Assembly: GCA_014297435.1 (NCBI GenBank)
Contig: JACOQA010000004.1
Coordinates: forward strand, 1-64,000
Reading direction: 5' to 3'
DNA length: 64,000 nucleotides
Source of the DNA: Candidatus Nanohaloarchaea archaeon
GTDB lineage: Archaea > Nanohalarchaeota > Nanosalinia > Nanosalinales > Nanosalinaceae
The notes under the pieces are model-generated. The model was not told the origin of the DNA, ran no database searches, and saw only the letters and a program-made list of their open reading frames with translations. The position numbers and the translations under genes are program-made. How positions within the stretch are numbered: position 1 is the stretch's first letter; each line of letters starts with the position of its first letter. Of this stretch, positions 1-64,000 are shown piece by piece.

Positions 1-117
1 AATATAGTAGAGACGATGGGTGAAGGCTACGGCAAAAACTACTTTTTGACAGACCAGATGGAGAGTAATATGAACGAAATGGAAAGAATCGCAGACAAAT
101 CGGGTGTGGAACTATGA
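1..117 (+). CDS. C-terminal end of probable winged-helix (ArsR-like) regulator, truncated by window edge
   Basis: Frame 1 open from base 1: NIVETMGEGYGKNYFLTDQMESN...GVEL*; resembles the wing of haloarchaeal wHTH proteins; TGA overlaps next ATG. Confidence 0.55.
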   Translation, partial: NIVETMGEGYGKNYFLTDQMESNMNEMERIADKSGVEL

Positions 118-512
118 ACTCAAATAGAGAGCTTCAATCCATACTTGTAGGAAGCATACTCTTCGGTGTGCTAACTGCAGTTCTTGCGAACAGCACGATG
201 AGCTTTTTCGGTCATAGAAGACTTTTCGAAAATGTGATAATCGCCAAAGTATTCTTCACATCCATCAACATCATCCTGCTCTCCGCACTTTCAATCAACT
301 ACTACAGAATCTACTCAGAAATATCAACCAAAATGGCGAGAAGCCTCACAATATTCAGCCTCGCACTACTCATGTACGCCATAACATCAAGCCCATTATT
401 CCGCGCATTCTTCGGAATAAAAGGAGGACCAGGACTTGGAGTATTCGCCTACATACCAGATCTCTTCGTGACAATAGCATCAGGGATTATACTTTATGAG
501 AGCTATCAGTAA
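114..512 (+). CDS. Small multi-pass membrane protein
   Basis: 132 aa, about 4 hydrophobic segments; ATGA overlap with upstream gene. Confidence 0.75.
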   Translation: MNSNRELQSILVGSILFGVLTAVLANSTMSFFGHRRLFENVIIAKVFFTSINIILLSALSINYYRIYSEISTKMARSLTIFSLALLMYAITSSPLFRAFFGIKGGPGLGVFAYIPDLFVTIASGIILYESYQ

Positions 513-907
513 TCCAATTCTTTCTTTGTTTTCTTGAGAAATCTCTTCGATGCTTTCAAAGCTCGATCTGCATCATCGAGAGAAACTTTCTTGTTCTTGT
601 ATTGAATTGCAGTCTTCTCATCTACAACCCATTTTCTAACAGAGTCGACATTTGACTTGAAGTTATCCGAAATAAGACTATCCTCATACAGTCCTTGAAG
701 AGATCTAGAAGTCTTCGAATGATCGCTGTTCGTATGACCTCTTTTCTCCAACATAAGTGCATCAACCGACTTAATCATTGCCATTATGCAGTTTACAACA
801 ACAGGATTCCAGATCTTGTCATTTTTCTGGAGAATGTTTTCGTAACTGCTTTCAGCGGATTCTATATACTCTTCAGCTTCTTTAATCGAATCATTTACTC
901 TATTCAT
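506..907 (-). CDS. HEPN domain protein (putative toxin)
   Basis: 133 aa all-helical pattern (EAEEYIESAE...AMIKSVDALM..RGHTNSDH...ADRALKASKRFL); overlaps the MNT gene by 8 nt. Confidence 0.75.
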   Translation of the reverse strand: MNRVNDSIKEAEEYIESAESSYENILQKNDKIWNPVVVNCIMAMIKSVDALMLEKRGHTNSDHSKTSRSLQGLYEDSLISDNFKSNVDSVRKWVVDEKTAIQYKNKKVSLDDADRALKASKRFLKKTKKELDY

Positions 908-1526
908 AAAACAAGTCCTCCAGTTCTTTCCCCCTCAGTGCTTTTCCATCTCTAATCACACCAGACTCAAATCTGTCCTTTGATTTTAGATTTCTTTCAA
1001 ATTCAGACACTGTTTCTACTACTGGCACTATTTCTGTTTCTTCACCAGAATGTTTCTTCGCCAAATCTAGAGCTTTAGACTTTACTTTTTCTTTGTCTTT
1101 CCCATCCTTGATCAAAACTAGAATATCGATATCTGAATTTGAATCTGCTGTCCCTCTTGCAACACTGCCAAACAAAACTATAGATTCAATCTCTTCCTTA
1201 TGTGTAGAATTTTCAAATAGTCCGATTGCGAACAGAACTCCTTTTTCCCACAGATCTGAGATGTCTCCTTTCAACATTTCGCGAACTGCATCATCGTACC
1301 TTGAATGTGGGTTATATTCTATAAGATATGAACCTGCCTTTTTTCTAAACTTCACTAAACCAAGGTCTGACAGCTCTTCAAGGAATTTCTTGACAGAAGG
1401 ATTGGACCCAGATGTTTTCTCCGCGATTTCATTAATGCTGAAAAAATCGCCGGGATTGTCCTTTAACAACTTCAGTACTTCTCTCTTGTACTCTCCACCT
1501 AATAGGTCAGCGAATTTTTCGGCCAT
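900..1526 (-). CDS. wHTH-minimal nucleotidyltransferase (MNT) fusion, putative antitoxin
   Basis: N-terminal HTH (FSINEIAEKTSGSNPSVKKFLEEL) plus GS-X10-DXD motif (LFGSVARGTADSNSDIDIL). Confidence 0.85.
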   Translation of the reverse strand: MAEKFADLLGGEYKREVLKLLKDNPGDFFSINEIAEKTSGSNPSVKKFLEELSDLGLVKFRKKAGSYLIEYNPHSRYDDAVREMLKGDISDLWEKGVLFAIGLFENSTHKEEIESIVLFGSVARGTADSNSDIDILVLIKDGKDKEKVKSKALDLAKKHSGEETEIVPVVETVSEFERNLKSKDRFESGVIRDGKALRGKELEDLFYE

Positions 1527-1540
1527 GTAGCCATTATTTG

Positions 1541-1613
1541 AAGCAAAGTTTAAATGTTTAAAGTTTTCTTTAAATGCTTAAAGAATTCTTTAATTGTTTA
1601 AACTTTTCTTTAA
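1541..1613. promoter_or_regulatory. Tandem 20-bp repeat (about 3.5 units), each with palindrome STTTAA-N4-TTAAAS; probable operator array
   Basis: GTTTAAATGTTTAAAG 1548-1563, CTTTAAATGCTTAAAG 1568-1583, CTTTAATTGTTTAAAC 1588-1603, half site CTTTAA 1608-1613, directly upstream of the HTH-MNT start. Confidence 0.7.
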
Positions 1614-1678
1614 GATCTGGATGAATTTGGGTCTAAGTTTGGAATACGCTGTTTAAAGGGAGTCGAGAAGCTCTGTGT

Positions 1679-2758
1679 ATGAAAGAAAGTTATATCCATA
1701 GGTTGAAGGATGAGTCTACTAAAATCGTTTTAGCAGCTTTTTTCCTTACGGCGATGTCTGTGGCAGCTTTTACAGCGTTCCAGACATCAGGGGGTTCTGG
1801 CAGTGAGCTGCAAGAGGTTTTCTATACTGGCGGTGAAGGACCTCAGGAGCGTGCTGAGATATATCAGTACAGTAATTCGGAAGAAGGAGAGCCCGTTGTG
1901 ATGGTTCCGGGTCTCGGTCTCGATGAATATATCTACACGGATACCCCTGACGGCAGAGATGGCTGGGCTCAGATATTCGATGAGAACGGCTACAATTCGT
2001 ATGTCTACAACCCTCCGAACATCGTTGACTCGAATGAAACTGTGAATGATTCCATGAGTACATCCCAATGGAGTCTTGGTCGTGCATGGAGCAAGTGGGG
2101 CTTCGGACCTCAGCAGGGAGAAGCATATGAGGATAGCAAGTATCCTGTCGCTCAGATTCAAGATCTCGAAAATAACTTCCCGCAGTATACCAGCGGTATG
2201 TCTGGCGGAAGTAAATCGGGCAGCAGCCAAGCAGATAGAACTGGTAGTCAAAGAGGCGGACAGTTTGATGGAAATCTCTCAGATCAGAAAGGAGGTCAAC
2301 AATCGAGTAGAAGCGGTCAAGGTTCAGCTCAAGGAGGCAGCAGATTTGGCTCTCAAGCCTCGACAGAAGCACTTATCGACCTGCTTGAAAGAACAGGTCC
2401 TGCAACCGTTATCGTCCACTCGGCAGAAGGAGCTACAGGTTTTGAAGTAGCACGGCAGAGACCTGACCTGATCGAGACCCTGGTCGCTGTCGAACCAGTC
2501 GGATGTCCGGAGACTCAGAGCCAGGTGTTCAACGACACGGAGTTCGTCGCGGTCTACGGCGACTACGTCCAGGATAGAGGTCAGACAGGAAGAAAACAAG
2601 CCTGTGAGACAACTGTTGAAATGGTCAACCAAAATGGTGGAACTGCAGAGATGGTCTCGTTACCTGATATGGGCGTAAAAGGCAACTCTCATCTCTTGAT
2701 GCAGGGAGAGAACAACGAAGAGATTGGTGAGATTATAATGGACAGATTAGAGGGTTAA
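1679..2758 (+). CDS. Membrane-anchored/secreted alpha/beta-hydrolase fold protein
   Basis: N-terminal TM helix; PVVMVPG, TPDGRDGW, VHSAEG nucleophile elbow, AVEP, GNSHLLM catalytic His; G/S/Q-rich insert. Confidence 0.75.
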   Translation: MKESYIHRLKDESTKIVLAAFFLTAMSVAAFTAFQTSGGSGSELQEVFYTGGEGPQERAEIYQYSNSEEGEPVVMVPGLGLDEYIYTDTPDGRDGWAQIFDENGYNSYVYNPPNIVDSNETVNDSMSTSQWSLGRAWSKWGFGPQQGEAYEDSKYPVAQIQDLENNFPQYTSGMSGGSKSGSSQADRTGSQRGGQFDGNLSDQKGGQQSSRSGQGSAQGGSRFGSQASTEALIDLLERTGPATVIVHSAEGATGFEVARQRPDLIETLVAVEPVGCPETQSQVFNDTEFVAVYGDYVQDRGQTGRKQACETTVEMVNQNGGTAEMVSLPDMGVKGNSHLLMQGENNEEIGEIIMDRLEG

Positions 2759-2810
2759 TTTTTCCTCTAACTTTCTTCTTAATTATCTTCGGACATATTT
2801 TTACCAAAAT

Positions 2811-3098
2811 TGGGTGGTTTAACTCAGTCGCCATCACTCAGAAAGGAGCTTCCCGTCGTTGTGTTCAGAGCTCTCTTATAGAATCCCTTTTAAGGGAAAG
2901 AGATGCCTGGTGTAAATCCAGTCTAATTCGAGAAAGTAGTCCGCTCAGCGCCCGAAGAAACGAAGCAGTATTTTCCGCCCTGACCTCACTATTCGTTTGA
3001 GTGACCGGAGATCAGGTGGTTGATTCGGTTCCAGAAATTACGGATTAGACAGACGATTTATTTCTCGCCCAAGCATAAGCTGTCCAAGTAACCATCTA
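2811..3098 (+). ncRNA. Candidate ~290-nt structured non-coding RNA, family unassigned
   Basis: Terminal helix TGGGTGGTT/AACCATCTA, internal helices GTCTAATTCG/CGGATTAGAC and CCGCCCTGA/TCAGGTGG, several hairpins; G-U pairs favour the + strand; TATA-like CTTAATTA at 2778; no ORF in the track. Confidence 0.6.
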
Positions 3099-3145
3099 CA
3101 AACCGTAAATTTATATATTTGCCACATTAAAGTAACAAATAAGGT

Positions 3146-4414
3146 ATGAGTTCTTCCCTAATCGTTCCGGCATACAACGAGGAAGAAATTATCGAGAACA
3201 CTCTAGACCATCTAAACGATCTAGAGCCATATTTTGAAGAAATTTATCTGATGGACGACGCCTCCATCGATTCCACACAACAGAGAATAGAAGAGTACCT
3301 GAAAGAAAACGACACAGATGTCAAAGTAGCTTACATGATGGAAAACGGAGACAAAGTAGGAGCGATTCGGGAAGCTGTAAGACACACAGACTCAGAGAAT
3401 GTAGTGCTAACTGACTCGGACACCGAACTTTCCAATCCGGAGAAGCTTGAAGATGCAGAAACTTACCTGGATGAAAATAAGCTTGAAGGCTTAGCTTTCA
3501 AGATTGTACCCGACTGTTCTTCTGAAAACCTTAAAGATAGGATATGGACCAGACTTCAGGACTTTGAGTACGCGATGACCCGTTCCTTTGCTGACTACAC
3601 GACCGGCGAGAGTTTTAGACTTGATCCTGACCACAAAAAGGTAAAGGTAGTTCCCGGAGCCGGTGGAATGTACAAAACTGAAGAACTTCAGGAGGCTTTG
3701 GATAATCATAGCGGCAAGCATGCCGGAGACGACATCGAGACAACATCTTACGTACAGCTAATACAGGACGGTGCTATCGATCACTTCGACGATATCGTAA
3801 TGAAAACAAAAGCCCCAATTTCTTACGAGGAGTTGAACGCACAGAGAAAAAGGTGGATGAAAGGCGGATTCCAGGCATTCCAAGAACAACCGCTAGAACA
3901 TCTTAAAGAAACTCTTTCAGGTTCAAGATATGGTCAGGTTATGGCAACCGAAACCGCCGCAGCAGCAACAGCACCCCTACTTCTAGGAAAAGCAGGTTTT
4001 GAAGCATCTCAAGGTGATTTCGCGGGCATGGCTGATTCACTTGAGCATCTAGCCTATGTACAGGTAGGTATGACAGCAGTTCTAGGAAGCCACGCAATAT
4101 CTAAAGACGACTTTGTTGATAAGAAAACTATTCCTGCCGGAGCAGCAATGCCTCTTTACAAACCTGCTGTAGTAATTCCCTCGCTTGTACAGGCGGAAAA
4201 AGAGGTTGTTACCGAAGAGGTTTCAGAAGCGAAGGAAGGATTTTTCCAAGGTATAGAGGAAGGCAACAGCGAATACAGTCGTATAAGAGAGCTAGGAAGG
4301 GCGTTTGAGAGGTCCAGACAGAAAGCAAGGGAAATATTCAGCTTTGGAGAGGAAGACGAAACGGAAGCCTTGTTGGAGGAAGACAGCCACTCAGAAGCCG
4401 TGGCGGCAGACTGA
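3146..4414 (+). CDS. Glycosyltransferase family 2, processive (PgaC/cellulose-synthase-like)
   Basis: IVPAYNEE, DDASID, DSD (DxD), PGAGG, GDD and QRKRW (QxxRW) motifs. Confidence 0.85.
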   Translation: MSSSLIVPAYNEEEIIENTLDHLNDLEPYFEEIYLMDDASIDSTQQRIEEYLKENDTDVKVAYMMENGDKVGAIREAVRHTDSENVVLTDSDTELSNPEKLEDAETYLDENKLEGLAFKIVPDCSSENLKDRIWTRLQDFEYAMTRSFADYTTGESFRLDPDHKKVKVVPGAGGMYKTEELQEALDNHSGKHAGDDIETTSYVQLIQDGAIDHFDDIVMKTKAPISYEELNAQRKRWMKGGFQAFQEQPLEHLKETLSGSRYGQVMATETAAAATAPLLLGKAGFEASQGDFAGMADSLEHLAYVQVGMTAVLGSHAISKDDFVDKKTIPAGAAMPLYKPAVVIPSLVQAEKEVVTEEVSEAKEGFFQGIEEGNSEYSRIRELGRAFERSRQKAREIFSFGEEDETEALLEEDSHSEAVAAD

Positions 4415-4486
4415 ATTTAAGCTGGTTCGAATTACCACTCAATTTTTTCAGTTAAAATAAAAGCAACCAGAGAAAAAAAGTAATTT

Positions 4487-4996
4487 ATGATCCGTGAGTA
4501 CGCACCTATCGGGTTGATTCCAGCAGCGTGGTTGATGACATTAGCGACGCTTGTATACCCGAAGATAAGTACTTACTGGATTGAGCATATGCACTACTTC
4601 ATGATAGCTTTTCTCGGAGGTTTCACGCTTTTTTCCTGGAGACAGATGGACTCCGACCCTGTTTTGAAGATTTGGAGAAACGTGATTGCAGGAGGACTGT
4701 TTTTCACTTTAATAGGAGCTCTCAGTTTCATGAATCTTCCTTACACAGGTTTAATGTCGTGGGCTTCGATAGGATACTGGTTTTTAGCTCCATCAACAGC
4801 CCTATACCTTTCAGCGGAAGAAATGGATAGATATTCTCAGCTCTACAACCAGCTTTCCTTCGTTTCAGTCGCTGGTGTCGCGGTTTTCGTTACAGGTATC
4901 CTCCTAAGTTCTGATCCTGCAATAGCAGTTGGGATAGTAGGGATAGCGGCGGCACAGACTGTGAGTATAGTTGCTGCAGCAGACTTAGACAGCTGA
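4487..4996 (+). CDS. Multi-pass membrane protein
   Basis: 169 aa, about 6 TM segments. Confidence 0.8.
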   Translation: MIREYAPIGLIPAAWLMTLATLVYPKISTYWIEHMHYFMIAFLGGFTLFSWRQMDSDPVLKIWRNVIAGGLFFTLIGALSFMNLPYTGLMSWASIGYWFLAPSTALYLSAEEMDRYSQLYNQLSFVSVAGVAVFVTGILLSSDPAIAVGIVGIAAAQTVSIVAAADLDS

Positions 4997-5296
4997 ATGT
5001 ATGAGGAAATCGATGATATTAGGAGTTAATTCTCCTCTATAGAGGATCAAGCCATAATACCGGAGGAAGAAATTCTTGGTCAATCCTACCACATTTTCCC
5101 TCTATCAAGTAGAGTGATTGATCAGTGGACAGAGATTTACGTGCAGGCTGATGAAGACCCGAGCGATCTTAAAGCACTTGAAACAGCAAGAGAAACGCCT
5201 AAAGAGCATGAAACCTCATGCTTGAGTTGGTGAGAACGCCTTCTGAAAAATCCTTATATTGAATCATTTGAAGAGAAAATAATTGAACGAGTTTAG
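4997..5296 (+). pseudogene. Possible degraded gene remnant
   Basis: One frame from ATG 4997 to TAG 5294-5296 reads as acidic protein-like sequence interrupted by in-frame TAA and TGA. Confidence 0.3.
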
Positions 5297-5314
5297 ACAG
5301 ACAACTTACTAAAC

Positions 5315-5806
5315 TTAGATATCGTCCATCAAGTCATCTTTCTTCTCCTCAAACTCTTCTTCCGTGATAACTCCTTCATCCTTCAGATCTTTCAGTTTCT
5401 CGAGCTTGTCAAATTCATCCTCTCCATCTTTGTGTTGAGACTCTTCGTTGTCGGAGACCTGTTGCTTCATCTTGTTTTCAACGTCTACGGATACGTCTGT
5501 GACTGCGTCCCTTGGACCGCTCGAACCGGCAAGTGTCATAACCTTCCATGTTTTGGTCATCGCCCATGCCCCAACAGGAAGGAACAGTATTGTTAGCATC
5601 AAAGCAAGGCTTAAACTGAACCATATTATTCCAAGCCACCAACCTATGAAGAGGAACCAGATTAGCCTGACGACGGGATTTGTCTTAGATCTTCCGTTTC
5701 CTCCGGATAGAAGCATTACGAAACCGAAGAAACCTAGTAAAGCGATTAGAGGAAGAATAATATTTCCAAAACCTGTTGACCCTGCACTCATAGCCATCGC
5801 CAGCAT
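5315..5806 (-). CDS. YccF-like membrane protein with C-terminal SHOCT domain
   Basis: RLIWFLFIGWWLG...LTILFLPVG (YccF-like); DKLEKLKDLKDEGVITEEEFEEKKDDLM (SHOCT). Confidence 0.8.
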   Translation of the reverse strand: MLAMAMSAGSTGFGNIILPLIALLGFFGFVMLLSGGNGRSKTNPVVRLIWFLFIGWWLGIIWFSLSLALMLTILFLPVGAWAMTKTWKVMTLAGSSGPRDAVTDVSVDVENKMKQQVSDNEESQHKDGEDEFDKLEKLKDLKDEGVITEEEFEEKKDDLMDDI

Positions 5807-5868
5807 ATCAAACCCTTTCTCATATACAGTTTAAAACATGTTCTCTGGAAAACCCGGAAAAAAGGATT

Positions 5869-7464
5869 TTAGAAGATGTCGAGGATCTTCTCGACCAGTC
5901 CAGGACTTTTGTAGAACTGTGCTGTAGGTCCTTGAGGTTTCTCACCTGATTTCGCAAACTCTTCTGCATCCTTGTAAAGCTGGTTTGCTTCCTCAGGACT
6001 GAAATCGCTGCTGTAATCTTCAAGCCTAGTCAGGTACTCCCTAAACCTTTCAGTCTCTTCCTGTCCAAGACTATCGGGAACTACGTTCGAAGCAACCTCT
6101 TTAGGCTCTTCCCATTCGGAGGCTTTCTCAACAAGTTCGCGTGCCTCACCGAGCTCAAGACTTTGCTTTACCTCGGCATCCATATCTTCCCACTTAATTT
6201 CCTCAACCTTCGATTCAACAAAACTCTCTACATTGCTAAGAGATTCACTGTTCTTAGCTTCATCAACAATTTTGTTGAGGAAGTCCGCTTTCTGGGCTTC
6301 CGTAAGCTGTTTTGCCAAGTCGCTTTCCTCGTTGACAACCTCCTTCATGAATTCTTGGGCTCTTCTAGCCTCTTTCTCGTTTACAGCTCCATCGAGGTAC
6401 TGTTTCTCGAGGTAGTCGACGCCACCTCTAAAGAAATCGACATCTTCTTCATCCTCTATCTCATCGACCATGTTGCTGCCGAAAACTTTGCCAAGCTCTG
6501 CCGAAAATTCGGCTTCCTTCATGATCCGTGAGTAAAGCTCTTTTGCCTCTTCATCAGTAAGTTCATCTCCGTATTCAGAGGAGATTTCCTTTGCTTTCTG
6601 GTAGAGTCGTTTTGCTCTCTCCTCATCGATGTAATCCGTATTTATTAGCTGTTTGAAACTTGTCTGAGAATCTATCTGTTCTATAAGCCTGTTTGCTCTT
6701 GACTCGGTCATTTCTCCGAAGTCATGTGTAATTGTCTGGACGTCTCTCGCTATTTCTCTTGCTTCATCGCTCTCTGCAAATCTTTCAACTGCATCACCCG
6801 CATCCTGAACTGAGTCAAATGCCGAGCTGTAAATTCGCTGCATCTCATCACTGTTCAACCGCTCCCAGCTTTCAACTCCTAGTTCTTCCGCTTTCTGCAC
6901 AGCATTCCTGTAAAATCTTTTAGCTTCTTTGTCTGTCAACTCGGAGTAAGTTTCCTTTGTAGCGTATTCAGTTCCCTCAACAACCCCGTTATAGAACTCT
7001 TGAGCTTCTTTGCTTGTAACTGCTTCATAACCTTCCTCACCAAGCTGTTTGGAGTCTTCAACGACGTTAGAGTAGAATTCTTGTGCATGCTCATCTGTCG
7101 CCTCCTTTACAACCTCCGAACCGAACTCGTCGGCTCGCTCCATACTGTTTTCGTAAAACTGTTGAGCCTGTTCATCTGTCGCTTCTTGATAAGCTTCTTC
7201 TCCGGTTTCCTGAACCGCTTCAGCACCGTCCTCTATAGCTTTACCGGTAATTCTGCCAGCGCTTTCAGCAGCATCCCGGAACTCATCCCGATTCTGTTCT
7301 ATAGTTTCACCCGCGCTCTCAACTGCATCGCCTACACTTCCTGCAGCATCATCTATGGCTCCCCCTATACCTCCTCCGCCTCCCAAACTAAAAGCTGTAG
7401 AGGTTGAAACTGAAAGGGTTATGGTTACGAGCAAAACCATGAACTTGGTAGTACGGTTCATCAT
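5869..7464 (-). CDS. Secreted acidic helical-repeat protein
   Basis: Signal peptide, Gly linker, at least five 27-aa repeats (GEEAYQEATDEQAQQFYENSMERADEF-like). Confidence 0.8.
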   Translation of the reverse strand: MMNRTTKFMVLLVTITLSVSTSTAFSLGGGGGIGGAIDDAAGSVGDAVESAGETIEQNRDEFRDAAESAGRITGKAIEDGAEAVQETGEEAYQEATDEQAQQFYENSMERADEFGSEVVKEATDEHAQEFYSNVVEDSKQLGEEGYEAVTSKEAQEFYNGVVEGTEYATKETYSELTDKEAKRFYRNAVQKAEELGVESWERLNSDEMQRIYSSAFDSVQDAGDAVERFAESDEAREIARDVQTITHDFGEMTESRANRLIEQIDSQTSFKQLINTDYIDEERAKRLYQKAKEISSEYGDELTDEEAKELYSRIMKEAEFSAELGKVFGSNMVDEIEDEEDVDFFRGGVDYLEKQYLDGAVNEKEARRAQEFMKEVVNEESDLAKQLTEAQKADFLNKIVDEAKNSESLSNVESFVESKVEEIKWEDMDAEVKQSLELGEARELVEKASEWEEPKEVASNVVPDSLGQEETERFREYLTRLEDYSSDFSPEEANQLYKDAEEFAKSGEKPQGPTAQFYKSPGLVEKILDIF

Positions 7465-7615
7465 GATTAAGCAGCTTTATCTCAAATTTGAAAAACGTTT
7501 CTCGAACTTAGACGTCTTATCTCGAGCAGAAAAATTGATTTACAGTCTTGAAAGGCAGGTTTATCCACGGATTTAAACGTTAGAGTCTCGAATAATATTT
7601 ATCGGCGATCAAACC

Positions 7616-7969
7616 ATGGAGCAAGAGACAGTAAGAAAAGCTGTAGTGAAGGCCAAAGACACACATTCCAGAAGTTTCAACCACTTGACCGACAATTTCC
7701 ACGTTATAATGTCCGCATTAAGATATTACAGCGTTAAGAAAGGGAAGACCTTCACCTCGAACGAGATGGCTGAAGACTTTCCAGTATCAATTCCTGTGGC
7801 CGGTTCCTGTCTAAGTCTTCTAGAAGAGCTGGACGTTGTGAAGCCAAGAACCCGTTCGAGCTCTCCCGACCGCTATATGCCACGCGACACAGACATGGAA
7901 AGAATGATGGAAGTCAAAGAAATTCTAGAGAAGAACTATGAGATCGAAAACTTCATGCCCGACAACTAA
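7616..7969 (+). CDS. Hypothetical protein, probable winged-helix
   Basis: FTSNEMAEDFPVSIPVAGSCLSLLEELDVV fits an HTH pattern. Confidence 0.65.
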   Translation: MEQETVRKAVVKAKDTHSRSFNHLTDNFHVIMSALRYYSVKKGKTFTSNEMAEDFPVSIPVAGSCLSLLEELDVVKPRTRSSSPDRYMPRDTDMERMMEVKEILEKNYEIENFMPDN

Positions 7970-8002
7970 TACAAAAACACGTTTCCACAAAACGAATACT
8001 GT

Positions 8003-8233
8003 ATGAATCGAAAACATGTGGAGAGATTTCTGGAGTTTGTGGTTATCGGTGTTATTTTTGGAACTGCGGAAGATCTTCTTGCTGTAACACTGGCGAGCGA
8101 CGCAAAAATCAACTTAGAGGTTATAGGTATTGTGCTTGCCGTCTCGATACCTTTCGCAGCGTTCTCAGAGCTGTGGGTTGACAGGGAAGAGTTCGCTTTC
8201 TACGTCTGGCTTAGAGAAAAAAGTATTCTCTAG
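8003..8233 (+). CDS. Small membrane protein
   Basis: 76 aa, two TM helices. Confidence 0.7.
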   Translation: MNRKHVERFLEFVVIGVIFGTAEDLLAVTLASDAKINLEVIGIVLAVSIPFAAFSELWVDREEFAFYVWLREKSIL

Positions 8234-9150
8234 TTCGGACCGGATGGACGGTCAGGACGTTCTGGCCTTTCAATCCCCTCACTTTCCTCCCCACTGCTTT
8301 CGCTCTCCTGTGTTTCACGTTGCTCATTCTCTGTTTCCCCTTCGGATACGTCGGCATCTTCCGAACTAGAGTCTTCGTTTTCCAGGTCTTCAGGGCTCCC
8401 ATTCTCTTCTACAGTGGTTCCATAAGGCGTACCCGAATCAGAGTTGTTTGAGGAACTATTTCCGGTTGTTTCCGGCGGAGTTTCTTCTGACTGGTTTGTT
8501 GTACTGTTTTGAGGCGGGTTTTCAGAAGTGGTTGTCGAGTTTTCAGTCCTGTTCCGGTTTTCAGGCTCTTGTCCTGTTTCTGAGCTGTCAGTTTGATTGT
8601 TAGTTGAGTTAGCCGAGTTGTTCCTTGAAGTGTTTCGGTCTTCCTCCTGATCTGACGTGTTTTCTGGTTCCGTGTTATTTCTCTCTTCAGTTTGTGTTTC
8701 TGTGTCTTGTTCTGTGTCTTGTTCGTTTTCAGACTCCGTTGATTCATTTGTCTCGTCTGAACTGTTCGAGGTCTGGTAGTTTCCGCGAGGTGGCGCAGGA
8801 CTGTAGAAACCGGGATAAGTCGGTTCTGTAGCTCTGTCTTCAGGAACCGGCTCACTATACTCCTGGCGGTCTTCGGACGTGTTAGGACTATAAACATCAG
8901 GCGAGCTTCCAACATTTCTCTCCCTCGGATATTCGGGTTCAGTCGTGAAGTTCTGTGGTTGGTAGGTTTCAGACTCTATATCTGTTGAGGGTTCCGGTTG
9001 TTGTTCCGTCTCTGTCGAGACTTCTTCCTCTATGAAAGGGTTTGAGTCGGCTCCTGAGGCATTACCCATTATCCCTATTAGAAATATTATGCTAAGTCCA
9101 AGCTGGATGAGTTCTTTCGACTCCGGAACATCTATATTTTGAGTATCCAT
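8230..9150 (-). CDS. Membrane-anchored low-complexity (E/S/T/N/P/Q) surface protein
   Basis: N-terminal TM followed by a disordered acidic region with many N-x-S/T sequons. Confidence 0.75.
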   Translation of the reverse strand: MDTQNIDVPESKELIQLGLSIIFLIGIMGNASGADSNPFIEEEVSTETEQQPEPSTDIESETYQPQNFTTEPEYPRERNVGSSPDVYSPNTSEDRQEYSEPVPEDRATEPTYPGFYSPAPPRGNYQTSNSSDETNESTESENEQDTEQDTETQTEERNNTEPENTSDQEEDRNTSRNNSANSTNNQTDSSETGQEPENRNRTENSTTTSENPPQNSTTNQSEETPPETTGNSSSNNSDSGTPYGTTVEENGSPEDLENEDSSSEDADVSEGETENEQRETQESESSGEESEGIERPERPDRPSGPN

Positions 9151-9240
9151 ACTCGGAGGTTTCTGCTTCAGGCAACTTCAACATTATTCCGATCTATATC
9201 CACGGTTAAGGTAGAAAATAAAGGTTAAATGATTGCGGTG

Positions 9241-9375
9241 TTATGCCGATACCGATGTCTCGGATATACAGCTGTGGTGGCAGTATCCATCAGATGACTC
9301 GATAAAGGTCTCGTCAGAAAATACTCTATCACCGCAGATCACGCAGAAACCCAGTTTTTTGCGTAGTTGTTCCAT
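9241..9375 (-). CDS. 44-aa zinc-finger microprotein (not in ORF track)
   Basis: MEQLRKKLGFCVICGDRVFSDETFIESSDGYCHHSCISETSVSA*; CxxC...HxxC; strong SD GGGGGGAG upstream. Confidence 0.75.
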   Translation of the reverse strand: MEQLRKKLGFCVICGDRVFSDETFIESSDGYCHHSCISETSVSA

Positions 9376-9547
9376 GTTTTTCTCCCCCCTTGTCTGGAGT
9401 TTAAATTTGTAGATCAAGCCTTAAAAATCTTTCGAGACAATTTGAAGCGATCTCCTGCTTCCTCAAACCGACTTGAGCAAAAACGAGTTCGGAAAGACTC
9501 CTAAAACACTGAGAAAGCGGTTTATTCACAGGTGGTAACATTGTTGT

Positions 9548-9955
9548 CTAGAACTTCCTTACCTGATACAACTCAAGAGAACCGTCCTCCGAAACACTAG
9601 AATTATCGCTGTAACGGAAATACAACATGTAACCATCAGAATCTAATCCTAGAAGCTCAACCTTCGTATGTTCCTCACCGTCTCTAACCAAGCCATTCAG
9701 CCTCTTATCAAAGGAACCGTCTCTGTTCACATCGATATACATACCTGCCTTATCAGAACTCTCATACATCAGGTTGATCGAGCGGTTATCGAAAGAGGCG
9801 GTCGCAACTTGGGTCGAAGAGTTAACCCTGACATCCAGCAACTTCGAATAACGCTGCTCCACAGGTTCAGACTGGAAAGACTGCCCTATCAAAGCACCTG
9901 CCCCCGTCGCTAAAACAAAAATACTTGCCAACAAGACCAGATCTCTATACTCCAT
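9548..9955 (-). CDS. Hypothetical secreted/membrane-anchored protein
   Basis: N-terminal TM; DVNRDGSFD Ca-binding-like loop. Confidence 0.7.
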   Translation of the reverse strand: MEYRDLVLLASIFVLATGAGALIGQSFQSEPVEQRYSKLLDVRVNSSTQVATASFDNRSINLMYESSDKAGMYIDVNRDGSFDKRLNGLVRDGEEHTKVELLGLDSDGYMLYFRYSDNSSVSEDGSLELYQVRKF

Positions 9956-10036
9956 AGTTAATCATTCTTTCTCTAACGCTTTAATTTGTCCCCGCTCTTC
10001 TACAAACTATTAAGATTTCAATCAAAGGAGTAGTGT

Positions 10037-10708
10037 ATGACTACCAGTGAAACCATGCCACTGGAAGATTGCTCTAATATGGTCAAGGAGTTTGTAGATA
10101 GATATATGGTCGAGGGACTGGAACCTATTCCCAGAGATGACTTGAATGAAGGAGACCTGATAGTTCTGCACTCTCCATATCATGATGAGGCAGGATGCAA
10201 CAACTCCGCCTTCGAATTTGGTTTCTACAACCCACACCATCCGGATGAAGAAGCAGATAATGCCGATATCGGACTTGAAGGATCTTTCTATGCATTAGGC
10301 CGATTCAACCTATGGAATATTAACTCCCCAACCCCTGAATTAGATCTCGTCGGATACTACAGCGAAATAAACATCAACCAAAGTGCTGACGATGAGCTAG
10401 CGGATTTACCTCAAACACCTGAATCAACCGAGGTTCCTTTCCCCAACAAACAGGAACTGAAAGATGAAGAAGTTTCAGAAAACGCAACACAAAGCATCAC
10501 AGAACCCCTAGGAATTCAAACAAATCATAAGTGGCGAACTGAGCTCTACACAAGCAAATCACTTGATCACAGATTGGAGCTTGTTGACCGAGGATGGGAA
10601 TCAGACTATCTAACCCGGCTTGAGGACGAGGACAGAGAATATTTCAGAACAGTTTTAGAATCCTTAATAGCGAGGACAGAAGTACCAATCTATGTTGAGC
10701 ACATATAG
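10037..10708 (+). CDS. Hypothetical acidic protein
   Basis: 223-aa ORF, SD AAGGAG, acidic composition. Confidence 0.7.
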   Translation: MTTSETMPLEDCSNMVKEFVDRYMVEGLEPIPRDDLNEGDLIVLHSPYHDEAGCNNSAFEFGFYNPHHPDEEADNADIGLEGSFYALGRFNLWNINSPTPELDLVGYYSEININQSADDELADLPQTPESTEVPFPNKQELKDEEVSENATQSITEPLGIQTNHKWRTELYTSKSLDHRLELVDRGWESDYLTRLEDEDREYFRTVLESLIARTEVPIYVEHI

Positions 10709-10755
10709 AGAAGTTCAGAACTCGTTATGCAAATCTATGAGAGAGACAAAGTTTT

Positions 10756-10864
10756 TGCGGCGTCGGGGATTTGAACCCCGGTTACGACCACTCTGCCCTT
10801 CAGAGAGCGTCTGGCTCTCGTTCTGGATGGCAAGGTCGTGTCTTAGCCACTGGACCAACGCCGC
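10756..10864 (-). tRNA. tRNA-Gly(GCC) with 37-nt canonical 37/38 intron (10791-10827)
   Basis: Cloverleaf GCGGCGT/ACGCCGC, anticodon arm CGACC-TTGCCA|intron|T-GGTCG, T-loop GTTCAAATC; BHB helix TTGC/GCAG. Confidence 0.93.
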
Positions 10865-10908
10865 CTTTCAGTTAGACTCGAGGGGTTTACAGTTAAAAAC
10901 CATCCGGT

Positions 10909-11484
10909 CTATTCACTGAACCGACCTAGGAACTGAAGTAATGCGCCTACTGTGCGGTCCTCCTGAACCTCACCATTAAGGCACATTTCCTTTACTTCAT
11001 CAAAGCTGTACCAGTCGGCTTCTATACTTTCCCCCAACTCTGTATCTTGCTTAACTTTTTCGAAGTCCTCAACTATGAAGTAGTACAGATTCCATTCAAC
11101 TGTGGCTCCGGAATGGTTTTTCTTGAACAATTTAACCTCACTAGGTTTTATACCTGCTTCTTCGACAGCTTCGGTCTTCGCTGCTTCTCGAGCTTTGGGA
11201 ACAATTTTCTTCCCTTTTTCGAGGAAACTGTTGTAGTTTTCTAGCGAATCAAACACTTTGCCACCCGGCAACCTTATATCTCGACAGCCTATTTCATGCC
11301 GGTATTCATCAGTCAAAAGCATTCTTTCATTTTCAACTATGATCAGCCTGGTGCCTGGCGCTCTCCTCGCTATTTCAAACGTAGTTCTATTTTCTCCTAT
11401 CTTCATCGGCTGTCTGATGATTTCAACTATATCTCCTTGAGCAAAGATTTCCTCATCGCCATCAGGCTGCGGTATTTTGGACAT
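10909..11484 (-). CDS. NUDIX hydrolase (ADP-ribose pyrophosphatase-like)
   Basis: LPGG...AAKTEAVEEAG Nudix box with an insertion. Confidence 0.85.
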   Translation of the reverse strand: MSKIPQPDGDEEIFAQGDIVEIIRQPMKIGENRTTFEIARRAPGTRLIIVENERMLLTDEYRHEIGCRDIRLPGGKVFDSLENYNSFLEKGKKIVPKAREAAKTEAVEEAGIKPSEVKLFKKNHSGATVEWNLYYFIVEDFEKVKQDTELGESIEADWYSFDEVKEMCLNGEVQEDRTVGALLQFLGRFSE

Positions 11485-11581
11485 ACTAACCGCTTATTAA
11501 CAGCAGATTAATATTAGTTGAACCTGGAAACCCTCGGGTAAGCCGCAAAGTTAAGAGTATTCCGTGATTGACTACAACTAT

Positions 11582-12505
11582 ATGACTGAGGACGTGAGGG
11601 ACTTGATTATCGTGGGAGGGGCTGTCGCAGCCCAGACATCTGCAATCTACGCTGCTAGAAGCGGAATGGATGTACTTGTTATTGCGGACGAGTACGGAGG
11701 ACAGATAAACAATACTGACGTCGTAGAAAACTACACCGGGTTCAAACATATTTCAGGACCTGAACTTGCGGAAAACTACCTAGAACACATGAGAGACTAC
11801 GATGTTGAGGAAGAAAAAGGCGAGAAAATCGTCGACATAAGAAAGAATAATGAGATATTCGAAGTTGAGAACGAGTCAGGTGACGTATTCGAATCCTACT
11901 CTGTTATTATTGCAACGGGCGGTCACAGAAGAAAGCTTGATGTTCCAGGCGAGGAAGAGTTTGAGAACAAAGGTGTAGGCTACTGCGCTGTCTGCGATGG
12001 ACCGCTTTACCAAGGCGAGACTGTTGCTGTTATAGGAGGAGGGTATGCCGGTACAGAAGCCGCAGTCTACCTTTCAGATATTGCCGAAAAAGTTTACGTT
12101 CTTTCACGTTCAGGAGTACTGAAAGGTGAGGAGATAACCAGAGAGAAAGTTAAGGAAGCCGAGAACGTTGAAGTACTTGAAGAAGCTCTTACCCAAGAGT
12201 TTTACGGCAATAATCTGCTTGAAGGATTGAAGTACGAGGATGAAAACGGCGAACTACAAGAACTAGAGGTTACAGGCGCATTTGTTGAAATCGGAACAGT
12301 TCCGAACTCAGATATAACCGATCTAGTTGAAACGAATGAAGGAGGTTACATCAAGGTTGACAGAGAAATGCAGACCGGTACTGAAGGCTTGTTTGCTGCT
12401 GGCGATGTAGCTGACTGGGGTGCCCAACAGCTGATAGTATCAGGCGGAATGGCGTGCCAAGCAGCATTAAACGCTTCCGATTATGTGAAGGAGAGGAAGT
12501 CTTAG
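11582..12505 (+). CDS. trxB: Thioredoxin-disulfide reductase
   Basis: IIVGGAVA FAD loop, IIATG, CAVCDG redox motif, VIGGG NADPH loop, FAAGD; ATG 11582 preferred to GTG 11564. Confidence 0.92.
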   Translation: MTEDVRDLIIVGGAVAAQTSAIYAARSGMDVLVIADEYGGQINNTDVVENYTGFKHISGPELAENYLEHMRDYDVEEEKGEKIVDIRKNNEIFEVENESGDVFESYSVIIATGGHRRKLDVPGEEEFENKGVGYCAVCDGPLYQGETVAVIGGGYAGTEAAVYLSDIAEKVYVLSRSGVLKGEEITREKVKEAENVEVLEEALTQEFYGNNLLEGLKYEDENGELQELEVTGAFVEIGTVPNSDITDLVETNEGGYIKVDREMQTGTEGLFAAGDVADWGAQQLIVSGGMACQAALNASDYVKERKS

Positions 12506-12532
12506 AGAGCTATTGACTGCTAACCTAAAATG

Positions 12533-12961
12533 CTATGAAAGTATCTCTTTCATCAGATCGACATCCTCAATTTCGGCTTTAGCTATAAGCGAACATCTGC
12601 TTGAACCTGAATCGATCAAGGGATAGGAATCTTCCTCTAATCTTGAGGTTTCAACGTCAAGAGGTGAGGGATCGACAACTTCCTCGTAGAAGGACTTAAT
12701 AAGGATTTCTTCTTCGCCGTTCCTGCTGAAAACCGATATAGTATATTCTTGAGTATGGTAGTTTCTTCTTGAGTCTGAAAGCGCGAAAAGAACGTCCTCC
12801 ATAAACTCTTCTGGTTCGAACTTTCCTTTTGCAGGTCTGCTGTATTTTTCCGGGTCTACCTTCCAATTAACCTTCTCTTCCATATATTCCTGAAGATCCA
12901 TAACCTCAACTATCCCCGTTTTTCTAAACATGGAAGTGGATGTGTAATCCTCTGTACTCAT
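12533..12961 (-). CDS. Hypothetical protein
   Basis: 142-aa acidic ORF, SD GAGGT upstream. Confidence 0.7.
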   Translation of the reverse strand: MSTEDYTSTSMFRKTGIVEVMDLQEYMEEKVNWKVDPEKYSRPAKGKFEPEEFMEDVLFALSDSRRNYHTQEYTISVFSRNGEEEILIKSFYEEVVDPSPLDVETSRLEEDSYPLIDSGSSRCSLIAKAEIEDVDLMKEILS

Positions 12962-12966
12962 AGTTC

Positions 12967-13584
12967 TTACCTCATCTCTCCAACATCAATAACATGTTCT
13001 GGTGCATACGCAAACATACTGTTCTTTTCCACTACAACACCGTCGTAACTTGCACCATATCTGCCGAGTATATCTGCTACAACCTCAAAGTTGTCTTCAT
13101 CTAAGCTTGCATGATCTGTTCGAAGCGTGCCATCATATGATATCGTGAACCATGGATTTGGCTCACCTATCTGAAAAGTATAGCCTATGTCGACATCTTC
13201 TGCTGCCTGTTGGGGGAAGTTACCTGATCCGTACACGGTAGCTCCTGCATGAAGAACTCCCATCTCATTATCAAGCTCTTCATATATCTGGAGAAATTTG
13301 TCGACCGGAAAGTCGATCGAAGTATCCATCCGAGTGTTGAAGCTTTGGTAGTTCGCTCCTTTTTTGGCGTGGAGGAACATGCCGATCTGATTAAGCCTCT
13401 GAAGTCGTTCAAGCCGTTTTTCAAATGGGTCGTTCTCTATATCTGCCATTTGTTCCTGTGGCACCTTGACTTCGATACAGGGCATAGATTCCCTCAGTTT
13501 CATATCCTCTTCCTCCATCCTATCCTTCAATATGCTGTAGGCAGAGGTTAGAGAATCTTCATCTTCAAATTCCAGTATAGACAT
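12967..13584 (-). CDS. Hypothetical protein
   Basis: 205-aa acidic ORF, operonic with 12533-12961. Confidence 0.7.
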   Translation of the reverse strand: MSILEFEDEDSLTSAYSILKDRMEEEDMKLRESMPCIEVKVPQEQMADIENDPFEKRLERLQRLNQIGMFLHAKKGANYQSFNTRMDTSIDFPVDKFLQIYEELDNEMGVLHAGATVYGSGNFPQQAAEDVDIGYTFQIGEPNPWFTISYDGTLRTDHASLDEDNFEVVADILGRYGASYDGVVVEKNSMFAYAPEHVIDVGEMR

Positions 13585-13625
13585 TCTTTCTCTTTGGAAA
13601 GTATGAGAATCAAATTTTATACCTG

Positions 13626-13907
13626 TTAAATTAATTCCTCTTTCTCCAACTTATCCTTCACTTCCTCAAAAATCAGTTCATGACCTCTATTTCCCGGATT
13701 TTTTCTATCCATAACTTTTTCCCTCCATTCTTCTCTATCTAGATCCCTGCTTGTGTCGCCTAAGTGAGAAAGATTGTAAACCTGACGGTTTTCGCTGTTT
13801 TCCAGTGGTTAACGGCGTAGATCTTCTGCGAGGCGATCTGCCTGACCTCCTTTAGGATTCCAGAAACCTGATGTGATACTGGCGCCGAAGACAAGAACAC
13901 GAGTCAT
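13626..13907 (-). pseudogene. SGNH/GDSL hydrolase pseudogene
   Basis: MTRVLVFGASITSGFWNPKGG (block I) then a stop; shifted frame continues VYNLSHLGDTSRDL (block II) joined almost directly to D..NPGNRGHELIFEEV (block V-like). Confidence 0.7.
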
Positions 13908-13945
13908 AAACGCAACTTTACTAATTAGACTAATTAAATTCGATG

Positions 13946-14356
13946 TTATTCGAAGACAGGTTCAAGGACTTCTAGAACGGTTAGATAAGGGTTTTCTGAT
14001 GGGTCCTCGCTTTTTATATGTACCTCTCTGCAGCCATCATAGACAACGATTGCATCCTCATCGGTTTCTACTGTTTCTTCAAACTTATCAATTCTTTTTT
14101 CCAGATATTTAGCCAATACTCCCGACCAGGTTATATCATCTTCAAGTTCGATCCCTGTATCCATTAATGCCCTGGCTTCATACCATTGATCTATTCTTTC
14201 TTGGTCTCCAGAGATCATTTTGCTGGCTACAACGGCTTCGGTTATATCTTCCGGATAGCTTCTGAAGCTCTGTCTTAGAGCTCTACAAGTATCTCTGTAG
14301 AGGCTTTCGTTCCAGTCCTCTCTAGAGGTGTTCTTCAGTTCGGCAATAACATCCAT
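13946..14356 (-). CDS. Hypothetical protein
   Basis: 136-aa acidic ORF. Confidence 0.7.
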   Translation of the reverse strand: MDVIAELKNTSREDWNESLYRDTCRALRQSFRSYPEDITEAVVASKMISGDQERIDQWYEARALMDTGIELEDDITWSGVLAKYLEKRIDKFEETVETDEDAIVVYDGCREVHIKSEDPSENPYLTVLEVLEPVFE

Positions 14357-14429
14357 TATTTACTACCTTATAATGAAACAGTTATATTGTTTCTGATTGT
14401 TTAAAGACTTCTTCACCTGATAATAAGTT

Positions 14430-14666
14430 ATGGAAGAGACAAAGATGGCGAAGTGCGTTTTCTGCGGTGAGAATGCCACAAAGAAGAACAAGAAGGGACA
14501 GCCAGTCTGTAAAGAACACAGGAAGAAAGAGCCCAGAGATGTTGCATGTCCTGAATGTGGCATGCCTATGAAGATTAAAGAAGGTCGTTACGGTTTCTTC
14601 TGGGGCTGTGAAGGGTACCCTCAATGCGACAAAACGTTCCAGGTAGAAGACTTAATAGAGGACTAA
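14430..14666 (+). CDS. Stand-alone topoisomerase-type C4 zinc-ribbon protein
   Basis: CPECGMPMKIKEGRYGFFWGCEGYPQC plus N-terminal CxxC...CxxH; start may be ATG 14445. Confidence 0.85.
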   Translation: MEETKMAKCVFCGENATKKNKKGQPVCKEHRKKEPRDVACPECGMPMKIKEGRYGFFWGCEGYPQCDKTFQVEDLIED

Positions 14667-15109
14667 CGCCTTTTATCTAATTCTGCGGGTTCTTCAATCT
14701 GCAGCCATTCTTCGGAGTTATCCTGATTGTATATCATAAAATTGCCGGCGGCGACCATTTCCCTGACCTTCCCATCTGCACTCCCTTTCTGTCCAACGTA
14801 GTCCCACTCCTGACCTGGTTCTTCAACACCTGAATCTTCTAGGAGTCCGTCGTCGTTTGCTGCTAGTTTGTATGCGGCCTCCTCTAGACCTGATTTTGTA
14901 GGTTCAAAGTTGTAGCACTCCATCCGCGAAGCGTTGAAGAGGAAAGGTCCTTCAGCCGTCTCGAAAATACTTAGATACTGGTCTTCTAGAGAAGAAAGAA
15001 CTGTTTCGCTGTAGTCTACTCCTATTTCCTCGGCGTATGTTCGAGGTTTAATCTGCTCATTATTAGCGATTTGGTCTAGTTCGACTCTCCAGACCTCGTT
15101 CTCGTCCAT
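14663..15109 (-). CDS. Hypothetical protein
   Basis: 148-aa acidic ORF; C-terminal MIYNQDNSEEWLQ resembles a small haloarchaeal domain. Confidence 0.7.
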   Translation of the reverse strand: MDENEVWRVELDQIANNEQIKPRTYAEEIGVDYSETVLSSLEDQYLSIFETAEGPFLFNASRMECYNFEPTKSGLEEAAYKLAANDDGLLEDSGVEEPGQEWDYVGQKGSADGKVREMVAAGNFMIYNQDNSEEWLQIEEPAELDKRR

Positions 15110-15215
15110 ACCGTATAAATGTTAAATCAACATTTAAAAATATTAGTTCTTGCCTGGTAACAACATTTCCTAAAGTTTGTTATTTGACTATTAATAAACA
15201 CCTTTAACCTGCAAA

Positions 15216-15289
15216 GGGTCTGTAGCTCAGCCGGACAGAGCACTCGGTTCCTAACCGAGCGGTCGAGGGTTCAAATCCCTCCAGGTCCG
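15216..15289 (+). tRNA. tRNA-Arg(CCT)
   Basis: Cloverleaf; anticodon arm CTCGG-TTCCTAA-CCGAG; GTTCAAATC T-loop; upstream TATA TTAATAAA. Confidence 0.95.
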
Positions 15290-15296
15290 TAACACA

Positions 15297-16082
15297 CTAA
15301 TCCTCAAATATAGATCTCTCAAGATAGGAATCCAGAAACTCGTCCGGCCTATAAGCCTCCCATTCACCACTCATTTTTCTAGAAACAGAGCTTTTCGAAT
15401 TATCATAACTAACCTCTACACCAGAAAGATCAGATATTCTTTCGGCTATACTTCCTATAGAGCGATGGCTCTCATAAGCCTCAAGCCTTGACCCATTACC
15501 AACTTCTGTTATAGCACTTATGGCGTCCTCAATATGGATGAAAGGTCTCAGCTGGTTTCCATCGCCGTAGACCTCTAATCTTTCACCTTCTTTAGATCTC
15601 TCGGTAAAGCTATCTATAACCCCGCTTCCTGATCCATAGACGTTTCCAAGTCGGACAATCGAATGATTCTCGTATCCCTGTATAATTGATTCTCCTACGG
15701 CGTTAGCCCCCGGATAACTTAACCAATCTTTATCTTGATCAGGATTAACTTGGGCAGCAGAACCAGATGATACATAGACTATCCTAGGCGAACTATCAAT
15801 TTTTCTAGCTTCTTCCAGCAAGTTTTCAGTGCCTTCAACCTCAGGCCATTCCTCTCTCGGAGCTTCACCGTTATTCAGGGTAGCTAGATGATAAACTGTA
15901 TCGAACTCTTCAAGCCGGACAGGTAGATCCGAAGAAGTTATATCGCAGTGCAGGAGCTGGCTTTCAAAGAGTTCAGAGCCACTTGATCTTGATATGCCTA
16001 GCGAATTGTCCTCTAGACGAACAGAAAGTTCAGGTCCAAGATTGCCGGTAGCACCTAAAATTAGATTGGAAAACCTGCCCAT
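15297..16082 (-). CDS. NAD-dependent epimerase/dehydratase family (extended SDR), degenerate
   Basis: ILGATGNLG, VYHLA, YVSS, RLGNVYG, GDGNQLRPFIHIED; catalytic YxxxK reads YPGAN. Confidence 0.8.
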   Translation of the reverse strand: MGRFSNLILGATGNLGPELSVRLEDNSLGISRSSGSELFESQLLHCDITSSDLPVRLEEFDTVYHLATLNNGEAPREEWPEVEGTENLLEEARKIDSSPRIVYVSSGSAAQVNPDQDKDWLSYPGANAVGESIIQGYENHSIVRLGNVYGSGSGVIDSFTERSKEGERLEVYGDGNQLRPFIHIEDAISAITEVGNGSRLEAYESHRSIGSIAERISDLSGVEVSYDNSKSSVSRKMSGEWEAYRPDEFLDSYLERSIFED

Positions 16083-16141
16083 CAAACTGTCGGTTCTATC
16101 CAAACAATAAATATCTCAAACCAGAGTACTAATTATTATCT

Positions 16142-16723
16142 ATGAGGCTAGATGTCCCGTTTCATAGACAGGAGTCCGACTATGACTGCGGTCCGGCAGC
16201 ACTGAAAATGGCCTTAGACTTCTTCGGAGACAGTAAATCGATGTCGGAAATAAAAGACCTATTGGAATATTCAGAGGGCGACGCAGTATTCACAGTTCAA
16301 CTCGCCACAGCTGCTGAAGAAATCGGACATGAAGTAGAGTTCTATACGGCTGAGCCCGACAACGATCACGATGACAAAGAGTTCCATAGAGAACATGCTG
16401 TAGACAAGGAGAACGGCGAACTTTACAGGGAAGCTGAAGATGCCGGGACCGAATTAAAATTCGAATCTATATCGCTCGAGGAGATCAAAAAGAGACTTAG
16501 AGAGGGCGAGCTTCCGATCGTGCTGGTTGACTGGAATATACTGAAAGACAGGGAAGGATATCAAGGCCATTTCTTGCCATTTGTAGGTTTCGAAAGTGGG
16601 AAGGTTCTTGTACATAATCCCGATGCCGAGGATGGATCTTACATGGAGATAGAAGAGGAAATGTTCGAAGAAGCCAGGAAAGCTGATGGCACAGATCAGG
16701 ATATTGCTTTAATCAAGAAATAA
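16142..16723 (+). CDS. Peptidase C39-like cysteine protease
   Basis: VPFHRQESDYDCGPAAL, GHFLPFVG, VHNP. Confidence 0.85.
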   Translation: MRLDVPFHRQESDYDCGPAALKMALDFFGDSKSMSEIKDLLEYSEGDAVFTVQLATAAEEIGHEVEFYTAEPDNDHDDKEFHREHAVDKENGELYREAEDAGTELKFESISLEEIKKRLREGELPIVLVDWNILKDREGYQGHFLPFVGFESGKVLVHNPDAEDGSYMEIEEEMFEEARKADGTDQDIALIKK

Positions 16724-16724
16724 G

Positions 16725-17426
16725 TTAGAGTATTTCGACAATTTCCCCAAGTTCTCTTCCTTTACGGTAAAGCTTCGCTGGTCTATGAGAAACGCCTTCA
16801 GTCTTCTCTCCTGTATCTTCGACAATATCTTTCTTCTTTAGTTTCCTCCTAAAGTTTCTTCGGTCAAACTCTCTATCGAACACAGTTTCATAGATATCCT
16901 GGAAATCGGAGAGCGTGAATTTTTCAGGTAGGAAAGAGTAAGCTGCTGTAGAGTACTCCATTTTAGCTCTTAAACGTTCAATTGAGTAATCTGCGATCTC
17001 TTCGTGGTCAAAAGCTAGCTCAGGCAGACTGTAAGCAGAGTGCCATTCAATATTTTCCAGTTCGTCTACATCTCGAACTTCTTCATAGTTGACAAGTGCG
17101 TAGTATCCGACTGTTATAACCCGTGTTCTAGGATCTCTTTCCGGTTTTCCAAACGTGTATAACTGTTCGAGGTAGACGTCTTCCAAACCGGTTTTCTCAT
17201 GTAAGGTTCTTTTCGCTGCGTCCTCTAGAGATTCATCCATCTCTATGAAGCTTCCGGGCAGCGCCCATTTTCCTTCGTCCGGCCACGAATCCCTCTTCTT
17301 CAGTAAAAGCTTTAGGTCGTCATCCTTGACCGTGAAGATTATCAGGTCTACCGTCACTGAAGGTCTGTCGAAAGCTTCCTCGTCATACTCTTCGAGGCTA
17401 TCGAACTCGGGTTTTTCCTGAGTCAC
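16725..17426 (-). CDS. nrtR: NrtR Nudix-related transcriptional regulator
   Basis: SVTVD, WALPG, LEQLYTFG..RDPR, LAFDH Nudix domain plus wHTH (LPEKFTLSDFQDIYE...RNFRR...RPAKLY); adjacent to NAD salvage genes. Confidence 0.92.
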   Translation of the reverse strand: MTQEKPEFDSLEEYDEEAFDRPSVTVDLIIFTVKDDDLKLLLKKRDSWPDEGKWALPGSFIEMDESLEDAAKRTLHEKTGLEDVYLEQLYTFGKPERDPRTRVITVGYYALVNYEEVRDVDELENIEWHSAYSLPELAFDHEEIADYSIERLRAKMEYSTAAYSFLPEKFTLSDFQDIYETVFDREFDRRNFRRKLKKKDIVEDTGEKTEGVSHRPAKLYRKGRELGEIVEIL

Positions 17427-17432
17427 AGTCTT

Positions 17433-17449
17433 TGTGTAAAAACTACAAG
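17433..17449. promoter_or_regulatory. NrtR operator upstream of nrtR
   Basis: TGTGT-AAAAACT-ACAAG fits GT-N7-AC, between TATA (17451-17458) and GTG start. Confidence 0.7.
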
Positions 17450-17452
17450 AAT

Positions 17453-18142
17453 TTAAAGAGCACGGGCCTGGTAGCCCCTGCCCTCCAGGAAGTCTTCTAC
17501 CTCGTAGGTGTCGACAAGCTCGACGCCCTCATCCCGCCACTGTTGCTTGGTTTTCTCAGCTGCTTCCGGATCGATACCCGTCATCGCGTCCTCAACCGCA
17601 TAAACCTGCACATCCCTTTCAAGCAAGCCCTGGATCGCCTGATCGTTGCAGACCTCGGTCGCCACACCGTAGACGAAAGCAACGTCGGGATTAACTTCTT
17701 CAACCACCGGATCTGCATGGGGAGTACCTTCAAACACGTTAAACTTGTCTTTGTAGAGCACTATCTCTCTCGGATTATCGTGAAGCCTTTCCCCCACATC
17801 GTAATCTACACTCCAGTCAAACTTTACCGGATTAGCGGGGTCTGTTGCACCGATAAACTCAGCGCCTCTCGTGTTCTGCATGCAGTGAGGCGGAAATGTC
17901 TGATCGAAGTCAGGTTCTCCTTCGAACACGATTTCCTCAGAAGCCTGGTTGTGCCAGTCCGCGGTGTTGATCGTAGTTAAGTTGTATTCCTGAGCTAGAG
18001 AAGTCAGATGACGGAGGTTTTCTCTTATAGCTGTCGCACCTTTTCCTTCGTTGACCGGGAGCTTTCCCTCAGGTTCAATAAAGTCGTACTGGGTGTCAAC
18101 GTTCCAGAACACGACCTCGTAAGGTTCGAACCAGTTGCCCAT
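17453..18142 (-). CDS. pncA: Nicotinamidase (isochorismatase family)
   Basis: VDTQYDF, DWH, FPPHC, K, GVATEVC motifs; context with NAPRTase and NrtR. Confidence 0.88.
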   Translation of the reverse strand: MGNWFEPYEVVFWNVDTQYDFIEPEGKLPVNEGKGATAIRENLRHLTSLAQEYNLTTINTADWHNQASEEIVFEGEPDFDQTFPPHCMQNTRGAEFIGATDPANPVKFDWSVDYDVGERLHDNPREIVLYKDKFNVFEGTPHADPVVEEVNPDVAFVYGVATEVCNDQAIQGLLERDVQVYAVEDAMTGIDPEAAEKTKQQWRDEGVELVDTYEVEDFLEGRGYQARAL

Positions 18143-18143
18143 T

Positions 18144-19316
18144 TTAGACCACCTGCACCATGTTCTCCTGCCTGTAATTCTCGATTTCGGCAGGATCCTG
18201 CTCCCTCCCTACTTTTGCGACAGGCTCTCCCTCTATCATATAGATGTCTGAGGTTGCGTGCATGTTTTCCGAGTCTTTGAAGCTTCCTGCACCAACCATG
18301 TCAAATATGGTGTAGCCTTCGTCTTCTTCGAATCTTTTCTGGGCTCCAGCAAACTGTCTTGCTTTGATGACATCTCCCATACCGCTTGAGATAGCTAGAT
18401 CGACGTTTTCCCTGTAACCAGTATCTATGAGTTCTCTTGCCAGTCCTTCAACTGCGTCCACAGTCATACCTTTCCCTGTCTGATGTGCATCGTACCTTCT
18501 TACTTCATCGGCAGTTTCAGCGTAGTTCTCTCCGCATGTATCCATTCTTGCCACTAGCTCGAAGTCTTCGCCATGCTCTTCTTCCATGTAATCACAGACT
18601 TCAAGCAAGTCAGTTGCTTCTCTGTTCGCTGTATCGATCAGTACCGGCGTAGTTCCTTCCGTGTACTCGTCCATGGCTTTTGCGGCTTCGAGTGTTGCGT
18701 TATCCAATCCGTGCTTCCAGGCGAATGGAAGTACGAATGCGTGTGGCATAGTTCCAGCCGGGTCCTTTCCGTGCGTTTCTGCTCCGGCTCTTGTTGAGTA
18801 GTTTACCGCTCCGTTTTCTATGGCTGCTTCTGCGAGCTCTTTCTGTTGAGCGGGATGGTAGTGTCTGGCTCCGAAGTCGGCGAGAGGAACCCCTACTTCT
18901 CCGAAGATATCGGCTATCTCTCCTACTGCTTCGCCGTATTTCTGTGGATCGGGATGTTCGAGACCGTTTGCTTCAGTTAAGTGGTGTGAGACGATTCCCA
19001 GGTTCAGTGTTTCCGGTTCCAGTAATTGTTGTGCCGGACCTTCGAGAAGCATCAACGGCTCCTTGGCTTCGAATGTTTCGTTGGTGTTGATGTAGATATC
19101 AACGTCTTCCGTCATTTCGTCGACGATTCCTGCGGCTTCCTCGAGTCCCTCTGTCTTGGCCTCTCCTTCGGGTCTTGCGAACACTTTCTTCGTTATTCTC
19201 GGGTTCAAAGACTCTTGTTCTAGGGCCTCAGTTGTGTCTGTGAAGTAGATGTCGGTTCGGTCTGTTAGGTTTTCTGGCGGGTTGTTTTCGAACTCGTGTG
19301 TTTTCGTGGTTTGCAA
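18144..19316 (-). CDS. pncB: Nicotinate phosphoribosyltransferase (archaeal type)
   Basis: TDIYF, FGARHYHP, GTMPHA, LIDT, RMDT, ISSG, ATSDI, AKVGR; start probably TTG 19316, 5 nt after GGTGA. Confidence 0.85.
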   Translation of the reverse strand: MQTTKTHEFENNPPENLTDRTDIYFTDTTEALEQESLNPRITKKVFARPEGEAKTEGLEEAAGIVDEMTEDVDIYINTNETFEAKEPLMLLEGPAQQLLEPETLNLGIVSHHLTEANGLEHPDPQKYGEAVGEIADIFGEVGVPLADFGARHYHPAQQKELAEAAIENGAVNYSTRAGAETHGKDPAGTMPHAFVLPFAWKHGLDNATLEAAKAMDEYTEGTTPVLIDTANREATDLLEVCDYMEEEHGEDFELVARMDTCGENYAETADEVRRYDAHQTGKGMTVDAVEGLARELIDTGYRENVDLAISSGMGDVIKARQFAGAQKRFEEDEGYTIFDMVGAGSFKDSENMHATSDIYMIEGEPVAKVGREQDPAEIENYRQENMVQVV

Positions 19317-19329
19317 CTTGATCACCTTC

Positions 19330-19403
19330 TTGTGAAGATTACAATAAGTCTTTGTGTAGAAAACACACATAGAATTTTAAATACCTTTTTGTTTTTTCTA
19401 CAA
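19330..19403. promoter_or_regulatory. Three NrtR boxes around the pncB promoter
   Basis: TTGT-GAAGATT-ACAA 19330-19344; TGTGT-AGAAAAC-ACACA 19353-19369; TTGT-TTTTTCT-ACAA 19389-19403; minus-strand TATA at about 19375-19383. Confidence 0.75.
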
Positions 19404-19466
19404 GAAGGGGTTGATCACTTCCCCACTATTTAATTCTTGCCAGAGAAAGGCATAGATAGAAGAAAT

Positions 19467-19572
19467 GGGCCCGTAGCTCAGCCCGGACAGACTCTTGGGT
19501 CTACGAGCTTGGGAGGTCTACAGCGAGCGGCTTCGGACCGCTAGGTCCAGGGTTCAAATCCCTGCGGGTCCG
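19467..19572 (+). tRNA. tRNA-Arg(TCG) with 31-nt non-canonical D-arm intron (19491-19521, position 22/23)
   Basis: Acceptor GGGCCCG/CGGGTCC, anticodon arm AGCGG-CTTCGGA-CCGCT; removing 19491-19521 restores the GCTC/GAGC D-stem; BHB helix GGAC/GTCT with 3-nt bulges AG|A and AC|A. Confidence 0.9.
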
Positions 19573-19762
19573 TCCTCCACACCTATTCATCTTCCAACAC
19601 TAAACCTGTTTTGTTCCTTGAATCCGGTGAAACCCTTGTTTATGAGGTCTCTCCGCCTTGATTTGATTTATAAAGATGAACTCTCCATGGGTACGTGTGT
19701 AGATGAACTGGATGAAGCATTTGAACAAGTTCTTCATCCGTCTCAAAAAGAGGGTGAACCAC

Positions 19763-20971
19763 ATGAGCGAAGAAAATAATAACAACGATGCGGAGCTCGA
19801 ACAGGAAGAGAAAAACCAGGACGAAGGAAAGAAACAGAAGATACAGTTCCCACAGTACTTCCAGAAACAGAACTCAGGGAAAACAAAAAACAACCCGTAC
19901 AGCACCAACCTCAAGACACCGGTACTAAGAGGCGTAGTTGTATCAGAGTTTGACGGCGAAAGAATCTGGGTCGAAGCCTCAGGAAACATGAAAGGACGCT
20001 ACGGAGTCGAAGTACCTTCAGGATACAGCCCCGAAGACTTCACACCGGGAACAGAAGTCGCTCTGGATCCAAACAGCTTCACAGTAACAGATATTGTAGA
20101 AAAAGGAAAAGACGCAGAATTCGACTCTGTTGAAACAGATGTCACCTTCCAGGACGTTGGAGGACTAGACCACATAATCAAATCATTAAAATCCAACGTT
20201 GGAGCCCAGTTGGACGACGATAAACAGAAGAAGATCAAAGAATGGGGTATGGACCTCGACAAATCAATTCTTCTGGTTGGAAGACCGGGAACAGGAAAGA
20301 CCCACCTTGTTAAAGCACTTTCAAACGAGTACGACGCCGACATGTTCATGATCAACGGCCCTCAAATGGTTGAAAAGTTCATCGGAGAAGGAGCCAAGAA
20401 GGTCAAGAGACTTTACGAACAGGCAAGAGCATCAGACAAACCAGCAATCGTATTCATCGACGAAATCGATGCAATCGCAAAGAAAAGGCTGGACGACAGG
20501 AGACACGGCGGGGAAGAAGTCGAAAGAACCATGTCCCAGCTTCTGTCGGAATTGGACGGACTTGACACAGAGTCCGACGCGAACGTAATCTCTGTATTCG
20601 CAACAAACAAGCCAGACATAATGGATCCGGCACTACTCAACAGAACTTCAGCGATCGAAGTACCTGTACCGGAGACAGAGGCGAAAGAAGAAATCCTCAA
20701 GGTCCACTCCAGAAGACTCGACCTTGCGGAAGACGTTGACCTTGAACTGTTGGCAGAACAGCTTGAAGAAGACTTCACAGGAAGAGACATCCAGCAGATC
20801 GTCAAACAGGCAGCAATTAATTCACTTGAGACCGCTGAAGAGGTTGATACTGCAGAGGTTTCGATGAGCGACTTTGAGGAAGCGATCAAAGATCTGAAGG
20901 AAGGCAACCTTGGAACTGAGAAGGACTTCCTAGCCGAAGAGAACATCCATCCGAACGAGATGTTCGCCTAA
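19763..20971 (+). CDS. pan: Proteasome-activating nucleotidase-like AAA+ ATPase
   Basis: OB fold, GRPGTGKT, KFIG pore loop, FIDEID, C-terminal HbYX-like MFA; ATG 5 nt after GGTGA. Confidence 0.75.
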   Translation: MSEENNNNDAELEQEEKNQDEGKKQKIQFPQYFQKQNSGKTKNNPYSTNLKTPVLRGVVVSEFDGERIWVEASGNMKGRYGVEVPSGYSPEDFTPGTEVALDPNSFTVTDIVEKGKDAEFDSVETDVTFQDVGGLDHIIKSLKSNVGAQLDDDKQKKIKEWGMDLDKSILLVGRPGTGKTHLVKALSNEYDADMFMINGPQMVEKFIGEGAKKVKRLYEQARASDKPAIVFIDEIDAIAKKRLDDRRHGGEEVERTMSQLLSELDGLDTESDANVISVFATNKPDIMDPALLNRTSAIEVPVPETEAKEEILKVHSRRLDLAEDVDLELLAEQLEEDFTGRDIQQIVKQAAINSLETAEEVDTAEVSMSDFEEAIKDLKEGNLGTEKDFLAEENIHPNEMFA

Positions 20972-21018
20972 CTCTTCCTCTCTTATTCCATTTAACATTT
21001 TACTTCTATGTTATAACT

Positions 21019-21444
21019 ATGAGTCTTGAAAGAAGGTACGAATCTATACTCCAAAAAGGCACACAATACGTTGAACCCAGATTTCCGGAAGGAATAGATT
21101 CCTTGAACCACACCTACGACTTCTTTCCTACCAACGGTGCTAGACTGGACGAGGTAGGAGAAGAGACCTTTGGCTATGAAGGAATGAGAAGAAGCCTTGA
21201 AACTGAGGGCGATTGGTTCTGGACTTTAGAGTACAACCTTGGCGGCGATGCGGTCGATATAGCTTTTCCTACAGCACAAGACTGGGAACAGGAGGATGAT
21301 GTTCAACTCAACCACTCAATAGCAGTCTATGCGCCAGAAAGAGTAGGTGGTGAAACACTAGAGAACCTGGTTAGAACATTTGAAAATAGATTTCTAGAGA
21401 ACGCCTATGAAAGAGGAGGCTACATTAAAAGATCTAAAAGATAG
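21019..21444 (+). CDS. Hypothetical protein
   Basis: 141-aa acidic ORF. Confidence 0.7.
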   Translation: MSLERRYESILQKGTQYVEPRFPEGIDSLNHTYDFFPTNGARLDEVGEETFGYEGMRRSLETEGDWFWTLEYNLGGDAVDIAFPTAQDWEQEDDVQLNHSIAVYAPERVGGETLENLVRTFENRFLENAYERGGYIKRSKR

Positions 21445-21458
21445 TCTAAGTGATATCT

Positions 21459-21689
21459 ATGCCAGAACTTGACGAGACACTCAACTTAAAGAATGGAGAT
21501 GCAGCAGAACTTTTGAGAGAGCTAGCTGATTCAATCGAAGAAGGCGAGGATCTAAACCTTGAAGGCGATGGATGGAGAGTATTCCAGCCATTCGAAGACG
21601 TGATCCCTGTAAGACTTTACCAAGACAAGGAAAGCCTCGAGTTCATGTTCAAGCTGATTAATCCGGACTCGAACCAGAAAACGCAGTAA
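21459..21689 (+). CDS. Amphi-Trp domain-like small protein
   Basis: DAAELLRELADSIEEG.DLNL pattern. Confidence 0.7.
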   Translation: MPELDETLNLKNGDAAELLRELADSIEEGEDLNLEGDGWRVFQPFEDVIPVRLYQDKESLEFMFKLINPDSNQKTQ

Positions 21690-21690
21690 C

Positions 21691-21951
21691 CTAGGAGAGA
21701 TGTTCAACCAACTTCTCCAGCTTTCTCTCCTTCTCTAAAGTGGAACTTGACATCAAAAATTCTTGGGAAAGCTTGTAGGCATATCCATCGACATCTTCCA
21801 GTTTTGAAATCTTTTTTTCGTCATCCGGAACTTCTTCATCCTTTCTATCATACGCCTGTTTGATTAATTCATCAAGAAGCTGGTTCATAACGTAACGTTT
21901 CTGGCCAACATCATCGATATCCAGTTTCTTCTCAAGTTGCTCAGAGTTCAT
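21691..21951 (-). CDS. Hypothetical protein
   Basis: 86 aa, ATGA overlap with gatB stop. Confidence 0.7.
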   Translation of the reverse strand: MNSEQLEKKLDIDDVGQKRYVMNQLLDELIKQAYDRKDEEVPDDEKKISKLEDVDGYAYKLSQEFLMSSSTLEKERKLEKLVEHLS

Positions 21952-23348
21952 TCTATCTTCTCAAGAATCTTTTCTCTGGCCTCTTTAGGATCGGCTTTCC
22001 CACCTGATTCCTGCATAACCTGACCCACAAGGAAGTTGATTGCACCATCATCCCCGTTTTCATAGTCATCAACGGCATCAGGGTTTTCCTCGATAACCGA
22101 TTCAACCACGGAATCGACTTCGTCATCCCCGGCCTTCAACAGATCCTGTTCCTCCACAACTTCTTCAGGATGTTGAGGATCGTCAACTATAGTTCTAAGC
22201 ACTTCTTCAGCGTTCCTGTCAGAGATATCATCTTTCTCAAGCAGATCGATAACGTACTTCATCCAGGCGGTTTCAAGACCGGCTTCCGCGTAAGAAAGTT
22301 CGTTGTAGTTCAAGGTCTTTTTGAGTTCGCCGGTCATCCAGGAAGCAACCAGTTCAGGATCATGTTCATCCGCCAAGTCTTCGAAATCTTCTGCCAAAGC
22401 TTTCTCAGCTATCAAAGATTCAACAAGCTTCTGCTCAAGCTCGTAGTCCTGTCTGAAACGTATAGCCTTTTCATGAGGAAGCTCCGGAATATCGATTCCT
22501 TGTTCAACCTCATCCAGCTCCTGTCTTGTAAGGTCAGGATCGAAGATGTAGCCGTAGTCCTCCTCGGTTTCTTTCTCTCTCATCTTTCTCGTTATTTGCT
22601 GGTCGGCATCGTATGATCTTGTGTGCTGAGAAACTGTCTTTCCGTTCTCCACAGCTCTCTTCTGTCTTTTAAGCTCGTGTTTCAAAGCGTTCTCTACTTC
22701 GGAAGTGCCGGTAATGTTCTTGACCTCGACTTTTTCTCCTCCATTAATCGAGAGGTTTGCATCGCTCTTAATCGAAAAACTGGATTCAGGATAGTAGACT
22801 TCAAGGTACTGTAGCATCTGTGCCAGCTTCTGTAGATAAGCTCTTGCTTCTTCAGGTGAACGGAAGTCAGGTTCTGTTACAATTTCAAGCAGAGGTGTTC
22901 CGGCCCTGTTGTAATCTACTAAGGAGTAGTCGGAGTCGCCGATATCCCCTCCAACGTGTTCTGTCTTCGCAGGATCCTCCTCAATATGAATCCTCGTAAT
23001 ACCTATGTCTCTCGAACCTTCATCTGTCCCAACCTCGACCTCTCCGTCTTCGCCTACCGGGATCTCATACTGAGTGATCTGGTAGTTCTTCGACATGTCC
23101 GGGTAGAAATAGGTTTTCCTTGAGAAGAAGATATCATCATTTATATCGCAGTTCAAAGACTTAGAGACCTTGACTGCTTCTTCTAGTACTTTCTTGTTCA
23201 GCTGTGGTTTCGAGCCGGGATGTCCGAGACAGATCGGACAGACATGCGTATTTGGTTCTTCTGCTTCTTCATTAGGGCATCCGCAGAAAAGCTTAGTGTT
23301 AGTATCAAGCTGGACATGAGTCTCCAAACCTATTTTTACATCCGTCAT
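21948..23348 (-). CDS. gatB: Asp-tRNA(Asn)/Glu-tRNA(Gln) amidotransferase subunit B
   Basis: IGLETHVQL, KLFCGC, RKTYFYPD, HIEED, DYNRAGTPLLEIVTEPD, FLVGQVM. Confidence 0.97.
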   Translation of the reverse strand: MTDVKIGLETHVQLDTNTKLFCGCPNEEAEEPNTHVCPICLGHPGSKPQLNKKVLEEAVKVSKSLNCDINDDIFFSRKTYFYPDMSKNYQITQYEIPVGEDGEVEVGTDEGSRDIGITRIHIEEDPAKTEHVGGDIGDSDYSLVDYNRAGTPLLEIVTEPDFRSPEEARAYLQKLAQMLQYLEVYYPESSFSIKSDANLSINGGEKVEVKNITGTSEVENALKHELKRQKRAVENGKTVSQHTRSYDADQQITRKMREKETEEDYGYIFDPDLTRQELDEVEQGIDIPELPHEKAIRFRQDYELEQKLVESLIAEKALAEDFEDLADEHDPELVASWMTGELKKTLNYNELSYAEAGLETAWMKYVIDLLEKDDISDRNAEEVLRTIVDDPQHPEEVVEEQDLLKAGDDEVDSVVESVIEENPDAVDDYENGDDGAINFLVGQVMQESGGKADPKEAREKILEKIE

Positions 23349-23383
23349 ACTTGGAACTGGACATGAAACACTTATTTAGGTTT

Positions 23384-24496
23384 TCAGCGCGATCTCTCGT
23401 AAACCATTCCGGACAACTTCCTTAGATCTTCCTCCCATTCAGGATACTCGATTCCTACCTTATCGAGAACATCGTTTGCGGAATCTCTGTGCTCCTTTGC
23501 TAGGTCGTATGCATCATCTACGGCACCTGAATCGATTAAAATATCTCTTGCTTCCTCTAGATTCTGTGCATTTGGTTCTTCAGCTTCTACTACTTCTCTC
23601 AGTCTTCTCCATTCATAATCCTCAGTGTTCTCCAAGCCGTATATAACAGTGATTGCGGGTTTACCTTCAACTAGATCAGATAAAGCATCCTTTCCAAGCT
23701 CTTCATCGGTCTGTGTAACATCAAGTATATCGTCCGTTACCTGAAGCAATAGTCCGAGATGATATGCGTGGTCTTCCGCAAGCTGATACTCATTATTATC
23801 ATCTTTCTCTCTATGACCTGCGGATATAGCACCTGAACGTGCGCCGGCTTTGAACAGAGTGCCGGTTTTCAGGTCCGCCATTCCTTCATACCATGGTACA
23901 GGAGCCTTTTCGGAACCGTTATACGCTATTACTACTTCCTCGTCCCTGAAATCCAGCATAGAAGGTCCTGCCAAATCCTCGGTTTGACCGTTCACCAGGT
24001 AGCCTACAGAGGTCGCAAGGTTCTCCGTCAGATACGACTTGTCTCTTTCAGGCAGGTTGGAACGAGGGATCATCGCGTAAGGCATCGACATCATTTTAGT
24101 AACCTCGTTCATCGTCAGTTCCTCACGCATATCATCAAACCCGTCCAGGAAATCGGAGTTGTGGAAGGTTGTGACTCCTCTGCGGGTTTCATCCCCGTCC
24201 TGGAGATCATCCAGAATAACGGAGATGTTGTGATGAGACTGGTTTGAAGCACCCAGAGTGACATGCTGATTATCGGAGTAGTTGGAGTCAAGGGCTCTGC
24301 TCCAGAGAACAGTGTAAATGTCCCTGGCATGTTTGCTTGGAGCCGTAGAAATATCTATTATTCGTTCATCCATCTTTTCGGAGAGACTGGAGCTGTTAAT
24401 AACATAGTCTCCAACCATTCTCCGGATTTCTTCGTCGACCTCTCCTAGAAATTCGTTCTCAAAGTTTAGCCTATCAACAATACTGGTATCTGGAAT
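23384..24496 (-). CDS. Polyprenyl diphosphate synthase (GGPP synthase-like); start ATT 24496 or ATG 24418
   Basis: FARM LDDLQDGDETRRG, GQ..DL, KTG, SARM QVTDDILD, GK...SDL.EGK; frame stays open upstream to an ATT after SD GGGAGGGGG. Confidence 0.85.
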   Translation of the reverse strand: MPDTSIVDRLNFENEFLGEVDEEIRRMVGDYVINSSSLSEKMDERIIDISTAPSKHARDIYTVLWSRALDSNYSDNQHVTLGASNQSHHNISVILDDLQDGDETRRGVTTFHNSDFLDGFDDMREELTMNEVTKMMSMPYAMIPRSNLPERDKSYLTENLATSVGYLVNGQTEDLAGPSMLDFRDEEVVIAYNGSEKAPVPWYEGMADLKTGTLFKAGARSGAISAGHREKDDNNEYQLAEDHAYHLGLLLQVTDDILDVTQTDEELGKDALSDLVEGKPAITVIYGLENTEDYEWRRLREVVEAEEPNAQNLEEARDILIDSGAVDDAYDLAKEHRDSANDVLDKVGIEYPEWEEDLRKLSGMVYERSR

Positions 24497-24536
24497 AGTT
24501 AACCCCCTCCCGGAAATTAATTGAGGAGGAAGCTAT

Positions 24537-25907
24537 TTATTCTTCGAAAGTTTTGGCAACGTCCAGAATCGTTTGCTCCTCGAAATGGTCTCCTACGATG
24601 TGCAAGCCGGTAGGCATTCCTTCGCTTGTCCCATTCGGCACGGAGATCATCGGAAGACCTGCAAGGTTAGGGCCGACAGTCAAAGTATCCATAGCATAGA
24701 CCTTCTCGGGAGCCATGTCTTCAGCATCTTCTATCTTCGGCGCAATATTAGGCATCGAGGGCGAAACCAGTACATCATACTCCTGGAAAGCTTCTTTGAA
24801 CTGGTTGATGATCTTCTGCCTTACCTCCGCGGCTTTGATGTAGTACTGGTCTCTATAACCTGCCTGTCTTGCATAAGTTCCGATCAGGACTCTTCTCTTA
24901 ACTTCTTCACCAAATCCTTCTGACCGAATCTCAGAGAAATAATCGTTGAAATCTTCAAAGTCTTGAGGATCTTTCTCCAGTCCATAACGCATTCCCGAAT
25001 AACGGGCTAGGTTGGTCGATGCTTCAGCCATAGCAATAATGTAGTATGATGATACCGAGATATCTTTTCTGAGAAGCGGCATATCAACCTTCTCAACTTC
25101 CGCCCCCTTTTCCCTAAGTTTCTCTAAAGATTCTTCGAAGTTCTCCCTAACTCCTTCCTCTAAACCTTCAAGTTCTACGTACTGTTTGGGAACTCCGACC
25201 TTCATCGAATCTCTCTCCTTAAGATTTTCCGCAAAGGCAGGAACCGCTCCCCCAACTGTTGTTTGATCCTTCTCATCGTGACCTGCGATTACTTCAAGTC
25301 CTTTCGCAACGGCGAAGACGGTCTTTGCAAGAACACCTATTTTATCGAGAGAGTTTCCATAATCAACAAGACCATTTCTTGATACCCGCCCATAAGTTGG
25401 AGTTATTCCTACTACGCCGTTGTATGCTGCAGGGTTGGTGATCGATCCTCCTGTGCTTTCTCCGATCGAGATTAACGGTTTGTCCATCGCAGCGACGATC
25501 GCACCGGCGCCGCCAGAACTCCCACCAACAACTCTTTCAGGGTCGTGAGGATTTTTCGGCGTCTCGAACGCACAGTTAGTTGAGAACGTTCCGAACCCGA
25601 ACTCATCCTGGTTAGTCTTTCCGTAGAACGTCGCGCCTTGATCTTTCAAACGTTCGACGACTGTCGCATCGAAAACAGGTTTATAGTCCTCTATAATCTT
25701 TGATCCTGCTGAAGTCACTGTTCCTTCAGTTGCGATCGCGTCCTTCACAACGAAAGGTATTCCGGATAGCTCTCCATCTTTAACTTTGTCAGGATCGATC
25801 GCTCTCATGAATTCGAGTTCTTCACTCTTTTCTTCAAGTTCTTCTTTGAATTCTTCGTGAAAGTTTTCGTCGGCACCGTTCTCGATGAACTCTTTTACCG
25901 TGTTCAT
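24537..25907 (-). CDS. gatA: Amidotransferase subunit A
   Basis: Amidase signature GKTNQDEF, GGSSGG, GESTGGSI, SSYYII..AEASTNLARY; ATG 25907 preferred. Confidence 0.96.
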   Translation of the reverse strand: MNTVKEFIENGADENFHEEFKEELEEKSEELEFMRAIDPDKVKDGELSGIPFVVKDAIATEGTVTSAGSKIIEDYKPVFDATVVERLKDQGATFYGKTNQDEFGFGTFSTNCAFETPKNPHDPERVVGGSSGGAGAIVAAMDKPLISIGESTGGSITNPAAYNGVVGITPTYGRVSRNGLVDYGNSLDKIGVLAKTVFAVAKGLEVIAGHDEKDQTTVGGAVPAFAENLKERDSMKVGVPKQYVELEGLEEGVRENFEESLEKLREKGAEVEKVDMPLLRKDISVSSYYIIAMAEASTNLARYSGMRYGLEKDPQDFEDFNDYFSEIRSEGFGEEVKRRVLIGTYARQAGYRDQYYIKAAEVRQKIINQFKEAFQEYDVLVSPSMPNIAPKIEDAEDMAPEKVYAMDTLTVGPNLAGLPMISVPNGTSEGMPTGLHIVGDHFEEQTILDVAKTFEE

Positions 25908-26019
25908 AAACCGAGATTGGCAGAAGAATCTTAAAAATTCGACTAAAAAAGACATTACGCCGACTTGATCTTTACTACTCAGTAGTAAAACATTTAAAAG
26001 TTTGTTTTCATTAAAATCT

Positions 26020-26397
26020 ATGAGCCAAGACACCATTTTCAACCCCTATAATTTGGCAGATTACTTTGGACGAGAAGTCGGAGAAAGCGTACAAGCAGTA
26101 GGATTCTATACTGAAGATGATCATGAAGTAATCTATGATGGACTCGAAGGCATCGATCTAAGCTCAACTCTGGAAAACCTTAGAGACCAAAACTTGTACG
26201 TAAGAGAAAGAGCCAAAGAACTCGACGACAACGTAAATGCCAGCGTCCATATACTGGAAGATAGATGCGAACTACTTATATTTGGAGAATCAGATACCGA
26301 AGGATTCGTCGCTTATCTCGAACCTGAAGTAAGAGAGGGTTCAAACCTTGACTCTTTCGCTAAAAGATGTACCAGAATACTAAGTGAATCCTACTGA
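26020..26397 (+). CDS. Hypothetical protein
   Basis: Acidic ORF, TATA TTTAAAA about 28 nt before the ATG. Confidence 0.7.
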   Translation: MSQDTIFNPYNLADYFGREVGESVQAVGFYTEDDHEVIYDGLEGIDLSSTLENLRDQNLYVRERAKELDDNVNASVHILEDRCELLIFGESDTEGFVAYLEPEVREGSNLDSFAKRCTRILSESY

Positions 26398-26537
26398 GAC
26401 ATACAATCTTCAAGGTGGAATGTTTCACCGCATTCTTCACATGTTGGGAAAAGAGGGCGATAGCCTTGCCAACTCATCTCTCCGCCACATTCCGGACAAA
26501 GATATTCTTCCGAACTATTCTTTGATTCTTCTGAAAT
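26391..26537 (-). CDS. Small CPxCG zinc-finger protein; start uncertain (ATT 26537 or GTG 26546)
   Basis: YLCPECGGEM...PTCEECG; GGTGA 5 nt before ATT. Confidence 0.7.
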   Translation of the reverse strand: MSEESKNSSEEYLCPECGGEMSWQGYRPLFPTCEECGETFHLEDCMSQ

Positions 26538-27009
26538 TGATATCACCTTTCTCAAAATCGATAATTGCAACGTGAAACTCTTCATCTTGACCGGGAAGCT
26601 TTATTCCCCCGGGATTAAGTTCGATAGCTCCATTACATTCAGAAACCTTTTTTTGATGCGTATGACCTCTGAGAACGTATTCATAGCTTCCTGATTCAAC
26701 TAGTGATTCAACGATCGATTCTTCTGTTCCGTGGTATACTGCGATCTCATTCCCTGATAGTTCAAGTTCCGCTATGTTGTTGTGGAACTCTCCGAACTCT
26801 TCAACTGTCTGCTTTAGATTCCACTCCCCATCGTTGTTTCCTCTTACGGCGATGAAATCAAAGTCTTTGTCGAAAAGTTCAGCGGCGAAAGGCGCTACCA
26901 TGTCTCCACAGTGAACAACTTTATCGACTTTCTCTGATTCAAAATATTCGACCGCCTTCTTCGCGAGTTCAATATTATCATGGGTATCAGAGATGACACC
27001 GATCTTCAT
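26515..27009 (-). CDS. Metallophosphoesterase, YfcE/MJ0936 family
   Basis: ISDTH, HCGD, GNND, YHG, GHTH, NPG. Confidence 0.92.
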   Translation of the reverse strand: MKIGVISDTHDNIELAKKAVEYFESEKVDKVVHCGDMVAPFAAELFDKDFDFIAVRGNNDGEWNLKQTVEEFGEFHNNIAELELSGNEIAVYHGTEESIVESLVESGSYEYVLRGHTHQKKVSECNGAIELNPGGIKLPGQDEEFHVAIIDFEKGDINFRRIKE

Positions 27010-27062
27010 ATTTTAGGGTTTCTTCAGCAGGCTTATTAGATTTGATAGGTTAAACATCACCT

Positions 27063-27347
27063 GTGAGCGATAACAGGTCGATGGCGGTTACGGAAGAACA
27101 GGATGTTAATGAGCTAGATCAAGTTAAGCAGAAGTTGAGATCTGACGCAGCTACAGTGAAGGATATGCCTGAATGGTCAGACGACCAGGTGAGAGTTCTT
27201 TCCTATACTATGTATGAAGATGTGGGCGAATTTGAGGCACTAGGAACTGTCCGTTTAGAAGTGTATAGAGACTACTTTCTGGCCAGAGGCGACGAATATC
27301 TTCTAGAGGATTACTTCAGGCGTTCTGAGATCGCCGGTTCATGCTGA
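27063..27347 (+). CDS. Hypothetical protein
   Basis: 94-aa acidic ORF. Confidence 0.6.
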   Translation: MSDNRSMAVTEEQDVNELDQVKQKLRSDAATVKDMPEWSDDQVRVLSYTMYEDVGEFEALGTVRLEVYRDYFLARGDEYLLEDYFRRSEIAGSC

Positions 27348-27617
27348 TGGACCTTTGAACTTTCCTTCTTCCTCATTTTCTGTGTCTGCGAACACTTGTT
27401 CCTTTGAAAGACTTTCTTCTTTGCTGTCTTCTCTAGTTTCTGTCCCAGTATCTATTGGATGGAATGCTGGCTCAACGTCATCTGTATCAACCTCATCAAG
27501 TTTTTCAAACGTTGATAGAATGTTTTCGAATTCTTCTGCGAACTTTTCGGCTTCTCCCACGTTTAGATTGATTCTGGCGTTATCGGCCACTTCCTTAACA
27601 TCGTCGGTTGATACCAT
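27339..27617 (-). CDS. gatC: Amidotransferase subunit C
   Basis: DVKEVADNARINL...LDEVDTDDVEP...RED...FKGP. Confidence 0.93.
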   Translation of the reverse strand: MVSTDDVKEVADNARINLNVGEAEKFAEEFENILSTFEKLDEVDTDDVEPAFHPIDTGTETREDSKEESLSKEQVFADTENEEEGKFKGPSA

Positions 27618-27804
27618 AGTCAATGATTGTTTCTGAAGTTTTTTGAATCCGGTCTGTTACCTTTGGATGAAGTCCTAGAATCAGTTATTTTCGATAACAT
27701 GAACAGTCATAAACGATTGTGAACTATGCCTGTTCATCGCCAGCGAACACCGAACATAGCACCGAAAAAGGCAAACATTTATAAACTAGTCTTAGAAATG
27801 TTAG

Positions 27805-27954
27805 TTTAGTTCAGAACATTCGTCTTTGGGCGGACGAAATGTGAACGAACTGAATCATATACAACTCGTTTGGGCACGAGTTCAATCATGTCGGATTCGA
27901 CTTGGGCGTTGAATCCATTCACGCGTTTGGGCAAACACGTATTTGGGCAAGTAT
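27805..27954 (+). ncRNA. Array of five hairpins carrying TTGGGC (leader RNA or sRNA) upstream of ftsZ
   Basis: TTGGGC at 27826, 27870, 27902, 27927, 27943, each flanked by a different complementary stem; TATA TTTATAAA at about 27778. Confidence 0.75.
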
Positions 27955-28065
27955 CTATCTTCTATCGTAGGATTAGGTATCGCGGTTTAAAAAGATTAGG
28001 TTTACCGCTGCCAAAGCTTACACAACACCACTTACATCACATGATGATCAAGAGCTGATAATTGG

Positions 28066-29130
28066 ATGGAATCCATAATAAACAATTCAGAATCCGGAAA
28101 AGACACCGAAAACCTCGACGACGTAAAGGATGCTAGAATCCTGGTAGTCGGTGCAGGAGGAGCCGGAAACAACCAGGTAACACGAATACAGAAAAAAGAC
28201 GTACAAGGAGCAGACACAGTAGCAATCAACACAGACAAACAACACTTAGAAATGTCCTCCGCCGACAGAAAAATCCTCGTAGGTCGCGACCTAACAAAAG
28301 GACTCGGCGCAGGAGGACAACCCGAAAAAGGAGCAAGAGCAGCAGAAGAAAACCGCGCAGAACTCCGCAGCCTGTTCAAAGACGCAGACATGGTCTTCCT
28401 AACCGCAGGTATGGGAGGAGGAACAGGAACAGGAGTGACACCAGTCCTCGCAGAAATAGCAAAGAAGGAAGATTGTATTGTTATCGGAACAGTAACCATG
28501 CCTTTCGAAATTGAAGGCGCAAGAATGTCAAAAGCCGAAGAAGGACTATACAGGTTGAGAAAACACGTTGACACTGCAATCGTAATCGAAAACGACAAAC
28601 TACTTGATATTGCGGGCGACATGCCTCTCGATCAAGCCTTCGGTGTCGCGGACGAGCTGATCACCACCATGATAAAAGGCGTAACAGAAACAATCTCGAA
28701 ACCTTCACTCGTAAACCTAGACTACGCAGACGTCCAAGCAATCATGAACGAAGGAGGAGTCGCAGTCGTAGGATACGGAGAATCAGACACAAACAACAAA
28801 GGAGAAGAAGCAATCCATGAAGCACTCTCCAACCCACTACTCGATGTAGAGTTTGATGGAGCAAACGGAGCACTCATGCACGTAGCAGGAGGAACCGACC
28901 TCACACTCAACGAGATCAACGACGTAGGTCAGACAGTCAAAGAAAGACTTGATTCAAGAGCTCAGGTAATCTGGGGTGCAAGAGTCAAGGAAGAACTTGA
29001 GGGCAAGATCCAAGTGATCTCGATCATCACAGGGGTAGAATCACCTTATGTACTTGGAGAGGTCGATGAGCAGCAGGAATCAGAAGTAAAAGGCGATGTC
29101 AACGACCTAGGACTGGAGGTTATCGAGTAA
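28066..29130 (+). CDS. ftsZ: Cell division protein FtsZ (FtsZ2-like)
   Basis: GGAGNN, AINTDKQHL, GMGGGTGTG tubulin signature, NLDYAD, C-terminal GLEVIE. Confidence 0.97.
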   Translation: MESIINNSESGKDTENLDDVKDARILVVGAGGAGNNQVTRIQKKDVQGADTVAINTDKQHLEMSSADRKILVGRDLTKGLGAGGQPEKGARAAEENRAELRSLFKDADMVFLTAGMGGGTGTGVTPVLAEIAKKEDCIVIGTVTMPFEIEGARMSKAEEGLYRLRKHVDTAIVIENDKLLDIAGDMPLDQAFGVADELITTMIKGVTETISKPSLVNLDYADVQAIMNEGGVAVVGYGESDTNNKGEEAIHEALSNPLLDVEFDGANGALMHVAGGTDLTLNEINDVGQTVKERLDSRAQVIWGARVKEELEGKIQVISIITGVESPYVLGEVDEQQESEVKGDVNDLGLEVIE

Positions 29131-29190
29131 CTCTCGATACCTCTCTTTCACATCATATTTTCCCCCCTACATATTCACATTATGCTTTCA

Positions 29191-29302
29191 AAGGAAGAAA
29201 GGATCCTCCCGTTAGAGAACCGTCGGGGACACAAAAATCCTGACGGCTCTCGACCCAACACTCCCCTCCCCCCTTTCACACGCGGAGGCATCCTTTCACC
29301 TT
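29191..29302. ncRNA. Candidate ~110-nt structured RNA element downstream of ftsZ
   Basis: Outer stem GAAAGGAT-CCTCC/GGAGG-C-ATCCTTTC, inner hairpin GAGAACCGTCGGG/CCTGACGGCTCTC, unpaired C-rich tract. Confidence 0.55.
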
Positions 29303-29358
29303 ATTTATTTTCCAACAATTCGAAAGAAGTAAAAGAATTCTAAACATTAATTAGAAGC

Positions 29359-29862
29359 GTGAGAAACCAAAAATTCTACATTTACTCTCTCGGAGCAGTT
29401 TTATTATCGATTTTTACAGGTCTCCTGGCGTTTAGAGAGTTATTTCTTCCTGCAGGAGCGATTGGACTAGGATTACTAGGATTTAGATACATGGCTTCGA
29501 GGGAAGGGAACAGATCAGGAAGAACTGATAAAATGAAGCTAACAAAATCCCTTTCCGAGAACATTTCCGAGGTTATTGTTATTTCAAGCGTCCTAATCTC
29601 AGGTCTTGTAGGCAAGACCATCATACTTGGCTTGTTTGCAGCCCTTTGTATTGAAAAGGCTTATATGGGCGACCTGAAGAACAGAGTTCTCAGAATAATG
29701 AGCCTTAGATTCGGATCGGATCTAAGAATTCTTCTAGCTTCTCTGATTCTTCTTGCCTCTCAGTTTAATCCTCACTCGGCGTTCTGGGGGTCGATTCTGC
29801 TGGCATCAACCGTGTTCTACGACACGACCTATCTAGTGTATTCGGGTTTCAGTGAGGCGTGA
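29359..29862 (+). CDS. Membrane protein (possibly degenerate CDP-alcohol phosphotransferase-like)
   Basis: 167 aa, 5-6 TM; the DGxxAR motif is not intact. Confidence 0.6.
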   Translation: MRNQKFYIYSLGAVLLSIFTGLLAFRELFLPAGAIGLGLLGFRYMASREGNRSGRTDKMKLTKSLSENISEVIVISSVLISGLVGKTIILGLFAALCIEKAYMGDLKNRVLRIMSLRFGSDLRILLASLILLASQFNPHSAFWGSILLASTVFYDTTYLVYSGFSEA

Positions 29863-29907
29863 TACCTTTCCCGAACTATTTAACTGTTAGTCGATCGAAT
29901 TCGTTAT

Positions 29908-30414
29908 ATGAAGGCTCCAATTTGTAACGTATGCTTGAAGAGTTCTGACGAGCTCTGCAGCATGTGCGAAGACAAGCTAGAAGACGGTGATATCACCGAG
30001 ACTGATATCAAAATCACCAGAATACTGTACGACCTTTCGAAGGAATACTCCTCTCTCAAGGATTCAGAGATCGTTAAGGTATTTGAGATGGAGAAAGTTA
30101 TAGTTATAGTTACTGCGGAAGGTGACGGCGCAAAAGTCGTCGGAAGAAGCGGCGAAATTGTGAAAGAAGTTGCTTCTGAAGTAGATAAATCCATTCGAGT
30201 TGTCGAAAAGGCTGAAGACGACATGGACACAATCAAAGGACTTCTAAGTCCTGCAGAAGTAGAGTCGATCAACACAGTCTTCATGCCTGAAGGAAAGTCG
30301 AAGAAGATCGTTGTCGACGACGAGTACACCGGCAAGATCAACCTATCGGTCGAGGAGTTCGAGGAGATTATCAAGGAAATCACCGACACGCCTTACAAGC
30401 TGTCGTTCGAATAA
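29908..30414 (+). CDS. Archaeal NusA-like KH-domain protein with Zn knuckle
   Basis: MKAPICNVC...LCSMC; VVGRSGEIVKEV KH GxxG. Confidence 0.85.
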   Translation: MKAPICNVCLKSSDELCSMCEDKLEDGDITETDIKITRILYDLSKEYSSLKDSEIVKVFEMEKVIVIVTAEGDGAKVVGRSGEIVKEVASEVDKSIRVVEKAEDDMDTIKGLLSPAEVESINTVFMPEGKSKKIVVDDEYTGKINLSVEEFEEIIKEITDTPYKLSFE

Positions 30415-30479
30415 CTCCTTACCCAATTTTCCATTCTATTCTGCTTGTTCTTAAGAATCTTCTTCTCATAATCTAGAGT

Positions 30480-32276
30480 ATGTCGACAGGGAAAAACTCG
30501 AAGAAGTTTATCGTAACTATAGATCAGGAGAAGATCGAACCAGACCTAGCCCGAGAGACAGTAATCAAGTACGACCCGTTAAACCGTTCTGGACAGGAAG
30601 GCGGCTTCTATATTGATGAGAATGAGGAGCTTCATATCGATAATGAGAAAGTTATGGAAGCTCATAAGATGGCGATTAACCGGTATCCTTACGAGAACGC
30701 GATCCAGATGATCCAGCTTCCTTTTGAGGAAGGAGAGAAAGTCCACCAGTTCCATGACAACAGTTTCCGGCTTTACGGTCTTCCTGTACCTGAGAACGGA
30801 AGAGTTACCGGAATAATAGGTAAAAACGGCATAGGAAAGTCAGTCTCATTGAATATTCTTTCCGGCGAACTAAAACCTAACCTCGGTAATTTCGAAAAAC
30901 CCCCTGAGTGGGACGAGATAGTGAAAGAATATCGTGGAACCGGCCTACAGACTCATTTCGAAGAGCTATCAAGCGAAGGGATAGAATCAGCTTTCAAACC
31001 TCAACAGGTTGAAAGACTGCCTCAAGCATATGAGGGAAAGGTCAGAGAGCTGCTTGAAGGTGTCGACGAAAAAGATAGTTTAGAGGAAATTGCGGAGGAG
31101 GTCGATATTGATCATCTTCTTGATCGTGAACTTAAGCAGCTATCTGGCGGAGAGCTTCAGAGAGTTGCTATCGCATCCACCTTACTGAAGGATGCTGAAC
31201 TTTACATGTTCGACGAACCTAGCTCATTCCTCGATGTAAAGCAGCGTCTAAAGACAGGAAGAAAAATTAGAGAGATTGGCGAAAAACAGGAAAATACAGT
31301 TCTGGCTGTTGAACACGATCTTGCAACCTTAGATTTAATCTCTGATAACATCCATATCTTCTACGGAGAACAAGCAAGCTACGGAATGGTCTCGAAAGCC
31401 CTTTCTACAAGAGAAGGTATTAACAACTATCTTGACGGTTATCTTCCTGCTTCAAACGTACGTTTCCGTTCGAACTCGATAAAGTTTGACAGAACCAAGC
31501 GATCTCAGGTCGAAAAGAAACCTGTAGTCCTGAGCTTCGACGAAATGGCAAAGGACTTTGGTGAGGGAGAGTTTGAACTTGAAATCGAATCCGGAAAGGT
31601 ACACGAGGAAGAAGTGCTTGCAATATTTGGCGAAAACGGTTTAGGTAAGACAGTGTTTGCAAAGATGTTGGCAGGAGCTATCGAAACAGATGAAGGAGAA
31701 TCACCAGATATCTCGATCTCCTACAAACCACAGTACCTCGAGGCTGAGAACGAGACAGTCAAGGAAGCTATCTCGAACTATGTCAATCCGGAGAACAAGA
31801 AGTTTGAAAACCGTATTGCTGAGCCTCTAAACTTGGAAGATCTCTACGAAAACAACCTAGAAGAGCTTTCGGGAGGAGAGCTTCAGAAAGTAGGGATCGC
31901 TATCTGTCTTTCAAGAGATGCAGAGGTCTATCTACTTGACGAACCTTCTGCTTACTTGGATGTTGAATCCAGGGTTGAGCTTGGAAAGATGTTGAAGCGT
32001 TTCGCTAGGAAGGAGGGGAAACCTCTGATGATCATCGATCACGATCTTATGATGCTTGACTATGTTGCGGATAGAGGCATGGTGTTCAAAGGAGAACCAG
32101 GTAAAGGTGGAGAAGGTTCTAAGCCTATGAGTATCGGTAAAGCGATGGACTCTTTCTTGGAAGAAGTTGATATTACTTTCAGAAAGGATCCGGATTCGGG
32201 ACGTTTGAGAGCGAATAAACCTGGAAGCCAGAAGGATCAGGATCAGAGAAGTTCTGGAGAATACTACGAAAAGTAA
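30480..32276 (+). CDS. rli: Ribosome recycling ATPase ABCE1/RLI with Cys-free N-terminal domain
   Basis: FRLYGLP, two ABC domains (GKNGIGKS, LSGGELQ, DEPS), KPQ, GINNYLDGYLP, ITFRKDP..GRLRANKPGSQKD. Confidence 0.96.
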   Translation: MSTGKNSKKFIVTIDQEKIEPDLARETVIKYDPLNRSGQEGGFYIDENEELHIDNEKVMEAHKMAINRYPYENAIQMIQLPFEEGEKVHQFHDNSFRLYGLPVPENGRVTGIIGKNGIGKSVSLNILSGELKPNLGNFEKPPEWDEIVKEYRGTGLQTHFEELSSEGIESAFKPQQVERLPQAYEGKVRELLEGVDEKDSLEEIAEEVDIDHLLDRELKQLSGGELQRVAIASTLLKDAELYMFDEPSSFLDVKQRLKTGRKIREIGEKQENTVLAVEHDLATLDLISDNIHIFYGEQASYGMVSKALSTREGINNYLDGYLPASNVRFRSNSIKFDRTKRSQVEKKPVVLSFDEMAKDFGEGEFELEIESGKVHEEEVLAIFGENGLGKTVFAKMLAGAIETDEGESPDISISYKPQYLEAENETVKEAISNYVNPENKKFENRIAEPLNLEDLYENNLEELSGGELQKVGIAICLSRDAEVYLLDEPSAYLDVESRVELGKMLKRFARKEGKPLMIIDHDLMMLDYVADRGMVFKGEPGKGGEGSKPMSIGKAMDSFLEEVDITFRKDPDSGRLRANKPGSQKDQDQRSSGEYYEK

Positions 32277-32309
32277 AGAAGCTTTGAAACCAATATTTTT
32301 CTCTGGTGA

Positions 32310-33164
32310 ATGAAAATATTGAAAACTGTAGCAAGGGCTCTCTTGAGAGATGAAGAAGGAAAATTCCTTGTTGTGCCGGCAGATGAGCCTGAAAACTCAT
32401 GGAGTCTTCCAGGTATTGAGTTAAATGATGTAGAGAATCGGAAAAGACGGCTTTCTATATCTCTTAATGACATGGGAATTGAAACTGAGAATCCTAAGGA
32501 TGTAGTGAGAATAGCTACTGAGACAGATGATAATATAGAGCGATATGTCATCTATTTTGATGATTTTTCAGGCGAGATTGAAGAGGGTCGATGGGTGACA
32601 GGAAAAGAATTTTTAGAGTTAGAGGAATCGCCTGAAGCAGGTCTTTATATTGTTCCTATGTGTTTTCTTGACAGCTATCTTGAGACCGAAGCAAATTATG
32701 GAGTAAAAGGTCATGAGCTGGATGTTGAGAAGACTTTGGTTTCAGATGGCAGCAAACTGTTGATGTTGAAGAAGGCGCGTCGTCTCAAGGTCTCAAGTTC
32801 AGAGGTTGTTGATAGGTACGGCGAGATGTCTAAGTGTTGGGAACAACCTGGAGGAATTATTGAAGATGATGAAAACCGGTTTGAGGCGGCGAAGAGAGAA
32901 CTAAAGGAGGAAACCAGCCTCGAAGTCAAAGAGCTAAAAGGTTTCATGAGAATGGAAATAGAACATATCAACACTGTAAAATGTTACATTCTATTTACAG
33001 AGAGTTTTTCCGGCGAGGTCGAACTGTCCAAAGAGCATACAGAATTTCGTTGGATAGAACCTAAAGAGTTTAGAGGGCTTGAATGGCATCGTGACGCCGG
33101 ATACGGTATAGCAGCGATTGAAAACCTTGACTTACTACTTAGGAAAAATTATAACCGGAACTAA
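32310..33164 (+). CDS. Tandem NUDIX-domain protein
   Basis: Degenerate N-terminal Nudix (WSLPG) plus intact WEQPGG...AAKRELKEET. Confidence 0.85.
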   Translation: MKILKTVARALLRDEEGKFLVVPADEPENSWSLPGIELNDVENRKRRLSISLNDMGIETENPKDVVRIATETDDNIERYVIYFDDFSGEIEEGRWVTGKEFLELEESPEAGLYIVPMCFLDSYLETEANYGVKGHELDVEKTLVSDGSKLLMLKKARRLKVSSSEVVDRYGEMSKCWEQPGGIIEDDENRFEAAKRELKEETSLEVKELKGFMRMEIEHINTVKCYILFTESFSGEVELSKEHTEFRWIEPKEFRGLEWHRDAGYGIAAIENLDLLLRKNYNRN

Positions 33165-33195
33165 TATTAGGTTTTAACTACTAAAAAATAGTTTA

Positions 33196-33876
33196 ATGGA
33201 ACTTTCAAACCTACACGAAATACAGGTCTCTATACTCAAGCAACTGGGGTACGAGGAGCAAAAAAGTTTCTCTGAGCTTCAGGGAGACTTTCCTAGCAAC
33301 AAGCTGGCTTTCCACCTAAATCAATTACAGGAGAAGAATATAATTGAGAAAAAGGACGACCTGTATGTTACTACCAAAAAAGGCAGAGAGATAATCATTG
33401 AATTCTTGGGTGCGGATACCTCTAACCCCGTCACACTCTTGAGTCTGGTTATCTGCTCAGACGACAATGTTTACCTTGAATACCAGTCCAATCCGTTAAC
33501 TATTTTCAAGGATATGTACAGGCTTCCGACGGACAAGGTTCGAACTCGGGAAAGACTTAGTGAGACAGCTGAAAGGATTTACAGGGAAAGAACTGGTGAA
33601 GAACCGGAAAACTTTGAGAAAATGGGTGTTTTCGACAAGGTAGTTGAACTGAAAGACGGTGTTGAACAAAGATACCTTCTTTTCTATCTCAAAACCGAGT
33701 ATGAAGGAGATCTCGACAATCTTGTGTCTATGTCGGAACTAGAAAGCCTTGAATTAATTCCAGGAGTTAAGAAGGTGATAAAAGAGGTCCACGGCGAACA
33801 AGAATGTGATTTTGTCGGAGACTGGGAAGTTAAGCAGACTCAGGAAGGGTTCATCAACAAGAAATTCGACCTTTGA
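33196..33876 (+). CDS. wHTH plus degenerate NUDIX regulator
   Basis: SFSELQ..FPSNKLAFHLNQL HTH; LP..KV..RERLSETAERIYRERTG. Confidence 0.75.
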   Translation: MELSNLHEIQVSILKQLGYEEQKSFSELQGDFPSNKLAFHLNQLQEKNIIEKKDDLYVTTKKGREIIIEFLGADTSNPVTLLSLVICSDDNVYLEYQSNPLTIFKDMYRLPTDKVRTRERLSETAERIYRERTGEEPENFEKMGVFDKVVELKDGVEQRYLLFYLKTEYEGDLDNLVSMSELESLELIPGVKKVIKEVHGEQECDFVGDWEVKQTQEGFINKKFDL

Positions 33877-33949
33877 TAGAGAAAAGATTTAAAAACGTTA
33901 AGCTCAATTGTACTGTTTGTCAAGTCGATTTGAGTCGAGGTGATAGTTC

Positions 33950-34423
33950 ATGGAGATGATAACCAAATCCTGTGCTGAAGAGATTATTGAAGTATCAAAT
34001 ATTGAGAGTAGAGTAACAGAGACTCACTTCCTTTTCGGCAGAAACGATGTTTTCTCATTTGAAGAAGACGGATCTGTTTTCACTCTTATTGAGACCGATG
34101 AAACTAACTTCCTTATCCATGACTTTGTCTCACAGGGTAAGGAAGAGAGAAAGATTTCAGAAGTAGATCGAGAAGATGCTGTTGAGTTCCTAGAAAATAC
34201 AGGGCATAAACCTTTCATGAGGCTTGACATAGAACGTTTCGAGATTGATAATGGAGATGAATCGTTTACTGTAGAGAAAGTCGAACAGTTAGGCTACTTT
34301 TCTGGTAAAGACTCTGACTCGAAAAGAAACTATGGAGAGCTTCTGAAGGATAAAATGATCAAGGACAAGGAGAAGAATGAGGAAGTGCATCGAGGCGCGA
34401 AAAAGGTACTGAACCTTTCATAA
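33950..34423 (+). CDS. CYTH-like (class IV adenylate cyclase fold) protein, degenerate
   Basis: VEKVEQLGYF and NYGELL resemble the CYTH C-terminus; SD GAGGTGA. Confidence 0.5.
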   Translation: MEMITKSCAEEIIEVSNIESRVTETHFLFGRNDVFSFEEDGSVFTLIETDETNFLIHDFVSQGKEERKISEVDREDAVEFLENTGHKPFMRLDIERFEIDNGDESFTVEKVEQLGYFSGKDSDSKRNYGELLKDKMIKDKEKNEEVHRGAKKVLNLS

Positions 34424-34463
34424 CTGGTCTGGTTTTAAGAAGTTTTAGGTCTGTTTTTTCTAT

Positions 34464-34667
34464 ATGGGACGTGTAAGACCTACATACATCAAGAGACTTG
34501 CAAAAGACCTGGTAGAAGCCGATCCTGAAAGCTTCTCAGAGGAGTTCGAAGAGAACAAAGAAGAACTAAATGATAAAGCAGATTTCAAGTCGAAGAAGCT
34601 AAGGAACAGAGTAGCTGGGTATATTGTCAGAGTCGTGCAGAATAGAGAAGACCCGACACCAGCATAA
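34464..34667 (+). CDS. rps17e: 30S ribosomal protein S17e
   Basis: MGRVRPTYIKR...FEENK...SKKLRNRVAGY. Confidence 0.97.
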   Translation: MGRVRPTYIKRLAKDLVEADPESFSEEFEENKEELNDKADFKSKKLRNRVAGYIVRVVQNREDPTPA

Positions 34668-36996
34668 TGAAGAATAACTGAACCGTACCTATTCCGGGAA
34701 CTTCTTGAGCTGGAGAAGTAGGATTTGAACTTGTTACAAGGACGGGCAGTTTTTTCACTGTCTTAGTATTGAAATTACGGTTTCTTGTAGTTACTGTTAA
34801 TTCTCTCTCCTCCTGATCATTTGAGGGAGAGTTTGGAGTTACTTCTGCTAGAAATCTTTCGGATTCTCCAGGTCCTAGTTCGAACGCGATGTCCTTCTTT
34901 CCGTTTGACTGAAATCTGCTATTGACTCCGGAAAGATTTAAGAACAGTCTACGCGGATCACTGTAATCAACAAGATTAGTTACTTTAATAGGAACAACCT
35001 TGGTGTTTTTATGAGACGTTACTAATGAGCCGTATTCGTATTCTATGGTTGGTTGAACACGAAAGCTCGATCCGATAACTTTTTCGAAAGAGAAGGTTTC
35101 TACCGTTCTATCAACTCCATCATATACTTCGATTCTCCAGCGCATCTGACCCAAATCCCTCACCTTCCAATCTGTGCCTATCCTGTTTTCATCCGCCACA
35201 GATAGTTTGTCGCCAATCAGAGTTCCATCGTTAGCATTATAGAAACTGACATCAACAGAATCATTGTTTCTATCTTCAACTAGAGCACTGATATCTACTG
35301 GATAGCGGAAGGCATAACCATCGTCCTCAGGATCAGGATTACTTATTACGGGAGGAGGGTTTTCAACGTAGTAATCTTTTTCGTAAACTGATGTAGCTCC
35401 GTTTGCATCTCTTAGACGGAACGTAAAGTTGTACCATCTTTCAGCCTCGTTCGGCACAATTTGACTAGTTAGAAACTTTCTCTGGTTACCCGCAAGATTT
35501 TGCTCATTTAACTGCGCCCCATCAATCTCTAAGTTTGATCCCTCCTTCATGCTGTAAGTTCCATCAACTCCTGAAACTGAGTAATGCTCGACGTTGAAGC
35601 TTGTCTGAAACTCTCTGTTCCAGTCTGGATGGTCTAATTGCGAAGGATCAAAAGAAGAAACTATCTGTGAAGGATAACCAAGCTCGACACGATTGTTTCC
35701 CTCATTAGGCTCCAGTGTTTTGCCATCTCCATACGAAGTTGAATCCCATAGTCCCTTTGGGTCTATATGAGCGTAGATGGGCTCGTTATCAGAGAAGAGA
35801 CTATTTGAGGACGAGAAACTGATATCGAACTGCTGTGATTCTCCAGGATCTAGAACTCCTACTTGTCTTTCTATCTTGGTGCTCCCGGATTGATCTCTTA
35901 TCCATAACTTTCTGGGCTTTGAAGCTGTGTTACCTGAGTTGGTTACTTCTACTTTTATACGGACAGTTCCGTCCGATGATTTTCTTACAAGACTGTGGTC
36001 TGAAATAGCAAAGTCGACGTATTTCACATCCATTTGGTTTGAACTGCTGAAGTCGTATTCTACAGTGTTTCCGTTCGCTTTCTGAATTCTGATATAGGAC
36101 TGACCTGTTTTCCGTGGATAATTGCCGTAAAATGTAGGTCTCCAGACGAATTTCTCTGAATGGATGCCGCCAGATAGATCTAGACCTGAAATTGTGTAGT
36201 CTCTGACATCTCCATAAGTATTTGAGTCCGTAAATGTGTCAAATGAGTGAGTCTGGTCATTGTAAACCGGATGGAGCTGTCCTGACGCTCCTGAACCTGC
36301 TTCCTGCGAGATATCATCAAGTATTTTATCCCAGTCGGTTCCGAAAGAATAGTGAGATCCACCTGTGGTGTCAGGAAGATCGTTCGCTACAGCGTTATAA
36401 CCTCCACAACTGAGATCATCCGTGACTGTGAATACTTTGTATCCCTGACTATCCAGAGTGTCTGCCATGTTCTTTATTGATGAGGGCGAGTGAACTCCCG
36501 CCCCCACAACCAGTATCATGATCTTGCGTTGTCCTGACTGCCAGTTTAAATTGTTTAAAGAGTTTGAAAGTCCCCCCGATGCATCCTCCTCGCAGTCTGC
36601 TCCACCTCCCGCCGAAATACTGTTAACTGAGGACTCTAACGTATTTTCACTTGTAGTGAATGTCTGATCAACAGAGGCTGAATCCTTAAACGTGACTATT
36701 GAACCTCTAGCATCTGAACCTAGACCTTGAAAGAATGACTTGATATTGTTCTTAATCCCATCTATCTGACTTCCCATTGAACCCGTATCGTCGATTATGA
36801 ATGAGACCTGAACAGGTTCTAACTCCTCCACTTCGTATTCAAACGTCGAGTTAATCATCCGTCCCATCACAAATTCGCCATCATCATCTCCATCAACAGT
36901 TGAATGCGACTGGCTCAGTATTTCCGTGTCAGCAGTCGCTGAACTAAGTAAAGTGAAGAGTATAAGAAGTGGCAGAATTTTGCTAAGGGAGATCAT
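34627..36996 (-). CDS. Surface protein: vWA + CARDB/Ig-like domains, C-terminal VPG-TM anchor
   Basis: Signal peptide, MIDAS-like DDTGSMG, VTNSGN...EPNEGNN, EVPGIG followed by a TM helix. Confidence 0.85.
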   Translation of the reverse strand: MISLSKILPLLILFTLLSSATADTEILSQSHSTVDGDDDGEFVMGRMINSTFEYEVEELEPVQVSFIIDDTGSMGSQIDGIKNNIKSFFQGLGSDARGSIVTFKDSASVDQTFTTSENTLESSVNSISAGGGADCEEDASGGLSNSLNNLNWQSGQRKIMILVVGAGVHSPSSIKNMADTLDSQGYKVFTVTDDLSCGGYNAVANDLPDTTGGSHYSFGTDWDKILDDISQEAGSGASGQLHPVYNDQTHSFDTFTDSNTYGDVRDYTISGLDLSGGIHSEKFVWRPTFYGNYPRKTGQSYIRIQKANGNTVEYDFSSSNQMDVKYVDFAISDHSLVRKSSDGTVRIKVEVTNSGNTASKPRKLWIRDQSGSTKIERQVGVLDPGESQQFDISFSSSNSLFSDNEPIYAHIDPKGLWDSTSYGDGKTLEPNEGNNRVELGYPSQIVSSFDPSQLDHPDWNREFQTSFNVEHYSVSGVDGTYSMKEGSNLEIDGAQLNEQNLAGNQRKFLTSQIVPNEAERWYNFTFRLRDANGATSVYEKDYYVENPPPVISNPDPEDDGYAFRYPVDISALVEDRNNDSVDVSFYNANDGTLIGDKLSVADENRIGTDWKVRDLGQMRWRIEVYDGVDRTVETFSFEKVIGSSFRVQPTIEYEYGSLVTSHKNTKVVPIKVTNLVDYSDPRRLFLNLSGVNSRFQSNGKKDIAFELGPGESERFLAEVTPNSPSNDQEERELTVTTRNRNFNTKTVKKLPVLVTSSNPTSPAQEVPGIGTVQLFFIMLVSGLLYSARL

Positions 36997-37001
36997 ATTG
37001 G

Positions 37002-39407
37002 TTAGATAGAACTGGCTCGTTCAAAAGTTCTTCCGTAAGATCCGTAGAGACCTGCTTGAATCATTAAAGCCATTATAAAGATAAAAATAATCTGTATCGA
37101 TCCTATTCCTGGCACCTCTTTCGATGGCGAGACTGAACTAGACTCTCTAACTAACACAGGAAGCTTTCTCACTGTCTCAGTGTTGAAATTCCGGTTTCTG
37201 GTAGTTACTACAAGATTTCGTTTTTCAGTTTTACCTGATGGCGGATTAGGAACAACCTCTATCAGAAATCTTTCGGATTCTCCAGGTCCTAGCTCGAAGC
37301 CTATATCCTCTTTACCATTGGATTGGAATCTGCTATTCACTCCCGATAAATTGACTGCTAGTTTACGTGGTTCACTGTAGTCGACAAGATTAGTAACAGT
37401 CAAAGGAACAACCTTAGTATTTTTATGGGATGTGACAAGTGAGCCGTATTCGTATTCTATGGTTGGACGGACTCGAAAGCTCGATCCGATAACCTTCTGA
37501 AAATTGTAAGTCCGGGTGGTGGTGTCAACGCCGTCGTATACCTCCATTCTCCAGCGCAACTGCCCTAATTCTCTTACATTCCAATCTGCGCCTATGCGTG
37601 TCCCGTCACCCATCGAGAGCTTTTCATCTATCAAATAACCGTTATTATCATTGTAAAACCTGATATCAACAGAATCGTTATTCCTATCTTCGACCATTGC
37701 ACTTAGCTCTACAGGATAACGGAAAGCATAACCATCATCTTCCGGATCAGGATCACTTATAACCGGAGGAGGATTTTCAACATAGTAGTTTTTCTCGTAA
37801 ACTGATCTAGCGCCATTAGGTCCTGTTAATGTAAATGTGAAGTTGTACCATCTTTCGGCTTCATCAGGAACCAAATTGCCTGTCAGAAACTTCCTTCTAT
37901 TCCCTGTCAGACTCTGTTCACTCAAAGGTTGTCCATCAGCTTCAATCTCTGTTCCTTCTTTAAGTTTGAAGGTTCCATCAACCTCTGAACTTGAGTAGTG
38001 TTCTACATTAAAGCTTGTCTCAAACTCGCGGTTCCAGTCAGGATGGTTTAGCTCCACAGGGTTAAAGTTCGAAACCAGCCGAGGCGGATAACCAAGCTCG
38101 ACACGATTGTTTCCCTCATTAGGCTCCAGTGTTTTACCTTCTCCGTATGATGTAGAGTCCCATTCTCCTCGAGGATCTACATGGGCAAAGACAGCTTCAT
38201 TATCCGAGAAAACTGCATTACTGGTCGAAAAATCAAAATTATATGTCTTAGTTTCACTTGGATTAAGAGGAGAAAGATCTCGTTCAATCTTGTTGCCTGA
38301 ACTGTCTACTAATCGGAATATTCTCTGCTTTGATGCTTCATTCCCACGGTTTTCCACAGTCACAGAAACTCGGATTCTGCCCTGTAAATTCTTATTGTAT
38401 TCAACTGAGGTATCAACGATATCAAAATCCACATAGTTTATTTCTCGTCTATCTTCACTCGAGAAATCATAGATCGTTGTATCACCATCCTCGGTCAACC
38501 TGAAGTAAGAGTTACCTGTCTTTAACACCCGGTTCTGACCCTTTGACGTGTAGCTCCAAGGCATCTCAAATGAGTTAGAACCTTCCTTAACGTTCCTGTC
38601 GAAGACGTATTCCTTTTGACCGCTCGAAAGTATATTGTCAGGGGCGTAAGTAAATGATTTAGAGTTTTCAGGCATAATTATATGGAGTTCAGCACTTCTG
38701 TCCGTGCTAACCGCTTCTCTAATTGAATTATATACCTTATCTACTGTTCCGGACCGAGCATACCAACATCTATCGCTATCATCGTTCTCAGATGAGTATG
38801 TAGAACAAGATTCACCGGTAAGCATGCTTTCGAACTCGCCTGTGCATGCACCACTGCCGTACATGATTGCATGTATCTCTATTCCATCTTCTCTTGCATT
38901 GTTCGCTTGTGTGGTAGCGGATCCTCCACAACCATCCCCTAAAACAATCATAACCTGGTTGGGGTTGGAGCCGCCATTCAATGCACTATGACCCTCTGAG
39001 ACTGCTGAAGAGTGATCTGTACCTCCTCCGGAAGAAAGACCATTTATTGCGCTTTTTGCCTTTGATTTACTTGATGTCAGGCTCTGAACTGTGCTGGCTC
39101 CGGATGAAAAGGAAACCACAGCGTTTTGATCGCCCTTTCCGGTATTTGTATTGTCTACATAATTTTTGGCTCCGCTTTGAGCACTGGAGAGGGCTCCGCC
39201 TCCCATACTGCCTGACGTGTCTATCACAAGCGCGGTATCTATAGGCTGATACGTGACCGTTATGTCCCAGTTAAAGTCAGTGGTCAACTGTCTGCCCATA
39301 ACCTCCTCACCTGATATCGAGTAGTCTAGGTTGCTTGCAGGCGCCGAAACCACCGCTGCTAAAAGAGGCAAGAATAACAGAAATAAAATTCCTCTCGAGA
39401 ATCTCAT
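37002..39407 (-). CDS. Surface protein paralog: vWA + CARDB/Ig-like domains, C-terminal VPG-TM anchor
   Basis: Signal peptide, DTSGSMG, GGT, LGDG MIDAS residues; C-terminal part closely similar to 34627-36996. Confidence 0.87.
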   Translation of the reverse strand: MRFSRGILFLLFLPLLAAVVSAPASNLDYSISGEEVMGRQLTTDFNWDITVTYQPIDTALVIDTSGSMGGGALSSAQSGAKNYVDNTNTGKGDQNAVVSFSSGASTVQSLTSSKSKAKSAINGLSSGGGTDHSSAVSEGHSALNGGSNPNQVMIVLGDGCGGSATTQANNAREDGIEIHAIMYGSGACTGEFESMLTGESCSTYSSENDDSDRCWYARSGTVDKVYNSIREAVSTDRSAELHIIMPENSKSFTYAPDNILSSGQKEYVFDRNVKEGSNSFEMPWSYTSKGQNRVLKTGNSYFRLTEDGDTTIYDFSSEDRREINYVDFDIVDTSVEYNKNLQGRIRVSVTVENRGNEASKQRIFRLVDSSGNKIERDLSPLNPSETKTYNFDFSTSNAVFSDNEAVFAHVDPRGEWDSTSYGEGKTLEPNEGNNRVELGYPPRLVSNFNPVELNHPDWNREFETSFNVEHYSSSEVDGTFKLKEGTEIEADGQPLSEQSLTGNRRKFLTGNLVPDEAERWYNFTFTLTGPNGARSVYEKNYYVENPPPVISDPDPEDDGYAFRYPVELSAMVEDRNNDSVDIRFYNDNNGYLIDEKLSMGDGTRIGADWNVRELGQLRWRMEVYDGVDTTTRTYNFQKVIGSSFRVRPTIEYEYGSLVTSHKNTKVVPLTVTNLVDYSEPRKLAVNLSGVNSRFQSNGKEDIGFELGPGESERFLIEVVPNPPSGKTEKRNLVVTTRNRNFNTETVRKLPVLVRESSSVSPSKEVPGIGSIQIIFIFIMALMIQAGLYGSYGRTFERASSI

Positions 39408-39453
39408 TAATAACTTCTTACAATTGTTTCAATAAAAATATGGCATTTTTTAC

Positions 39454-40416
39454 TTACAGAACTCTTCTATCTCTTCTCTTAACTTCCGGCGAAAATCTTT
39501 TCTCCAACCTTTTCAGATATTTCTGATCAAGCTTCGCTCTCCTATCTGCCTCCACAATCGGAGAAGGAACAGTGTAACGGTCAGAGCTTTTCATATATAG
39601 TAATTTTGAAGCTATATCATCAGCGTGTTCCGGATCGCCAAAGTAATCGATTCTAAGAGGTAAATCTTGAGAAGAAAGCTTAACATAGAAGGTGTGGATT
39701 CTGTTAACGTCCTGTTCCTCAAGTTTTCCAAGCACAGGATGTTCTACAGGACCTTTTGCATACCGACGTACAAAGCTTCTCTCTCCCTCCTCAAGTATCA
39801 TGTCCATCAAAAGTGTGTCTCTCATCTCACTGATCTCGAAACCCAGCTTCTCTTCGAGTATTTCACCTAGCTTTAAGCCGTAAGAGTCCTCCACTACTCC
39901 TATTAGTTTGCCTGCTCCAGCCATCTTGAAAAGTTCTGTATAGTTTTCAAGTGCTTTATTGTCTTCCAGATAGCTTGGGACCACCGACCCGTCCATCAGC
40001 ACCATATCACACTTCTCAGTCGAATCTATGGCAACCGAAGTTTCTGCTTTCAATCTTTCGGATTCAGCATTCCTATCGATTGAATCTGCCTCCTCCGGTT
40101 CAAAAACATGGTAATCAGGCTCCGGGCTTTTCGAGGGTACGTATTTTGACTCCACTTTATCTTCGGAGAAATCTAGTATGGCTGCGACCGCTCGAATGGC
40201 TACAAGATCCCCTGTAGAGTATCTTTTCTTGATGAGTCCGCCGTCAACTCCTGCGACCTTACCGGGTCGCGTAATTTCAATTTCTTTTCTAAGTTCAGAC
40301 TCTTTAACTACCGCATCTTTTTCGATACTCTCTATATCATCAAATCTTTCCTGAAGATGTGAGCCTTTACTGGTGTTCTCTGAAAGCTTTTCAGCGGCTT
40401 CCTCTATCCCGGGCAT
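39454..40416 (-). CDS. nurA: NurA nuclease
   Basis: AGVDGG, E, LMDGS, YTVPSPIVEADRRAK. Confidence 0.85.
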   Translation of the reverse strand: MPGIEEAAEKLSENTSKGSHLQERFDDIESIEKDAVVKESELRKEIEITRPGKVAGVDGGLIKKRYSTGDLVAIRAVAAILDFSEDKVESKYVPSKSPEPDYHVFEPEEADSIDRNAESERLKAETSVAIDSTEKCDMVLMDGSVVPSYLEDNKALENYTELFKMAGAGKLIGVVEDSYGLKLGEILEEKLGFEISEMRDTLLMDMILEEGERSFVRRYAKGPVEHPVLGKLEEQDVNRIHTFYVKLSSQDLPLRIDYFGDPEHADDIASKLLYMKSSDRYTVPSPIVEADRRAKLDQKYLKRLEKRFSPEVKRRDRRVL

Positions 40417-40454
40417 AAACAGGTATAAGAGGTTTAAAGCTTTAAATCCCGGTT

Positions 40455-41234
40455 ATGGAACTTCACGAACAACTTGAGGAAATCAAATACTTCTTCCTTG
40501 ACCTAGATAAAACGCTCTGGAACTGGGATGACACAATAATAGGAGCCGAAGACTTAGTGCATTCGCTCAGACAGAGGGATAGACAGGTTTATTTCCATAC
40601 AGACAACACCTTATTGACCCGAGAACAGTACGCGAAGAAGCTGACCGGAATGAACATTGGGGCAGAGCCTGAACAGGTTCTGACTGCCGGACATTCCACA
40701 GGTTTGAAACTCGAAAAAGATAATGTAAACAAAGCCTATGTGATCGGAGAATCAGGTCTGATAGAGGAGCTTGAGAGACACGATGTGAAGATGACGGATG
40801 AGGCTGAAAACGTAGTAATGGGTTTCGACAGACAGTTCAGCTATAGAAAGACAAGAAAGGCTATGAAGATCCTAGAAGATGGAGGAAAACTTTATGTCTG
40901 CTCTAACGAACAGGTTTTCAGAACTTCAAAGGTTAAGCAACCCCATCAGGGATTGTTTAACGCCGGCTTCAGACGTTACGACCCTGTTCTTACCGGTAAA
41001 CCAGGTGAAGCGTATATTGATGCTTTTCAGGACTATTTCGATTTCTTCCCCGATCGTTCCTTGCTCGTGGGAGATAGACTTGCGGACGTAGAGCTGGGAA
41101 ACAGGCTTGGAATGAAGACTGGCGCAGTTATGTCAGGTGATATCACAAGAGAGAAGCTTAAGAGGGCTGATGATGTACAGAAACCGGATTTCGGGATTTC
41201 AAGCCTTAACAAGTTGCGAACCAAGTTTGTCTAA
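40455..41234 (+). CDS. HAD superfamily IIA hydrolase (NagD-like)
   Basis: FLDLDKTL, TDN, GKP, VGDRLADV. Confidence 0.9.
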   Translation: MELHEQLEEIKYFFLDLDKTLWNWDDTIIGAEDLVHSLRQRDRQVYFHTDNTLLTREQYAKKLTGMNIGAEPEQVLTAGHSTGLKLEKDNVNKAYVIGESGLIEELERHDVKMTDEAENVVMGFDRQFSYRKTRKAMKILEDGGKLYVCSNEQVFRTSKVKQPHQGLFNAGFRRYDPVLTGKPGEAYIDAFQDYFDFFPDRSLLVGDRLADVELGNRLGMKTGAVMSGDITREKLKRADDVQKPDFGISSLNKLRTKFV

Positions 41235-41270
41235 AAACCTTATTTAATTCTTTATGGCTTATCAGTAGTC

Positions 41271-41921
41271 ATGGAACGAGAATTAAATAAAAGCTTTCTG
41301 AGCAGATCATTAGAAGAAGTCGATCTGCACAATATTGCGCCTCCCCAAAGACTGGGAAGAATAATCAATAAAGATACTAGTCCAACTGATTTTGGGGCAG
41401 ACGAAAGCTTTAGAGGTTATCTAGAGGATTCATCGCGTTATGAAAATGTTCCAAGAACCGGACTAAGATTAGATTTTTGGGATTTTCCCGATCATGTCGT
41501 GGATTTTCTGAAAAGAGAGACTGTGGAAGAACACAGTGATGAGGCAGCTGCAGGAGCAGACCTTGCTGGAAAAGCTATAGAAGTTATTGAAGATTCAAGG
41601 TGGAGGAACTCAGGTTTTTCATGTGCCTTACTAAGCGTGCCTCTTAACGTGCCCGAAACAAAGAAAGTTAACGTAAATCAGTATGCAGGTCCTTCAAAGA
41701 TAGATGTTGCAGCCCCTATACCGGAAGAATATCGTCAGGATGATCGTCTCTCTCAATTTACTGAAGATAATTCAGTAGGGGTGCTAGTGGACGATAATAC
41801 CGTTCTAGCCACTCAACTTGAATATATGATGGACGAACTGGAAGATCAAGGTTACGAATTCGAAGATCTATACCGAATGGGCTTTGAGGAGACAGTAGAG
41901 GGCTACAAGCTTAATTGGTAA
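41271..41921 (+). CDS. Hypothetical protein
   Basis: 216-aa acidic ORF. Confidence 0.7.
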   Translation: MERELNKSFLSRSLEEVDLHNIAPPQRLGRIINKDTSPTDFGADESFRGYLEDSSRYENVPRTGLRLDFWDFPDHVVDFLKRETVEEHSDEAAAGADLAGKAIEVIEDSRWRNSGFSCALLSVPLNVPETKKVNVNQYAGPSKIDVAAPIPEEYRQDDRLSQFTEDNSVGVLVDDNTVLATQLEYMMDELEDQGYEFEDLYRMGFEETVEGYKLNW

Positions 41922-41969
41922 AGGAGTTAAAAGATTCTTCTTCCTTTTCAACCTATAGGTGAACTGAAA

Positions 41970-44042
41970 ATTAAAGACCGCGTAACCGTTACATCCGCAC
42001 TTCCATACATTCACGGCGTTCCACACTTAGGAAATATTGTAGGATCTCTACTGCCTGCGGATATCTTCCACCGATATCTCGACGTAAAAGGCAAGGATAA
42101 CGTCTACATCTGTGGAAGCGATGTCCATGGAACACCTCTCGAACTTGAATCAATCGAAAGAGGTGTTGATGTAGAGGAACTGAAGCAGGAGCAGCACGAA
42201 AAGACGAAGGAAGTGCTTGAAAGGTTCGACATGGACTTCTCAATTTACTCGGATACTGACTGCGAACACAACAAGAAGCAGACTTACGACATGTTCGAGG
42301 AGCTTTACTGCAGCGGTTACATCAAACAGAAAGAACAGAACCTTCCATACTGTTTAAATGATAGAAGATTTCTGCCTGACAGGTATATTGAAGGAGAATG
42401 TCCTCACTGTGGAGGTTTAGCTCGTGGTGACCAGTGCGATGACTGTGGTAAACTGGTTGAACCTCAAGAGCTTGATAATAAGGAATGTCAGATCTGCGGC
42501 AACTCAAACATCGAGTTCAGAGACACGAAACATCTTTTCCTCGACCTAGAACCGTTTAAGGAAGATCTAAATGAATGGATAGATTCAGATCCTGTTCCTG
42601 TGAACATGGAGAAGCAGGTTGAAAACGATATTGCAGAAGCTGAGGACCGCTCAATTACTAGAGATCAGAAGTGGGGATTCGACGTCCCAGTTGAAAGAGT
42701 GAACAAGAGGATCGAAGAAGAGAATCTTGATGTCCCAAAACTTGGCGAAGAGTTTGAGGACAAAGTTCTCTATGTGTGGTTTGACGCTCCAATAGGTTAT
42801 ATCGGGTTTACCAGAGAGCTTTTTGATGATAACGATGAGTGGAAGGATTACTGGATGAATGATAGGAGCGATGTTTTCTACTCGATCGGGAAAGACAATG
42901 CTATCTTCCACACAGTTATCTGGCCAAGTATGCTGAAGGGATCCTCAACAGAGGAAGAGAGTTATACTCTTCCTACATATGAGTTTATCCAGCAGTACCT
43001 TCTGGCTGAGGACACCAAGTTCTCGAAGTCAAGAGGTAAAGGACTGAGTACTGAGGAGGCGCTTGACATGTATCCTTCGGATTACTGGCGTTTTTACCTG
43101 GCACGAAACATTCCATCACACCACGACACGAGATTTGAATGGCAGGACTTTGAGAAAGAGATCAACAACGTGTTAAACGATACTGTCGGCAACTTTGTCA
43201 ACCGTACTCTTTCTCTGGCTGAGAAATGGTTCGACAACCAGGTTCCTGATCCGGAACTAGAAGAGAGGGATGAGGAGATTGTTGAGGAAGCCGAGGAAAT
43301 TGTTCAAGAGTACGAGAGGAAGTTTGAGGAGCATGACTTGAAGGAGGCTCTTGACGAGGCTTTGAAGCTAGCCAGGCTCGGAGACCAGTATCTTTCAGAC
43401 GAAGAACCTTGGAACAATGAGGAAAGAAGAGAGGAAACAATCCATGTTTCAATCCAGTTGTGTAGGGCTATCGGAGCCACTTTGTATCCTTACACTCCCG
43501 AAGCTTCTGAGAAGATCGGAGACATGCTTAACACAGAGATAGATACTTCGGAAAGTGTTGACGAGTTTTCGGATCCTCTACTAGGAGGGGTAAACTCAGG
43601 TCATGAACTAGGTGAGAGAGAAATCCTCTTCGAGAAGATCGATGTGGAGGAAGACCGAGAAAATGAGGATGAATCAGAGGAAGAGGTAAACGATGAACTG
43701 AAACGTTTGAACTCGGAAACAGTCGGCTTTGAAGAGTTCGGAGAAAACGAAATCAGGATCGGAAAAGTTCTTTCTGTAGACGAACATCCTAATGCCGACA
43801 AACTATACAAGATCAGGATTGATGTAGGAGGAGCAGAACTACAGACATGTGCAGGTTTGAAGAACTATTACTCGAAGGACGAACTTGAGAACAGGAAAGT
43901 TGTTGTCCTTGCTAACCTCGAACCTGCCGAGCTTAGAGGAGAGAAAAGCGAGTGCATGATCCTAGTTGCGGAAGATGAAGAAGGGAACGTCTCCTTGTTA
44001 GAGACGGGAGAGGAAATGAAAGAAGGAAGCGAAATTAAATAG
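41970..44042 (+). CDS. metG: Methionyl-tRNA synthetase; non-canonical start (ATT 41970 or ATA 41955)
   Basis: In-frame TSALPYIHGVPHLGN and CGSDVHGTP lie upstream of the ORF-track start 42213; Zn knuckles, YVWFDA, KFSKS, C-terminal tRNA-binding OB domain. Confidence 0.95.
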   Translation: MKDRVTVTSALPYIHGVPHLGNIVGSLLPADIFHRYLDVKGKDNVYICGSDVHGTPLELESIERGVDVEELKQEQHEKTKEVLERFDMDFSIYSDTDCEHNKKQTYDMFEELYCSGYIKQKEQNLPYCLNDRRFLPDRYIEGECPHCGGLARGDQCDDCGKLVEPQELDNKECQICGNSNIEFRDTKHLFLDLEPFKEDLNEWIDSDPVPVNMEKQVENDIAEAEDRSITRDQKWGFDVPVERVNKRIEEENLDVPKLGEEFEDKVLYVWFDAPIGYIGFTRELFDDNDEWKDYWMNDRSDVFYSIGKDNAIFHTVIWPSMLKGSSTEEESYTLPTYEFIQQYLLAEDTKFSKSRGKGLSTEEALDMYPSDYWRFYLARNIPSHHDTRFEWQDFEKEINNVLNDTVGNFVNRTLSLAEKWFDNQVPDPELEERDEEIVEEAEEIVQEYERKFEEHDLKEALDEALKLARLGDQYLSDEEPWNNEERREETIHVSIQLCRAIGATLYPYTPEASEKIGDMLNTEIDTSESVDEFSDPLLGGVNSGHELGEREILFEKIDVEEDRENEDESEEEVNDELKRLNSETVGFEEFGENEIRIGKVLSVDEHPNADKLYKIRIDVGGAELQTCAGLKNYYSKDELENRKVVVLANLEPAELRGEKSECMILVAEDEEGNVSLLETGEEMKEGSEIK

Positions 44043-44045
44043 AAG

Positions 44046-44333
44046 TTAATTAAGCTCTATCCTGTCTATTCCTTTCTTTTTCGCTTCTCTTACTAGAGGA
44101 TTATCATCTATCACAAAATCATTCTCTTCATAACCTGTTTCTTCCTCCACAGTCTCTCCTCTCACACGCGTATCTAGACTTCCGTGTGTTCCTCTTGCTT
44201 CAAACTTATAGGATGCCTCTGTCTGTTCAAGCTGGTCCATGAGTTCTCCGATTGGTTTTTCGTTCAGATGTTCACCGTCATCCAAAGCGGCGGTATGGTC
44301 GTATACTTCGTCTGATCCACTTTCATAGTCCAT
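44046..44333 (-). CDS. Hypothetical acidic protein
   Basis: ATG 44333 follows SD GGAGG embedded in the end of the previous gene. Confidence 0.65.
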   Translation of the reverse strand: MDYESGSDEVYDHTAALDDGEHLNEKPIGELMDQLEQTEASYKFEARGTHGSLDTRVRGETVEEETGYEENDFVIDDNPLVREAKKKGIDRIELN

Positions 44334-44334
44334 T

Positions 44335-44808
44335 TTAGTAGCCTCCATCGGGAATATATCCTTCTCCAAGTTTCTCCTTGATCTCTGGTACACAAGGTTC
44401 GTCAAGGGATTCTACAACTGTTTCAAGATCTTCCGTCTTTTCTGATCTGTAAACTTCGACTGAATCGGGCGATTTACCGTTTACTTCAATTCTTTCGTAA
44501 AGCCTTTCTCCTTCATCGTTCTTTATTGCAGTTGTCTTGTGTTTCTTACCGTCTACATCAAATTCTGCAGTCTCAATAGTATAGGCTGAACTGTCGACCA
44601 GAACTTTTGTAGTGTTAAGCCCCCCATCTTCTGAGCTGGCTGCTTCAGCCACCAAGTGGCGTTCTTCCATAGGGCGATACGCTTCCATCTGACCGTATCC
44701 GCCATCAGTTCTAGCCTCCTCGTTTAAGTTTTCTGGATTGTCGAGTTCCAGTTTTGGAACATCTTCTTCCAAAATGGTTTCTATTTTGCTGTCTGTATTG
44801 CTGTTCAT
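44335..44808 (-). CDS. Hypothetical acidic protein
   Basis: 157 aa, SD GAGGTGA; TDGGY and PDGGY motifs. Confidence 0.7.
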   Translation of the reverse strand: MNSNTDSKIETILEEDVPKLELDNPENLNEEARTDGGYGQMEAYRPMEERHLVAEAASSEDGGLNTTKVLVDSSAYTIETAEFDVDGKKHKTTAIKNDEGERLYERIEVNGKSPDSVEVYRSEKTEDLETVVESLDEPCVPEIKEKLGEGYIPDGGY

Positions 44809-44918
44809 TTTGTGTTCACCTCAATTTTCTGTTTCGTAATTTGTCTTGTTCCAACCTCTTCGTTGAGTTCTTCGAGGCTTTCGTTGGTCGCGTTGTCGTA
44901 AATCACGTCCGGACTCAT
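44805..44918 (-). CDS. 37-aa microprotein (not in ORF track)
   Basis: MSPDVIYDNATNESLEELNEEVGTRQITKQKIEVNTK*; ATGA overlap with the next gene. Confidence 0.55.
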   Translation of the reverse strand: MSPDVIYDNATNESLEELNEEVGTRQITKQKIEVNTK

Positions 44919-45398
44919 GTGTTGTTATTACTTAGTGACACATAAAAAGGTTGTGGTGCACCGCAACCTAACCGATATTTCAAACCTCAAAATATATAAC
45001 GCGGAACATCAGAGAAAACTAGATCCTGATTCCCGAAAATATCAACCTAATAATTCTCAGCAATGCCTTTCCCCATTATCTTTAGAGCAGGTAGATAGCC
45101 ACCTAAACCAATCCTTCATAAGTATCCAGGGCTTCTTCCACCAAATCAACCCCATCAACAACTTGATCTAAGAACTCAAAACGGAAAACATCTTCTTGTC
45201 TAGATCTGGGTCCATAGACACAAGATAAGAATATCCCCCCAAGACCTCGAAAAATATTCAAATTCCTCATTTACTTCAGAAGCCATACCCATATCCACGT
45301 AGACTCCAAGAAATACCTCTTCTCCTGATTTAGAAACTGAATCTATGAACGAGATATAGTTTCAAAATATAAAATACTGAATTTCAGGTAGCAAAGAT

Positions 45399-46178
45399 AT
45401 GAAACTCAAGTTTCTAGGAACCGGCGGAGGAAGATATGCCACAGGAAAACAGCTAAGAAAAACAGGCGGAATAATTGTGAAAACCGATGAAACACAGATC
45501 CATATTGATCCGGGTCCTGGCGCACTCGTCGAAACACACTCAGAACTAGAGAAACCAGAAGATACGGAAGCAATCATAGTTTCCCACGGTCACCCTGACC
45601 ACTCGAACGATGCAGAACCTATTATTGAGATGATGACTCACTGCTTTGAACATCCCGGAACCGTTTTTGCTTCCGAAAGCGTTCTCTCAGGTTTCGGCGA
45701 GATCGAGAAAGGGATCAGCACTTACCACCAAAACCTCTGTGGGAAAGTCAAAACACTTGAAGAAGGTACAGAGGTCGAGTTCAAGGACGTGAAAATTGAG
45801 TCCCAACAAATGTTCCACTCAGATCCTAGAACACAGGGATTCACAATTGAGACCGGTGAGAAGAGGATCGGTTTCTGGACAGACACCGAGTACTCAGAAG
45901 AACTACTTGATCTTTACGAAGGCTGTGACACCATGGTCATTTACTGTTCCAGACCGAGAAGCAACGAGATTCCGAGCCATACCTCAATAGAAAAGGTGCC
46001 GGACATAATCAAGTCAGTTCAACCTCAAACAGCTATACTGACACACTTCGGCTCTAAATTTTTGGAGTCGGACATGGAAGCAGAACGAGAATGGATAGAG
46101 GAGAAAGTAGAATCGAAAGTTATATTGGCGGAGGATGGAATGGAGTTTCCCGGGAATCGTAGTTTAGGCGACTTTTAG
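45399..46178 (+). CDS. Metallo-beta-lactamase fold hydrolase
   Basis: FLGTGGG, IDPGPG, SHGHPDHSND, TDT, LTHFG. Confidence 0.9.
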   Translation: MKLKFLGTGGGRYATGKQLRKTGGIIVKTDETQIHIDPGPGALVETHSELEKPEDTEAIIVSHGHPDHSNDAEPIIEMMTHCFEHPGTVFASESVLSGFGEIEKGISTYHQNLCGKVKTLEEGTEVEFKDVKIESQQMFHSDPRTQGFTIETGEKRIGFWTDTEYSEELLDLYEGCDTMVIYCSRPRSNEIPSHTSIEKVPDIIKSVQPQTAILTHFGSKFLESDMEAEREWIEEKVESKVILAEDGMEFPGNRSLGDF

Positions 46179-46192
46179 CATTTTAAGAAGTT

Positions 46193-47650
46193 TTAGGCTG
46201 CAGCCTCGGACTGAGATTCTGCCTCGGGCTGAGGTTGCTCTTCCTTATTTGCTGCTTCCTGTTGGCTCATCTGCTGATTTACAAATCCAGGAACTTCGTT
46301 AGGCATCAAGCCTCTTTTAGTAAGATCCTTTGCGATCTGTTCAGATTGGTCTCCAGGAATTTCAGGCAACATCGTTGATATCACGTTAGCTGACTCAGAT
46401 ACTATTTCTTCATCGGTCATTCCTCCCGGACCGTATTGGTTTACGTGTACTTCGTCTCCGACACCTAACTTAGAGTATGTCTCCGCAGAGTTCACAGCAA
46501 CAGATTCTTCGTACTCTTCTACCATGTTTTCATGGTTGTGACCACCAACATGAGCCACTACATTATCGTACTCTTCGACAAGAGATCTCTGTGCTATCGA
46601 ACCATATTCCCCTAGGATGTCTTGGTGTCCCGCAAGCACAACAGGACCATCGTGCCCCTCAATCATAGGCTCAATAGGCTCTCTTACCTCTTCAAACGTC
46701 TCCATCGCATCTTCCTTCTCATCCAGATAGTTCTCATGCTCATCATTTCTGAGGTCTTCAGGTATCTCTTTCAATTCAAGTTCTTCGGCATCTAGTCCAA
46801 TATCTCCGTGTCCGAATAGGCTGCCTACATATTCTACAACCGAGCCCACTACAGGTATGCTCCCCAATATACCGTAATCCGGCTCTTGAGATTCTTCCAT
46901 GGTTTCAACGATATTTTCAAGCTCCTCCCCCTCATAAATTTCTTCAAGTTCTGGCTCTTCAAGGTATTTTTCTTCGATTTCAGGTTCGACGCCGTGAGAT
47001 GCGCCTACGATTCTAAGATCTCCTATATCGACATAGTCGTTTTCCAGGTCTTTGACGTCGTAGTCTTCTATAAGGAATTCTCTGAGATTGTTCTCACCTT
47101 CATACTCCTCGAATCTTTCTTCAGCTCTCTCCTCTACAGCTTTCTTGAACGCATCAGCATCATTTGTAGGATGTGATCCGTAAACGTGATCGTGGTTGCC
47201 TGGAAGATCTCCTATTTCAACTTCTAGCTCGTCTTTTATTTTGCTCATTCCTTCGAAGTGGCTGACCTGTCCATCAATATATTCATCTATAAGGTCTTCC
47301 TCGAAGTCTTCAGGTTCATAGTTGTCATCATCGTCAAAGCTAACAACCTGAGGCGGAAGTTTGAAGTTGTCTCCCGAGTTAACTACATAGTCTATCTCAT
47401 CTTCCTCGAATTCTTCGACTATATCATCATAAGGCTCATCAAGTTCGGAGTCGCTCAGGTGGAGAATGTTTGCATCGTAGTCCTCAGAGCCATCTAAGTT
47501 CGGGACATCGTAGCTGTCAATTACTTCCGGTTCGTATGCTTCTTTAGTTTGACCAGCAGGGTTCTGAGGCTCTGAGTCTGGTACAGATGGTGTTTCGGGA
47601 GATACTGTTCCCTCAGGTTGAGAAGAGTCTTGAGTTTCAGCCTTGCTCAT
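46193..47650 (-). CDS. Calcineurin-like metallophosphoesterase with acidic insertions
   Basis: LHLSD, NSGD, PGNHD, AGH, GGHNH. Confidence 0.75.
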   Translation of the reverse strand: MSKAETQDSSQPEGTVSPETPSVPDSEPQNPAGQTKEAYEPEVIDSYDVPNLDGSEDYDANILHLSDSELDEPYDDIVEEFEEDEIDYVVNSGDNFKLPPQVVSFDDDDNYEPEDFEEDLIDEYIDGQVSHFEGMSKIKDELEVEIGDLPGNHDHVYGSHPTNDADAFKKAVEERAEERFEEYEGENNLREFLIEDYDVKDLENDYVDIGDLRIVGASHGVEPEIEEKYLEEPELEEIYEGEELENIVETMEESQEPDYGILGSIPVVGSVVEYVGSLFGHGDIGLDAEELELKEIPEDLRNDEHENYLDEKEDAMETFEEVREPIEPMIEGHDGPVVLAGHQDILGEYGSIAQRSLVEEYDNVVAHVGGHNHENMVEEYEESVAVNSAETYSKLGVGDEVHVNQYGPGGMTDEEIVSESANVISTMLPEIPGDQSEQIAKDLTKRGLMPNEVPGFVNQQMSQQEAANKEEQPQPEAESQSEAAA

Positions 47651-47975
47651 ATTGGTTAATGGTGGACGAAGAAATATAAAGCTTTTGTTACCTGATGATC
47701 AACACATATTTCTCTGAACTTTCTTTTCAGAAAGCCCTAAAAAATTCATTTCTAATTACTTATTCATGAGCTTGAAGGCAACTCCGGGTGGACGCTTTGT
47801 ACTCCGGGAAAACACAGTTCTACAGTAGCTCCAGCCTTCAAAATATCCTGATTATCTCAACTAATTTTTCTCGTGATTTATCTATGAAACTGAAACACCT
47901 AGACTTAACGCTTTCGCAGCTTCAAAACCCATTTAACGCTTCTCCGGAAATCCGGGAAACAAGAGGCTACTAAAA

Positions 47976-50582
47976 ATGGTTGAAGGCGACTACAACGCAG
48001 GCGAAGTTGAAGAGAAATGGCAACAAAAATGGGAGGAAAACAAGGTCTACAGATATCAGGGAGGCAGAGACTCGGATAAGAAGGAAGTCTTCTCTATCGA
48101 CACGCCGCCTCCGACAGTATCCGGAAACCTCCACTTTGGACACGTCTATGGAAACACTTTAGCGGATTTCCAGGCACGTTTCCAGAGGATGAGAGGTAAA
48201 GAGGTTTACTTCCCTTTCGGTCACGACAACAACGGAATCGCCTCAGAAAGACTTACAGAAAGAGAACTAGGCATAAAACACCAAGACTTCGAGAGAAAAG
48301 AGTTCCAAGAAAAGGTTAGAGAGGTCTGTGAAAAGTATCAGAACGAGTTCGAAGAAGGTATGCGTTCGTTCGGTTTCTCGATGGACTGGGACAACACATA
48401 CACAACAATCGATCCAAAAGTCCAGAAGATCTCCCAGCTCTCCTTTATTGATCTATACGAAAAAGGTAGGGAGTACAGGAAGAAAGCACCAGCGATTTGG
48501 TGCCCTGAATGTGAGACAGCTATCAGCCAGGTCGAGACAGAAGACGATGAACAGCATTCCCATTTCAACGATATCGAGTTCCCCTTAGCTTCAGGAAACG
48601 GATCGGTTATGATCTCTACTACGAGACCTGAACTACTGCCAGCATGTGTCGCAATCTTCGTCCATCCGAATGATGAGTCAAACGACCATTTGGTTGGAGA
48701 GAAAGCTGAAGTCCCGCTGTTTGACAGAGAGGTCCCTATTATAGAGGACGAAGGAGTTGATATGGAGACAGGTACAGGAGTTGTAATGTGCTGTACGTTC
48801 GGAGACCAGAATGACATCGAATGGTACCAAAAACACGACCTAGATCTCAAAGTTGCTATTGACGAGACAGGAACCATGACAGAACTCGCAGAGAAATACG
48901 AAGGAATGAGTACAGAAGAAGCCCGAGAAGAGATCATCGAAGATCTAGAAGCGGAAGATTACCTGATGGATCAGAGAGATATAACCCATACTGTTCAGGT
49001 CCACGAGAGATGTGGCAGCAGTCTAGAGTTCATGGTCTCGGAGCAGTGGTACGTCAAACTGTTGGACAAGAAAGAGGAATACCTTGAAGCAGGTAAAGAG
49101 ATGGATTGGAATCCGGAGAAGATGTTTACACGTTACAAGAACTGGATCGAAGGACTCCAGTGGGACTGGTGCATCTCAAGACAGAGAGACTCAGGCATCC
49201 CATTCCCGGTCTGGTACTGCGAAGGGTGTGGCGAAGAGATTATTGCCGACAAGTCCGACCTACCGGTCGATCCACTCAGTGATGAACCACCAGTTGCTAA
49301 ATGCCCGGAATGTGACTCAACCGATTTTGAACCGGAGGACGATGTCTTCGATACATGGGCAACAAGTTCGTTAACACCTATGATAAACGCAGACCTCCAG
49401 TACAATGAGGAAATCGATGAACTGGATATAAACAAGGAAGAGCTCTACCCTATGAACCTCCGTTATCAGGGACATGACATAATTTCGTTCTGGCTGTTCC
49501 ACACAGTCATCAAATGCCTGGAGCATACCGGCGAGGTTCCATTCGAGGAGGTTCAGATCAACGGCATGATCCTCGATGAGAACAGGCGTAAAATGTCAAA
49601 GTCGAAAGGAAACGTTACAACTCCTGAAGAGGTTACGGACGAGTTCTCTGTTGATGCAGCACGTTATTGGGGTGCAAACGCTTCGGTCGGTGACGATCTG
49701 GCGATGAAGACGGATGAGCTGAAATCCGGAGAGAAGTTGATGAGAAAGCTATGGAACGCATCTAAGCTTGTCGAGCAAATCGGGAACAAGAACATGCCGG
49801 ACATCGAGGAAGAGGACTTGGACGAAGTTGACCGCTGGATTATAGGTGAAGCGGACGCAGCAGTTGAAGAAGTTACCGAGAGAATGGAGAACTATGACTA
49901 CTCGAAGGCACGAGACAGTTTAAGGGTTGCTTTCTGGCATAAATTCTGCGACGACTACCTAGAGATCGCCAAGCAAAGGCTTGACGAGGAAACCGATCTT
50001 TCAACCGTTTACGCATTGAAGGTTGCTCACAAGAAGTTCCTTAAGATGTTCGCACCATTCATGCCTCACATCACCGAAGAGATCTGGAGAGATATGTACA
50101 GCGAGTCTTCGATTCACAGAAGCAAGTGGCCTGAACCAGAGCACGTTGATGCAGAACTAGAGAAAGGTGAGAACGCGATGGAAGTTATTTCGGGTTTGAG
50201 AAAGTTCAAGACCCAGAACCAGATGTCGCCTACCGCCGAACTCGAAACAGTCAAGGTCTTCGGAGAGATAAGGGGCTTCACAGACGCTATCAAGGAAGTT
50301 ATGCACGTGGAAAACCTTGAAATCCTGACCGAGGAACCAGAGACAGAGAAACAGATCGTAGAGATCAAGCTTGACTATTCGAAGGCCGGACCTAAGTTCG
50401 GAGACGATATTGGCGAGATAGAAGCAGCATTAGAGGATAACGAATGGCATATCGATGCAGGAATGCTGGAGGCTGCGGACCACCACATCCCCGCAGAGAT
50501 GTACGAAGTCCACGAACAAAGAGAGTTCAAGGGTGAAGGCGAGATGATCGAGACAGAGAACTCGGTCGTCATCGTCGAATAA
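47976..50582 (+). CDS. valS: Valyl-tRNA synthetase
   Basis: DTPPPTVSGNLHFGH, TTRPE, CTFGD, WDWCISRQR, KMSKSKGN. Confidence 0.97.
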   Translation: MVEGDYNAGEVEEKWQQKWEENKVYRYQGGRDSDKKEVFSIDTPPPTVSGNLHFGHVYGNTLADFQARFQRMRGKEVYFPFGHDNNGIASERLTERELGIKHQDFERKEFQEKVREVCEKYQNEFEEGMRSFGFSMDWDNTYTTIDPKVQKISQLSFIDLYEKGREYRKKAPAIWCPECETAISQVETEDDEQHSHFNDIEFPLASGNGSVMISTTRPELLPACVAIFVHPNDESNDHLVGEKAEVPLFDREVPIIEDEGVDMETGTGVVMCCTFGDQNDIEWYQKHDLDLKVAIDETGTMTELAEKYEGMSTEEAREEIIEDLEAEDYLMDQRDITHTVQVHERCGSSLEFMVSEQWYVKLLDKKEEYLEAGKEMDWNPEKMFTRYKNWIEGLQWDWCISRQRDSGIPFPVWYCEGCGEEIIADKSDLPVDPLSDEPPVAKCPECDSTDFEPEDDVFDTWATSSLTPMINADLQYNEEIDELDINKEELYPMNLRYQGHDIISFWLFHTVIKCLEHTGEVPFEEVQINGMILDENRRKMSKSKGNVTTPEEVTDEFSVDAARYWGANASVGDDLAMKTDELKSGEKLMRKLWNASKLVEQIGNKNMPDIEEEDLDEVDRWIIGEADAAVEEVTERMENYDYSKARDSLRVAFWHKFCDDYLEIAKQRLDEETDLSTVYALKVAHKKFLKMFAPFMPHITEEIWRDMYSESSIHRSKWPEPEHVDAELEKGENAMEVISGLRKFKTQNQMSPTAELETVKVFGEIRGFTDAIKEVMHVENLEILTEEPETEKQIVEIKLDYSKAGPKFGDDIGEIEAALEDNEWHIDAGMLEAADHHIPAEMYEVHEQREFKGEGEMIETENSVVIVE

Positions 50583-50641
50583 ACTCTTTCCTCTTCTATT
50601 TTAGAACAACCGGTTAAAACTTCCCTTCCCAATTTTCTTTC

Positions 50642-51415
50642 ATGACATCTGAAAATGGGATGCGTGTAGGGCTTTCACTAGGTCCAGAAGGAGATCTTGT
50701 CGAAAATATTGAACTAGCAGAGGACATGGACTTTATCGAGTTTGGACTAGGTGAAGGAGAACGACTTCAGGAAGATATTGACGCTGAAGAAGTCAACGAG
50801 AAACTAGAAGAATTAGATCTTGACTTGGTTGTCCACCTTCCTTTCCGACAGGTTCTTGCGACAGCGGTACCAGAACTAAACGAATCGATACTTGAGTATC
50901 ATGACAGACTTCTCGAGTTCTCAACTCAGATGGGTGCAGAGAAAGCAGTTGTCCACGTAGATACGAGAGGGAAACACGAGGAGATTGAAGAAGAACTGAT
51001 CCTTGAACAGATAGAGAAACTTGACGAACTTGGAAAGGAGCACGGAATTGAGATAGTTTTCGAGAACCTGGGTCACTGGAGAGGTATAGAACTTGAAGAG
51101 CTTGGAACTATGCTGGAAGAGCTTGAAGTCTCTATGTGTTTTGACACAGGTCACGCCTTTTCAGAGGTCGGACAGGAAGAAACAGAAGAATTCTTGGAAG
51201 AATATTCTCACCTGATTTCGCACATTCACTTTACCGATACACGCGAGGGCAGGGACATGCACCTACCTATCGGATCTTCAGAAGTAGGCTTCGAGGGCAT
51301 GATGGAAAAATTCGAGGATTTCGATGGAACAGCCTGTATGGAGATCTTTACAGATGATCCAGACTACATCCAGCTATCAAAGTGGAAGGTGAAGGATCTG
51401 TTCGAAGAAGGTTAA
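50642..51415 (+). CDS. Sugar phosphate isomerase/epimerase / AP endonuclease 2 TIM barrel
   Basis: VHLP, FEN, FDTGH, HIHFTD, DMHLPIG, E. Confidence 0.88.
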   Translation: MTSENGMRVGLSLGPEGDLVENIELAEDMDFIEFGLGEGERLQEDIDAEEVNEKLEELDLDLVVHLPFRQVLATAVPELNESILEYHDRLLEFSTQMGAEKAVVHVDTRGKHEEIEEELILEQIEKLDELGKEHGIEIVFENLGHWRGIELEELGTMLEELEVSMCFDTGHAFSEVGQEETEEFLEEYSHLISHIHFTDTREGRDMHLPIGSSEVGFEGMMEKFEDFDGTACMEIFTDDPDYIQLSKWKVKDLFEEG

Positions 51416-51440
51416 AAGAGTTCTAGTACAACTTTTTCGC

Positions 51441-52691
51441 ATGACCGACCCAAATCAGAACGACGAGGACGTAGGAATGAACAAATACCAGTTGAAGAAA
51501 CTGGTTAACAAGCTTGACGATATAAGAGGTAGAAATACCGAGCTTGTTTCTCTATACATACCGGCAGGTTATGACATGTCCAAGATTTCTGAGTTCATTA
51601 CCTCAGAACAGTCTGAGGCCGAGAATATCAAGTCTAAACATACTAGAACTAATGTCCAAGATGCGCTGGGCAAGATAGGAAGAAAGGTTCAGGAAGAACA
51701 TACTACACCTGAAAACGGTGTTGCTTTCTTTGCTGGAAACGTTTCGGATACACAGGGAAGACCTGAAATTAATATATGGGAGGTAGTTCCCCCACAGCCT
51801 ATCGAGTCCCGACACTATCGATGTGACAAAGAGTTTGTTCTTGAACCTCTAAAGCAGATGATCGTAGACGATTCAGTCTACGGACTTATCGTATGTGACA
51901 AGAACGAGGCTGCAATAGGATATCTTCAAGGTAATTCGATCAAGACAGCGTACACGCTTGATTCTGAAGTTCCTGGCAAAACACGTGCCGGAGGACAGTC
52001 AGCACAGAGATTCGCACGATTAAGAAAAGAGATGCTTAAATCTTTCTTAGGCGAGATCGCGGACAAATCACAGACTGCTTTCCTCGATAAAGCCAGAGAA
52101 GACAAACTTCTCGGCATAATCGTTGGAGGACCCGGATTCGTGAAAGATAAACTTCTAGATGATGACTACCTTCACCAAGAACTACAGGAAAAAGTTATTA
52201 CAAGAGAGAGTCTTGGACACTCCGGCGAGGGCGCCCTGAAAGAACTAGTTAACAGGGCTGAAGAATCTATTGAAGATTCACAAGCCGTTCTGGAGAAGCA
52301 GGAAGTTCAGCGATTTTTCAAGAACCTGAAAGAGGAGAACGGAAAAAGCGAGTACGGTCTTGAGCCAGTTATGAAGGCTTTGAAGATGGGTGCTGTTGAT
52401 ACCGTTTTGATCTCGGAAGACTACGATATGTTTGAAGCTAAGTACGAATGTGATAACGACCATGAGAAGACTGTTTTCGAGAAGGAAGCCGAGATAGATG
52501 ATTCAGTCGAATGCAGCGAATGCGGTGAAGAAATGGTTTTAGAGGAGATTTCTGATATAATTGATGTTGTTGCAGAGAAAGCAGAGGAAATGGGTTCAGA
52601 GCTTGAGATCATTTCCACCGATCACGAGGAAGGACAGCGATTAATGAATATGGGCGGAATCGCGGCAGTTCTAAGGTATAGAATCAGGTAA
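51441..52691 (+). CDS. prf1: Peptide chain release factor aRF1
   Basis: TELVSLYIP, NIKS, YRCD, GGQSAQRF, GGIAAVLRY. Confidence 0.97.
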   Translation: MTDPNQNDEDVGMNKYQLKKLVNKLDDIRGRNTELVSLYIPAGYDMSKISEFITSEQSEAENIKSKHTRTNVQDALGKIGRKVQEEHTTPENGVAFFAGNVSDTQGRPEINIWEVVPPQPIESRHYRCDKEFVLEPLKQMIVDDSVYGLIVCDKNEAAIGYLQGNSIKTAYTLDSEVPGKTRAGGQSAQRFARLRKEMLKSFLGEIADKSQTAFLDKAREDKLLGIIVGGPGFVKDKLLDDDYLHQELQEKVITRESLGHSGEGALKELVNRAEESIEDSQAVLEKQEVQRFFKNLKEENGKSEYGLEPVMKALKMGAVDTVLISEDYDMFEAKYECDNDHEKTVFEKEAEIDDSVECSECGEEMVLEEISDIIDVVAEKAEEMGSELEIISTDHEEGQRLMNMGGIAAVLRYRIR

Positions 52692-52725
52692 AAAATCCTT
52701 AAAGATGGAAATTCTGTTTCTGTAT

Positions 52726-53280
52726 ATGAACTTTGATATTAAGGGAGTTGAACTTGATGACAACCATTACGTCATCAAACAGGCACTATACAGGAATAAA
52801 TACAGGGTCGAGGATTCTTCGGGTAAAACAGTTCTGAAAACCAAGCAGAAGCTGTTAAAGATGAAAGAGGAATTTCCTTTCACTAATTCGGATGAAGATA
52901 CCGTTTTCAGTATCAAAGCCAAGAACCTGATGGATATAGCAGGCGACTATGCCCTGATAGATGAGGAAACCGGAGAAACGTTCGCAACGCTCGAAAAGAA
53001 ATTCACGTTCTTCAAGCACGACTGGAAGGTCAAGAATTCAGAAGGTCAGGAGATAGCAAGGATTGAAAGTGCGAGCTTCGGACTTGAAGTGATGCGTTCT
53101 TTGGTTGGATTCTTGAACCTGATACCTCAGAAATATGATATCTCAAGAGGTGAGGATAAGATAGGAAGCCTAAACGGAAGATTTAAGCTGAGAGATGTCT
53201 ACGATCTGAAGTTCGATGAGAAAGTGTCTGAGCCGTTGATAGCTGCGGCAGTTGCCGTCGATGCACTGGAGCACAACTAG
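52726..53280 (+). CDS. LURP-one/scramblase (tubby C-terminal-like) family protein
   Basis: YVIKQ, KQKLLKMKEEF, D.AGDY, LIAAAVAVD. Confidence 0.8.
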   Translation: MNFDIKGVELDDNHYVIKQALYRNKYRVEDSSGKTVLKTKQKLLKMKEEFPFTNSDEDTVFSIKAKNLMDIAGDYALIDEETGETFATLEKKFTFFKHDWKVKNSEGQEIARIESASFGLEVMRSLVGFLNLIPQKYDISRGEDKIGSLNGRFKLRDVYDLKFDEKVSEPLIAAAVAVDALEHN

Positions 53281-56200
53281 AGCTCTGACTCCAGATCCTC
53301 CAGTATTTTTTCCGTCTTCGTATACCTCCCAAGCTCCATAGCTTTCTGTGCGTGCTCGACCTTCATTATAGAGTCCTTTGGAAGCTCTCCACCTTCCTGG
53401 AGATCATTCTTTATCTCTTTTGAGATCTGTTCAAGCTTCAACTTGAGCATCTTTCTTCGATGCATCCTGAAACCCAAGTATCCTGCGCATGCGAATAAAA
53501 CAAGCAAAAGGGACGCCACCACCGGTAGAACTAGTTCTCTAGGTTGTTGTTCTGGTTCTGAGATTTCTTCCTCGGTATTGTTAAGCGTTGAATCGTCTTC
53601 AGCCGGAGTGCTTTCTATCTCTTTAACTCCTATAGCGAATTCAGTTGGTGCAGACATTACTGCACTGAAGTGCGTCTTGCCTGACCTTTCCGCCATTTTA
53701 TTTGAACCTATGCTCTGCCAAGGGTCTCTCCGGACGTAAACATCGATTTTAGAACCGTTCAGGAGTTCGTTACTGACCGAGAAATTAATAATAAAACGGC
53801 TGTTCTGAAGACTAGAGTCAAGACTGTAGCTGTTAAGAATATTGAACTCCTCTGCTTCGAACATCTGTCTTGTGATAGTCAAGTTTATCCTTTCCTCTCC
53901 CGTCCTATCTACCACCAATGAGTTTATTCCCTCCAAGCCTTCTAGATCCAATTTCTTGTCTCGTGATATGTTGATGTTCCTGAAAACTGCTTGGTCATTT
54001 TCAACCGTTCTCTCTTCCTGGATCTGATTTTCGTCTTCTTGCTGGAAAGCTGTTAGGCTTCCTGAACCACCTCCAGACGATCCCCCTCCTGAACCACCGG
54101 AGTCATCGGAAGAGTCTGTAGAGCTTTCCGTCTCTTCAGCGACCGCGTAGGCGGAGAAGCTGGAAACGTTGGTTTTTGCGACTGTTGAGTTCACTTCGCC
54201 CGAATCAATCTCTCTCCAGTCACTATCGCATTCATCCCTTTCAAAAGACCACTCGTCGCATTTCAGGAGTTTAGGAGAGTCGGTCTCAGCGTACTTGATG
54301 GTTAGTCCTGCCTCGGAGAAGTTTAGGTCGGTGTCGGCAGCAATTACCTCCTTGAACTCAGTGTTTTTCCTCTCTAGATTGTCTGTTGAGACGTCCTCGG
54401 ACCAGTTAACTGTAGTATTAGTATCTTTAGATATTTTGACTTCTCTGAGCTCTACATTCGAGTTATTGCCTACTTCTAGATCCCATACTCCCTCAGGGAT
54501 CGATTCATTAAAGGCGGAGGTATTGGAGCTTTTCAGGGTGAAGTTCCTGCCCCGGATGCTATGTTGAACCGAGTTCTTTTTCTTCCCGTTCTTGAACCTT
54601 AAAGTGAGATTAACGGGTTTTCTTACTTCGAAAGTCTCATTCAGGGTGTTCCGCTTTGAATAAGTATCGTTGACTATAACTTTAGCCGTATAGTTTCCTC
54701 TCTGTGCTGTCTTGTTGAAAAGCTCTGTTTTTCTGAAACCGGAAGGATAAGGGTTTTCACCAGGAAAACCTAGTTTCCTTGTTTCTGTGGTTGAGTTCGG
54801 ATACGTGATTTTGAGCTTTACCGTGTCTGGTGTCTCCTCTTTCATCTTGTAACTAAGATTAACTGTATCATTTATCTTGTAGACATCCCTTTTGTCCAAA
54901 TTGGTTATTTTAGGGGCTAAGTTCTCGATCGTAAAGAATTCTGACTTGAAACGTGTGTTGTTAAATTTGTCCGTCCCGTTAACAGTTATGTTGGTTTTCC
55001 CGGGTTTTAGATCAAGCCTCGAGTAGTAGAAGCTCGAATTTTTCGATTTTAACCCTTTGGAAGTCCCGTTTATGTATAGATCTGCCGATTTAAGATCTTC
55101 ATTTGAGCTGATGTTCGCCCAGATCTTCTCTGTCGTGTACGTAGTGTTTTCGATCGTTGAAAACTTCAGGGTTGGAGCTATGCTGTCTATCTCCAGGGAG
55201 CTGTTTGAAACCGCCAGGTTACCTACATCATCCTCAACAAAGTAGGTCAGATTGTAACTTGTCTCTTTGAATTTTACGGTGTTATTGAAGTGATAAGTGT
55301 TGTTTAATGCTAGTGTGTAGTTCTTCTTACCGTCTTCCTCGGACCGTACCTCCGCTACCGCTTCTACATGTGTGCTGTCGTTGACCGAGATGTTTATTGT
55401 ACCAAACGGTTCCCTGTACTTGCCTGCCGGCTCATTCACAGTTATGTTGGGCTTTGATGTGTCGACCGTCAGTCCAACAGATTCCTTCGCTGTGTTGCCG
55501 TTAGGGTCTGTGGCGTAAACCACAAGGTTGTACCTCCCGTCCTCAAGGTCCAGTGAGGTGTTTCCGGTAATCGTCTTGTTATCTGAACCATTGTTGTACT
55601 CTACTGTTGTTTCTTGATCTACACTATATCTAAGATCGAAGCTACCTGGATAGGAACGGTTTTGAGGACTGTACAAACTAAGCTTGGGAACTGTATCGAC
55701 CCTGAAGCTTCGGTTCGTCGAATTTACGTTTCCATGTTCGTCTTCAACATATAGAATTATGTCGTGGTAGCCTTCCTCGAATTCAAACGTTTTGTTCCCT
55801 GAAAGGGTTTTGTTCTCGGATCCGTTGCTGTACAGAACCTGATTAGCATCTTTCGAGGTGTAGTTGATGGATAATTCGTCTTTCGAGTACGTACGGTCTT
55901 TAGGTTGGTGTATACGAATATCTGGCGGAACGGTATCGACAGTAAAGTTTATAGAAGACGAGTTCCAGCCTCCTGAACTGTGCTTGGCGTAGAAAGTCGC
56001 GTTATGGAACCCCTCGCTTAAGCCATCTCTTTTATCGTAAAAGTGAGTCTCTGTATCATTCTGCATGGAGATATTTGAACCATAATCAACTGCGTAGAGA
56101 GTCTTCTCGATCTTCATATCGGTCGAAATGTTGAAGTAAGCTGAATTGTCCGTATAAGTTGTGTTGTTCGGAGATTCTATCGTTATATTCGGATATCTGA

Positions 56201-58055
56201 GCCTCTCTTTTTCGAGTAGCAACGTGTAGTCCTGCTGCCCTATCTCCGGCACACTTGACCCCTTTACTTCTACGGTCAAATCTCCGCTTTCAGGTATATA
56301 GACCTTTTCCACGTTGTTCAGATCGTCTGACTTGTTTCTCCAAGGCTCCTTTGTAGCACGTGAAGAGTTGAGTGTCCAAGGATAGAACCTCTGACCCATC
56401 GAGTTCTTTACAATGAGATCAAGATTGTTCACTAAATTAAAACCTGAGGAGGATTCGGCTGCGGGGTCGGACCACACAAGTGTTAAGTTAGCCGAGCCCT
56501 CTACGTCAAGGCTGTAACTATCTTTTTCGCCTGTTAAGACCGATCCCCTCTTTATCAGGTCTCCTTTGTCTGCACGAAGGTAATCTATAGATCTTGAGAC
56601 ATTCAGTAATCCCCAGCCAGTTTTGTAGCTGGGTCCAGCCGAGTTGAGATCAGTTGCTGTATGTATCATCAATCCTTTTAGCTCCGAAGGTGTAGCGTTC
56701 CTGCCTTTCAACTCTCTGAACTCCTGCTGTAGAAGTAGTATAGCTCCTGATACAGCGGGTGATGACATCGAAGTTCCTTGTTTAGCGGCGTATGAGTTGC
56801 CAGGAACAGTGGAAGTAACAACCTCTCCTTTTGCCATGAGATCGGGTTTTATCCTTCCGTCATCCGTAGGACCGTAAGATGAAAAGCTTGATCTCTTGCC
56901 TGAACCATCAAGCGAACCTACTACGATAGTGTTTTTTGCCGTAGCTCCAGGTCCCGTCAGTGTACTGCCATCGCCACTACATTCACCTAGATTTCCGGCT
57001 GAGAAGACCACTGGTATACGCTCCACGCTTGTTTCTCCGGCAACTACATCATCATAACCAGCACTTCTTTGGGTATAAGCTCCAAGGATATCTTTTTCAT
57101 CTGAACAACCTATATCGAATCCCCATGAGTTTTGTGATACTTCCGCATCGTAATTACTAACTGCATCCTTGTGCTCATTAACTAGTTCAGAGTAGTCAGC
57201 AGGCCATTCATAACTAGCAAGTGTTGCATTAGGCGCGATACCACGATAAAGAGGATTCTTTTTTCCTGCGCCAAGCACGGTTCCGGCAACATGCGTGGCG
57301 TGATCACTAACCGAACAAGCAGACTCTGTGCAGCCTGAGTCCCCTCTAACAGTTTTTCCGGAGTAGTTTAGGTCAACGTGTTGTGCTGCCCAGCCACCAT
57401 CCCATACTGCACCCCTTACACCTGATCCGTTGAGTTCAGTATCCCAGCTTTTCAGCCTGTCTACCTCGATCATGTCCCGGGAACCATCATTCATAACTTT
57501 AAGAGGTGGTGGAGGCGGGCTTATCCACTTTACTGGTCCCTTAGCGAATTCTGACGGTTCTTTTTCTGTCCTAACCTTCCAGCTCTTTTTTCCTCTTGAA
57601 ACAAGTTCGCCGGTTCTTTCAACAAATTCCTCTTTCTCTTCCTGACCTGTATTGTTGAAGAACTCAATTAGGAAAGTATTTTTCTCAGTATTAGAGCTCA
57701 AGTTTCTGTCTTTAATACTGGGAGAAATCCTGTCCTCTGGATTAATATCCAGCACATTAACCTTTGGATTGGTCTCAAGCCTTTCCACAGCGGAGGACGT
57801 AAGATCAGCGTAGTAAGCGTTTTTTGGTATGTACCCCATCAGCTCAACGCCTTTAATTTTACCGTTTGAACGATTAGGAATATCATCGAACTCTAGGATG
57901 TGATATCCGGGTTCAGTTTGGGTTCCAAAAGCACTGATCGAAGGTTTTTCAGGTTCAACAGCACCTGATTTCAGGTTTACCTTTCCGGCTGAAGTCGACA
58001 CCAGCAATAATATCAGAAGTATAAGTCCTAGAAGCCTCCATGAACCATCAGCCAT
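53277..58055 (-). CDS. Large membrane-anchored S8 subtilase with Ig-like repeats
   Basis: Signal peptide; triad WDGG / DHATHVAGT / GTSMSSP; repeated VDT.PP Ig-like units; S/G linker; C-terminal TM. Confidence 0.93.
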   Translation of the reverse strand: MADGSWRLLGLILLILLLVSTSAGKVNLKSGAVEPEKPSISAFGTQTEPGYHILEFDDIPNRSNGKIKGVELMGYIPKNAYYADLTSSAVERLETNPKVNVLDINPEDRISPSIKDRNLSSNTEKNTFLIEFFNNTGQEEKEEFVERTGELVSRGKKSWKVRTEKEPSEFAKGPVKWISPPPPPLKVMNDGSRDMIEVDRLKSWDTELNGSGVRGAVWDGGWAAQHVDLNYSGKTVRGDSGCTESACSVSDHATHVAGTVLGAGKKNPLYRGIAPNATLASYEWPADYSELVNEHKDAVSNYDAEVSQNSWGFDIGCSDEKDILGAYTQRSAGYDDVVAGETSVERIPVVFSAGNLGECSGDGSTLTGPGATAKNTIVVGSLDGSGKRSSFSSYGPTDDGRIKPDLMAKGEVVTSTVPGNSYAAKQGTSMSSPAVSGAILLLQQEFRELKGRNATPSELKGLMIHTATDLNSAGPSYKTGWGLLNVSRSIDYLRADKGDLIKRGSVLTGEKDSYSLDVEGSANLTLVWSDPAAESSSGFNLVNNLDLIVKNSMGQRFYPWTLNSSRATKEPWRNKSDDLNNVEKVYIPESGDLTVEVKGSSVPEIGQQDYTLLLEKERLRYPNITIESPNNTTYTDNSAYFNISTDMKIEKTLYAVDYGSNISMQNDTETHFYDKRDGLSEGFHNATFYAKHSSGGWNSSSINFTVDTVPPDIRIHQPKDRTYSKDELSINYTSKDANQVLYSNGSENKTLSGNKTFEFEEGYHDIILYVEDEHGNVNSTNRSFRVDTVPKLSLYSPQNRSYPGSFDLRYSVDQETTVEYNNGSDNKTITGNTSLDLEDGRYNLVVYATDPNGNTAKESVGLTVDTSKPNITVNEPAGKYREPFGTINISVNDSTHVEAVAEVRSEEDGKKNYTLALNNTYHFNNTVKFKETSYNLTYFVEDDVGNLAVSNSSLEIDSIAPTLKFSTIENTTYTTEKIWANISSNEDLKSADLYINGTSKGLKSKNSSFYYSRLDLKPGKTNITVNGTDKFNNTRFKSEFFTIENLAPKITNLDKRDVYKINDTVNLSYKMKEETPDTVKLKITYPNSTTETRKLGFPGENPYPSGFRKTELFNKTAQRGNYTAKVIVNDTYSKRNTLNETFEVRKPVNLTLRFKNGKKKNSVQHSIRGRNFTLKSSNTSAFNESIPEGVWDLEVGNNSNVELREVKISKDTNTTVNWSEDVSTDNLERKNTEFKEVIAADTDLNFSEAGLTIKYAETDSPKLLKCDEWSFERDECDSDWREIDSGEVNSTVAKTNVSSFSAYAVAEETESSTDSSDDSGGSGGGSSGGGSGSLTAFQQEDENQIQEERTVENDQAVFRNINISRDKKLDLEGLEGINSLVVDRTGEERINLTITRQMFEAEEFNILNSYSLDSSLQNSRFIINFSVSNELLNGSKIDVYVRRDPWQSIGSNKMAERSGKTHFSAVMSAPTEFAIGVKEIESTPAEDDSTLNNTEEEISEPEQQPRELVLPVVASLLLVLFACAGYLGFRMHRRKMLKLKLEQISKEIKNDLQEGGELPKDSIMKVEHAQKAMELGRYTKTEKILEDLESEL

Positions 58056-58094
58056 AACACATATCTAGAAAAAGCTGTTTTTTATCATATAGGA

Positions 58095-58736
58095 CTATTC
58101 TATAAGGAACTTCCTATAGAGATCCTTAGTATTTCTATAAACTACAAATCCAACGACTAAGAGAACTATACCCAGAGCTACAGCGGTCGAAGCTTTGTCG
58201 ATCTGTGAAGCAATATCTCTGAAACCCTTCTGAGCATACCAACCAATCATAGCTAACCCAAAGTTACGGGGAAGCATCCCTACGAAGCTCCAGAAGCCGT
58301 ATTTCCTCCAATCCATTCTAAAAAGACCTGCGCTACCTGAAATCAGCGAAAGAGGTACAAGCGGAATAGCCCTGAACAGAGCTACGTAGTATCCTTCACG
58401 ACCTGAATCGAAGTGATGTTCCAGACCTTCGATCTCCTTCCAAGAAATATCCAGGTAGCGACCGTACTTCTCGATTATAGGCTTGCCTCCCTTATATGCG
58501 ATCCCATAGACAAAATAAGAGCTTATCACTGAGGCAATTGATGCAGGAAGAGCAATCCAGAAAAATATCTCTAAAGCTGCAGCTCCGATTGTGGTTGCCT
58601 CTACTAGAAATGCTCCGGCAGCCATAGGTATAATCGGTGACGGAATCGGAACTATAACCTCCTCTATCACCATTCCCAGAACCACTGCTAGTAACTTGTA
58701 TTCTATTACGAGCTGGATTAGTTGGGAAGCTACCAT
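58095..58736 (-). CDS. DedA family membrane protein
   Basis: EEVIVPIPS, Y..GG, FRAIP, SGSAG. Confidence 0.9.
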   Translation of the reverse strand: MVASQLIQLVIEYKLLAVVLGMVIEEVIVPIPSPIIPMAAGAFLVEATTIGAAALEIFFWIALPASIASVISSYFVYGIAYKGGKPIIEKYGRYLDISWKEIEGLEHHFDSGREGYYVALFRAIPLVPLSLISGSAGLFRMDWRKYGFWSFVGMLPRNFGLAMIGWYAQKGFRDIASQIDKASTAVALGIVLLVVGFVVYRNTKDLYRKFLIE

Positions 58737-58780
58737 GGAAATAAAGTTAACACCTAGTTTAATGTAAAGACCTTAGTCGC

Positions 58781-60214
58781 TCATAGATCTGAGAGAAGTC
58801 CTTCAAAGAACTGAATAATTTTTTGAAGTAAACCGGTTTTTCTCTTGACTTCCTGTGTTCTGTTTGGAAGACTTAATTTCTGGATCTCTAAATTGCTGGA
58901 TGATCCTTCAGGCTTTGCTGTATAAACAGGATAATCAAAGTCGTTAACTTTTTCAAGACATTTTTCGAATTTCTCCCTCTCATTGTAATTACAGGGCTTC
59001 ATGTCCATCCTTTTACTGAAAAACTCCCACTTCTCCTCAGGGCTCTTAACCTTTGAATCGAAATCCATGCCCTCATAAAGTTCGTATATCGAACCGTTAT
59101 CCCTAACATAATTTCTCATAACGAGTTCTGAGTAAGCGTATCCGAAATCTCTGTAATCAGCAAAATTATGGGGGTTCCAGTTCTTCATGAAGCTCATATT
59201 TTGGTCGTAGTACTGCCAAAGTGTTTCCCTTGAGCCTTTCGACTCTAAGGAATAGATAACATTTTTCCCCTCTATCTCGGATCTATACTCCTCCTTCTCC
59301 CCGAATAGGGATCTGGGACCGATATCTATCCTTCCCGAATTGTAGAGTTTTTTCCTCATCAAAAACTCCGCATACTCGGAAGTTCCCTCCTCAAAGTAAG
59401 ATGACTTTGTTCCATCCCATTTTAGCTTCCTGTCGTTCAAACCGTGTACCACTTCATGCGACAGAACCGGTAGAGAACTTTCACCTAGATTTTTCCTAAG
59501 CCGGATGCTTCCTGAAACATATTCTCCTGCACTCCACCTGTTTACTGTTCTGTTGTACTTTTCACTGGGTAGAGTGGCAGCCGGAAATCTTTCGAAGCCT
59601 TGAACCTGTCCAATAGTTCCTACTGCTACAGTATAAGCTTCGTCCGCGTTTTCGGGCAGAGAGCCGAAGAAGTTGAAATAGTCGGTAACGTTCCCCTTCC
59701 CGAAGTTAAGCCTGATATTGGTAGGTCCTTCTCCTCTGAACTGCATTTTCGAGCCTTTGTACGATGATAAAAATCCGTAATCGATCCAACCCGAGATAAA
59801 GTCTACAACTTTTACAGTTCCAGTGGTTTTCTCTCCTTTGAAGCTTGGAAGTGAAAGTTCTCGTCTGTGCCAGTCCTCATGGATTTTTTCTGCCTCCTCA
59901 TTAATCTTCATCCTAATTTGCAGGGTTTCGGAATTCCTAGGTCTTCCTTTGTTTGTGGATACAATCACCGAATCGTTGGATAAAGTATAACTATCTATTC
60001 TACCCAAAGAGTCGTTAATACCAATTATTTCAGCGTTTTCAGGTATTTTCCAGTCCAGCCTCCAGTTTGATACAGGACATTCTTCCTGACAGTCAAGTTT
60101 GACTGTTGTGTTCATCAAAATCTTCTCTCTGTCCGCTTCAATACTGTACTGGACTTCGGCAGCGGATGAAGCAATGAAAATTATGAGTAGAACAAGAACG
60201 ATTTTTTTCCTCAT
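58781..60214 (-). CDS. Secreted putative gluzincin metallopeptidase
   Basis: Signal peptide from ATG 60214; HEVVH...FEEGTSEY. Confidence 0.7.
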   Translation of the reverse strand: MRKKIVLVLLIIFIASSAAEVQYSIEADREKILMNTTVKLDCQEECPVSNWRLDWKIPENAEIIGINDSLGRIDSYTLSNDSVIVSTNKGRPRNSETLQIRMKINEEAEKIHEDWHRRELSLPSFKGEKTTGTVKVVDFISGWIDYGFLSSYKGSKMQFRGEGPTNIRLNFGKGNVTDYFNFFGSLPENADEAYTVAVGTIGQVQGFERFPAATLPSEKYNRTVNRWSAGEYVSGSIRLRKNLGESSLPVLSHEVVHGLNDRKLKWDGTKSSYFEEGTSEYAEFLMRKKLYNSGRIDIGPRSLFGEKEEYRSEIEGKNVIYSLESKGSRETLWQYYDQNMSFMKNWNPHNFADYRDFGYAYSELVMRNYVRDNGSIYELYEGMDFDSKVKSPEEKWEFFSKRMDMKPCNYNEREKFEKCLEKVNDFDYPVYTAKPEGSSSNLEIQKLSLPNRTQEVKRKTGLLQKIIQFFEGLLSDL

Positions 60215-60266
60215 ACCCAAGGATTGGCTTGTAGCAAATAAAAGAACATATGACCAAGAATGTAGT

Positions 60267-60854
60267 ATGGCTATACTCTCGGACAAGGAGATTAGAAGGA
60301 TCGTAAGGGAGAAAAACGCGGTAGAAGCGAAGAAAGGTCCTGAAATAGATCTTGATCTTCAGGTTGGACCGGCCTCGATGGATTTCAGATTGGGATACGA
60401 ATTCGGCGTGATGAACACACGAAAGTTAGATATTATAGATACTAAGAACATGGAGAAGTACCAGAAATACATAGAGAAAGAGAAACATACTGCTGAGGAC
60501 GGTATTGTTATACATCCTGGCGAGTTCATCCTTGGTTCAACAATCGAGAAGATAAACCTGCCTGATAACATGGTTGCTAGAGTTGAAGGTAGATCCAGTT
60601 ATGGAAGACTGGGAATAATCGTTCACTCGACGGCAGGATTTGTTGATCCAGGTTTTGAGGGGGATGTAACTCTGGAGATCCAGAACCTTGGAAACGCACC
60701 CGTGAGAATGTATCCTGAAGACCGTGTATGCCAGGTAGCGTTCGAGACCATGGAAGGTGAGGTAGAGAGTCCTTACGGAGAGAAGAAAGACGTTAAATAT
60801 ATGGGACAGACCGGCGCAACCGGATCTAAACTAGACAGGGAGAAGAGGGAATGA
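60267..60854 (+). CDS. dcd: dCTP deaminase
   Basis: ILSD, PASMD, GRSSYGRLG, TAGFVDPGF.G..TLE, KY.GQ; ATG 60267. Confidence 0.94.
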   Translation: MAILSDKEIRRIVREKNAVEAKKGPEIDLDLQVGPASMDFRLGYEFGVMNTRKLDIIDTKNMEKYQKYIEKEKHTAEDGIVIHPGEFILGSTIEKINLPDNMVARVEGRSSYGRLGIIVHSTAGFVDPGFEGDVTLEIQNLGNAPVRMYPEDRVCQVAFETMEGEVESPYGEKKDVKYMGQTGATGSKLDREKRE

Positions 60855-61600
60855 AACCTGTAGACTGCCACTGCCATTTAGACTTCGAACAGTACAAAGA
60901 TGATCGAGAGAAAGTAGTTGAGAGAGCCAGAGACAATCTGGAGTTCGTCATTAACGCAGGAAGCAACTTGAAACATAACGGCAAGGCTCTCGAGCTACAG
61001 GCGAAATATGAAGGTTTTGTTTACGCTAATCTCGGACTACATCCTACTTATACCGAAGATTTTGACCAACTTGAGGAAATTAAAAAAAAGATACGGGATG
61101 AAGACCCTATAGCCATCGGCGAGATTGGTCTAGATCATCACCATGTAGAAGATGACGCAATTCGGGAGAGACAGGAAGAGGTTTTCCGCGGAATGCTTCA
61201 ACTAGCCGAAGAGCTTGAGAAACCAATTGTCGTACATACAAGAGATGCGGAGAAGAAATCAGTTGAGATTATAGAAGAATATGATATAGAGAACGTTATG
61301 CTACACTGTTTTAACGGCAAACCTGATTTAGCGAAGAGAGCAGCAAAAAATGGCTGGAAAATAGGTGTGACCACCCAGGTTCTCTATTCTGCAAGAGTTC
61401 AGAATATTGTTGAGAAGTTAAGCCTAGAATCTATTTTGCTGGAGACTGATTCGCCCTTCCTTTATCGCGGTGAGAGAAACGAACCTGCAAACGTAAAGGA
61501 ATCTGTAGAAAAGATTTCTGAGATCAAAGACCTCGAAGAGACAGAGGTTCACGAGAGAACTACTTCCAGCGCCAAAAAGTTCTTCGGCTTGGAAGGTTGA
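60851..61600 (+). CDS. tatD: TatD family hydrolase
   Basis: DCHCH, GLHP, IGEIGLD, VHTR, LHCF, LETDSP. Confidence 0.93.
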   Translation: MKPVDCHCHLDFEQYKDDREKVVERARDNLEFVINAGSNLKHNGKALELQAKYEGFVYANLGLHPTYTEDFDQLEEIKKKIRDEDPIAIGEIGLDHHHVEDDAIRERQEEVFRGMLQLAEELEKPIVVHTRDAEKKSVEIIEEYDIENVMLHCFNGKPDLAKRAAKNGWKIGVTTQVLYSARVQNIVEKLSLESILLETDSPFLYRGERNEPANVKESVEKISEIKDLEETEVHERTTSSAKKFFGLEG

Positions 61601-61646
61601 AGGGTTGAAGCGTATTTCTTTATATGTTGGGCATTAAGTATCCAAT

Positions 61647-62111
61647 ATGGTACTCGAAAAGTTCAAGGACAAGGTTTCTACGGAGCCTAATGTTGCGGTT
61701 TACGTTGACGGACCGAACGTGATCAGGAAACAGTTCGATTTAGACCTGGATGCTTTGAGAGAGAAGGTTGAAGACTTTGGAAACATAAAAGTTGGAAAAG
61801 TCTTCCTCAATCAATACGCCTCCGAAAAACTAATTGAGGCAATAGTATCACAGGGCTTTGAACCAGCTCTAGGTCTTGGAGGAGAAAAAGATAAAGAAAG
61901 CGATGTCGACGTCTATATGGCGGTAAATGCGATGGAATCCGTGTTCTCGGATGATATTGACGTAGTTGTTATCGTTACAAGAGACGCTGACTTCCTTCCG
62001 GTTGTTCAGAAAGCAAAAGAACATGGTAAAGAAACTGTAGTTATAGGAATGGAGCCAGGCTTTTCCACAGCACTTCAGAACGCAGCGGACGAAGTAATCG
62101 AACTAGACTAA
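61647..62111 (+). CDS. NYN domain protein (TIGR00288-like)
   Basis: VDGPN, DVDV, TRDADF, GFSTALQNAAD. Confidence 0.9.
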   Translation: MVLEKFKDKVSTEPNVAVYVDGPNVIRKQFDLDLDALREKVEDFGNIKVGKVFLNQYASEKLIEAIVSQGFEPALGLGGEKDKESDVDVYMAVNAMESVFSDDIDVVVIVTRDADFLPVVQKAKEHGKETVVIGMEPGFSTALQNAADEVIELD

Positions 62112-62114
62112 AAA

Positions 62115-62435
62115 ATGGCTCCGATCAACTTCAACCTTACATCTACCTTCGATCTTCTTGTAGGCATATTAATGCTGTTTACTGCATCTCCCGTCCCAGT
62201 AGTTTTTGCAGAAATACACGCATTCTTTCTGATCTTCAAAGGATCTGTAACCCAGATCAAGGGATTTCCTCCCGTGATGCCAATATTTATCTTGGGTACT
62301 GTAGCAGACCTAATCTCAGCAGCTATAATATATACTGGTAAACCGCCGATATTTGCTGATTACAAAGTATGGATAGCAGGATTCTTGGCTTTCAAAGGTT
62401 TTTCAAGCCTTCTCGGTATAATGTCGATGAGTTAG
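62115..62435 (+). CDS. Small membrane protein
   Basis: 106 aa hydrophobic, two internal D...KG repeats. Confidence 0.75.
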   Translation: MAPINFNLTSTFDLLVGILMLFTASPVPVVFAEIHAFFLIFKGSVTQIKGFPPVMPIFILGTVADLISAAIIYTGKPPIFADYKVWIAGFLAFKGFSSLLGIMSMS

Positions 62436-62442
62436 AAAAAAT

Positions 62443-62967
62443 TTATCTTCTGCCCTGAAGGTTCTGATTAATTCTCTTGAGGAGCTCAATAATCTGTTCG
62501 TTCTGCGACTTGAGTTCTTCAAAATCCCCTCTCTGATTGGCTACCGATTCATTCGAGGGCTGCAGTTCGTTTCTGCCTCTCTGACCCTGTCTTCCAAGAT
62601 CCTGCTGATTTCCCTGACCTTGGTGTCTTTGCTGTCTCTGGTTCTGATTCTGGTTGTTTAAACCTGCGTTCTCCATTTTTCTCTTCGTCTGGCTACTAAG
62701 CTGAGGTGAGCTAGAGCCTGGATCAGGTCTTCCAGCTTGGGCGTTCGGATGCTGACTGTTCTGAGATCTCTGGTTCCGGGAAGGGTTCGGATTCTGGTTT
62801 CTCTGACTCTTCTGGTTGTTGTTCATATTGTTTCCAGGCGGGGGATTGTTCTGTCCCTGATTATTATTTCCTAGATCCGGTTCGTCCAGCGAGCTGTCTA
62901 GATCTGCCGAGTCAAATCTGGAATCCTCATCGTTAGAGCCCGGCTTTAAGTCATCGAATACGCCCAT
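62443..62967 (-). CDS. Q/N-rich low-complexity protein with C-terminal coiled coil
   Basis: From ATG 62967 (MGVFDDL); ends ELKSQNEQIIELLKRINQNL. Confidence 0.75.
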   Translation of the reverse strand: MGVFDDLKPGSNDEDSRFDSADLDSSLDEPDLGNNNQGQNNPPPGNNMNNNQKSQRNQNPNPSRNQRSQNSQHPNAQAGRPDPGSSSPQLSSQTKRKMENAGLNNQNQNQRQQRHQGQGNQQDLGRQGQRGRNELQPSNESVANQRGDFEELKSQNEQIIELLKRINQNLQGRR

Positions 62968-63039
62968 AGAGCCTTGTTTAAAAACTTGGTTGATAAGGTT
63001 TCCGGCCTCTTTAAGTACAAGTTTGACTAAAAACCAAGC

Positions 63040-64000
63040 GTGAGCCACGGTCACGACTACTCTGATACTGAACACTGCGAGTTCGGTCACACCTTCGTAG
63101 ACGAAGACGGTCCCAAGTACCCCCGAGAGGTAGAAGGTGAAGAAATCTACAGCTTAAGCGACTTAGAGGAAGCTACTGATGACACATTTCTGAAACCTAT
63201 AATGGGCGATCAGTGGAAAAAGATGAAAGTCAAAGGCTCACAGGGAGACGGCTTCGGAGCAATACTAGAATCAATCGACACATTTGACACTGATAAGGAC
63301 TGGGAGGTTTCAATGGTAGCCGAAGAACTTTTTGTATCGCCTCAAAGCGAACTGCATGGAAGCTACATGCAGCAGAGACAGCAGGCAGAACAAAGAGTAA
63401 AGGAAACGATGAGAAGTCTTTCCGAACAGATAAAACAGAAACATATGCTAGAACACGATATTAGGAAGCTTAGATCAAGAGCTGAAGCGATGGAAGATCA
63501 GGATGACGCAGTTCTTAAAGGTGATTTCGTCGAGTTGGTCGATTCTGCTGGAGGCGGACAAGGTGCTGCACCTGGCTCACTTGACTTCCTTAGAAACAAC
63601 AATATCTACCCTACAATCGTCTCAGACTTCAATGAAATGGATTCTGTAGAGGATCTGGAAGACGATGGAGTTTTAGGAGACCTTCCAGAGAATGAGAAAG
63701 CCATACTAAAGAAAAAATTCAAAATGTACGAGAAGTGGAAAGATCTTTACGGCTCCGAGGTACAGAGAAAACTGAGAGAGCTTAAGGGCGAACTAAGAAG
63801 CACTGAAAGATCGATCAGTGAGACAAAAAACTGGTTAGAACCTTACATCAAGGACATGGTCACGATCAACGACATGACAGCCGGCGATACAGACCAAACG
63901 AAGGGAATGAACCCTCAGTACATTTCGAGAGGCTACTCGTCCATGGAGCGCCACATGACCTATATTGCTTATCAGCCTGTGAAGCCTGAGAACGGCAACT
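63040..64000 (+). CDS. Hypothetical protein, truncated by window edge
   Basis: GTG 63040, frame open to the window end (MSHGHDYSD...KHMLEHDIRKL...LKGDFVELVD...WLEPY), acidic with coiled-coil segments. Confidence 0.75.
   Translation, partial: MSHGHDYSDTEHCEFGHTFVDEDGPKYPREVEGEEIYSLSDLEEATDDTFLKPIMGDQWKKMKVKGSQGDGFGAILESIDTFDTDKDWEVSMVAEELFVSPQSELHGSYMQQRQQAEQRVKETMRSLSEQIKQKHMLEHDIRKLRSRAEAMEDQDDAVLKGDFVELVDSAGGGQGAAPGSLDFLRNNNIYPTIVSDFNEMDSVEDLEDDGVLGDLPENEKAILKKKFKMYEKWKDLYGSEVQRKLRELKGELRSTERSISETKNWLEPYIKDMVTINDMTAGDTDQTKGMNPQYISRGYSSMERHMTYIAYQPVKPENGN

Follow-up and report, generated by a model that had tools for sequence, protein, structure and literature searches.

IREs of eukaryotic UTRs carry a constant hexaloop on stems of variable sequence together with a conserved bulged C, occur singly or in arrays of five, and are read by protein for the control of translation (5' UTR) or stability (3' UTR). 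CsrB and RsmZ are sRNAs of bacteria that act in trans and end at terminators of their own; several unrelated stems in them present the same short G-rich loop motif (GGA) and extra copies lie in weaker or single-stranded context, giving a single RNA-binding protein a multivalent platform. In guanidine-II (mini-ykkC) RNAs, two small tandem hairpins with covarying stems stand directly upstream of the regulated gene, and their conserved ACGR tetraloops pair loop to loop and bind a small ligand. Very few cis-regulatory RNAs are, to our knowledge, known in archaea and none for cell division, and a literature search found no paper on the RNA presented here or on any archaeal cell-division cis-regulatory RNA. 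In Euryarchaeota and other archaea, the slot directly upstream of ftsZ2 is held by cdrS, the product of which is a DNA-binding protein acting on transcription; the part of the published report available to us states that every archaeal clade but DPANN has a detected cdrS (PMC7439475).

Here, we present an array of hairpins with the loop UUGGGC in the same slot before an FtsZ2-type gene, where the slot holds a non-coding structured leader in place of a gene for a DNA-binding protein. The IRE may be considered its nearest analogue in logic, with no homology implied: both have a constant hexaloop on variable stems in repeated copies, and reading by a protein is what we propose for the array, whereas IREs are eukaryotic and have another loop and the bulged C, a comparison made here by description and by Rfam scan. 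With CsrB and RsmZ the array shares unrelated stems, one short G-rich loop motif and additional weaker copies, but the motif is (UU)GGGC, the place before one gene is fixed and no terminator follows. With guanidine-II it shares tandem small hairpins, conserved loops and covarying stems upstream of a gene; membership in that family was rejected, as the loops are UUGGGC or GGGC, come in 3-6 copies, are not self-complementary and have no Rfam match.

Motif, hairpins and downstream gene

Five + strand copies of TTGGGC (27826, 27870, 27902, 27927 and 27943) are packed into 27826-27948, in the interval from a conserved TATA box (27778-27785) to the start codon (ATG, 28066) of the FtsZ2-type gene. 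The 64-kb window, i.e. the whole stretch of DNA analysed, has 12 matches in total when both strands are counted, against a mean of 16.3 in dinucleotide shuffles, and the motif is thus clustered at the array and not enriched overall. The genome (998,768 bp) has 143 copies on both strands, of which only three lie between stems of at least 5 bp (7, 7 and 9 bp), all in the array; the next-best stem around any other copy is 4 bp. An earlier note on this DNA had reported five TTGGGC between differing inverted repeats, and the motif and stem positions are as described there; the array is confirmed as real and far from chance. The region is situated between divergent genes.

All five hairpins are on the + strand. 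H1 (27819-27838) pairs TTCGTCT (27819-27825) with GGACGAA (27832-27838) in a 7-bp stem around a UUGGGC hexaloop (27826-27831), and is lengthened in this genome by an outer helix of 27809-27813 with 27842-27846. H2 (27863-27882), the most sequence-conserved hairpin of the array, has a 7-bp stem of AACTCGT (27863-27869) with ACGAGTT (27876-27882) and the same hexaloop at 27870-27875, while the 9-bp stem of H3 (27893-27916), including one G-U pair, joins GGATTCGAC (27893-27901) and GTTGAATCC (27908-27916) around the hexaloop at 27902-27907. In the other two sites both U's of the motif are taken into the stem and GGGC remains as an apical tetraloop. H4 (27921-27940), the position of which varies among relatives, combines a weak GUUU/AAAC stem (27925-27936) with three outer pairs and has its apical GGGC at 27929-27932. 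H5 (27939-27954) overlaps these outer pairs and is an alternative 6-bp stem, GUAUUU/AAGUAU, with two G-U pairs and apical GGGC at 27945-27948; its loop has a mean unpaired probability of just 0.31 in the whole-leader fold. The array is followed by a conserved box, UUCUAUCGUAGGAUUA (27960-27975, + strand), with a small hairpin UUCUA/UAGRA, in which T189-A193, G199 and T202-A204 are invariant in alignment A1; RNAalifold pairs columns 218-222 with 226-230 in this box, with no both-sided changes.

The downstream gene (28066-29130, + strand) matches TIGR00065 ftsZ at 395.6 bits and is the more divergent of the two ftsZ paralogues of the genome; against M. jannaschii FtsZ homolog 1 it scores 348 bits, and the second paralogue 418. 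In two outgroup archaea, G076 and G093, which serve as positive controls for the cdrS search, an RHH_1 ORF of 53-58 aa stands before the relative of this gene, as is the case with cdrS, and the ftsZ2 type implied in the earlier note is supported. Also the absence of cdrS upstream, remarked on there, was borne out: the gap has no cdrS-like ORF, and the RHH_1 matches of the genome are at four other loci. This agrees with cdrS being undetectable in DPANN, as given in the part of the report at hand (PMC7439475).

The Rfam 15 scan of the window, a check proposed in the same note, gave no match at gathering score except three tRNAs elsewhere. For the gap, at E up to 10, there were three chance-level matches (14-15.7 bits versus gathering scores of 37-100), none of them Csr/Rsm, and 17 related loci (43,539 bases) had no Rfam matches. 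A C/D box sRNA was considered and rejected, the sole match being sR33 at 28037-28087 (15.4 bits versus a gathering score of 37, E 1.1), which overlaps the ribosome-binding region and the ATG; likewise rejected was a C/D-box reading of AUGAUGA...CUGA at 28041-28058, with boxes 8 nt apart that overlap the ribosome-binding site. What the locus does have in common with structured cis-regulatory 5' leaders in general is a conserved, covarying sense-strand structure that lies past the promoter and ahead of the start codon of a single orthologous gene.

Covariation, strand and distribution

Covariation was assessed in alignment A3, which comprises 42 rows (34 distinct) fitted to a covariance model and for which the shuffle statistics overstate independence, the sequences being related and the alignment model-fitted. 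In A3, 96.1% of 741 cells are paired versus 75.3% in shuffles, and both-sided (compensatory) changes occur at 18 of the 23 pairs, in 158 cells versus 47 in shuffles. The observed value was reached by none of 500 shuffles on four of five measures, and by 11 of the 500 on the fifth, which counts further pair types, while slid partners, used as a control, pair at 20-46%. Both-sided changes were found at 7/7 pairs of H1 and 8/9 pairs of H3, and among the 34 distinct rows H2 is closed by U-G 23 times and by U-A five times. An independent test was gapless and anchored on the loop alone. Here, H1 is paired at 89.7% versus 49.8 +/- 4.4% in shuffles (28 distinct sequences), with its five loop-proximal pairs formed in 139 of 140 cells and represented by three to four Watson-Crick pair types each, and the corresponding values are 90.6% versus 64.0% for H2 and 100% versus 83.5% for H3. 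The closing pair next to the loop is not conserved in this test.

G-U cells outnumber A-C cells in each stem (19 v 6 in H1, 21 v 4 in H2 and 5 v 0 in H3; 45 to 10 in sum), which argues for one transcribed strand, the + strand. The closing U-G of H1 and the internal G-U of H3 can pair on the + strand only, and in the first 12 relatives every TTGGGC of the array lies on the ftsZ strand. By folding energy, 27795-27965 does not stand out as a + strand RNA (z -1.26), and the - strand gives the stronger value (z -3.0); the RNA nature and strand are assigned from the comparison with relatives and not from folding energy. The array is almost certainly a structured RNA. RNA-level structure on the + strand rather than a DNA repeat, as the earlier note had argued, is supported at the level of sequence comparison by variable, covarying stems, the constant loop and the G-U excess, and the covariation among relatives that it had proposed as a check is there.

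The array is kept throughout the phylum. In 45 of 45 distinct leaders, covering all five families sampled, there are 2-6 hairpins with GGGC-type loops, counted as stems of at least 5 bp with GGGC, GGGA or UGGCG in the loop, compared to means of 0.07-0.52 and a maximum of 3 in mononucleotide shuffles of the leaders. The loop motif differs by lineage (GGGC, GGGA, GGCG, CGGCA). A covariance model of the array, R1, has matches in 36 of 70 genomes, one per genome save G053, where there are two, on separate contigs that both contain a piece of ftsZ2. All but one of the 37 matches are ~100-260 nt upstream of an ftsZ2 match, and the remaining one is ~330 nt from a contig end. As R1 was built from family members of the UUGGGC type and overlooks the CGGGCA, GGGA and GGCG forms, its misses are not absences. 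Whole-gap blastn found relatives within the family only (12/24, and 0/16 in other families), and the wider distribution came from direct reading of the regions upstream of FtsZ2 orthologues. No such hairpins were found upstream of the FtsZ1-type paralogue.

Beyond the phylum, some small archaeal genomes have similar arrays of GGC-containing motifs before FtsZ2-type genes. In some of these outside lineages the repeated motif is mostly outside hairpins, and in G118 and G129 it is a plain direct repeat, which would fit a reader of single strands yet weakens the hairpin argument there.

Promoters, leader and possible reader

The distal TATA box TTTATAAA (27778-27785, + strand), taken as promoter P1 of the leader, is invariant (T7-A14) in 13 of 13 leaders of alignment A1, and TTTATA[AT]A is found upstream of the array in 42/45 leaders, at 44-66 nt from the H1 loop in 31 of 32 family leaders. 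A T-A step at 27807-27808 on the + strand (T36 invariant, A37 at least 90% in A1), 22-23 nt past the box and at the foot of the first hairpin, fits a transcription start site, a prediction based on the usual archaeal TATA-to-start distance of ~26 nt. H1 begins ~10 nt from this predicted 5' end. Both the TATA near 27778, with a predicted start near the first stem, and the second TATA-like box near 27986 that the earlier note had pointed out are thus recovered as conserved features.

This second, A-rich box, TTTAAAAA / UUUAAAAA followed by GAUUAGGU (27986-27993, + strand), is conserved in the family and may serve as an internal promoter, P2, or else form the loop of a hairpin within the leader. 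In 13 leaders of the other four families it lies 45-61 nt ahead of the ATG, a distance that suits an internal promoter, in which case most ftsZ2 mRNA might be without the array. With regards to the hairpin, an anchored test of the stem around the box in 28 distinct family sequences gave 71.4% paired versus 67.0 +/- 1.2% in shuffles, the maximum shuffle equalling the observed value, and a single position covaries (A-U / G-C / G-U). MFE folds of 36 leaders place the stem in two different registers, and in other families helices of 6-10 bp, counted without a control, enclose the box. In G074 the box begins just 29 nt ahead of the ATG with a GGAGG site in between, and because of this spacing it cannot be the promoter of a message that uses the GGAGG. 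A Shine-Dalgarno-like sequence, GAGCUGAU (28052-28059, + strand), stands 6 nt ahead of the ATG, and 12 relatives have AGGnUGAU(C)-type sequences at the aligned position; it is the putative ribosome-binding site and suggests a leadered mRNA.

The explanation that we favour, and hold with roughly even confidence, is that the array belongs to a long structured 5' leader of ftsZ2, in which the repeated loops dock an RNA-binding protein and the expression of the gene is set thereby. Transcription from the distal promoter (start near 27808) would produce a ~258-nt leader of the ftsZ2 mRNA in which the stable hairpins H1-H3 and one to three weaker sites are followed by the conserved box, the A-rich box and the Shine-Dalgarno-like site. 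Each hairpin site would expose the same UUGGGC or GGGC on a stem free to change in sequence, and a single RNA-binding protein, in several copies or through several domains, would dock on the loops irrespective of the stems; its occupancy would determine how far the ftsZ2 message is translated or how long it lasts. The part of this explanation that concerns a cis-acting leader rather than a separate RNA is probable. It is supported by the lack of oligo-T between the array and ftsZ2, the TATA spacing, the Shine-Dalgarno-like site and the spacing in G074. Oligo-T is required for archaeal intrinsic termination, and runs of at least five T occur after the last motif in 0/45 leaders and anywhere in 4/45.

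The RRM-like domain of the helicase Hera, as described in the available part of the paper, binds single-stranded GGGPyr (PMC3695512). This small domain, able to read an exposed GGGC beside a duplex, is to that extent a precedent for a protein reader of the loops, but Hera, a helicase of bacteria, has many RNA targets. The DbpA domain (PF03880), which is related to that of Hera, was not found in the genome studied here. A zinc-ribbon protein with a KH domain (KH_5), encoded at 29908-30414 two genes downstream, was considered as the loop reader and set aside, neighbourhood alone being no evidence; its gene is syntenic in the family wherever the locus extends far enough, and was seen neither within 1.5 kb in any of the four remaining families nor at the 16 loci examined from another order. 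Regarding the route from occupancy to expression, we found no base-pairing of the array with the ribosome-binding site that would explain an effect across the ~110-150 nt between them.

More tentatively, the leader might represent an ancient post-transcriptional control of ftsZ2 common to several small-genome archaeal lineages without CdrS, with 3-6 exposed GGC-core motifs (by lineage UUGGGC, GUGGGA, UUGGCG, CGGGCU, GCGGGC or CGGCAA) and a conserved A-rich hairpin, read by an RNA-binding protein that co-evolves with the loop. If so, a host-dependent cell could couple its division to a signal, for example to the nutrient supply from the host. The locus offers a sharply defined, covariation-rich RNA, kept across a whole phylum of obligate symbionts in the slot where other archaea keep cdrS. 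With its mutable six-base loop the array could serve as an RNA bait and provide a handle on the loop-reading protein and on division timing in minimal cells, and since the loop motif changes by lineage while the design is constant, the partner should be findable through co-variation across genomes.

Alternative readings

The earlier note had framed the locus as a protein-sponge sRNA or a cell-division leader, and the second half is the better reading since the first is unsupported. As a separate RNA, the array would be a ~150-200 nt transcript from the distal promoter, acting as a sponge for an RNA-binding protein or otherwise in trans, with ftsZ2 transcribed from the A-rich box at 27986-27993. 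The conservation of that box across the phylum, at a distance that would give a short leader keeping the ribosome-binding site, and a multi-hairpin, identical-loop design like that of the CsrB/RsmZ sponges speak for this, but we consider it unlikely. No leader of the 45 has an oligo-T terminator after the array, which is always oriented towards ftsZ2 and directly upstream of it, and the A-rich box of G074 is too near the ATG for a promoter. A sponge would further need sites from which to draw its protein, yet R1 finds one locus per genome, and the genome scan for stem-UUGGGC-stem suggested in the note returned only the three hairpins of the array, as far as hairpin sites are concerned. CsrA (PF02599) has no match in the genome, which is 99% complete, while the E. 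coli, B. subtilis and T. maritima controls were positive.

Reading of the loops by another RNA, through GCCCA(A) in a tRNA, rRNA or sRNA, or ligand sensing in the manner of tandem-hairpin riboswitches such as guanidine-II, has a slim chance of being correct. The architecture of tandem hairpins with conserved loops and covarying stems is that of guanidine-II, but UUGGGC does not pair with itself, which excludes loop-loop dimers of that type. GCCCAA, which complements the loop exactly, is found at the end of both tRNA-Lys genes of the genome; as this GCCC belongs to the acceptor stem and is thus base-paired in the mature tRNA, and tRNAs commonly start with GGGC at the 5' end, the match is probably a coincidence. 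GCCCAA is on the + strand in 0/12 of the first leaders, its copies in the genome come together within 200 nt in pairs only (four on the - strand), and the variation of the loop among lineages would be unexpected with a conserved RNA partner.

Hairpins at the 5' end stabilise mRNAs in many prokaryotes, and with H1 so close to the predicted 5' end the array could be a passive stability or processing element that shields the ftsZ2 mRNA from 5'-end-dependent decay, with no reader of the loops. This is improbable, as such an element has no need of loop conservation, yet conservation is highest in the loop, with the stems drifting, and there are 3-6 copies of the motif.

A DNA-level element, either an array for a TTGGGC-binding transcription factor or an origin-like repeat, would suit the plain direct repeats without hairpins in G118 and G129 and the position between divergent genes, and is nonetheless very hard to sustain. 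The inverted repeats differ within the genome and covary between genomes while their asymmetric centre stays constant, the opposite of a dimeric operator; the G-U excess over A-C cells indicates one transcribed strand, and all copies have the same orientation and start just past the TATA box. That the gap encodes a small protein, e.g. a diverged cdrS, can practically be dismissed: its ORFs of 62 aa (+, 27870-28058) and 42 aa (-, 27806-27934) have no Pfam match at E <=1, 10/45 leaders are without a + strand ORF of at least 30 aa and in the rest the positions and lengths differ, the five motifs do not keep to one reading frame (spacings 44, 32, 25 and 16 nt), and the RHH_1 matches are, as noted above, elsewhere in the genome.

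Upstream of the distal promoter, the boxes TGAACA / TGTTCA (27700-27705 and 27731-27736), with TGTGAAC at 27718-27724, form a candidate operator for a DNA-binding regulator. By raw count, at least two TGAACA/TGTTCA hexamers occur within 110 nt upstream of the TATA box in 26 of the 42 leaders that start with it, often as TGAACAGTnnTGAACAGT.

The hairpin array and its gene

The array lies in a 442-nt intergenic gap (27624-28065) between gatC (27339-27623, - strand; TIGR00135) and ftsZ (28066-29130, + strand; TIGR00065). In this gap TTGGGC starts five times on the + strand, at 27826, 27870, 27902, 27927 and 27943, with 44, 32, 25 and 16 nt from motif to motif. These are five of the 12 copies counted on both strands of the window, and the motif stands out by its clustering, since the window total shows no enrichment over shuffles (mean 16.3). 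Copies one to three form hexaloops closed by 7-, 7- and 9-bp stems whose sequences are unrelated (H1, 27819-27838; H2, 27863-27882; H3, 27893-27916), and the last two (H4, 27921-27940; H5, 27939-27954) have weak stems in which both U pair with AA, leaving GGGC at the apex. The positions and the three strong and two weak inverted repeats of the earlier note are thereby reproduced. A genome-wide scan for TTGGGC between stems, which the same note had proposed, covered 143 copies on both strands of the 998,768-bp genome; only these three hairpins have a flanking stem of at least 5 bp, the next best being 4 bp. A looser scan (stem of at least 5 bp, loop of 4-8 nt with GGGC, GGGA or UGGCG) returned 748 hairpins (2.0 Mb, both strands), and only in this array do such hairpins cluster with one and the same loop. 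CUGAU(C)/GAUC words are frequent between the hairpins (27850-27856 and 27884-27888; ACTGAATC in the window), and in many relatives the linker words are CTGATC or CAGATC, as seen by eye in leader alignment A2.

The window FtsZ is the more divergent of the two paralogues in the genome. Against 'FtsZ homolog 1' of M. jannaschii it scores 348 bits versus 418 bits for the paralogue on contig C8, and bacterial FtsZ is also scored lower by it than by the C8 paralogue. Its nearest relatives outside the phylum share 52-60% identity with it, versus 48-50% for the in-genome paralogue, and two of them are directly preceded by an RHH_1 ORF of 53-58 aa, matching the cdrS-ftsZ2 gene arrangement described in PMC7439475. 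Based on the similarity scores and the neighbourhood of these relatives, we infer that the window gene is FtsZ2-type. Upstream of the C8 paralogue there is a TATA box, about 55 nt from the ATG, and hairpins of this kind were not seen there.

Distribution and RNA structure

With the gap as blastn query, matches came from 12 of the 24 further genomes sampled in the window's family and from none of 16 in other families. Every blastn relative has the same order: TTTATAAA box, about 40 nt, three TTGGGC-loop hairpins and one or two further TTGGGC, followed by a conserved TTCTAAGGTAGAATTA-like box, a TTTAAAAAGGTTAGGT box, a site resembling AGGnTGAT and finally the ftsZ start. An exact-pattern scan for the H2 hairpin in 185,579 species genomes gave 30 stretches. 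For 22 of them the record title reads Nanohaloarchaea, Nanohalarchaeota or uncultured archaeon, and each of these had a TATA box upstream, an ftsZ start downstream and 4-6 TTGGG[CA]; the other eight were bacterial, with one or two motifs and without an ftsZ start, and were used as chance controls. Protein searches recovered two FtsZ paralogues in nearly every genome, with 70-91% and about 50% identity to the window protein, and reading upstream of the closer one in 23 further genomes revealed the same design in all five of the phylum families sampled. The loop forms across families were UUGGGC, CGGGCA, CUGGGCA, GUGGGA and UUGGGA, with UUGGCG in the sole f5 genome. After removal of duplicates there were 45 distinct leaders (f1 32, f3 7, f4 4, f2 1, f5 1), all with 2-6 hairpins of the looser-scan type, compared with means of 0.07-0.52 and a maximum of 3 in per-leader mononucleotide shuffles. 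The comparison of ftsZ2 upstream regions called for by the earlier note places the array design in every distinct leader of the five families sampled, and the element is phylum-wide in Nanohaloarchaeota.

By folding energy alone the + strand would not stand out (z of -1.26, and -3.0 for the - strand). For the 32 leaders of the window's family, pairing was followed in a loop-anchored test that took the 8 nt flanking the loop on either side, left the stems unaligned and required at least 4 bp. Pairing was 89.7% in H1 (28 distinct sequences; shuffled 3' arms 49.8 +/- 4.4%, maximum 65.6%), 90.6% in H2 (24 distinct sequences including one row, from L003, that is really its H3 misplaced by the position cut-off; shuffled 64.0%) and 100% in H3 (10 distinct sequences; shuffled 83.5%). 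In the five loop-proximal pairs of H1, 139 of 140 cells were paired, each pair occurring with 3 to 4 Watson-Crick types. Additionally, a covariance model of the array (R1) was trained on the distinct canonical sequences, those with UUGGGC-type leaders (21 of 23, with L020 and L022 set aside for their insertions), and its search of 57 loci gave alignment A3 with 42 rows, 34 of them distinct. In A3, whose statistics overstate independence as it is fitted to R1 and its rows are related, 96.1% of 741 cells were paired versus 75.3% when shuffled, and 18 of 23 pairs had both-sided changes. None of 500 shuffles matched it in percentage paired, compensatory pairs, compensatory cells or covariation score, 11 reached it in further pair types, and sliding the partners left 20-46% paired; the loop-anchored test is free of this model-fitting weakness.

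In the loop-anchored test, G-U cells outnumbered A-C cells by 19 to 6 in H1, 21 to 4 in H2 and 5 to 0 in H3, and the H2 closing pair was U-G in 23 of the 34 distinct A3 rows. Both point to the + strand, since the opposite strand would have A-C mismatches. Covarying stems and G-U excess together argue that the array acts as RNA structure on the + strand, and not as a DNA repeat, in line with the earlier proposal; compensatory stem changes (A3) and loop conservation (45 of 45 leaders) are both present in relatives. That this is a real structured RNA element is strongly supported. It is apparently undescribed: at gathering score Rfam 15 matched neither the array locus of the window nor any of 17 related loci, E up to 10 brought only noise at the array, and full-text searches, with most subscription journals outside their reach, found no published description of such an element.

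Leader or separate RNA

The array is most likely a cis-acting ftsZ2 leader with a multivalent loop motif. R1 matched 36 of 70 phylum genomes, once each except for G053, which has two matches on two contigs, each with an ftsZ2 piece; diverged loop forms escape R1, and the 34 unmatched genomes are not counted as absences. By coordinates against the protein hits, 36 of the 37 R1 matches have an ftsZ2 match about 100-260 nt downstream, and for the remaining one (G061) the contig ends about 330 nt away. The distal TATA box (27778-27785) is invariant among aligned relatives and is followed after 22-23 nt by an invariant or near-invariant T-A (27807-27808). This distance is compatible with archaeal TATA-to-start spacing, and the T-A fits the predicted transcription start near the first stem that the earlier note had postulated. 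In 31 of the 32 family leaders, 44-66 nt separate the TATA box from the beginning of the H1 loop, and a Shine-Dalgarno-like site precedes the ftsZ2 ATG. Archaeal intrinsic terminators are oligo-T tracts; none of the 45 leaders has a run of at least five T after the last motif, and over the whole transcribed part such a run occurs in only four. With these features, we consider it probable that the array is transcribed as part of the ftsZ2 leader.

A separate RNA ending before ftsZ2 is, against this evidence, an unlikely reading, and what speaks for it is the A-rich box (UUUAAAAA, 27986-28001). The box is kept 45-61 nt before the ATG in four families, a distance suiting an internal promoter, and the case for an RNA hairpin loop instead is weak: in the stem around it one position covaries (A-U 11, G-C 5, G-U 6 of 28) and overall pairing equals the best shuffle. 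The flanking arms are complementary yet wholly different between families (AATCGAAATG/CATTTCGATT, CCCACC/GGTGGG, GCTACC/GGTAGT; L126, L132, L138 and others), an uncontrolled comparison that hints at RNA pairing. This second TATA-like box of the earlier note is conserved, and may be either an internal promoter or the loop of a leader hairpin. A CsrB-type sponge sRNA is not supported: CsrA was not found in the window genome, oligo-T does not follow the array and Rfam has no match; the layout is similar to that of CsrB/RsmZ, IRE arrays and guanidine-II, but lacks every defining feature of these that was tested.

Upstream of the distal TATA box, TGAACA/TGTTCA boxes occur at 27700-27736. In relatives they often appear as TGAACAGTnnTGAACAGT with an 11-nt period, and 26 of 42 leaders have at least two within 110 nt; they look like a candidate operator through which a DNA-binding protein would regulate the ftsZ2 (or gatC) promoter.

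Possible loop recognition and related arrays

The constant part of the element is the loop, while the stems vary, the closing pair included, and the motif differs in copy number (3-6) and spacing. A constant loop on drifting stems in several copies suggests a reader of an exposed short sequence, presented repeatedly, for which a multimeric or multidomain RNA-binding protein would be the simplest candidate; loop occupancy could act on translation, decay or elongation. PMC3695512 offers a structural precedent, a small domain reading single-stranded GGGPyr adjoining a duplex; the related DbpA domain was not found in the window genome. Two genes downstream of ftsZ2, the window encodes a zinc-ribbon and KH_5 (NusA-like KH) protein (29908-30414), after ORFs of 53 aa (29182-29343) and 167 aa (29359-29862, hydrophobic) for which no Pfam/NCBIfam family was found. 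The KH_5 gene holds this place throughout the window's family wherever the locus extends far enough, and was not seen there in other phylum families or in another order; this RNA-binding protein is a weak lead only.

No pairing was found between the array and the ribosome-binding site. The H2 3' arm and linker can pair with the H3 5' arm (27876-27899; CGAGUUC/GGAUUCG) in an alternative helix of at least 6 bp in 20 of 23 canonical leaders, compared with 1 of 23 for H1/H2 and a shuffle average of about 4.3 bp, although palindromic words occur in the arms and the leaders are related to one another. This hints at an alternative conformer (switch), or may be a by-product of the palindromic arms; a switch would explain why H2 and H3, but not H1, are conserved in sequence. 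The tRNA-Lys(CUU) and tRNA-Lys(UUU) genes (aragorn 100187-100262 and 124441-124516) end in GCCCAA, the exact loop complement, which is probably coincidence because many tRNAs begin with GGGC. Two tRNA matches in the window (10756-10864, - strand; 19467-19572, + strand) span 109 and 106 nt versus a 71-position model, which suggests introns.

Outside the phylum, FtsZ2-like upstream regions were taken from 16 same-domain genomes and 16 loci of the order of G074, whose locus is common to both sets (31 distinct loci). In several small genomes (0.4-1.2 Mb) the stretch from a TTTATATA box to the ATG holds an array built of a single repeated motif that includes GGC: GCGGGC in 5-6 copies (G085, G108), (U)CGGCA(A) in five, two on 11-bp stems of differing sequence (G074), GGGCA in three, in hairpins (G097), YCGGGCU in six, mostly outside hairpins (G118, G129), and UUUUGGCGAAC in two, in hairpins (G089). 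Such arrays were noted among loci L109-L116 and L125-L140, in these genomes and G115, G117, G124 and G127, with GCGGGC, CGGCAA, CGGGCU, GGGCA and UUGGCG as repeated motifs. A GC-rich 5-mer repeated at least three times passed a shuffle test (p <=0.01) in 10 of the 31 loci, nine of GGC type and one CCCCC, and 21 failed. In 18 of 31 loci the 600 nt before the match include TAAAA-N(1-4)-TTTYG, in a few of them far upstream, and A-rich boxes followed by TTTCG are likewise visible in f3 and f4 leaders. With GGC-motif arrays and A-rich boxes outside the phylum, the element is possibly wider than Nanohaloarchaeota and its design may predate the phylum. In two outgroup loci (L123, L124; G094, G070) the leader is short and has (T)ATTCAC three times in tandem, after a TTTATATA box and before a GGAGG site, possibly another way of regulating an FtsZ2-like gene.

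Follow-up and report, generated by a model that had tools for sequence, protein, structure and literature searches.

A single ABCE1 gene with two intact ABC domains

Within the window, the whole stretch of 64,000 nucleotides analysed here, positions 30480..32276 of the + strand encode a protein of 598 amino acids, followed by a stop codon, that is confirmed as a full-length orthologue of ABCE1/RLI. The protein scores 711.5 bits with the NCBIfam equivalog profile NF009945, whose cut-off is 469, with residues 11–597 spanning profile positions 4–589 of 592, and HMMER aligns its residues 9–596 to residues 19–605 of Pyrococcus abyssi ABCE1 (3bk7_A, E = 1.8e-164). In Pfam, the whole protein yields two ABC_tran matches. 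The motifs of the first ABC domain (NBD1; 30819..31319, + strand) are a Walker A GKNGIGKS (residues 114–121), the signature LSGGE (221), a Walker B DEPS (245) and an H-loop VEHD (277); those of the second (NBD2; 31629..32045, + strand) are GENGLGKT (384–391), LSGGE (463), DEPS (487) and IDHD (519). All four elements are intact in both NBDs, as a preliminary description of this DNA had stated.

Residues 82–113 (30723..30818, + strand) form the lever-arm strands that link the N-terminal domain to NBD1, assigned from conservation and from model strands at residues 87–90 and 97–99; H89, Q90, F91, N94, F96, R97, L98, Y99 and P102 occupy invariant or near-invariant columns. The predicted full-length model superposes through residues 7–598 on ribosome-bound ABCE1 (3jag_jj; VIA-align Z = 49.7, rmsd 3.3 Å, 557 residues), and 569 of its residues align to 3bk7, whereas non-ABCE ABC proteins reach Z values of at most 27.6 against the same model. 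In this model the architecture specific to ABCE1 is predicted to be present, comprising the HLH insertion, the hinge regions and an N-terminal domain packed on NBD1. The same window encodes aRF1 (51441..52691, + strand; eRF1 domains 1–3, PF03463, PF03464 and PF03465), which forms a textbook pair with ABCE1 and would be expected to act with it on the ribosome, and a second gene with an eRF1_2 domain, Pelota-like, lies at G000:C8:203268-203579.

ABCE1 occurs once in this 99%-complete genome, the next-best genomic match scoring only 103.6 bits. The observation named beforehand as counting against the preliminary description, a second, cysteine-containing ABCE1, was sought in the genome, and none was found. 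A genome search with PF04068 for a stand-alone RLI-type Fe-S domain returned no hits at E ≤ 10, and six-frame motif scans for such a domain returned only cysteine-rich junk frames.

Replacement of the eight ligand cysteines

The N-terminal domain (residues 1–81; 30480..30722, + strand) is a ferredoxin-like domain of predicted β-α-β-β-α-β topology from which all cluster-ligating cysteines have been lost. The former first cysteine motif (C-x4-C-x3-C-x3-CP; 30534..30575, + strand) now reads I19...A24...V28...D32-P33, and the former second motif (C-x2-C-x2-C-x3-CP; 30654..30686, + strand) now reads M59..H62..A65...Y69-P70, so that positions C1–C4 are held by I19, A24, V28 and D32, positions C5–C8 by M59, H62, A65 and Y69, and none of the eight by cysteine. 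The register of these positions was set by a MAFFT alignment with an 8-cysteine relative from the phylum, G001, and is the same in the HMMER alignment to 3bk7_A. The only cysteine of the protein is residue 476, in NBD2; residues 1–113, which precede the first Walker A, contain none and lack the CxxCxxCxxxCP motifs of bacterial-type 2×[4Fe-4S] ferredoxins. Neither PF04068 (Fer4_RLI) nor PF00037 matched the protein among 18 Pfam families at E ≤ 1. An in-frame stop lies one codon 5′ of the ATG, and a cysteine-bearing N-terminal extension is therefore impossible. With none of the eight ligands in place, the protein cannot hold two diamagnetic [4Fe-4S] clusters.

The full-length model gives the N-terminal domain its β-α-β-β-α-β topology at moderate confidence (block means 58–74), and a domain model built from 48 cysteine-free sequences only reached pLDDT values of 85–96 for fragment residues 1–70. 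Foldseek searches with this domain model placed ABCE1 chains at ranks 1–13; behind them came small ferredoxins, among them 1siz_A (rmsd 2.4 Å across 77 columns, TMt 0.71) and 1vjw (TMt 0.69). The matches of the domain alone were modest (best E 5.5e-4, TMq 0.61, rmsd 6.6 Å), the high rmsd arising because the lever arm was included. The ferredoxin-like fold is thus predicted to be kept without cysteines. The central claim of the preliminary description, of an ABCE1 that has lost the ligand cysteines and kept the scaffold, is borne out by both the alignment and the predicted fold, and the peptide strings it quoted were found exactly, 30480–30722 corresponding to residues 1–81.

Conservation of the cysteine-free domain

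Among the 120 nearest database homologues listed, 118 have no cysteine before the Walker A, and the other two have one each. The same holds across the phylum: no cysteine is found in residues 10–82 in 49 of the 51 species representatives with a complete, readable N-terminus, the exceptions being G036 (five cysteines) and G001 (nine). In an alignment of 76 cysteine-free sequences (A1), the first-motif positions are occupied by I in 73, A in 74, V in 75 and D in 76, and the second-motif positions by M in 76, H in 76, A in 74 and Y in 75; D32, M59 and H62 are therefore invariant. Together with the cysteine-free state of the listed homologues, this invariance shows that the loss is not due to chance or to an assembly error.

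Mean column identity is 77% in the alignment of the N-terminal domain and 72% over the whole protein. The dN/dS ratio ranges from 0 to 0.078 for residues 10–82 (8 of 10 close pairs with computable dS) and from 0.031 to 0.123 for the rest of the protein (7 computable pairs). The cysteine-free domain is under strong purifying selection. Cysteine-free ABCE1 is found in two families, f1, to which the window genome belongs, and f5; they have D, M and H at C4–C6 in common but differ in the residues at C1, C2, C3, C7 and C8. Named lineages in the cysteine-free clade include Ca. Nanohalobium constans, Ca. Nanohalococcus occultus and Ca. Nanosalina.

One-cluster forms of ABCE1

A further class, recognised in this analysis and not from the literature, keeps C1, C2, C3 and C8 and is found in Woesearchaeota-type archaea and in the nanohaloarchaeon G036. 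From ferredoxin topology, we take cysteines 1, 2, 3 and 8 to bind one cluster and cysteines 4–7 the other; Barthelme, in 2007, is said to have made the same assignment. A search with the G036 N-terminus recovered ligand states of the type CCCDTHCC, CCCDTHSC and similar in 24 of the 25 proteins found and at 25 of 26 GTDB loci. Asp at C4 and His at C6 are fixed throughout (24/24 one-cluster proteins, 25/25 one-cluster loci), while C5 varies (T, M, S, L, N or Q) and C7 is Ser in 10 of the 24 proteins and Cys in about half. The window protein has the same Asp and His (D32 and H62) and the ‘YDP(I/L)NRSG..GF’ loop of the one-cluster Woesearchaeota/Nanoarchaeota-type proteins, but at C1, C2, C3 and C8 it has I, A, V and Y, respectively, and so falls outside the class: one-cluster ABCE1 retains one full ligand set, with or without C7, and the window protein retains none.

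The position of G036 differs between parts of the protein and between trees. Its N-terminus is 63% identical to P0225 and 39–46% identical to f1, whereas its NBDs are 66–75% identical to f1; it is nested in one quick tree (support 89, drawn open) and sister to the other f1 sequences in another (98), and an AU test did not reject its placement outside all cysteine-free f1 sequences (p = 0.395). From this split in identity and the nested position, G036 may be a recombinant. In the latter quick tree, the one-cluster proteins of Woesearchaeota type fall apart from the nanohaloarchaeal clade, to which the 8-cysteine G001 is sister, the deep branches of the ABCE1 trees being weakly supported. Given this separation, the one-cluster state may have arisen twice or moved by recombination. 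The path was likely stepwise, passing through a one-cluster stage in which C1, C2, C3 and C8 were kept while C4 became Asp and C6 became His, a combination that persists in G036 and the Woesearchaeota-type archaea; the second cluster would then have been lost separately in f1 and f5, each with its own replacement residues.

A proposed working ABCE1 with a cluster-free wedge

The best explanation of these data, which as a whole we consider probable, is that the gene encodes a single, working ribosome-recycling ATPase whose N-terminal ‘Fe-S domain’ has been turned into a metal-cluster-free protein wedge. Bulkier residues now occupy the former ligand positions, I19, A24, V28, A65 and Y69 in one set and D32, M59 and H62 in the other, where they probably take up the volume left by the two cubanes, with the invariant D32/H62 pair as a probable staple of the second site. 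Filled cavities and the D32/H62 staple would preserve the shape of the domain, its lever arm and its basic surface residues (R36 and K/R68). Canonical ABCE1 uses these elements to push against aRF1/aPelota and, once ATP has driven its two NBDs closed, to dock next to uS12/h44; both NBDs are intact here. We infer the absence of bound metal, the retention of splitting activity and the origin of the change.

The domain might instead still bind metal through ligands other than cysteine, in a mononuclear Fe, Zn or similar site formed by D32 and H62 with M59 or E60. Such a site could account for the invariance of D32, M59 and H62, and the same Asp and His are fixed in the one-cluster forms, where a cysteine at C7 in about half of the proteins would allow an Asp/His/Cys triad. 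However, with Ser at C7 in 10 of 24 one-cluster proteins, Ala there in 74 of 76 cysteine-free ones and a variable C5, no constant set of three or four ligands emerges; the other former site is purely aliphatic and aromatic (I, A, V, Y), and an Asp–His hydrogen bond explains the invariance equally well. We regard a metal site of this kind as improbable.

Still less credible is decay, whereby this ABCE1 would no longer split ribosomes, another factor would recycle them, and the domain would be vestigial or serve another role, such as in initiation or biogenesis. The sister family f4 gives this idea some footing: ABCE1 was found in none of its 10 genomes (80–93% complete) while aRF1/Pelota genes were found in 9 of them, so that recycling independent of ABCE1 seems possible in the phylum. 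A vestigial domain, however, would hardly be conserved at least as well as the NBDs by both column identity and dN/dS, next to an intact lever arm, eight intact ATPase motifs and an intact hinge, in a protein whose model can be overlaid on ribosome-bound ABCE1 along residues 7–598.

Fe-S cluster assembly and the cause of the loss

The preliminary description had ascribed the loss of the cysteines to a reduced symbiont that may lack Fe-S assembly. The genome is indeed small (998,768 bp) and poor in cysteine (0.71%), and no ferredoxin-type CxxCxxCxxxC motif turned up in the 1209 candidate ORFs that passed an overlap filter. It nevertheless encodes SufB, SufD, SufS and a SufU/NifU_N scaffold together, as an operon, on contig C1 (approximately 204.8–208.9 kb), with an adjoining ABC ATPase, as well as Fe-S client proteins, namely Elp3, an XPD-type helicase, a TtuA-like enzyme and a 2Fe-2S ferredoxin. 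This list of clients is a minimum, as the Pfam scan took 110 of 199 ORFs (at least 4 Cys, 90–1250 aa), leaving aside the 89 others and 4 giant ORFs. Across the phylum, the association runs opposite to that expected: SufBD is present in 47 of 49 f1 and 6 of 8 f5 genomes, alongside cysteine-free ABCE1; the only f2 genome has an 8-cysteine ABCE1 and, in place of SufBD, an IscU-type scaffold. The Suf genes, the client enzymes and the spread of SufBD leave an inability to make Fe-S clusters hardly tenable as the cause, and we reject it.

Being the only ABCE1 in its genome, with the scaffold kept and the ligands gone, the protein lends itself to a natural test of what the clusters do. The preliminary interpretation is upheld in this respect, as in the identification of a genuine ABCE1 whose scaffold lacks cysteines, and fails in the cause it proposed.

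For the working, cluster-free ABCE1 proposed here, the likely driver would be the shedding of a cofactor that is labile to oxygen and costly in iron, in brines that are oxic and poor in iron. This is the weakest part of the best explanation, and its chances appear slightly short of even. As a precedent, Halobacteriales TFE-beta and RNAP subunit D have lost structural Fe-S clusters, with a shortage of iron or oxidative stress proposed as the reason (PMC5861453), and the clusters of yeast Rli1 are described as a target of ROS (PMC3442406). Haloarchaea of the same brines keep the 8-cysteine ABCE1 (61 of 61 genomes), so that neither oxygen nor iron scarcity is sufficient by itself to compel the loss; 3 of the 61 genomes carry a cysteine-free second copy.

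A broader reading is possible, though as a conjunction we think it rather more doubtful than sound. Fe-S clusters would be unneeded for splitting, and the majority of the phylum would use a metal-free wedge evolved via a one-cluster stage; the same cluster-free isoform would have been acquired by some haloarchaeal hosts as a backup, proof against oxidation and iron starvation, beside canonical ABCE1; and f4 would have dispensed with ABCE1 in favour of an unknown archaeal recycling route.

Comparison with known ABCE1 systems

The role of the two diamagnetic clusters of ABCE1 has been debated since their discovery, with structure, redox or oxygen sensing and regulation all considered, and ABCE1 is often cited as a main reason that eukaryotes cannot do without Fe-S biogenesis. 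To our knowledge, the clusters are not known to be dispensable anywhere. The cells described here offer a natural experiment on this question, with a clade-wide, sole ABCE1 that lacks the ligands and is under strong selection while Fe-S clusters are still made. The one-cluster intermediates complete a graded series from two-cluster to cluster-free forms, haloarchaea with both isoforms provide a genetically tractable setting, and the system is relevant to the ways in which translation can be freed of ROS-sensitive cofactors.

Published reviews treat the clusters as a conserved, essential feature (PMC6088178, PMC5105147, PMC8153317), and ABCE1/Rli1 is routinely portrayed as universal in archaea and eukaryotes, its eight cluster-binding cysteines being essential (PMC6088178, PMC5105147). 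Open-access papers and bioRxiv yielded no description of cysteine-free, one-cluster or other related forms of ABCE1; the only paper among them to mention ABCE1 together with Nanohaloarchaea or DPANN gives a list of taxa (PMC6514570).

With canonical ABCE1/Rli1 (P. abyssi 3BK7, S. solfataricus 5LW7/6TMF, mammalian 3JAG), the window protein shares its twin NBDs, its HLH, its hinges, its lever arm and, by prediction, its N-terminal fold; it is 46–48% identical to Pyrococcus ABCE1 in structural alignment, and the aRF1 and Pelota partners are likewise encoded in its genome. Canonical ABCE1, however, has eight ligand cysteines and two [4Fe-4S] clusters, in contrast to the absence of any ligand cysteine or PF04068 match here. 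Laboratory deletions of the Fe-S domain (1YQT, 3OZX, 5YV5) and yeast Rli1 C58A are also forms of ABCE1 without a full cluster complement. In yeast, ATP turnover by Rli1 does not require the Fe-S domain, and the C58A variant, which carries a [3Fe-4S] cluster, supports viability, while the other ligand cysteines are mostly essential (PMC3442406). These constructs are artificial and lack the domain or one ligand, whereas the window ABCE1 is a natural sole copy that keeps the domain with all eight ligands replaced. The Halobacteriales TFE-beta and RNAP subunit D represent the same kind of event, the loss of a structural, non-redox cluster in hypersaline archaea; there too the domain persists together with its interactions, and XPD and other Fe-S proteins still carry their clusters (PMC5861453). 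That case concerns other proteins and other machinery, in archaea whose own ABCE1 keeps its clusters.

An ABCE1 protein without the iron–sulfur ligand cysteines

The ABCE1/RLI open reading frame at 30480..32276 (+) encodes 598 residues and matches NF009945, the NCBIfam equivalog model for the ribosome biogenesis/translation initiation ATPase RLI, with residues 11–597 spanning profile positions 4–589 of 592 at 711.5 bits (curated cut-off 469). Two ABC_tran domains were found by Pfam, and neither the RLI-type nor the ordinary 4Fe–4S domain was among the 18 Pfam families matching the protein at E ≤ 1. Residues 9–596 align with residues 19–605 of Pyrococcus abyssi ABCE1 (3bk7_A; HMMER, E 1.8e-164). 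The register of the eight canonical ligand cysteines (C1–C8) was taken from two alignments, HMMER against 3bk7_A and MAFFT against an eight-cysteine ABCE1 of the same phylum (genome G001); their places are occupied by I19, A24, V28, D32, M59, H62, A65 and Y69, respectively, and the sole cysteine of the whole protein is residue 476. A stop codon lies in frame one codon 5′ of the ATG, and there is therefore no hidden N-terminal extension. Both NBDs have complete Walker A, LSGGE, DEPS and H-loop motifs. The preliminary description, of a cysteine-free N-terminal domain joined to two intact ABC domains, was thus right in every detail of its observation. Just upstream of the gene lie an FtsZ-like gene (28066–29130, +), with a GGGTGTG motif seen by eye in the translation, and a gene (29908–30414, +) whose 168-aa product has a CxxC...CxxC pair in its N-terminal part.

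Conservation and predicted fold of the domain

In an alignment of 76 Cys-free sequences, which takes in members of 42–50% identity, Q16, D32, P33, L34, R36, G42, F43, L51, I53, V58, M59 and H62 are invariant; for I19, A24, V28, A65 and Y69, conservation is 96% or higher. Averaged over columns, identity is 77% in residues 8–112 (48 sequences) vs. 72% in the whole protein. Nei–Gojobori dN/dS is 0 to 0.078 over residues 10–82 (eight of ten close genome pairs, the other two being saturated in dS) and 0.031–0.123 over residues 86–596 (seven computable pairs), values that are rough because dS is high (0.8–1.8).

A full-length AlphaFold2 model from the Cys-free alignment has a mean pLDDT of 85.9 (58–74 in the N-terminal blocks), a predicted N-terminal order of beta-alpha-beta-beta-alpha-beta, and a match to mammalian ABCE1 on the ribosome (3jag_jj; Z 49.7; rmsd 3.3 Å over 557 residues; model residues 7–598). 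A domain-only model (residues 8–112, 48 Cys-free sequences) reaches pLDDT 85–96 over its first 70 residues. With this model, Foldseek places ABCE1 chains at each of the first 13 PDB ranks (best E 5.5e-4, TMq 0.61), with small ferredoxins coming after them (1siz_A, rmsd 2.4 Å over 77 columns, TMt 0.71; 1vjw, TMt 0.69); structure prediction thus bears out the ferredoxin-like scaffold that had been proposed. The genome also carries the ABCE1 partner aRF1, in the window at 51441..52691, and a Pelota-like gene on contig C8. This ABCE1 lacks the cofactor sites that are the hallmark of a very well known protein; the variant is real and conserved, and it looks functional.

A sole copy in a genome with Fe–S assembly

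The assembly (998,768 bp, 15 contigs, 99% complete), of which the window is C10:1–64000, encodes an acidic (D+E ~18%), Cys-poor (0.71%) proteome; the nearest named homologues carry the source labels Candidatus Nanosalina, Nanohalobium constans, Nanohalococcus occultus and Nanohaloarchaea archaeon, which marks the organism as a nanohaloarchaeon. A single locus lies above the ABCE1 cut-off, the runner-up (103.6 bits) being an ordinary single-NBD ABC ATPase. PF04068 has no match in the genome even at E ≤ 10, and motif scans of 1209 candidate ORFs and all six frames gave no genuine ferredoxin-type motif. A second, cysteine-containing ABCE1, which the preliminary description had named as evidence against itself, was looked for in this genome and none was found, so that the sole-copy status holds. 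Outside the window, the assembly also encodes an archaeal helicase with an intein (C13:2009–5659; Intein_splicing, LAGLIDADG_3) and a 903-aa ATP-dependent DNA ligase with a LAGLIDADG_3 insertion (C10:106102–108813).

The loss had been attributed to a symbiont that may lack Fe–S assembly. This cause is wrong: the genome encodes SufB and SufD (PF01458, 297 and 211 bits), SufS (PF00266, 450 bits) and a SufU/NifU_N scaffold (77 bits), grouped on contig C1 at ~204.8–208.9 kb and adjoined by an ABC ATPase. SUF is the oxygen-tolerant Fe–S assembly system. A Pfam scan covering 110 ORFs, out of 199 that have four or more Cys, found Elp3 (ELP3_N, Radical_SAM and Radical_SAM_C domains), an XPD/Rad3-type helicase (DEAD_2, HBB), a TtuA-like PP-loop enzyme, a PAPS-reductase-domain protein and a 2Fe–2S ferredoxin, all of families that use Fe–S clusters.

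Distribution across the phylum

Among the best 120 of 8000 scored homologues, 118 lack Cys entirely on the N-terminal side of the first Walker A and the other two have a single one there; PF04068 is absent from their precomputed Pfam annotation. The phylum was sampled through 70 species-representative genomes, all of one order, 55 of which have an ABCE1 match at E ≤ 1e-50 (52 above the cut-off). All matches were fetched, and 49 of the 51 with a complete N-terminus have no Cys in residues 10–82. The exceptions are G036, a genome of family f1, with five (C1, C2, C3, C7 and C8 kept; D, T and H at C4, C5 and C6), and G001, the only f2 genome, with all eight ligands. Families f1 and f5 have D, M and H at C4–C6 in common and differ at the five other positions, C1, C2, C3, C7 and C8 being I, A, V, A and Y in f1 and V, V, A, I and I in f5.

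When Cys loss was mapped against SUF genes, Cys-free ABCE1 accompanied SUF, not its absence. SufBD (PF01458) is found in 47/49 f1 genomes plus the window's genome (ABCE1 Cys-free, five Cys in G036), in 6/8 f5 genomes (Cys-free; both misses 69–73% complete), in 0/1 f2 (eight Cys; an IscU/NifU-type scaffold at 151.6 bits and three radical-SAM matches), in 0/1 f3 (no ABCE1 match, genome 61% complete) and in 1/10 f4 (no ABCE1). Cys-free ABCE1 goes with the SUF system, which, with a single f2 genome, is a pattern and not a test. The f2 ABCE1 (L016, C11:87530–89248, locus 32% GC) is the only eight-Cys one in the phylum; the NifU_N gene of that genome (C13:95585–95968) encodes an IscU-type scaffold, and SufBD is absent there.

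Family f4 is possibly an archaeal lineage without ABCE1, judging from its gene content: no match at E ≤ 1e-50 was found in any of ten genomes (G003–G012, 80–93% complete, one in 8 contigs), the top profile match in five of them is at most 94 bits and covers one NBD only, and a protein-based search of five (four of the same, plus G007) gave at most 53 bits. Nine of the ten carry eRF1-family genes of aRF1 and Pelota size, and genus g28 has many radical-SAM genes and IscU. The eRF1-domain matches at G006:C3, G007:C10 and G008:C5 are each split into two widely separated pieces within an open frame of ~941–944 aa, which suggests an intein or large insertion in aRF1.

A one-cluster class and the probable origin of the loss

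An exhaustive HMMER search of 50%-identity representatives gave 417 proteins at E ≤ 1e-30, and the analysis covers the top 150 of them; fragment proteins whose aligned window fell in NBD1 were set aside and only rows with a true N-terminus counted. Among these 150, only P0114, P0121 and P0132 (no Cys) and P0123 (one, at C7) were counted Cys-free, and nearly all others have 8–11 Cys. P0124 keeps seven of the eight ligands, with Thr at C5; P0225 keeps exactly C1, C2, C3 and C8; and P0150 is the reciprocal form, with C4–C7 kept and C1–C3 and C8 lost. A divergent ABCE group (P0163, P0181, P0182, P0199, P0212 and P0221), with 5–8 Cys in altered spacing (for example, '...CGxxCI...ACxxCxxxxxxCP'), may represent a distinct paralogue family whose metal site has been remodelled.

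A database search with the first 90 residues of the G036 protein returned 25 proteins, of which 24, the query counted, have D at C4 and H at C6. C1, C2, C3 and C8 are kept in 23 of these 24 (P0271 has Ser at C2), and position C7 holds Cys in 14 of the proteins and Ser in the other 10. A scan of 185,579 GTDB species genomes with a degenerate DNA motif for the common loop gave 26 loci, 25 of them with the one-cluster pattern (C1, C2, C3 and C8 kept, Asp at C4, His at C6); by record label these are Candidatus Woesearchaeota (12), 'uncultured Methanosarcinales' bins (5), Nanoarchaeota/Nanoarchaeia (4), and Nanobdellati, 'archaeon', an 'Acidobacteriota' bin and Nanohaloarchaea (one each). The members are loci L129–L153 and proteins P0270–P0293. 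Under the ferredoxin-type rule, three ligands of a cluster come from one motif and the fourth is the 'CP' Cys of the second motif, an assignment for which Barthelme et al. 2007 is reportedly a source. The natural patterns {C1, C2, C3, C8} and {C4–C7} are complementary and fit this rule.

In quick maximum-likelihood trees with SH-aLRT support only, f1, f5, P0121, P0123 and P0132 form one clade (100), with the eight-Cys G001 as sister (89). G036 is nested within f1 in one tree (89, drawn open), sister to the other f1 members in a second (98) and part of a basal polytomy in the NBD-only tree; an AU test did not reject a Cys-free f1 clade without G036 (p 0.395). On the simplest reading, the ancestor of f1 and f5 would have had the one-cluster form, and the remaining cluster would have been lost twice independently. 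Alternatively, the N-terminal domain of the one-cluster form might have been acquired by transfer: that of G036 has 63% identity to P0225 and 39–46% to f1, and its NBDs have 66–75% identity to f1. Woesearchaeota-type proteins fall outside the nanohaloarchaeal clade in the quick tree, so the one-cluster state may have had two origins or may have spread by recombination.

Cys-free second copies in haloarchaea

The 26th motif locus (L128) lies in a record labelled Halorubrum amylolyticum. Two ABCE1 genes are present in that genome, one canonical (941 bits, 9 Cys) and one Cys-free (687 bits). All 61 genomes sampled from its family have the canonical protein, and three have an extra Cys-free copy (L155/L170, G070:C15:21871–23616; L168, G082:C2:109200–110948; L169, G107:C4:132243–133601) with 58–60% identity to f5 proteins, one of the three being truncated (506 aa). 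The contigs that carry these copies are 55, 337 and 360 kb long; GC is 55–61% around the copies vs. 68% at the canonical locus, and the neighbouring genes are of haloarchaeal type: 2-oxoacid:ferredoxin oxidoreductase (POR) subunits, a Fer2_3/Fer4_8 protein, a universal stress protein (Usp), DUF2249 proteins, an HTH_10 regulator, a second class-I Trp/Tyr-type tRNA synthetase and a ferritin/rubrerythrin-like protein. The two full-length copies cluster with f5 and P0132 (99, quick tree), which suggests that nanohaloarchaea and their host group have exchanged genes. A role as stress backup is possible for the haloarchaeal copy.

Comparison with known systems

In the open-access literature searched, neither a Cys-free nor a one-cluster ABCE1 was found described. 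The Fe–S domain of ABCE1 is described as a small lever-arm module that rotates by ~160° when the NBDs close, docking between uS12 and h44, the Lys directly before the last Cys cross-linking to uS12 (PMC5105147). The window's protein has R68 at the place of this Lys, and K is near-invariant there in the clade. In yeast, Rli1 clusters are reported to be ROS-labile and most ligand cysteines essential (PMC3442406). Loss of structural clusters from TFE-beta and RNAP subunit D is reported for Halobacteriales, with iron scarcity or oxidative stress as the proposed cause (PMC5861453). Read together, the published lever-arm movement, the labile Rli1 clusters and the Halobacteriales losses lead to a cluster-free reading in which the nanohaloarchaeal domain would be the same wedge, with a protein core replacing the cubanes.

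What the first reader, a model, noticed from the sequence alone, without database searches (positions are those of the whole stretch)
41926..42213. Methionyl-tRNA synthetase has no ATG/GTG/TTG start
Seen: the essential HIGH motif (PYIHGVPHLGN) and GSDVHGTP are encoded in frame upstream of the first canonical start (GTG 42213). An in-frame TAA lies at 41928-41930, so initiation must be non-canonical. Candidates are ATT 41970, 7 nt after GGTGA (other genes here show 5-7 nt spacing), or leaderless ATA 41955, 29 nt after the start of TATA GTTAAAAG (aRF1 has the same box 30 nt before its ATG). Known: E. coli infC uses AUU for autoregulation. Inference: a near-cognate start could couple MetRS synthesis to initiation fidelity or Met-tRNAi supply.
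Basis: partly seen in the sequence, partly recalled or inferred. Interest (0 to 1): 0.7.

Follow-up and report, generated by a model that had tools for sequence, protein, structure and literature searches.

The report
Conserved non-AUG start of archaeal MetRS
In tiny salt-loving archaea, the gene for the enzyme that supplies the methionine-loaded starter tRNA usually lacks a normal start codon and appears to begin at an unusual codon right behind a strong ribosome-binding site, which may tune how much of the enzyme is made.

Summary
The only metG of this nanohaloarchaeon has no ATG/GTG/TTG before its HIGH motif. The start is most likely ATT 41970, 7 nt behind AGGTGA. Leaderless ATA 41955 is rejected: the base triplet is CTA in the closest relative and marks the likely transcript start. 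Of 60 Nanohaloarchaeota metG genes, 49 have ATC/ATT/GTC/TTC/TTT 5-8 nt behind this SD, 3 are ambiguous and 8 are canonical; 33 have no usable canonical start. Controls valS (28/28), aIF1 (28/28) and aIF2-gamma (5/5) use ATG. A few ordinary genes sporadically swap ATG for SD-led ATC/ATT, so AUY is probably a working start in this lineage. Among the genes compared, only metG is near-fixed or uses GTC/TTY. Five non-nanohalo MetRS loci show SD+ATA or TTC. Best reading: SD-anchored near-cognate initiation by Met-tRNAi, kept by selection as a throttle or sensor. The regulatory role is inferred, not shown. Bold alternative: an elongator tRNA starts the protein when Met-tRNAi is scarce. My paper searches found no report of this. 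The scan noted it before on other DNA (nanohaloarchaea; unverified by me in Caldarchaeales, Bathyarchaeia, Dojkabacteria).

The parts
41927..41933 (+). TATA-like box (TTAAAAG); contains the in-frame TAA 41928-41930 that closes the reading frame upstream
   Evidence: the same motif lies 27-32 nt before the SD in relatives and 28-31 nt before leaderless ATGs in this genome
41955..41958 (+). Inferred transcription start; the leader would be only SD plus spacer, about 12-15 nt. ATA here is not conserved.
   Evidence: inference from TATA distance; triplet varies in relatives
41957..41962 (+). Shine-Dalgarno AGGTGA, complementary to the 16S 3' end GGAUCACCUCC of two relatives
   Evidence: 16S ends from G018 and G012; no 16S end found in the own assembly
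41970..41972 (+). Proposed start codon ATT, 7 nt after GGTGA
   Evidence: homologous site is ATC/ATT/GTC/TTC/TTT in 49 of 60 genomes and ATG in 2 (G011, G027)
41970..44042 (+). metG, methionyl-tRNA synthetase (690 aa), with C-terminal tRNA-binding domain; single copy
   Evidence: NCBIfam PRK00133 625 bits, over cut-off 587; TIGR00398; Pfam
42024..42035 (+). HIGH-type motif HLGN of the catalytic fold, upstream of the first canonical start
42114..42137 (+). GSDVHGTP motif, upstream of the first canonical start
42213..42215 (+). First in-frame canonical codon (GTG); a start here would drop 81 residues including the HIGH motif

Best explanation
metG is transcribed from its own TATA promoter with a minimal leader that is little more than a strong SD. 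SD pairing parks the 30S so that the P site faces AUU. The ordinary aIF2-GTP-Met-tRNAi complex (anticodon CAU) initiates there with a third-position mismatch, giving a Met-started, full-length MetRS at a reduced rate that depends on aIF1 stringency. GUC and UUY in relatives are the GUG/UUG equivalents of the same relaxed reading. Selection keeps the start weak specifically in metG, either as a cap on MetRS level or as a sensor of the state of initiation (infC-like). Shown: the sequence anatomy, its conservation, its gene specificity, and ATG-to-ATY swaps at orthologous starts. Inferred: the transcript start, that this codon is used, which tRNA reads it, and any regulation.
For: Conservation: 49 of 60 genomes (29 genera) have D-T-Y 5-8 nt behind the SD, while its distance to the domain varies from 7 to 19 codons. 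Such codons are 10.8% of body codons. 33 of 60 have no canonical start 5 or more codons before SALPY, and 28 have none at all. ATG occupies the same SD-relative site in G011 and G027. Working start: ATC/ATT replaces ATG at orthologous starts of ordinary genes - a T2SSF gene in 2 of 30 loci and a RimK-like gene in 4 of 30 - and 7 of 22 flagged rows in a three-genome audit were SD+ATY on inspection. That points to constitutive initiation at AUY. Machinery is normal: the initiator tRNA has CAU and its GGG/CCC stem (exact loop pattern in 54 of 70 genomes), aIF1 is in 36 of 41 and aIF2-gamma in 5 of 5. Specificity: valS has a similar TATA/short-leader layout but ATG in 28 of 28 parsed. metG is the only ortholog pair with long conserved coding before the first canonical start in both genomes, among about 300 pairs per comparison. 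In E. coli, AUC-started GFP carries N-terminal Met (10.1101/063800, passages).
Against: GTC, TTC and TTT (13 of the 49) mismatch CAU twice; in E. coli such codons fall in the 0.1-1% class, low for an essential enzyme. ATA never appears at the AGGTGA-linked site, although it is 34% of body Ile codons, a transition away from ATG, and as good as AUU/AUC in E. coli; CAU alone does not explain this. Seven genomes in at least five places of a quick tree use ATG, so the weak start is dispensable. Simple near-cognate reading predicts positive, not negative, feedback on Met-tRNAi. There is no expression, ribosome or protein evidence.
Confidence: 0.62

Rival explanations
1. Met-independent initiation as negative feedback. 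An elongator tRNA (Ile-tRNA GAU, or the cognate Val/Phe tRNAs) fills the P site of the SD-anchored 30S when Met-tRNAi is scarce, so MetRS is made when its product runs short.
For: The set AUY/GUC/UUY is what a GAU anticodon would read with the same first-position wobble that gives AUG/GUG/UUG; neither ATA nor CTN is seen at the AGGTGA-linked site in 60 genomes. It gives the right feedback sign. Most genes here lack this SD (56 of 534 ATG genes have GGTGA/GGTGG), and archaeal 30S needs Met-tRNAi to bind leaderless mRNA (PMC7531240, passages).
Against: tRNA-Ile(GAU) has G1-C72 and no three-G-C anticodon stem. aIF1 proofreads complexes made with elongator tRNA (PMC6237735, passages). Ordinary genes tolerate AUY starts, which fits constitutive use. 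Outside nanohaloarchaea four of five cases are ATA, which GAU cannot read. The protein still has internal Met codons.
Confidence: 0.17
2. Tolerated drift. The lineage's initiation is lax at SD-led genes, metG lost its ATG early, and the state has no adaptive role.
For: Sporadic ATY starts in unrelated genes. aIF1 loop 1 reads RSFGK/RSYNK/RTFNK in most of family f1, against RRFGK in a solved archaeal aIF1; loop-1 basic residues matter for 30S binding. Reversions to ATG are viable.
Against: Other genes stay ATG in nearly all relatives while metG stays non-ATG in 49 of 60 and has moved among five weak codons. Families f3/f4 keep RRFGK yet have the weakest starts. The same state recurs in separate non-nanohalo MetRS clades.
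Confidence: 0.12
3. The true start is the GTG inside the SD (near-leaderless GUG), in frame in some genomes and followed by a frameshift or re-initiation in others (here GTG-AAC-TGA at 41959-41967).
For: The GTG sits within a few nt of the inferred transcript start and is in frame wherever the spacer is 5 or 8 nt, which holds for most f3/f4/f5 genomes and for L185 and L190.
Against: The spacer takes 5, 6, 7 and 8 nt, so the GTG falls in all three frames with no shared slippery site. Genomes with an in-frame GTG still keep D-T-Y at the SD-defined position. G026, G042, G018 and L224 have an in-frame TGA within the SD itself.
Confidence: 0.06
4. Assembly error, pseudogene, or RNA editing of the third base to G.
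For: No reads cover the site. A third-base change to G would formally turn every D-T-Y into ATG/GTG/TTG.
Against: Identical sequence in G001 and the same pattern in dozens of independent assemblies; intact single-copy essential gene; pyrimidine-to-G mRNA editing is not known to me (own knowledge).
Confidence: 0.03

Closest known systems
Bacterial infC (IF3) with AUU/AUC start and translational autoregulation
   Same: SD-led, conserved AUY start on a gene of the initiation pathway; infC is well expressed despite it (PMC5499595, section 23 read; 10.1101/063800 passages).
   Different: IF3 itself rejects the odd codon, which closes a negative loop. MetRS acts upstream by charging tRNAi and has no known role in codon inspection. 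Here the domain is archaeal, and the set includes two-mismatch codons (GUC, UUC, UUU).
E. coli pcnB AUU start
   Same: Non-canonical AUU start (named as confirmed in 10.1101/063800); acts as an expression cap (recalled).
   Different: Not conserved across a phylum as far as I know (recalled), and no link to the initiator tRNA.
eIF1 autoregulation by a poor-context AUG
   Same: A weak start on a gene of the start-selection pathway (PMC6237735 discussion passage).
   Different: It keeps AUG. The nanohaloarchaeal aIF1 itself starts with ATG in 28 of 28 parsed; the odd start is on metG.
Archaeal-type MetRS (PRK00133 / TIGR00398; PDB 1rqg)
   Same: The protein is an ordinary member: domains, HIGH-type and KMSKS-type motifs, and N-terminal register.
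   Different: Only the start codon is unusual.

Membership tests
Methionyl-tRNA synthetase (metG) | Family score above the curated cut-off, with HIGH-type and KMSKS-type motifs | tested here: met
   PRK00133 625 bits against 587; TIGR00398 463 against 336; HLGN and KFSKS in the translation
infC-type autoregulated non-AUG start | Non-canonical start codon at correct spacing behind an SD | tested here: met
   AGGTGA + 7 nt + ATT; genome mode for GGTGA is 6-7 nt (spacings 5 and 8 are hidden by the method); anti-SD in relatives
infC-type autoregulated non-AUG start | Phylogenetic conservation specific to the gene | tested here: met
   49 of 60 metG against 0 of 28 valS, 0 of 28 aIF1 and 0 of 5 aIF2-gamma
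infC-type autoregulated non-AUG start | The gene product is the factor that discriminates against the odd codon | tested here: not met
   The product is MetRS; the discriminating factor in archaea is aIF1, whose gene starts with ATG
infC-type autoregulated non-AUG start | Translation falls when the product rises (negative feedback) | not testable with these tools
   needs reporter or in vitro initiation assays
infC-type autoregulated non-AUG start | Initiation by the initiator tRNA (N-terminal Met) | not testable with these tools
   a normal tRNAi is present; N-terminus unknown
Leaderless mRNA start | Start codon within 5 nt of the 5' end and conserved there | tested here: not met
   ATA 41955 is at the right distance from TATA but not conserved
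Programmed frameshift or leader-ORF control (prfB-like) | Conserved upstream start in one fixed frame plus a slippery site | tested here: not met
   the only upstream canonical triplet here is the SD's GTG, which falls in all three frames across relatives

The most novel reading that the evidence does not exclude
MetRS genes in several archaeal lineages have repeatedly replaced AUG by a codon that is started without Met-tRNAi: an elongator tRNA (in nanohaloarchaea most simply Ile-tRNA GAU, reading AUY/GUC/UUY with initiator-like first-position wobble) opens translation on an SD-anchored 30S when charged initiator tRNA is short. This would be a natural Met-independent initiation used as a feedback sensor for MetRS.
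Probability: 0.17. Interest if true: 0.92.

Novelty: new variant of a known kind. Interest (0 to 1): 0.63.

Why it matters
Review passages read here name only AUG, GUG and UUG as archaeal starts (PMC7531240). A phylum-wide non-AUG start on the enzyme that charges the initiator tRNA, with two-mismatch variants and repeats in other lineages, gives a natural test bed for how aIF1 and the P site judge codons. It is also a candidate feedback loop between Met-tRNAi supply and MetRS. In practice it explains a systematic annotation error: 54 of the 120 best database homologs lack the HIGH-motif pattern in their first 80 residues, mostly because they were called from a downstream start (some may be contig-edge fragments).

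Tried and rejected
Reads: one DNA run with a 0.07 word share and no RNA holder listed. Its contigs do not cover 41907-42007, so it is uninformative.

Leader structure: 41955-42034 folds worse than 189 of 200 shuffles, so there is no tRNA mimic or riboswitch.

Other start candidates: CTG 41964 is only 1 nt after the SD and not conserved. ATA 41955 is not conserved.

Machinery explanations: loss of aIF1 is rejected (36 of 41). An altered initiator anticodon is rejected. An initiator-like tRNA-Ile was not seen. TiaS was not found in 5 of 5 genomes searched and tRNA-Ile(UAU) is present, but I could not link this to the lack of ATA starts.

Audits: the first three-genome audit was swamped by shadow frames and its output was cut; it was replaced. 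In one search, 13 of 22 flagged rows were misalignments, spurious upstream ATGs or shadow/internal matches, including the one ATA and the one ACG row; 1 was ambiguous and 1 a nonsense break. In one search the script labelled G019 as ATA through a weaker upstream GGTG match; the AGGTGA gives ATC and I counted it so, although a database protein (P0049) starts at such an upstream position.

Tree: the careful search did not finish, so only the quick tree was used.

Other look-ups: the atlas gave no usable taxon for L241.

Literature: searches listed nothing on a non-AUG metG; two were background searches. Subscription journals are largely not covered, and I opened no supplements, where such a start could be tabulated.

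Full report
OBSERVATION. The window is contig C10 of a 998,768-base, 99%-complete genome. Named relatives are Candidatus Nanohaloarchaea. The frame 41931-44042 encodes MetRS, the only copy. It is closed upstream by TAA 41928-41930 and its first canonical codon is GTG 42213, after the HIGH-type motif. A solved MetRS aligns from residue 17 of the open frame, three residues after ATT 41970. The same-genus genome G001 carries the same SD-spacer-ATT, so this is not an assembly error. Reads were uninformative.

ANATOMY OF THE 5' END. TTAAAAG lies at 41927. In this genome such boxes peak 28-31 nt before leaderless ATGs. In the 53 of 60 metG regions with an [AG]GGTG match, they peak 27-32 nt before the SD. 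The transcript therefore probably begins at or just before AGGUGA, and the leader is only SD plus spacer (inference). The SD matches the 16S end GGAUCACCUCC of two relatives. Only 56 of 534 ATG-starting genes here carry GGTGA/GGTGG at this distance, so metG combines one of the stronger SDs with a poor codon. No RNA structure stands out.

CONSERVATION. A match to the N-terminal region was found in 61 of 70 genomes of the phylum. I parsed 60 of 61 fetched 5' ends (G009 gave no motif), from 29 genera. The in-frame codon 5-8 nt behind GGTG(A/G/T/C) is ATC in 21 (G019 relabelled by hand), ATT in 15, GTC in 6, TTC in 5 and TTT in 2. Three more have such a codon plus a nearby ATG, seven use ATG and one GTG. 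Sixteen of the 49 also have an in-frame GTG, TTG or ATG further up, often the SD's own GTG. The strict count with no canonical codon 5 or more codons before SALPY is 33, and with none at all 28. The spacer varies by single bases and the distance to the domain from 7 to 19 codons, so the site is defined by the SD and not by the protein. ATG sits at the very same site in G011 and G027. On a quick tree (midpoint root, careful search unfinished) ATG states fall in at least five separate places inside non-ATG groups and the deepest branch has TTC, so non-AUG looks ancestral for the phylum (inference). Kin are not independent, so I give no p-value.

SPECIFICITY. valS starts with ATG in 28 of 28 parsed (30 loci), aIF1 in 28 of 28 (31 loci) and aIF2-gamma in 5 of 5. 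Among 307, 303 and 287 ortholog pairs from this genome and 950 kb each of G018 and G012, metG was the only pair with long conserved coding ahead of the first canonical codon in both (44 of 49 residues identical; the other 14 rows had at most 10). But AUY is not private to metG. A T2SSF gene has SD+ATC in 2 of 30 loci where the others have canonical codons, and a RimK-like gene has ATT/ATC in 4 of 30, with 3 more ambiguous. In 520-534 start comparisons per genome, 22 rows were flagged, and 7 were SD+ATC/ATT on inspection; two look like the RFC large subunit and dihydrolipoamide dehydrogenase (names recalled from resemblance). None was a credible ATA, CTG or ACG start. So SD-led AUY is probably a working start in this lineage, used now and then by ordinary genes. 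Among the genes compared, metG alone is near-fixed and alone uses GTC/TTY.

OTHER LINEAGES. A capped metagenome scan for PHLGN-type MetRS gave 118 parsed matches in 117 loci: 95 with ATG nearby, 1 too short, 22 without. Of the 22, 13 are eukaryote-like (extensions or introns), 3 nanohalo-like and 1 has a plausible TTG. Five are non-nanohalo prokaryote-type genes with an SD-like motif followed by ATA (L241, L245, L199, L190) or TTC (L185). L241 has an in-frame TAG just before its ATA and L199 a TAA five codons up; L185 and L190 could instead use the SD's GTG. Neighbours of three of them are archaeal-type genes. The four long enough for the tree fall in four separate places beside ATG or TTG relatives; L190's sister L177 has ATG at the same SD spacing. 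Thirteen distinct MetRS 5' ends parsed from 47 viral-collection loci all had ATG. Earlier notes of this scan report the same state in Caldarchaeales, Bathyarchaeia (CTC) and a Dojkabacteria-like bacterium; I could not test these.

MECHANISM. The initiator tRNA, aIF1 and aIF2-gamma are present and ordinary. The simplest model is SD-anchored near-cognate initiation by Met-tRNAi with a tolerated third-position pyrimidine mismatch on top of the usual first-position wobble, which turns AUG/GUG/UUG into AUY/GUC/UUY. In E. coli AUA, AUC, AUU and CUG give 1-2% of AUG, other codons 0.1-1%, and AUC-started protein carries Met (10.1101/063800, passages). Two facts strain the model: the two-mismatch codons, and the absence of ATA although it is 34% of Ile codons in these genes. 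Both fit a GAU anticodon. But tRNA-Ile(GAU) lacks initiator features, aIF1 proofreads elongator tRNA (PMC6237735, passages), ordinary genes tolerate AUY, and ATA is the usual case outside this phylum. I put Met-tRNAi with a selected weak start at 0.62, elongator-tRNA initiation at 0.17, drift at 0.12 and the rest at 0.09. Within the first, cap and sensor are about even: a strong SD with a weak codon is the infC design (PMC5499595, sections 21 and 23 read), but MetRS is not the inspecting factor and plain near-cognate reading gives the wrong feedback sign. One way to a useful sign is competition: leaderless mRNAs need Met-tRNAi to bind the 30S (PMC7531240, passages), so under shortage an SD-led metG mRNA could gain share. 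This is speculation.

WHAT IS KNOWN. The searches listed no paper on a non-AUG metG. An archaeal recoding review had no such passage (PMC8211752, term search only). From PMC6412873 and PMC7005279 I saw passages only. Annotation pipelines seem to have placed some starts at these codons already: P0002, P0010, P0013, P0076 and P0096 begin with Met followed by the residues that follow ATT/ATC in loci read here. The scan itself noted nanohaloarchaeal cases twice before on other DNA.

VERDICT. Real, conserved and gene-specific; it works like an infC-type weak start but is not a member of that autoregulatory class on present evidence. New here are the D-U-Y codon rule, the SD-only leader, the controls, the sporadic AUY starts in ordinary genes, and directly read cases outside the phylum. 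Interest 0.63.

Noticed in passing
G000:C8:229480 (L289:481) and G000:C1:34173-34988 minus (L290): A T2SSF-domain gene and a RimK-like ATP-grasp gene start at ATC and ATT where most relatives have ATG/GTG/TTG; shared with G001. The RimK-like gene lies near aIF2-gamma.
   Followed up: yes
L421, L426 (G012); L363, L372, L377 (G018): Five further genes with GGTG-type SD + 6 nt + ATC/ATT where an ortholog has ATG.
   Followed up: partly
G000:C15:544-1113 plus (L291) and G000:C1:70599-71012 minus (L292): ORFs with AGGTGG/AGGTGA + 6-7 nt + ATT and no nearby canonical start; L292 hits DUF7266 weakly. Not checked in relatives.
   Followed up: no
window 14539-16578 region, minus strand (C10 minus-strand ORF of 620 codons, row 2): Gene resembling a V-type ATPase subunit I (name recalled) with GGTGG + 6 nt + ATC and an ATG five codons later; start ambiguous. 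Coordinates are approximate only in the sense that the script indexed the reverse strand of the whole contig (offset 47422), which lies beyond the window.
   Followed up: no
G000:C9:84380-84586 plus: Small PspC-like gene (name recalled) broken by an in-frame TAA after its seventh codon; intact in G018.
   Followed up: no
G000:C9:141955-142164 and L031-L060: aIF1 loop 1 is RSFGK/RSYNK/RTFNK in most of family f1 but RRFGK/RRYGK in f3-f5; G000, G002, G019 and G003 have lost the N-terminal zinc-knuckle cysteines.
   Followed up: partly
G000:C1:125776-125926 minus; L428 region of G012: Intron-containing tRNA-Ile(UAU), and no TiaS found in 5 of 5 genomes searched.
   Followed up: partly
L011 (G011) and L072 (G057): metG genes of two genomes from different genera are nearly identical, both ATG-started, which suggests transfer or mis-binning.
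   Followed up: no
window 34627-39407, minus strand: Two tandem paralogous secreted-looking proteins of about 800 aa with vWA-like DxSxS motifs (read from the translation).
   Followed up: no
L053 (G016:C1:780976-781481): Two adjacent aIF1/SUI1 matches in one genome.
   Followed up: no
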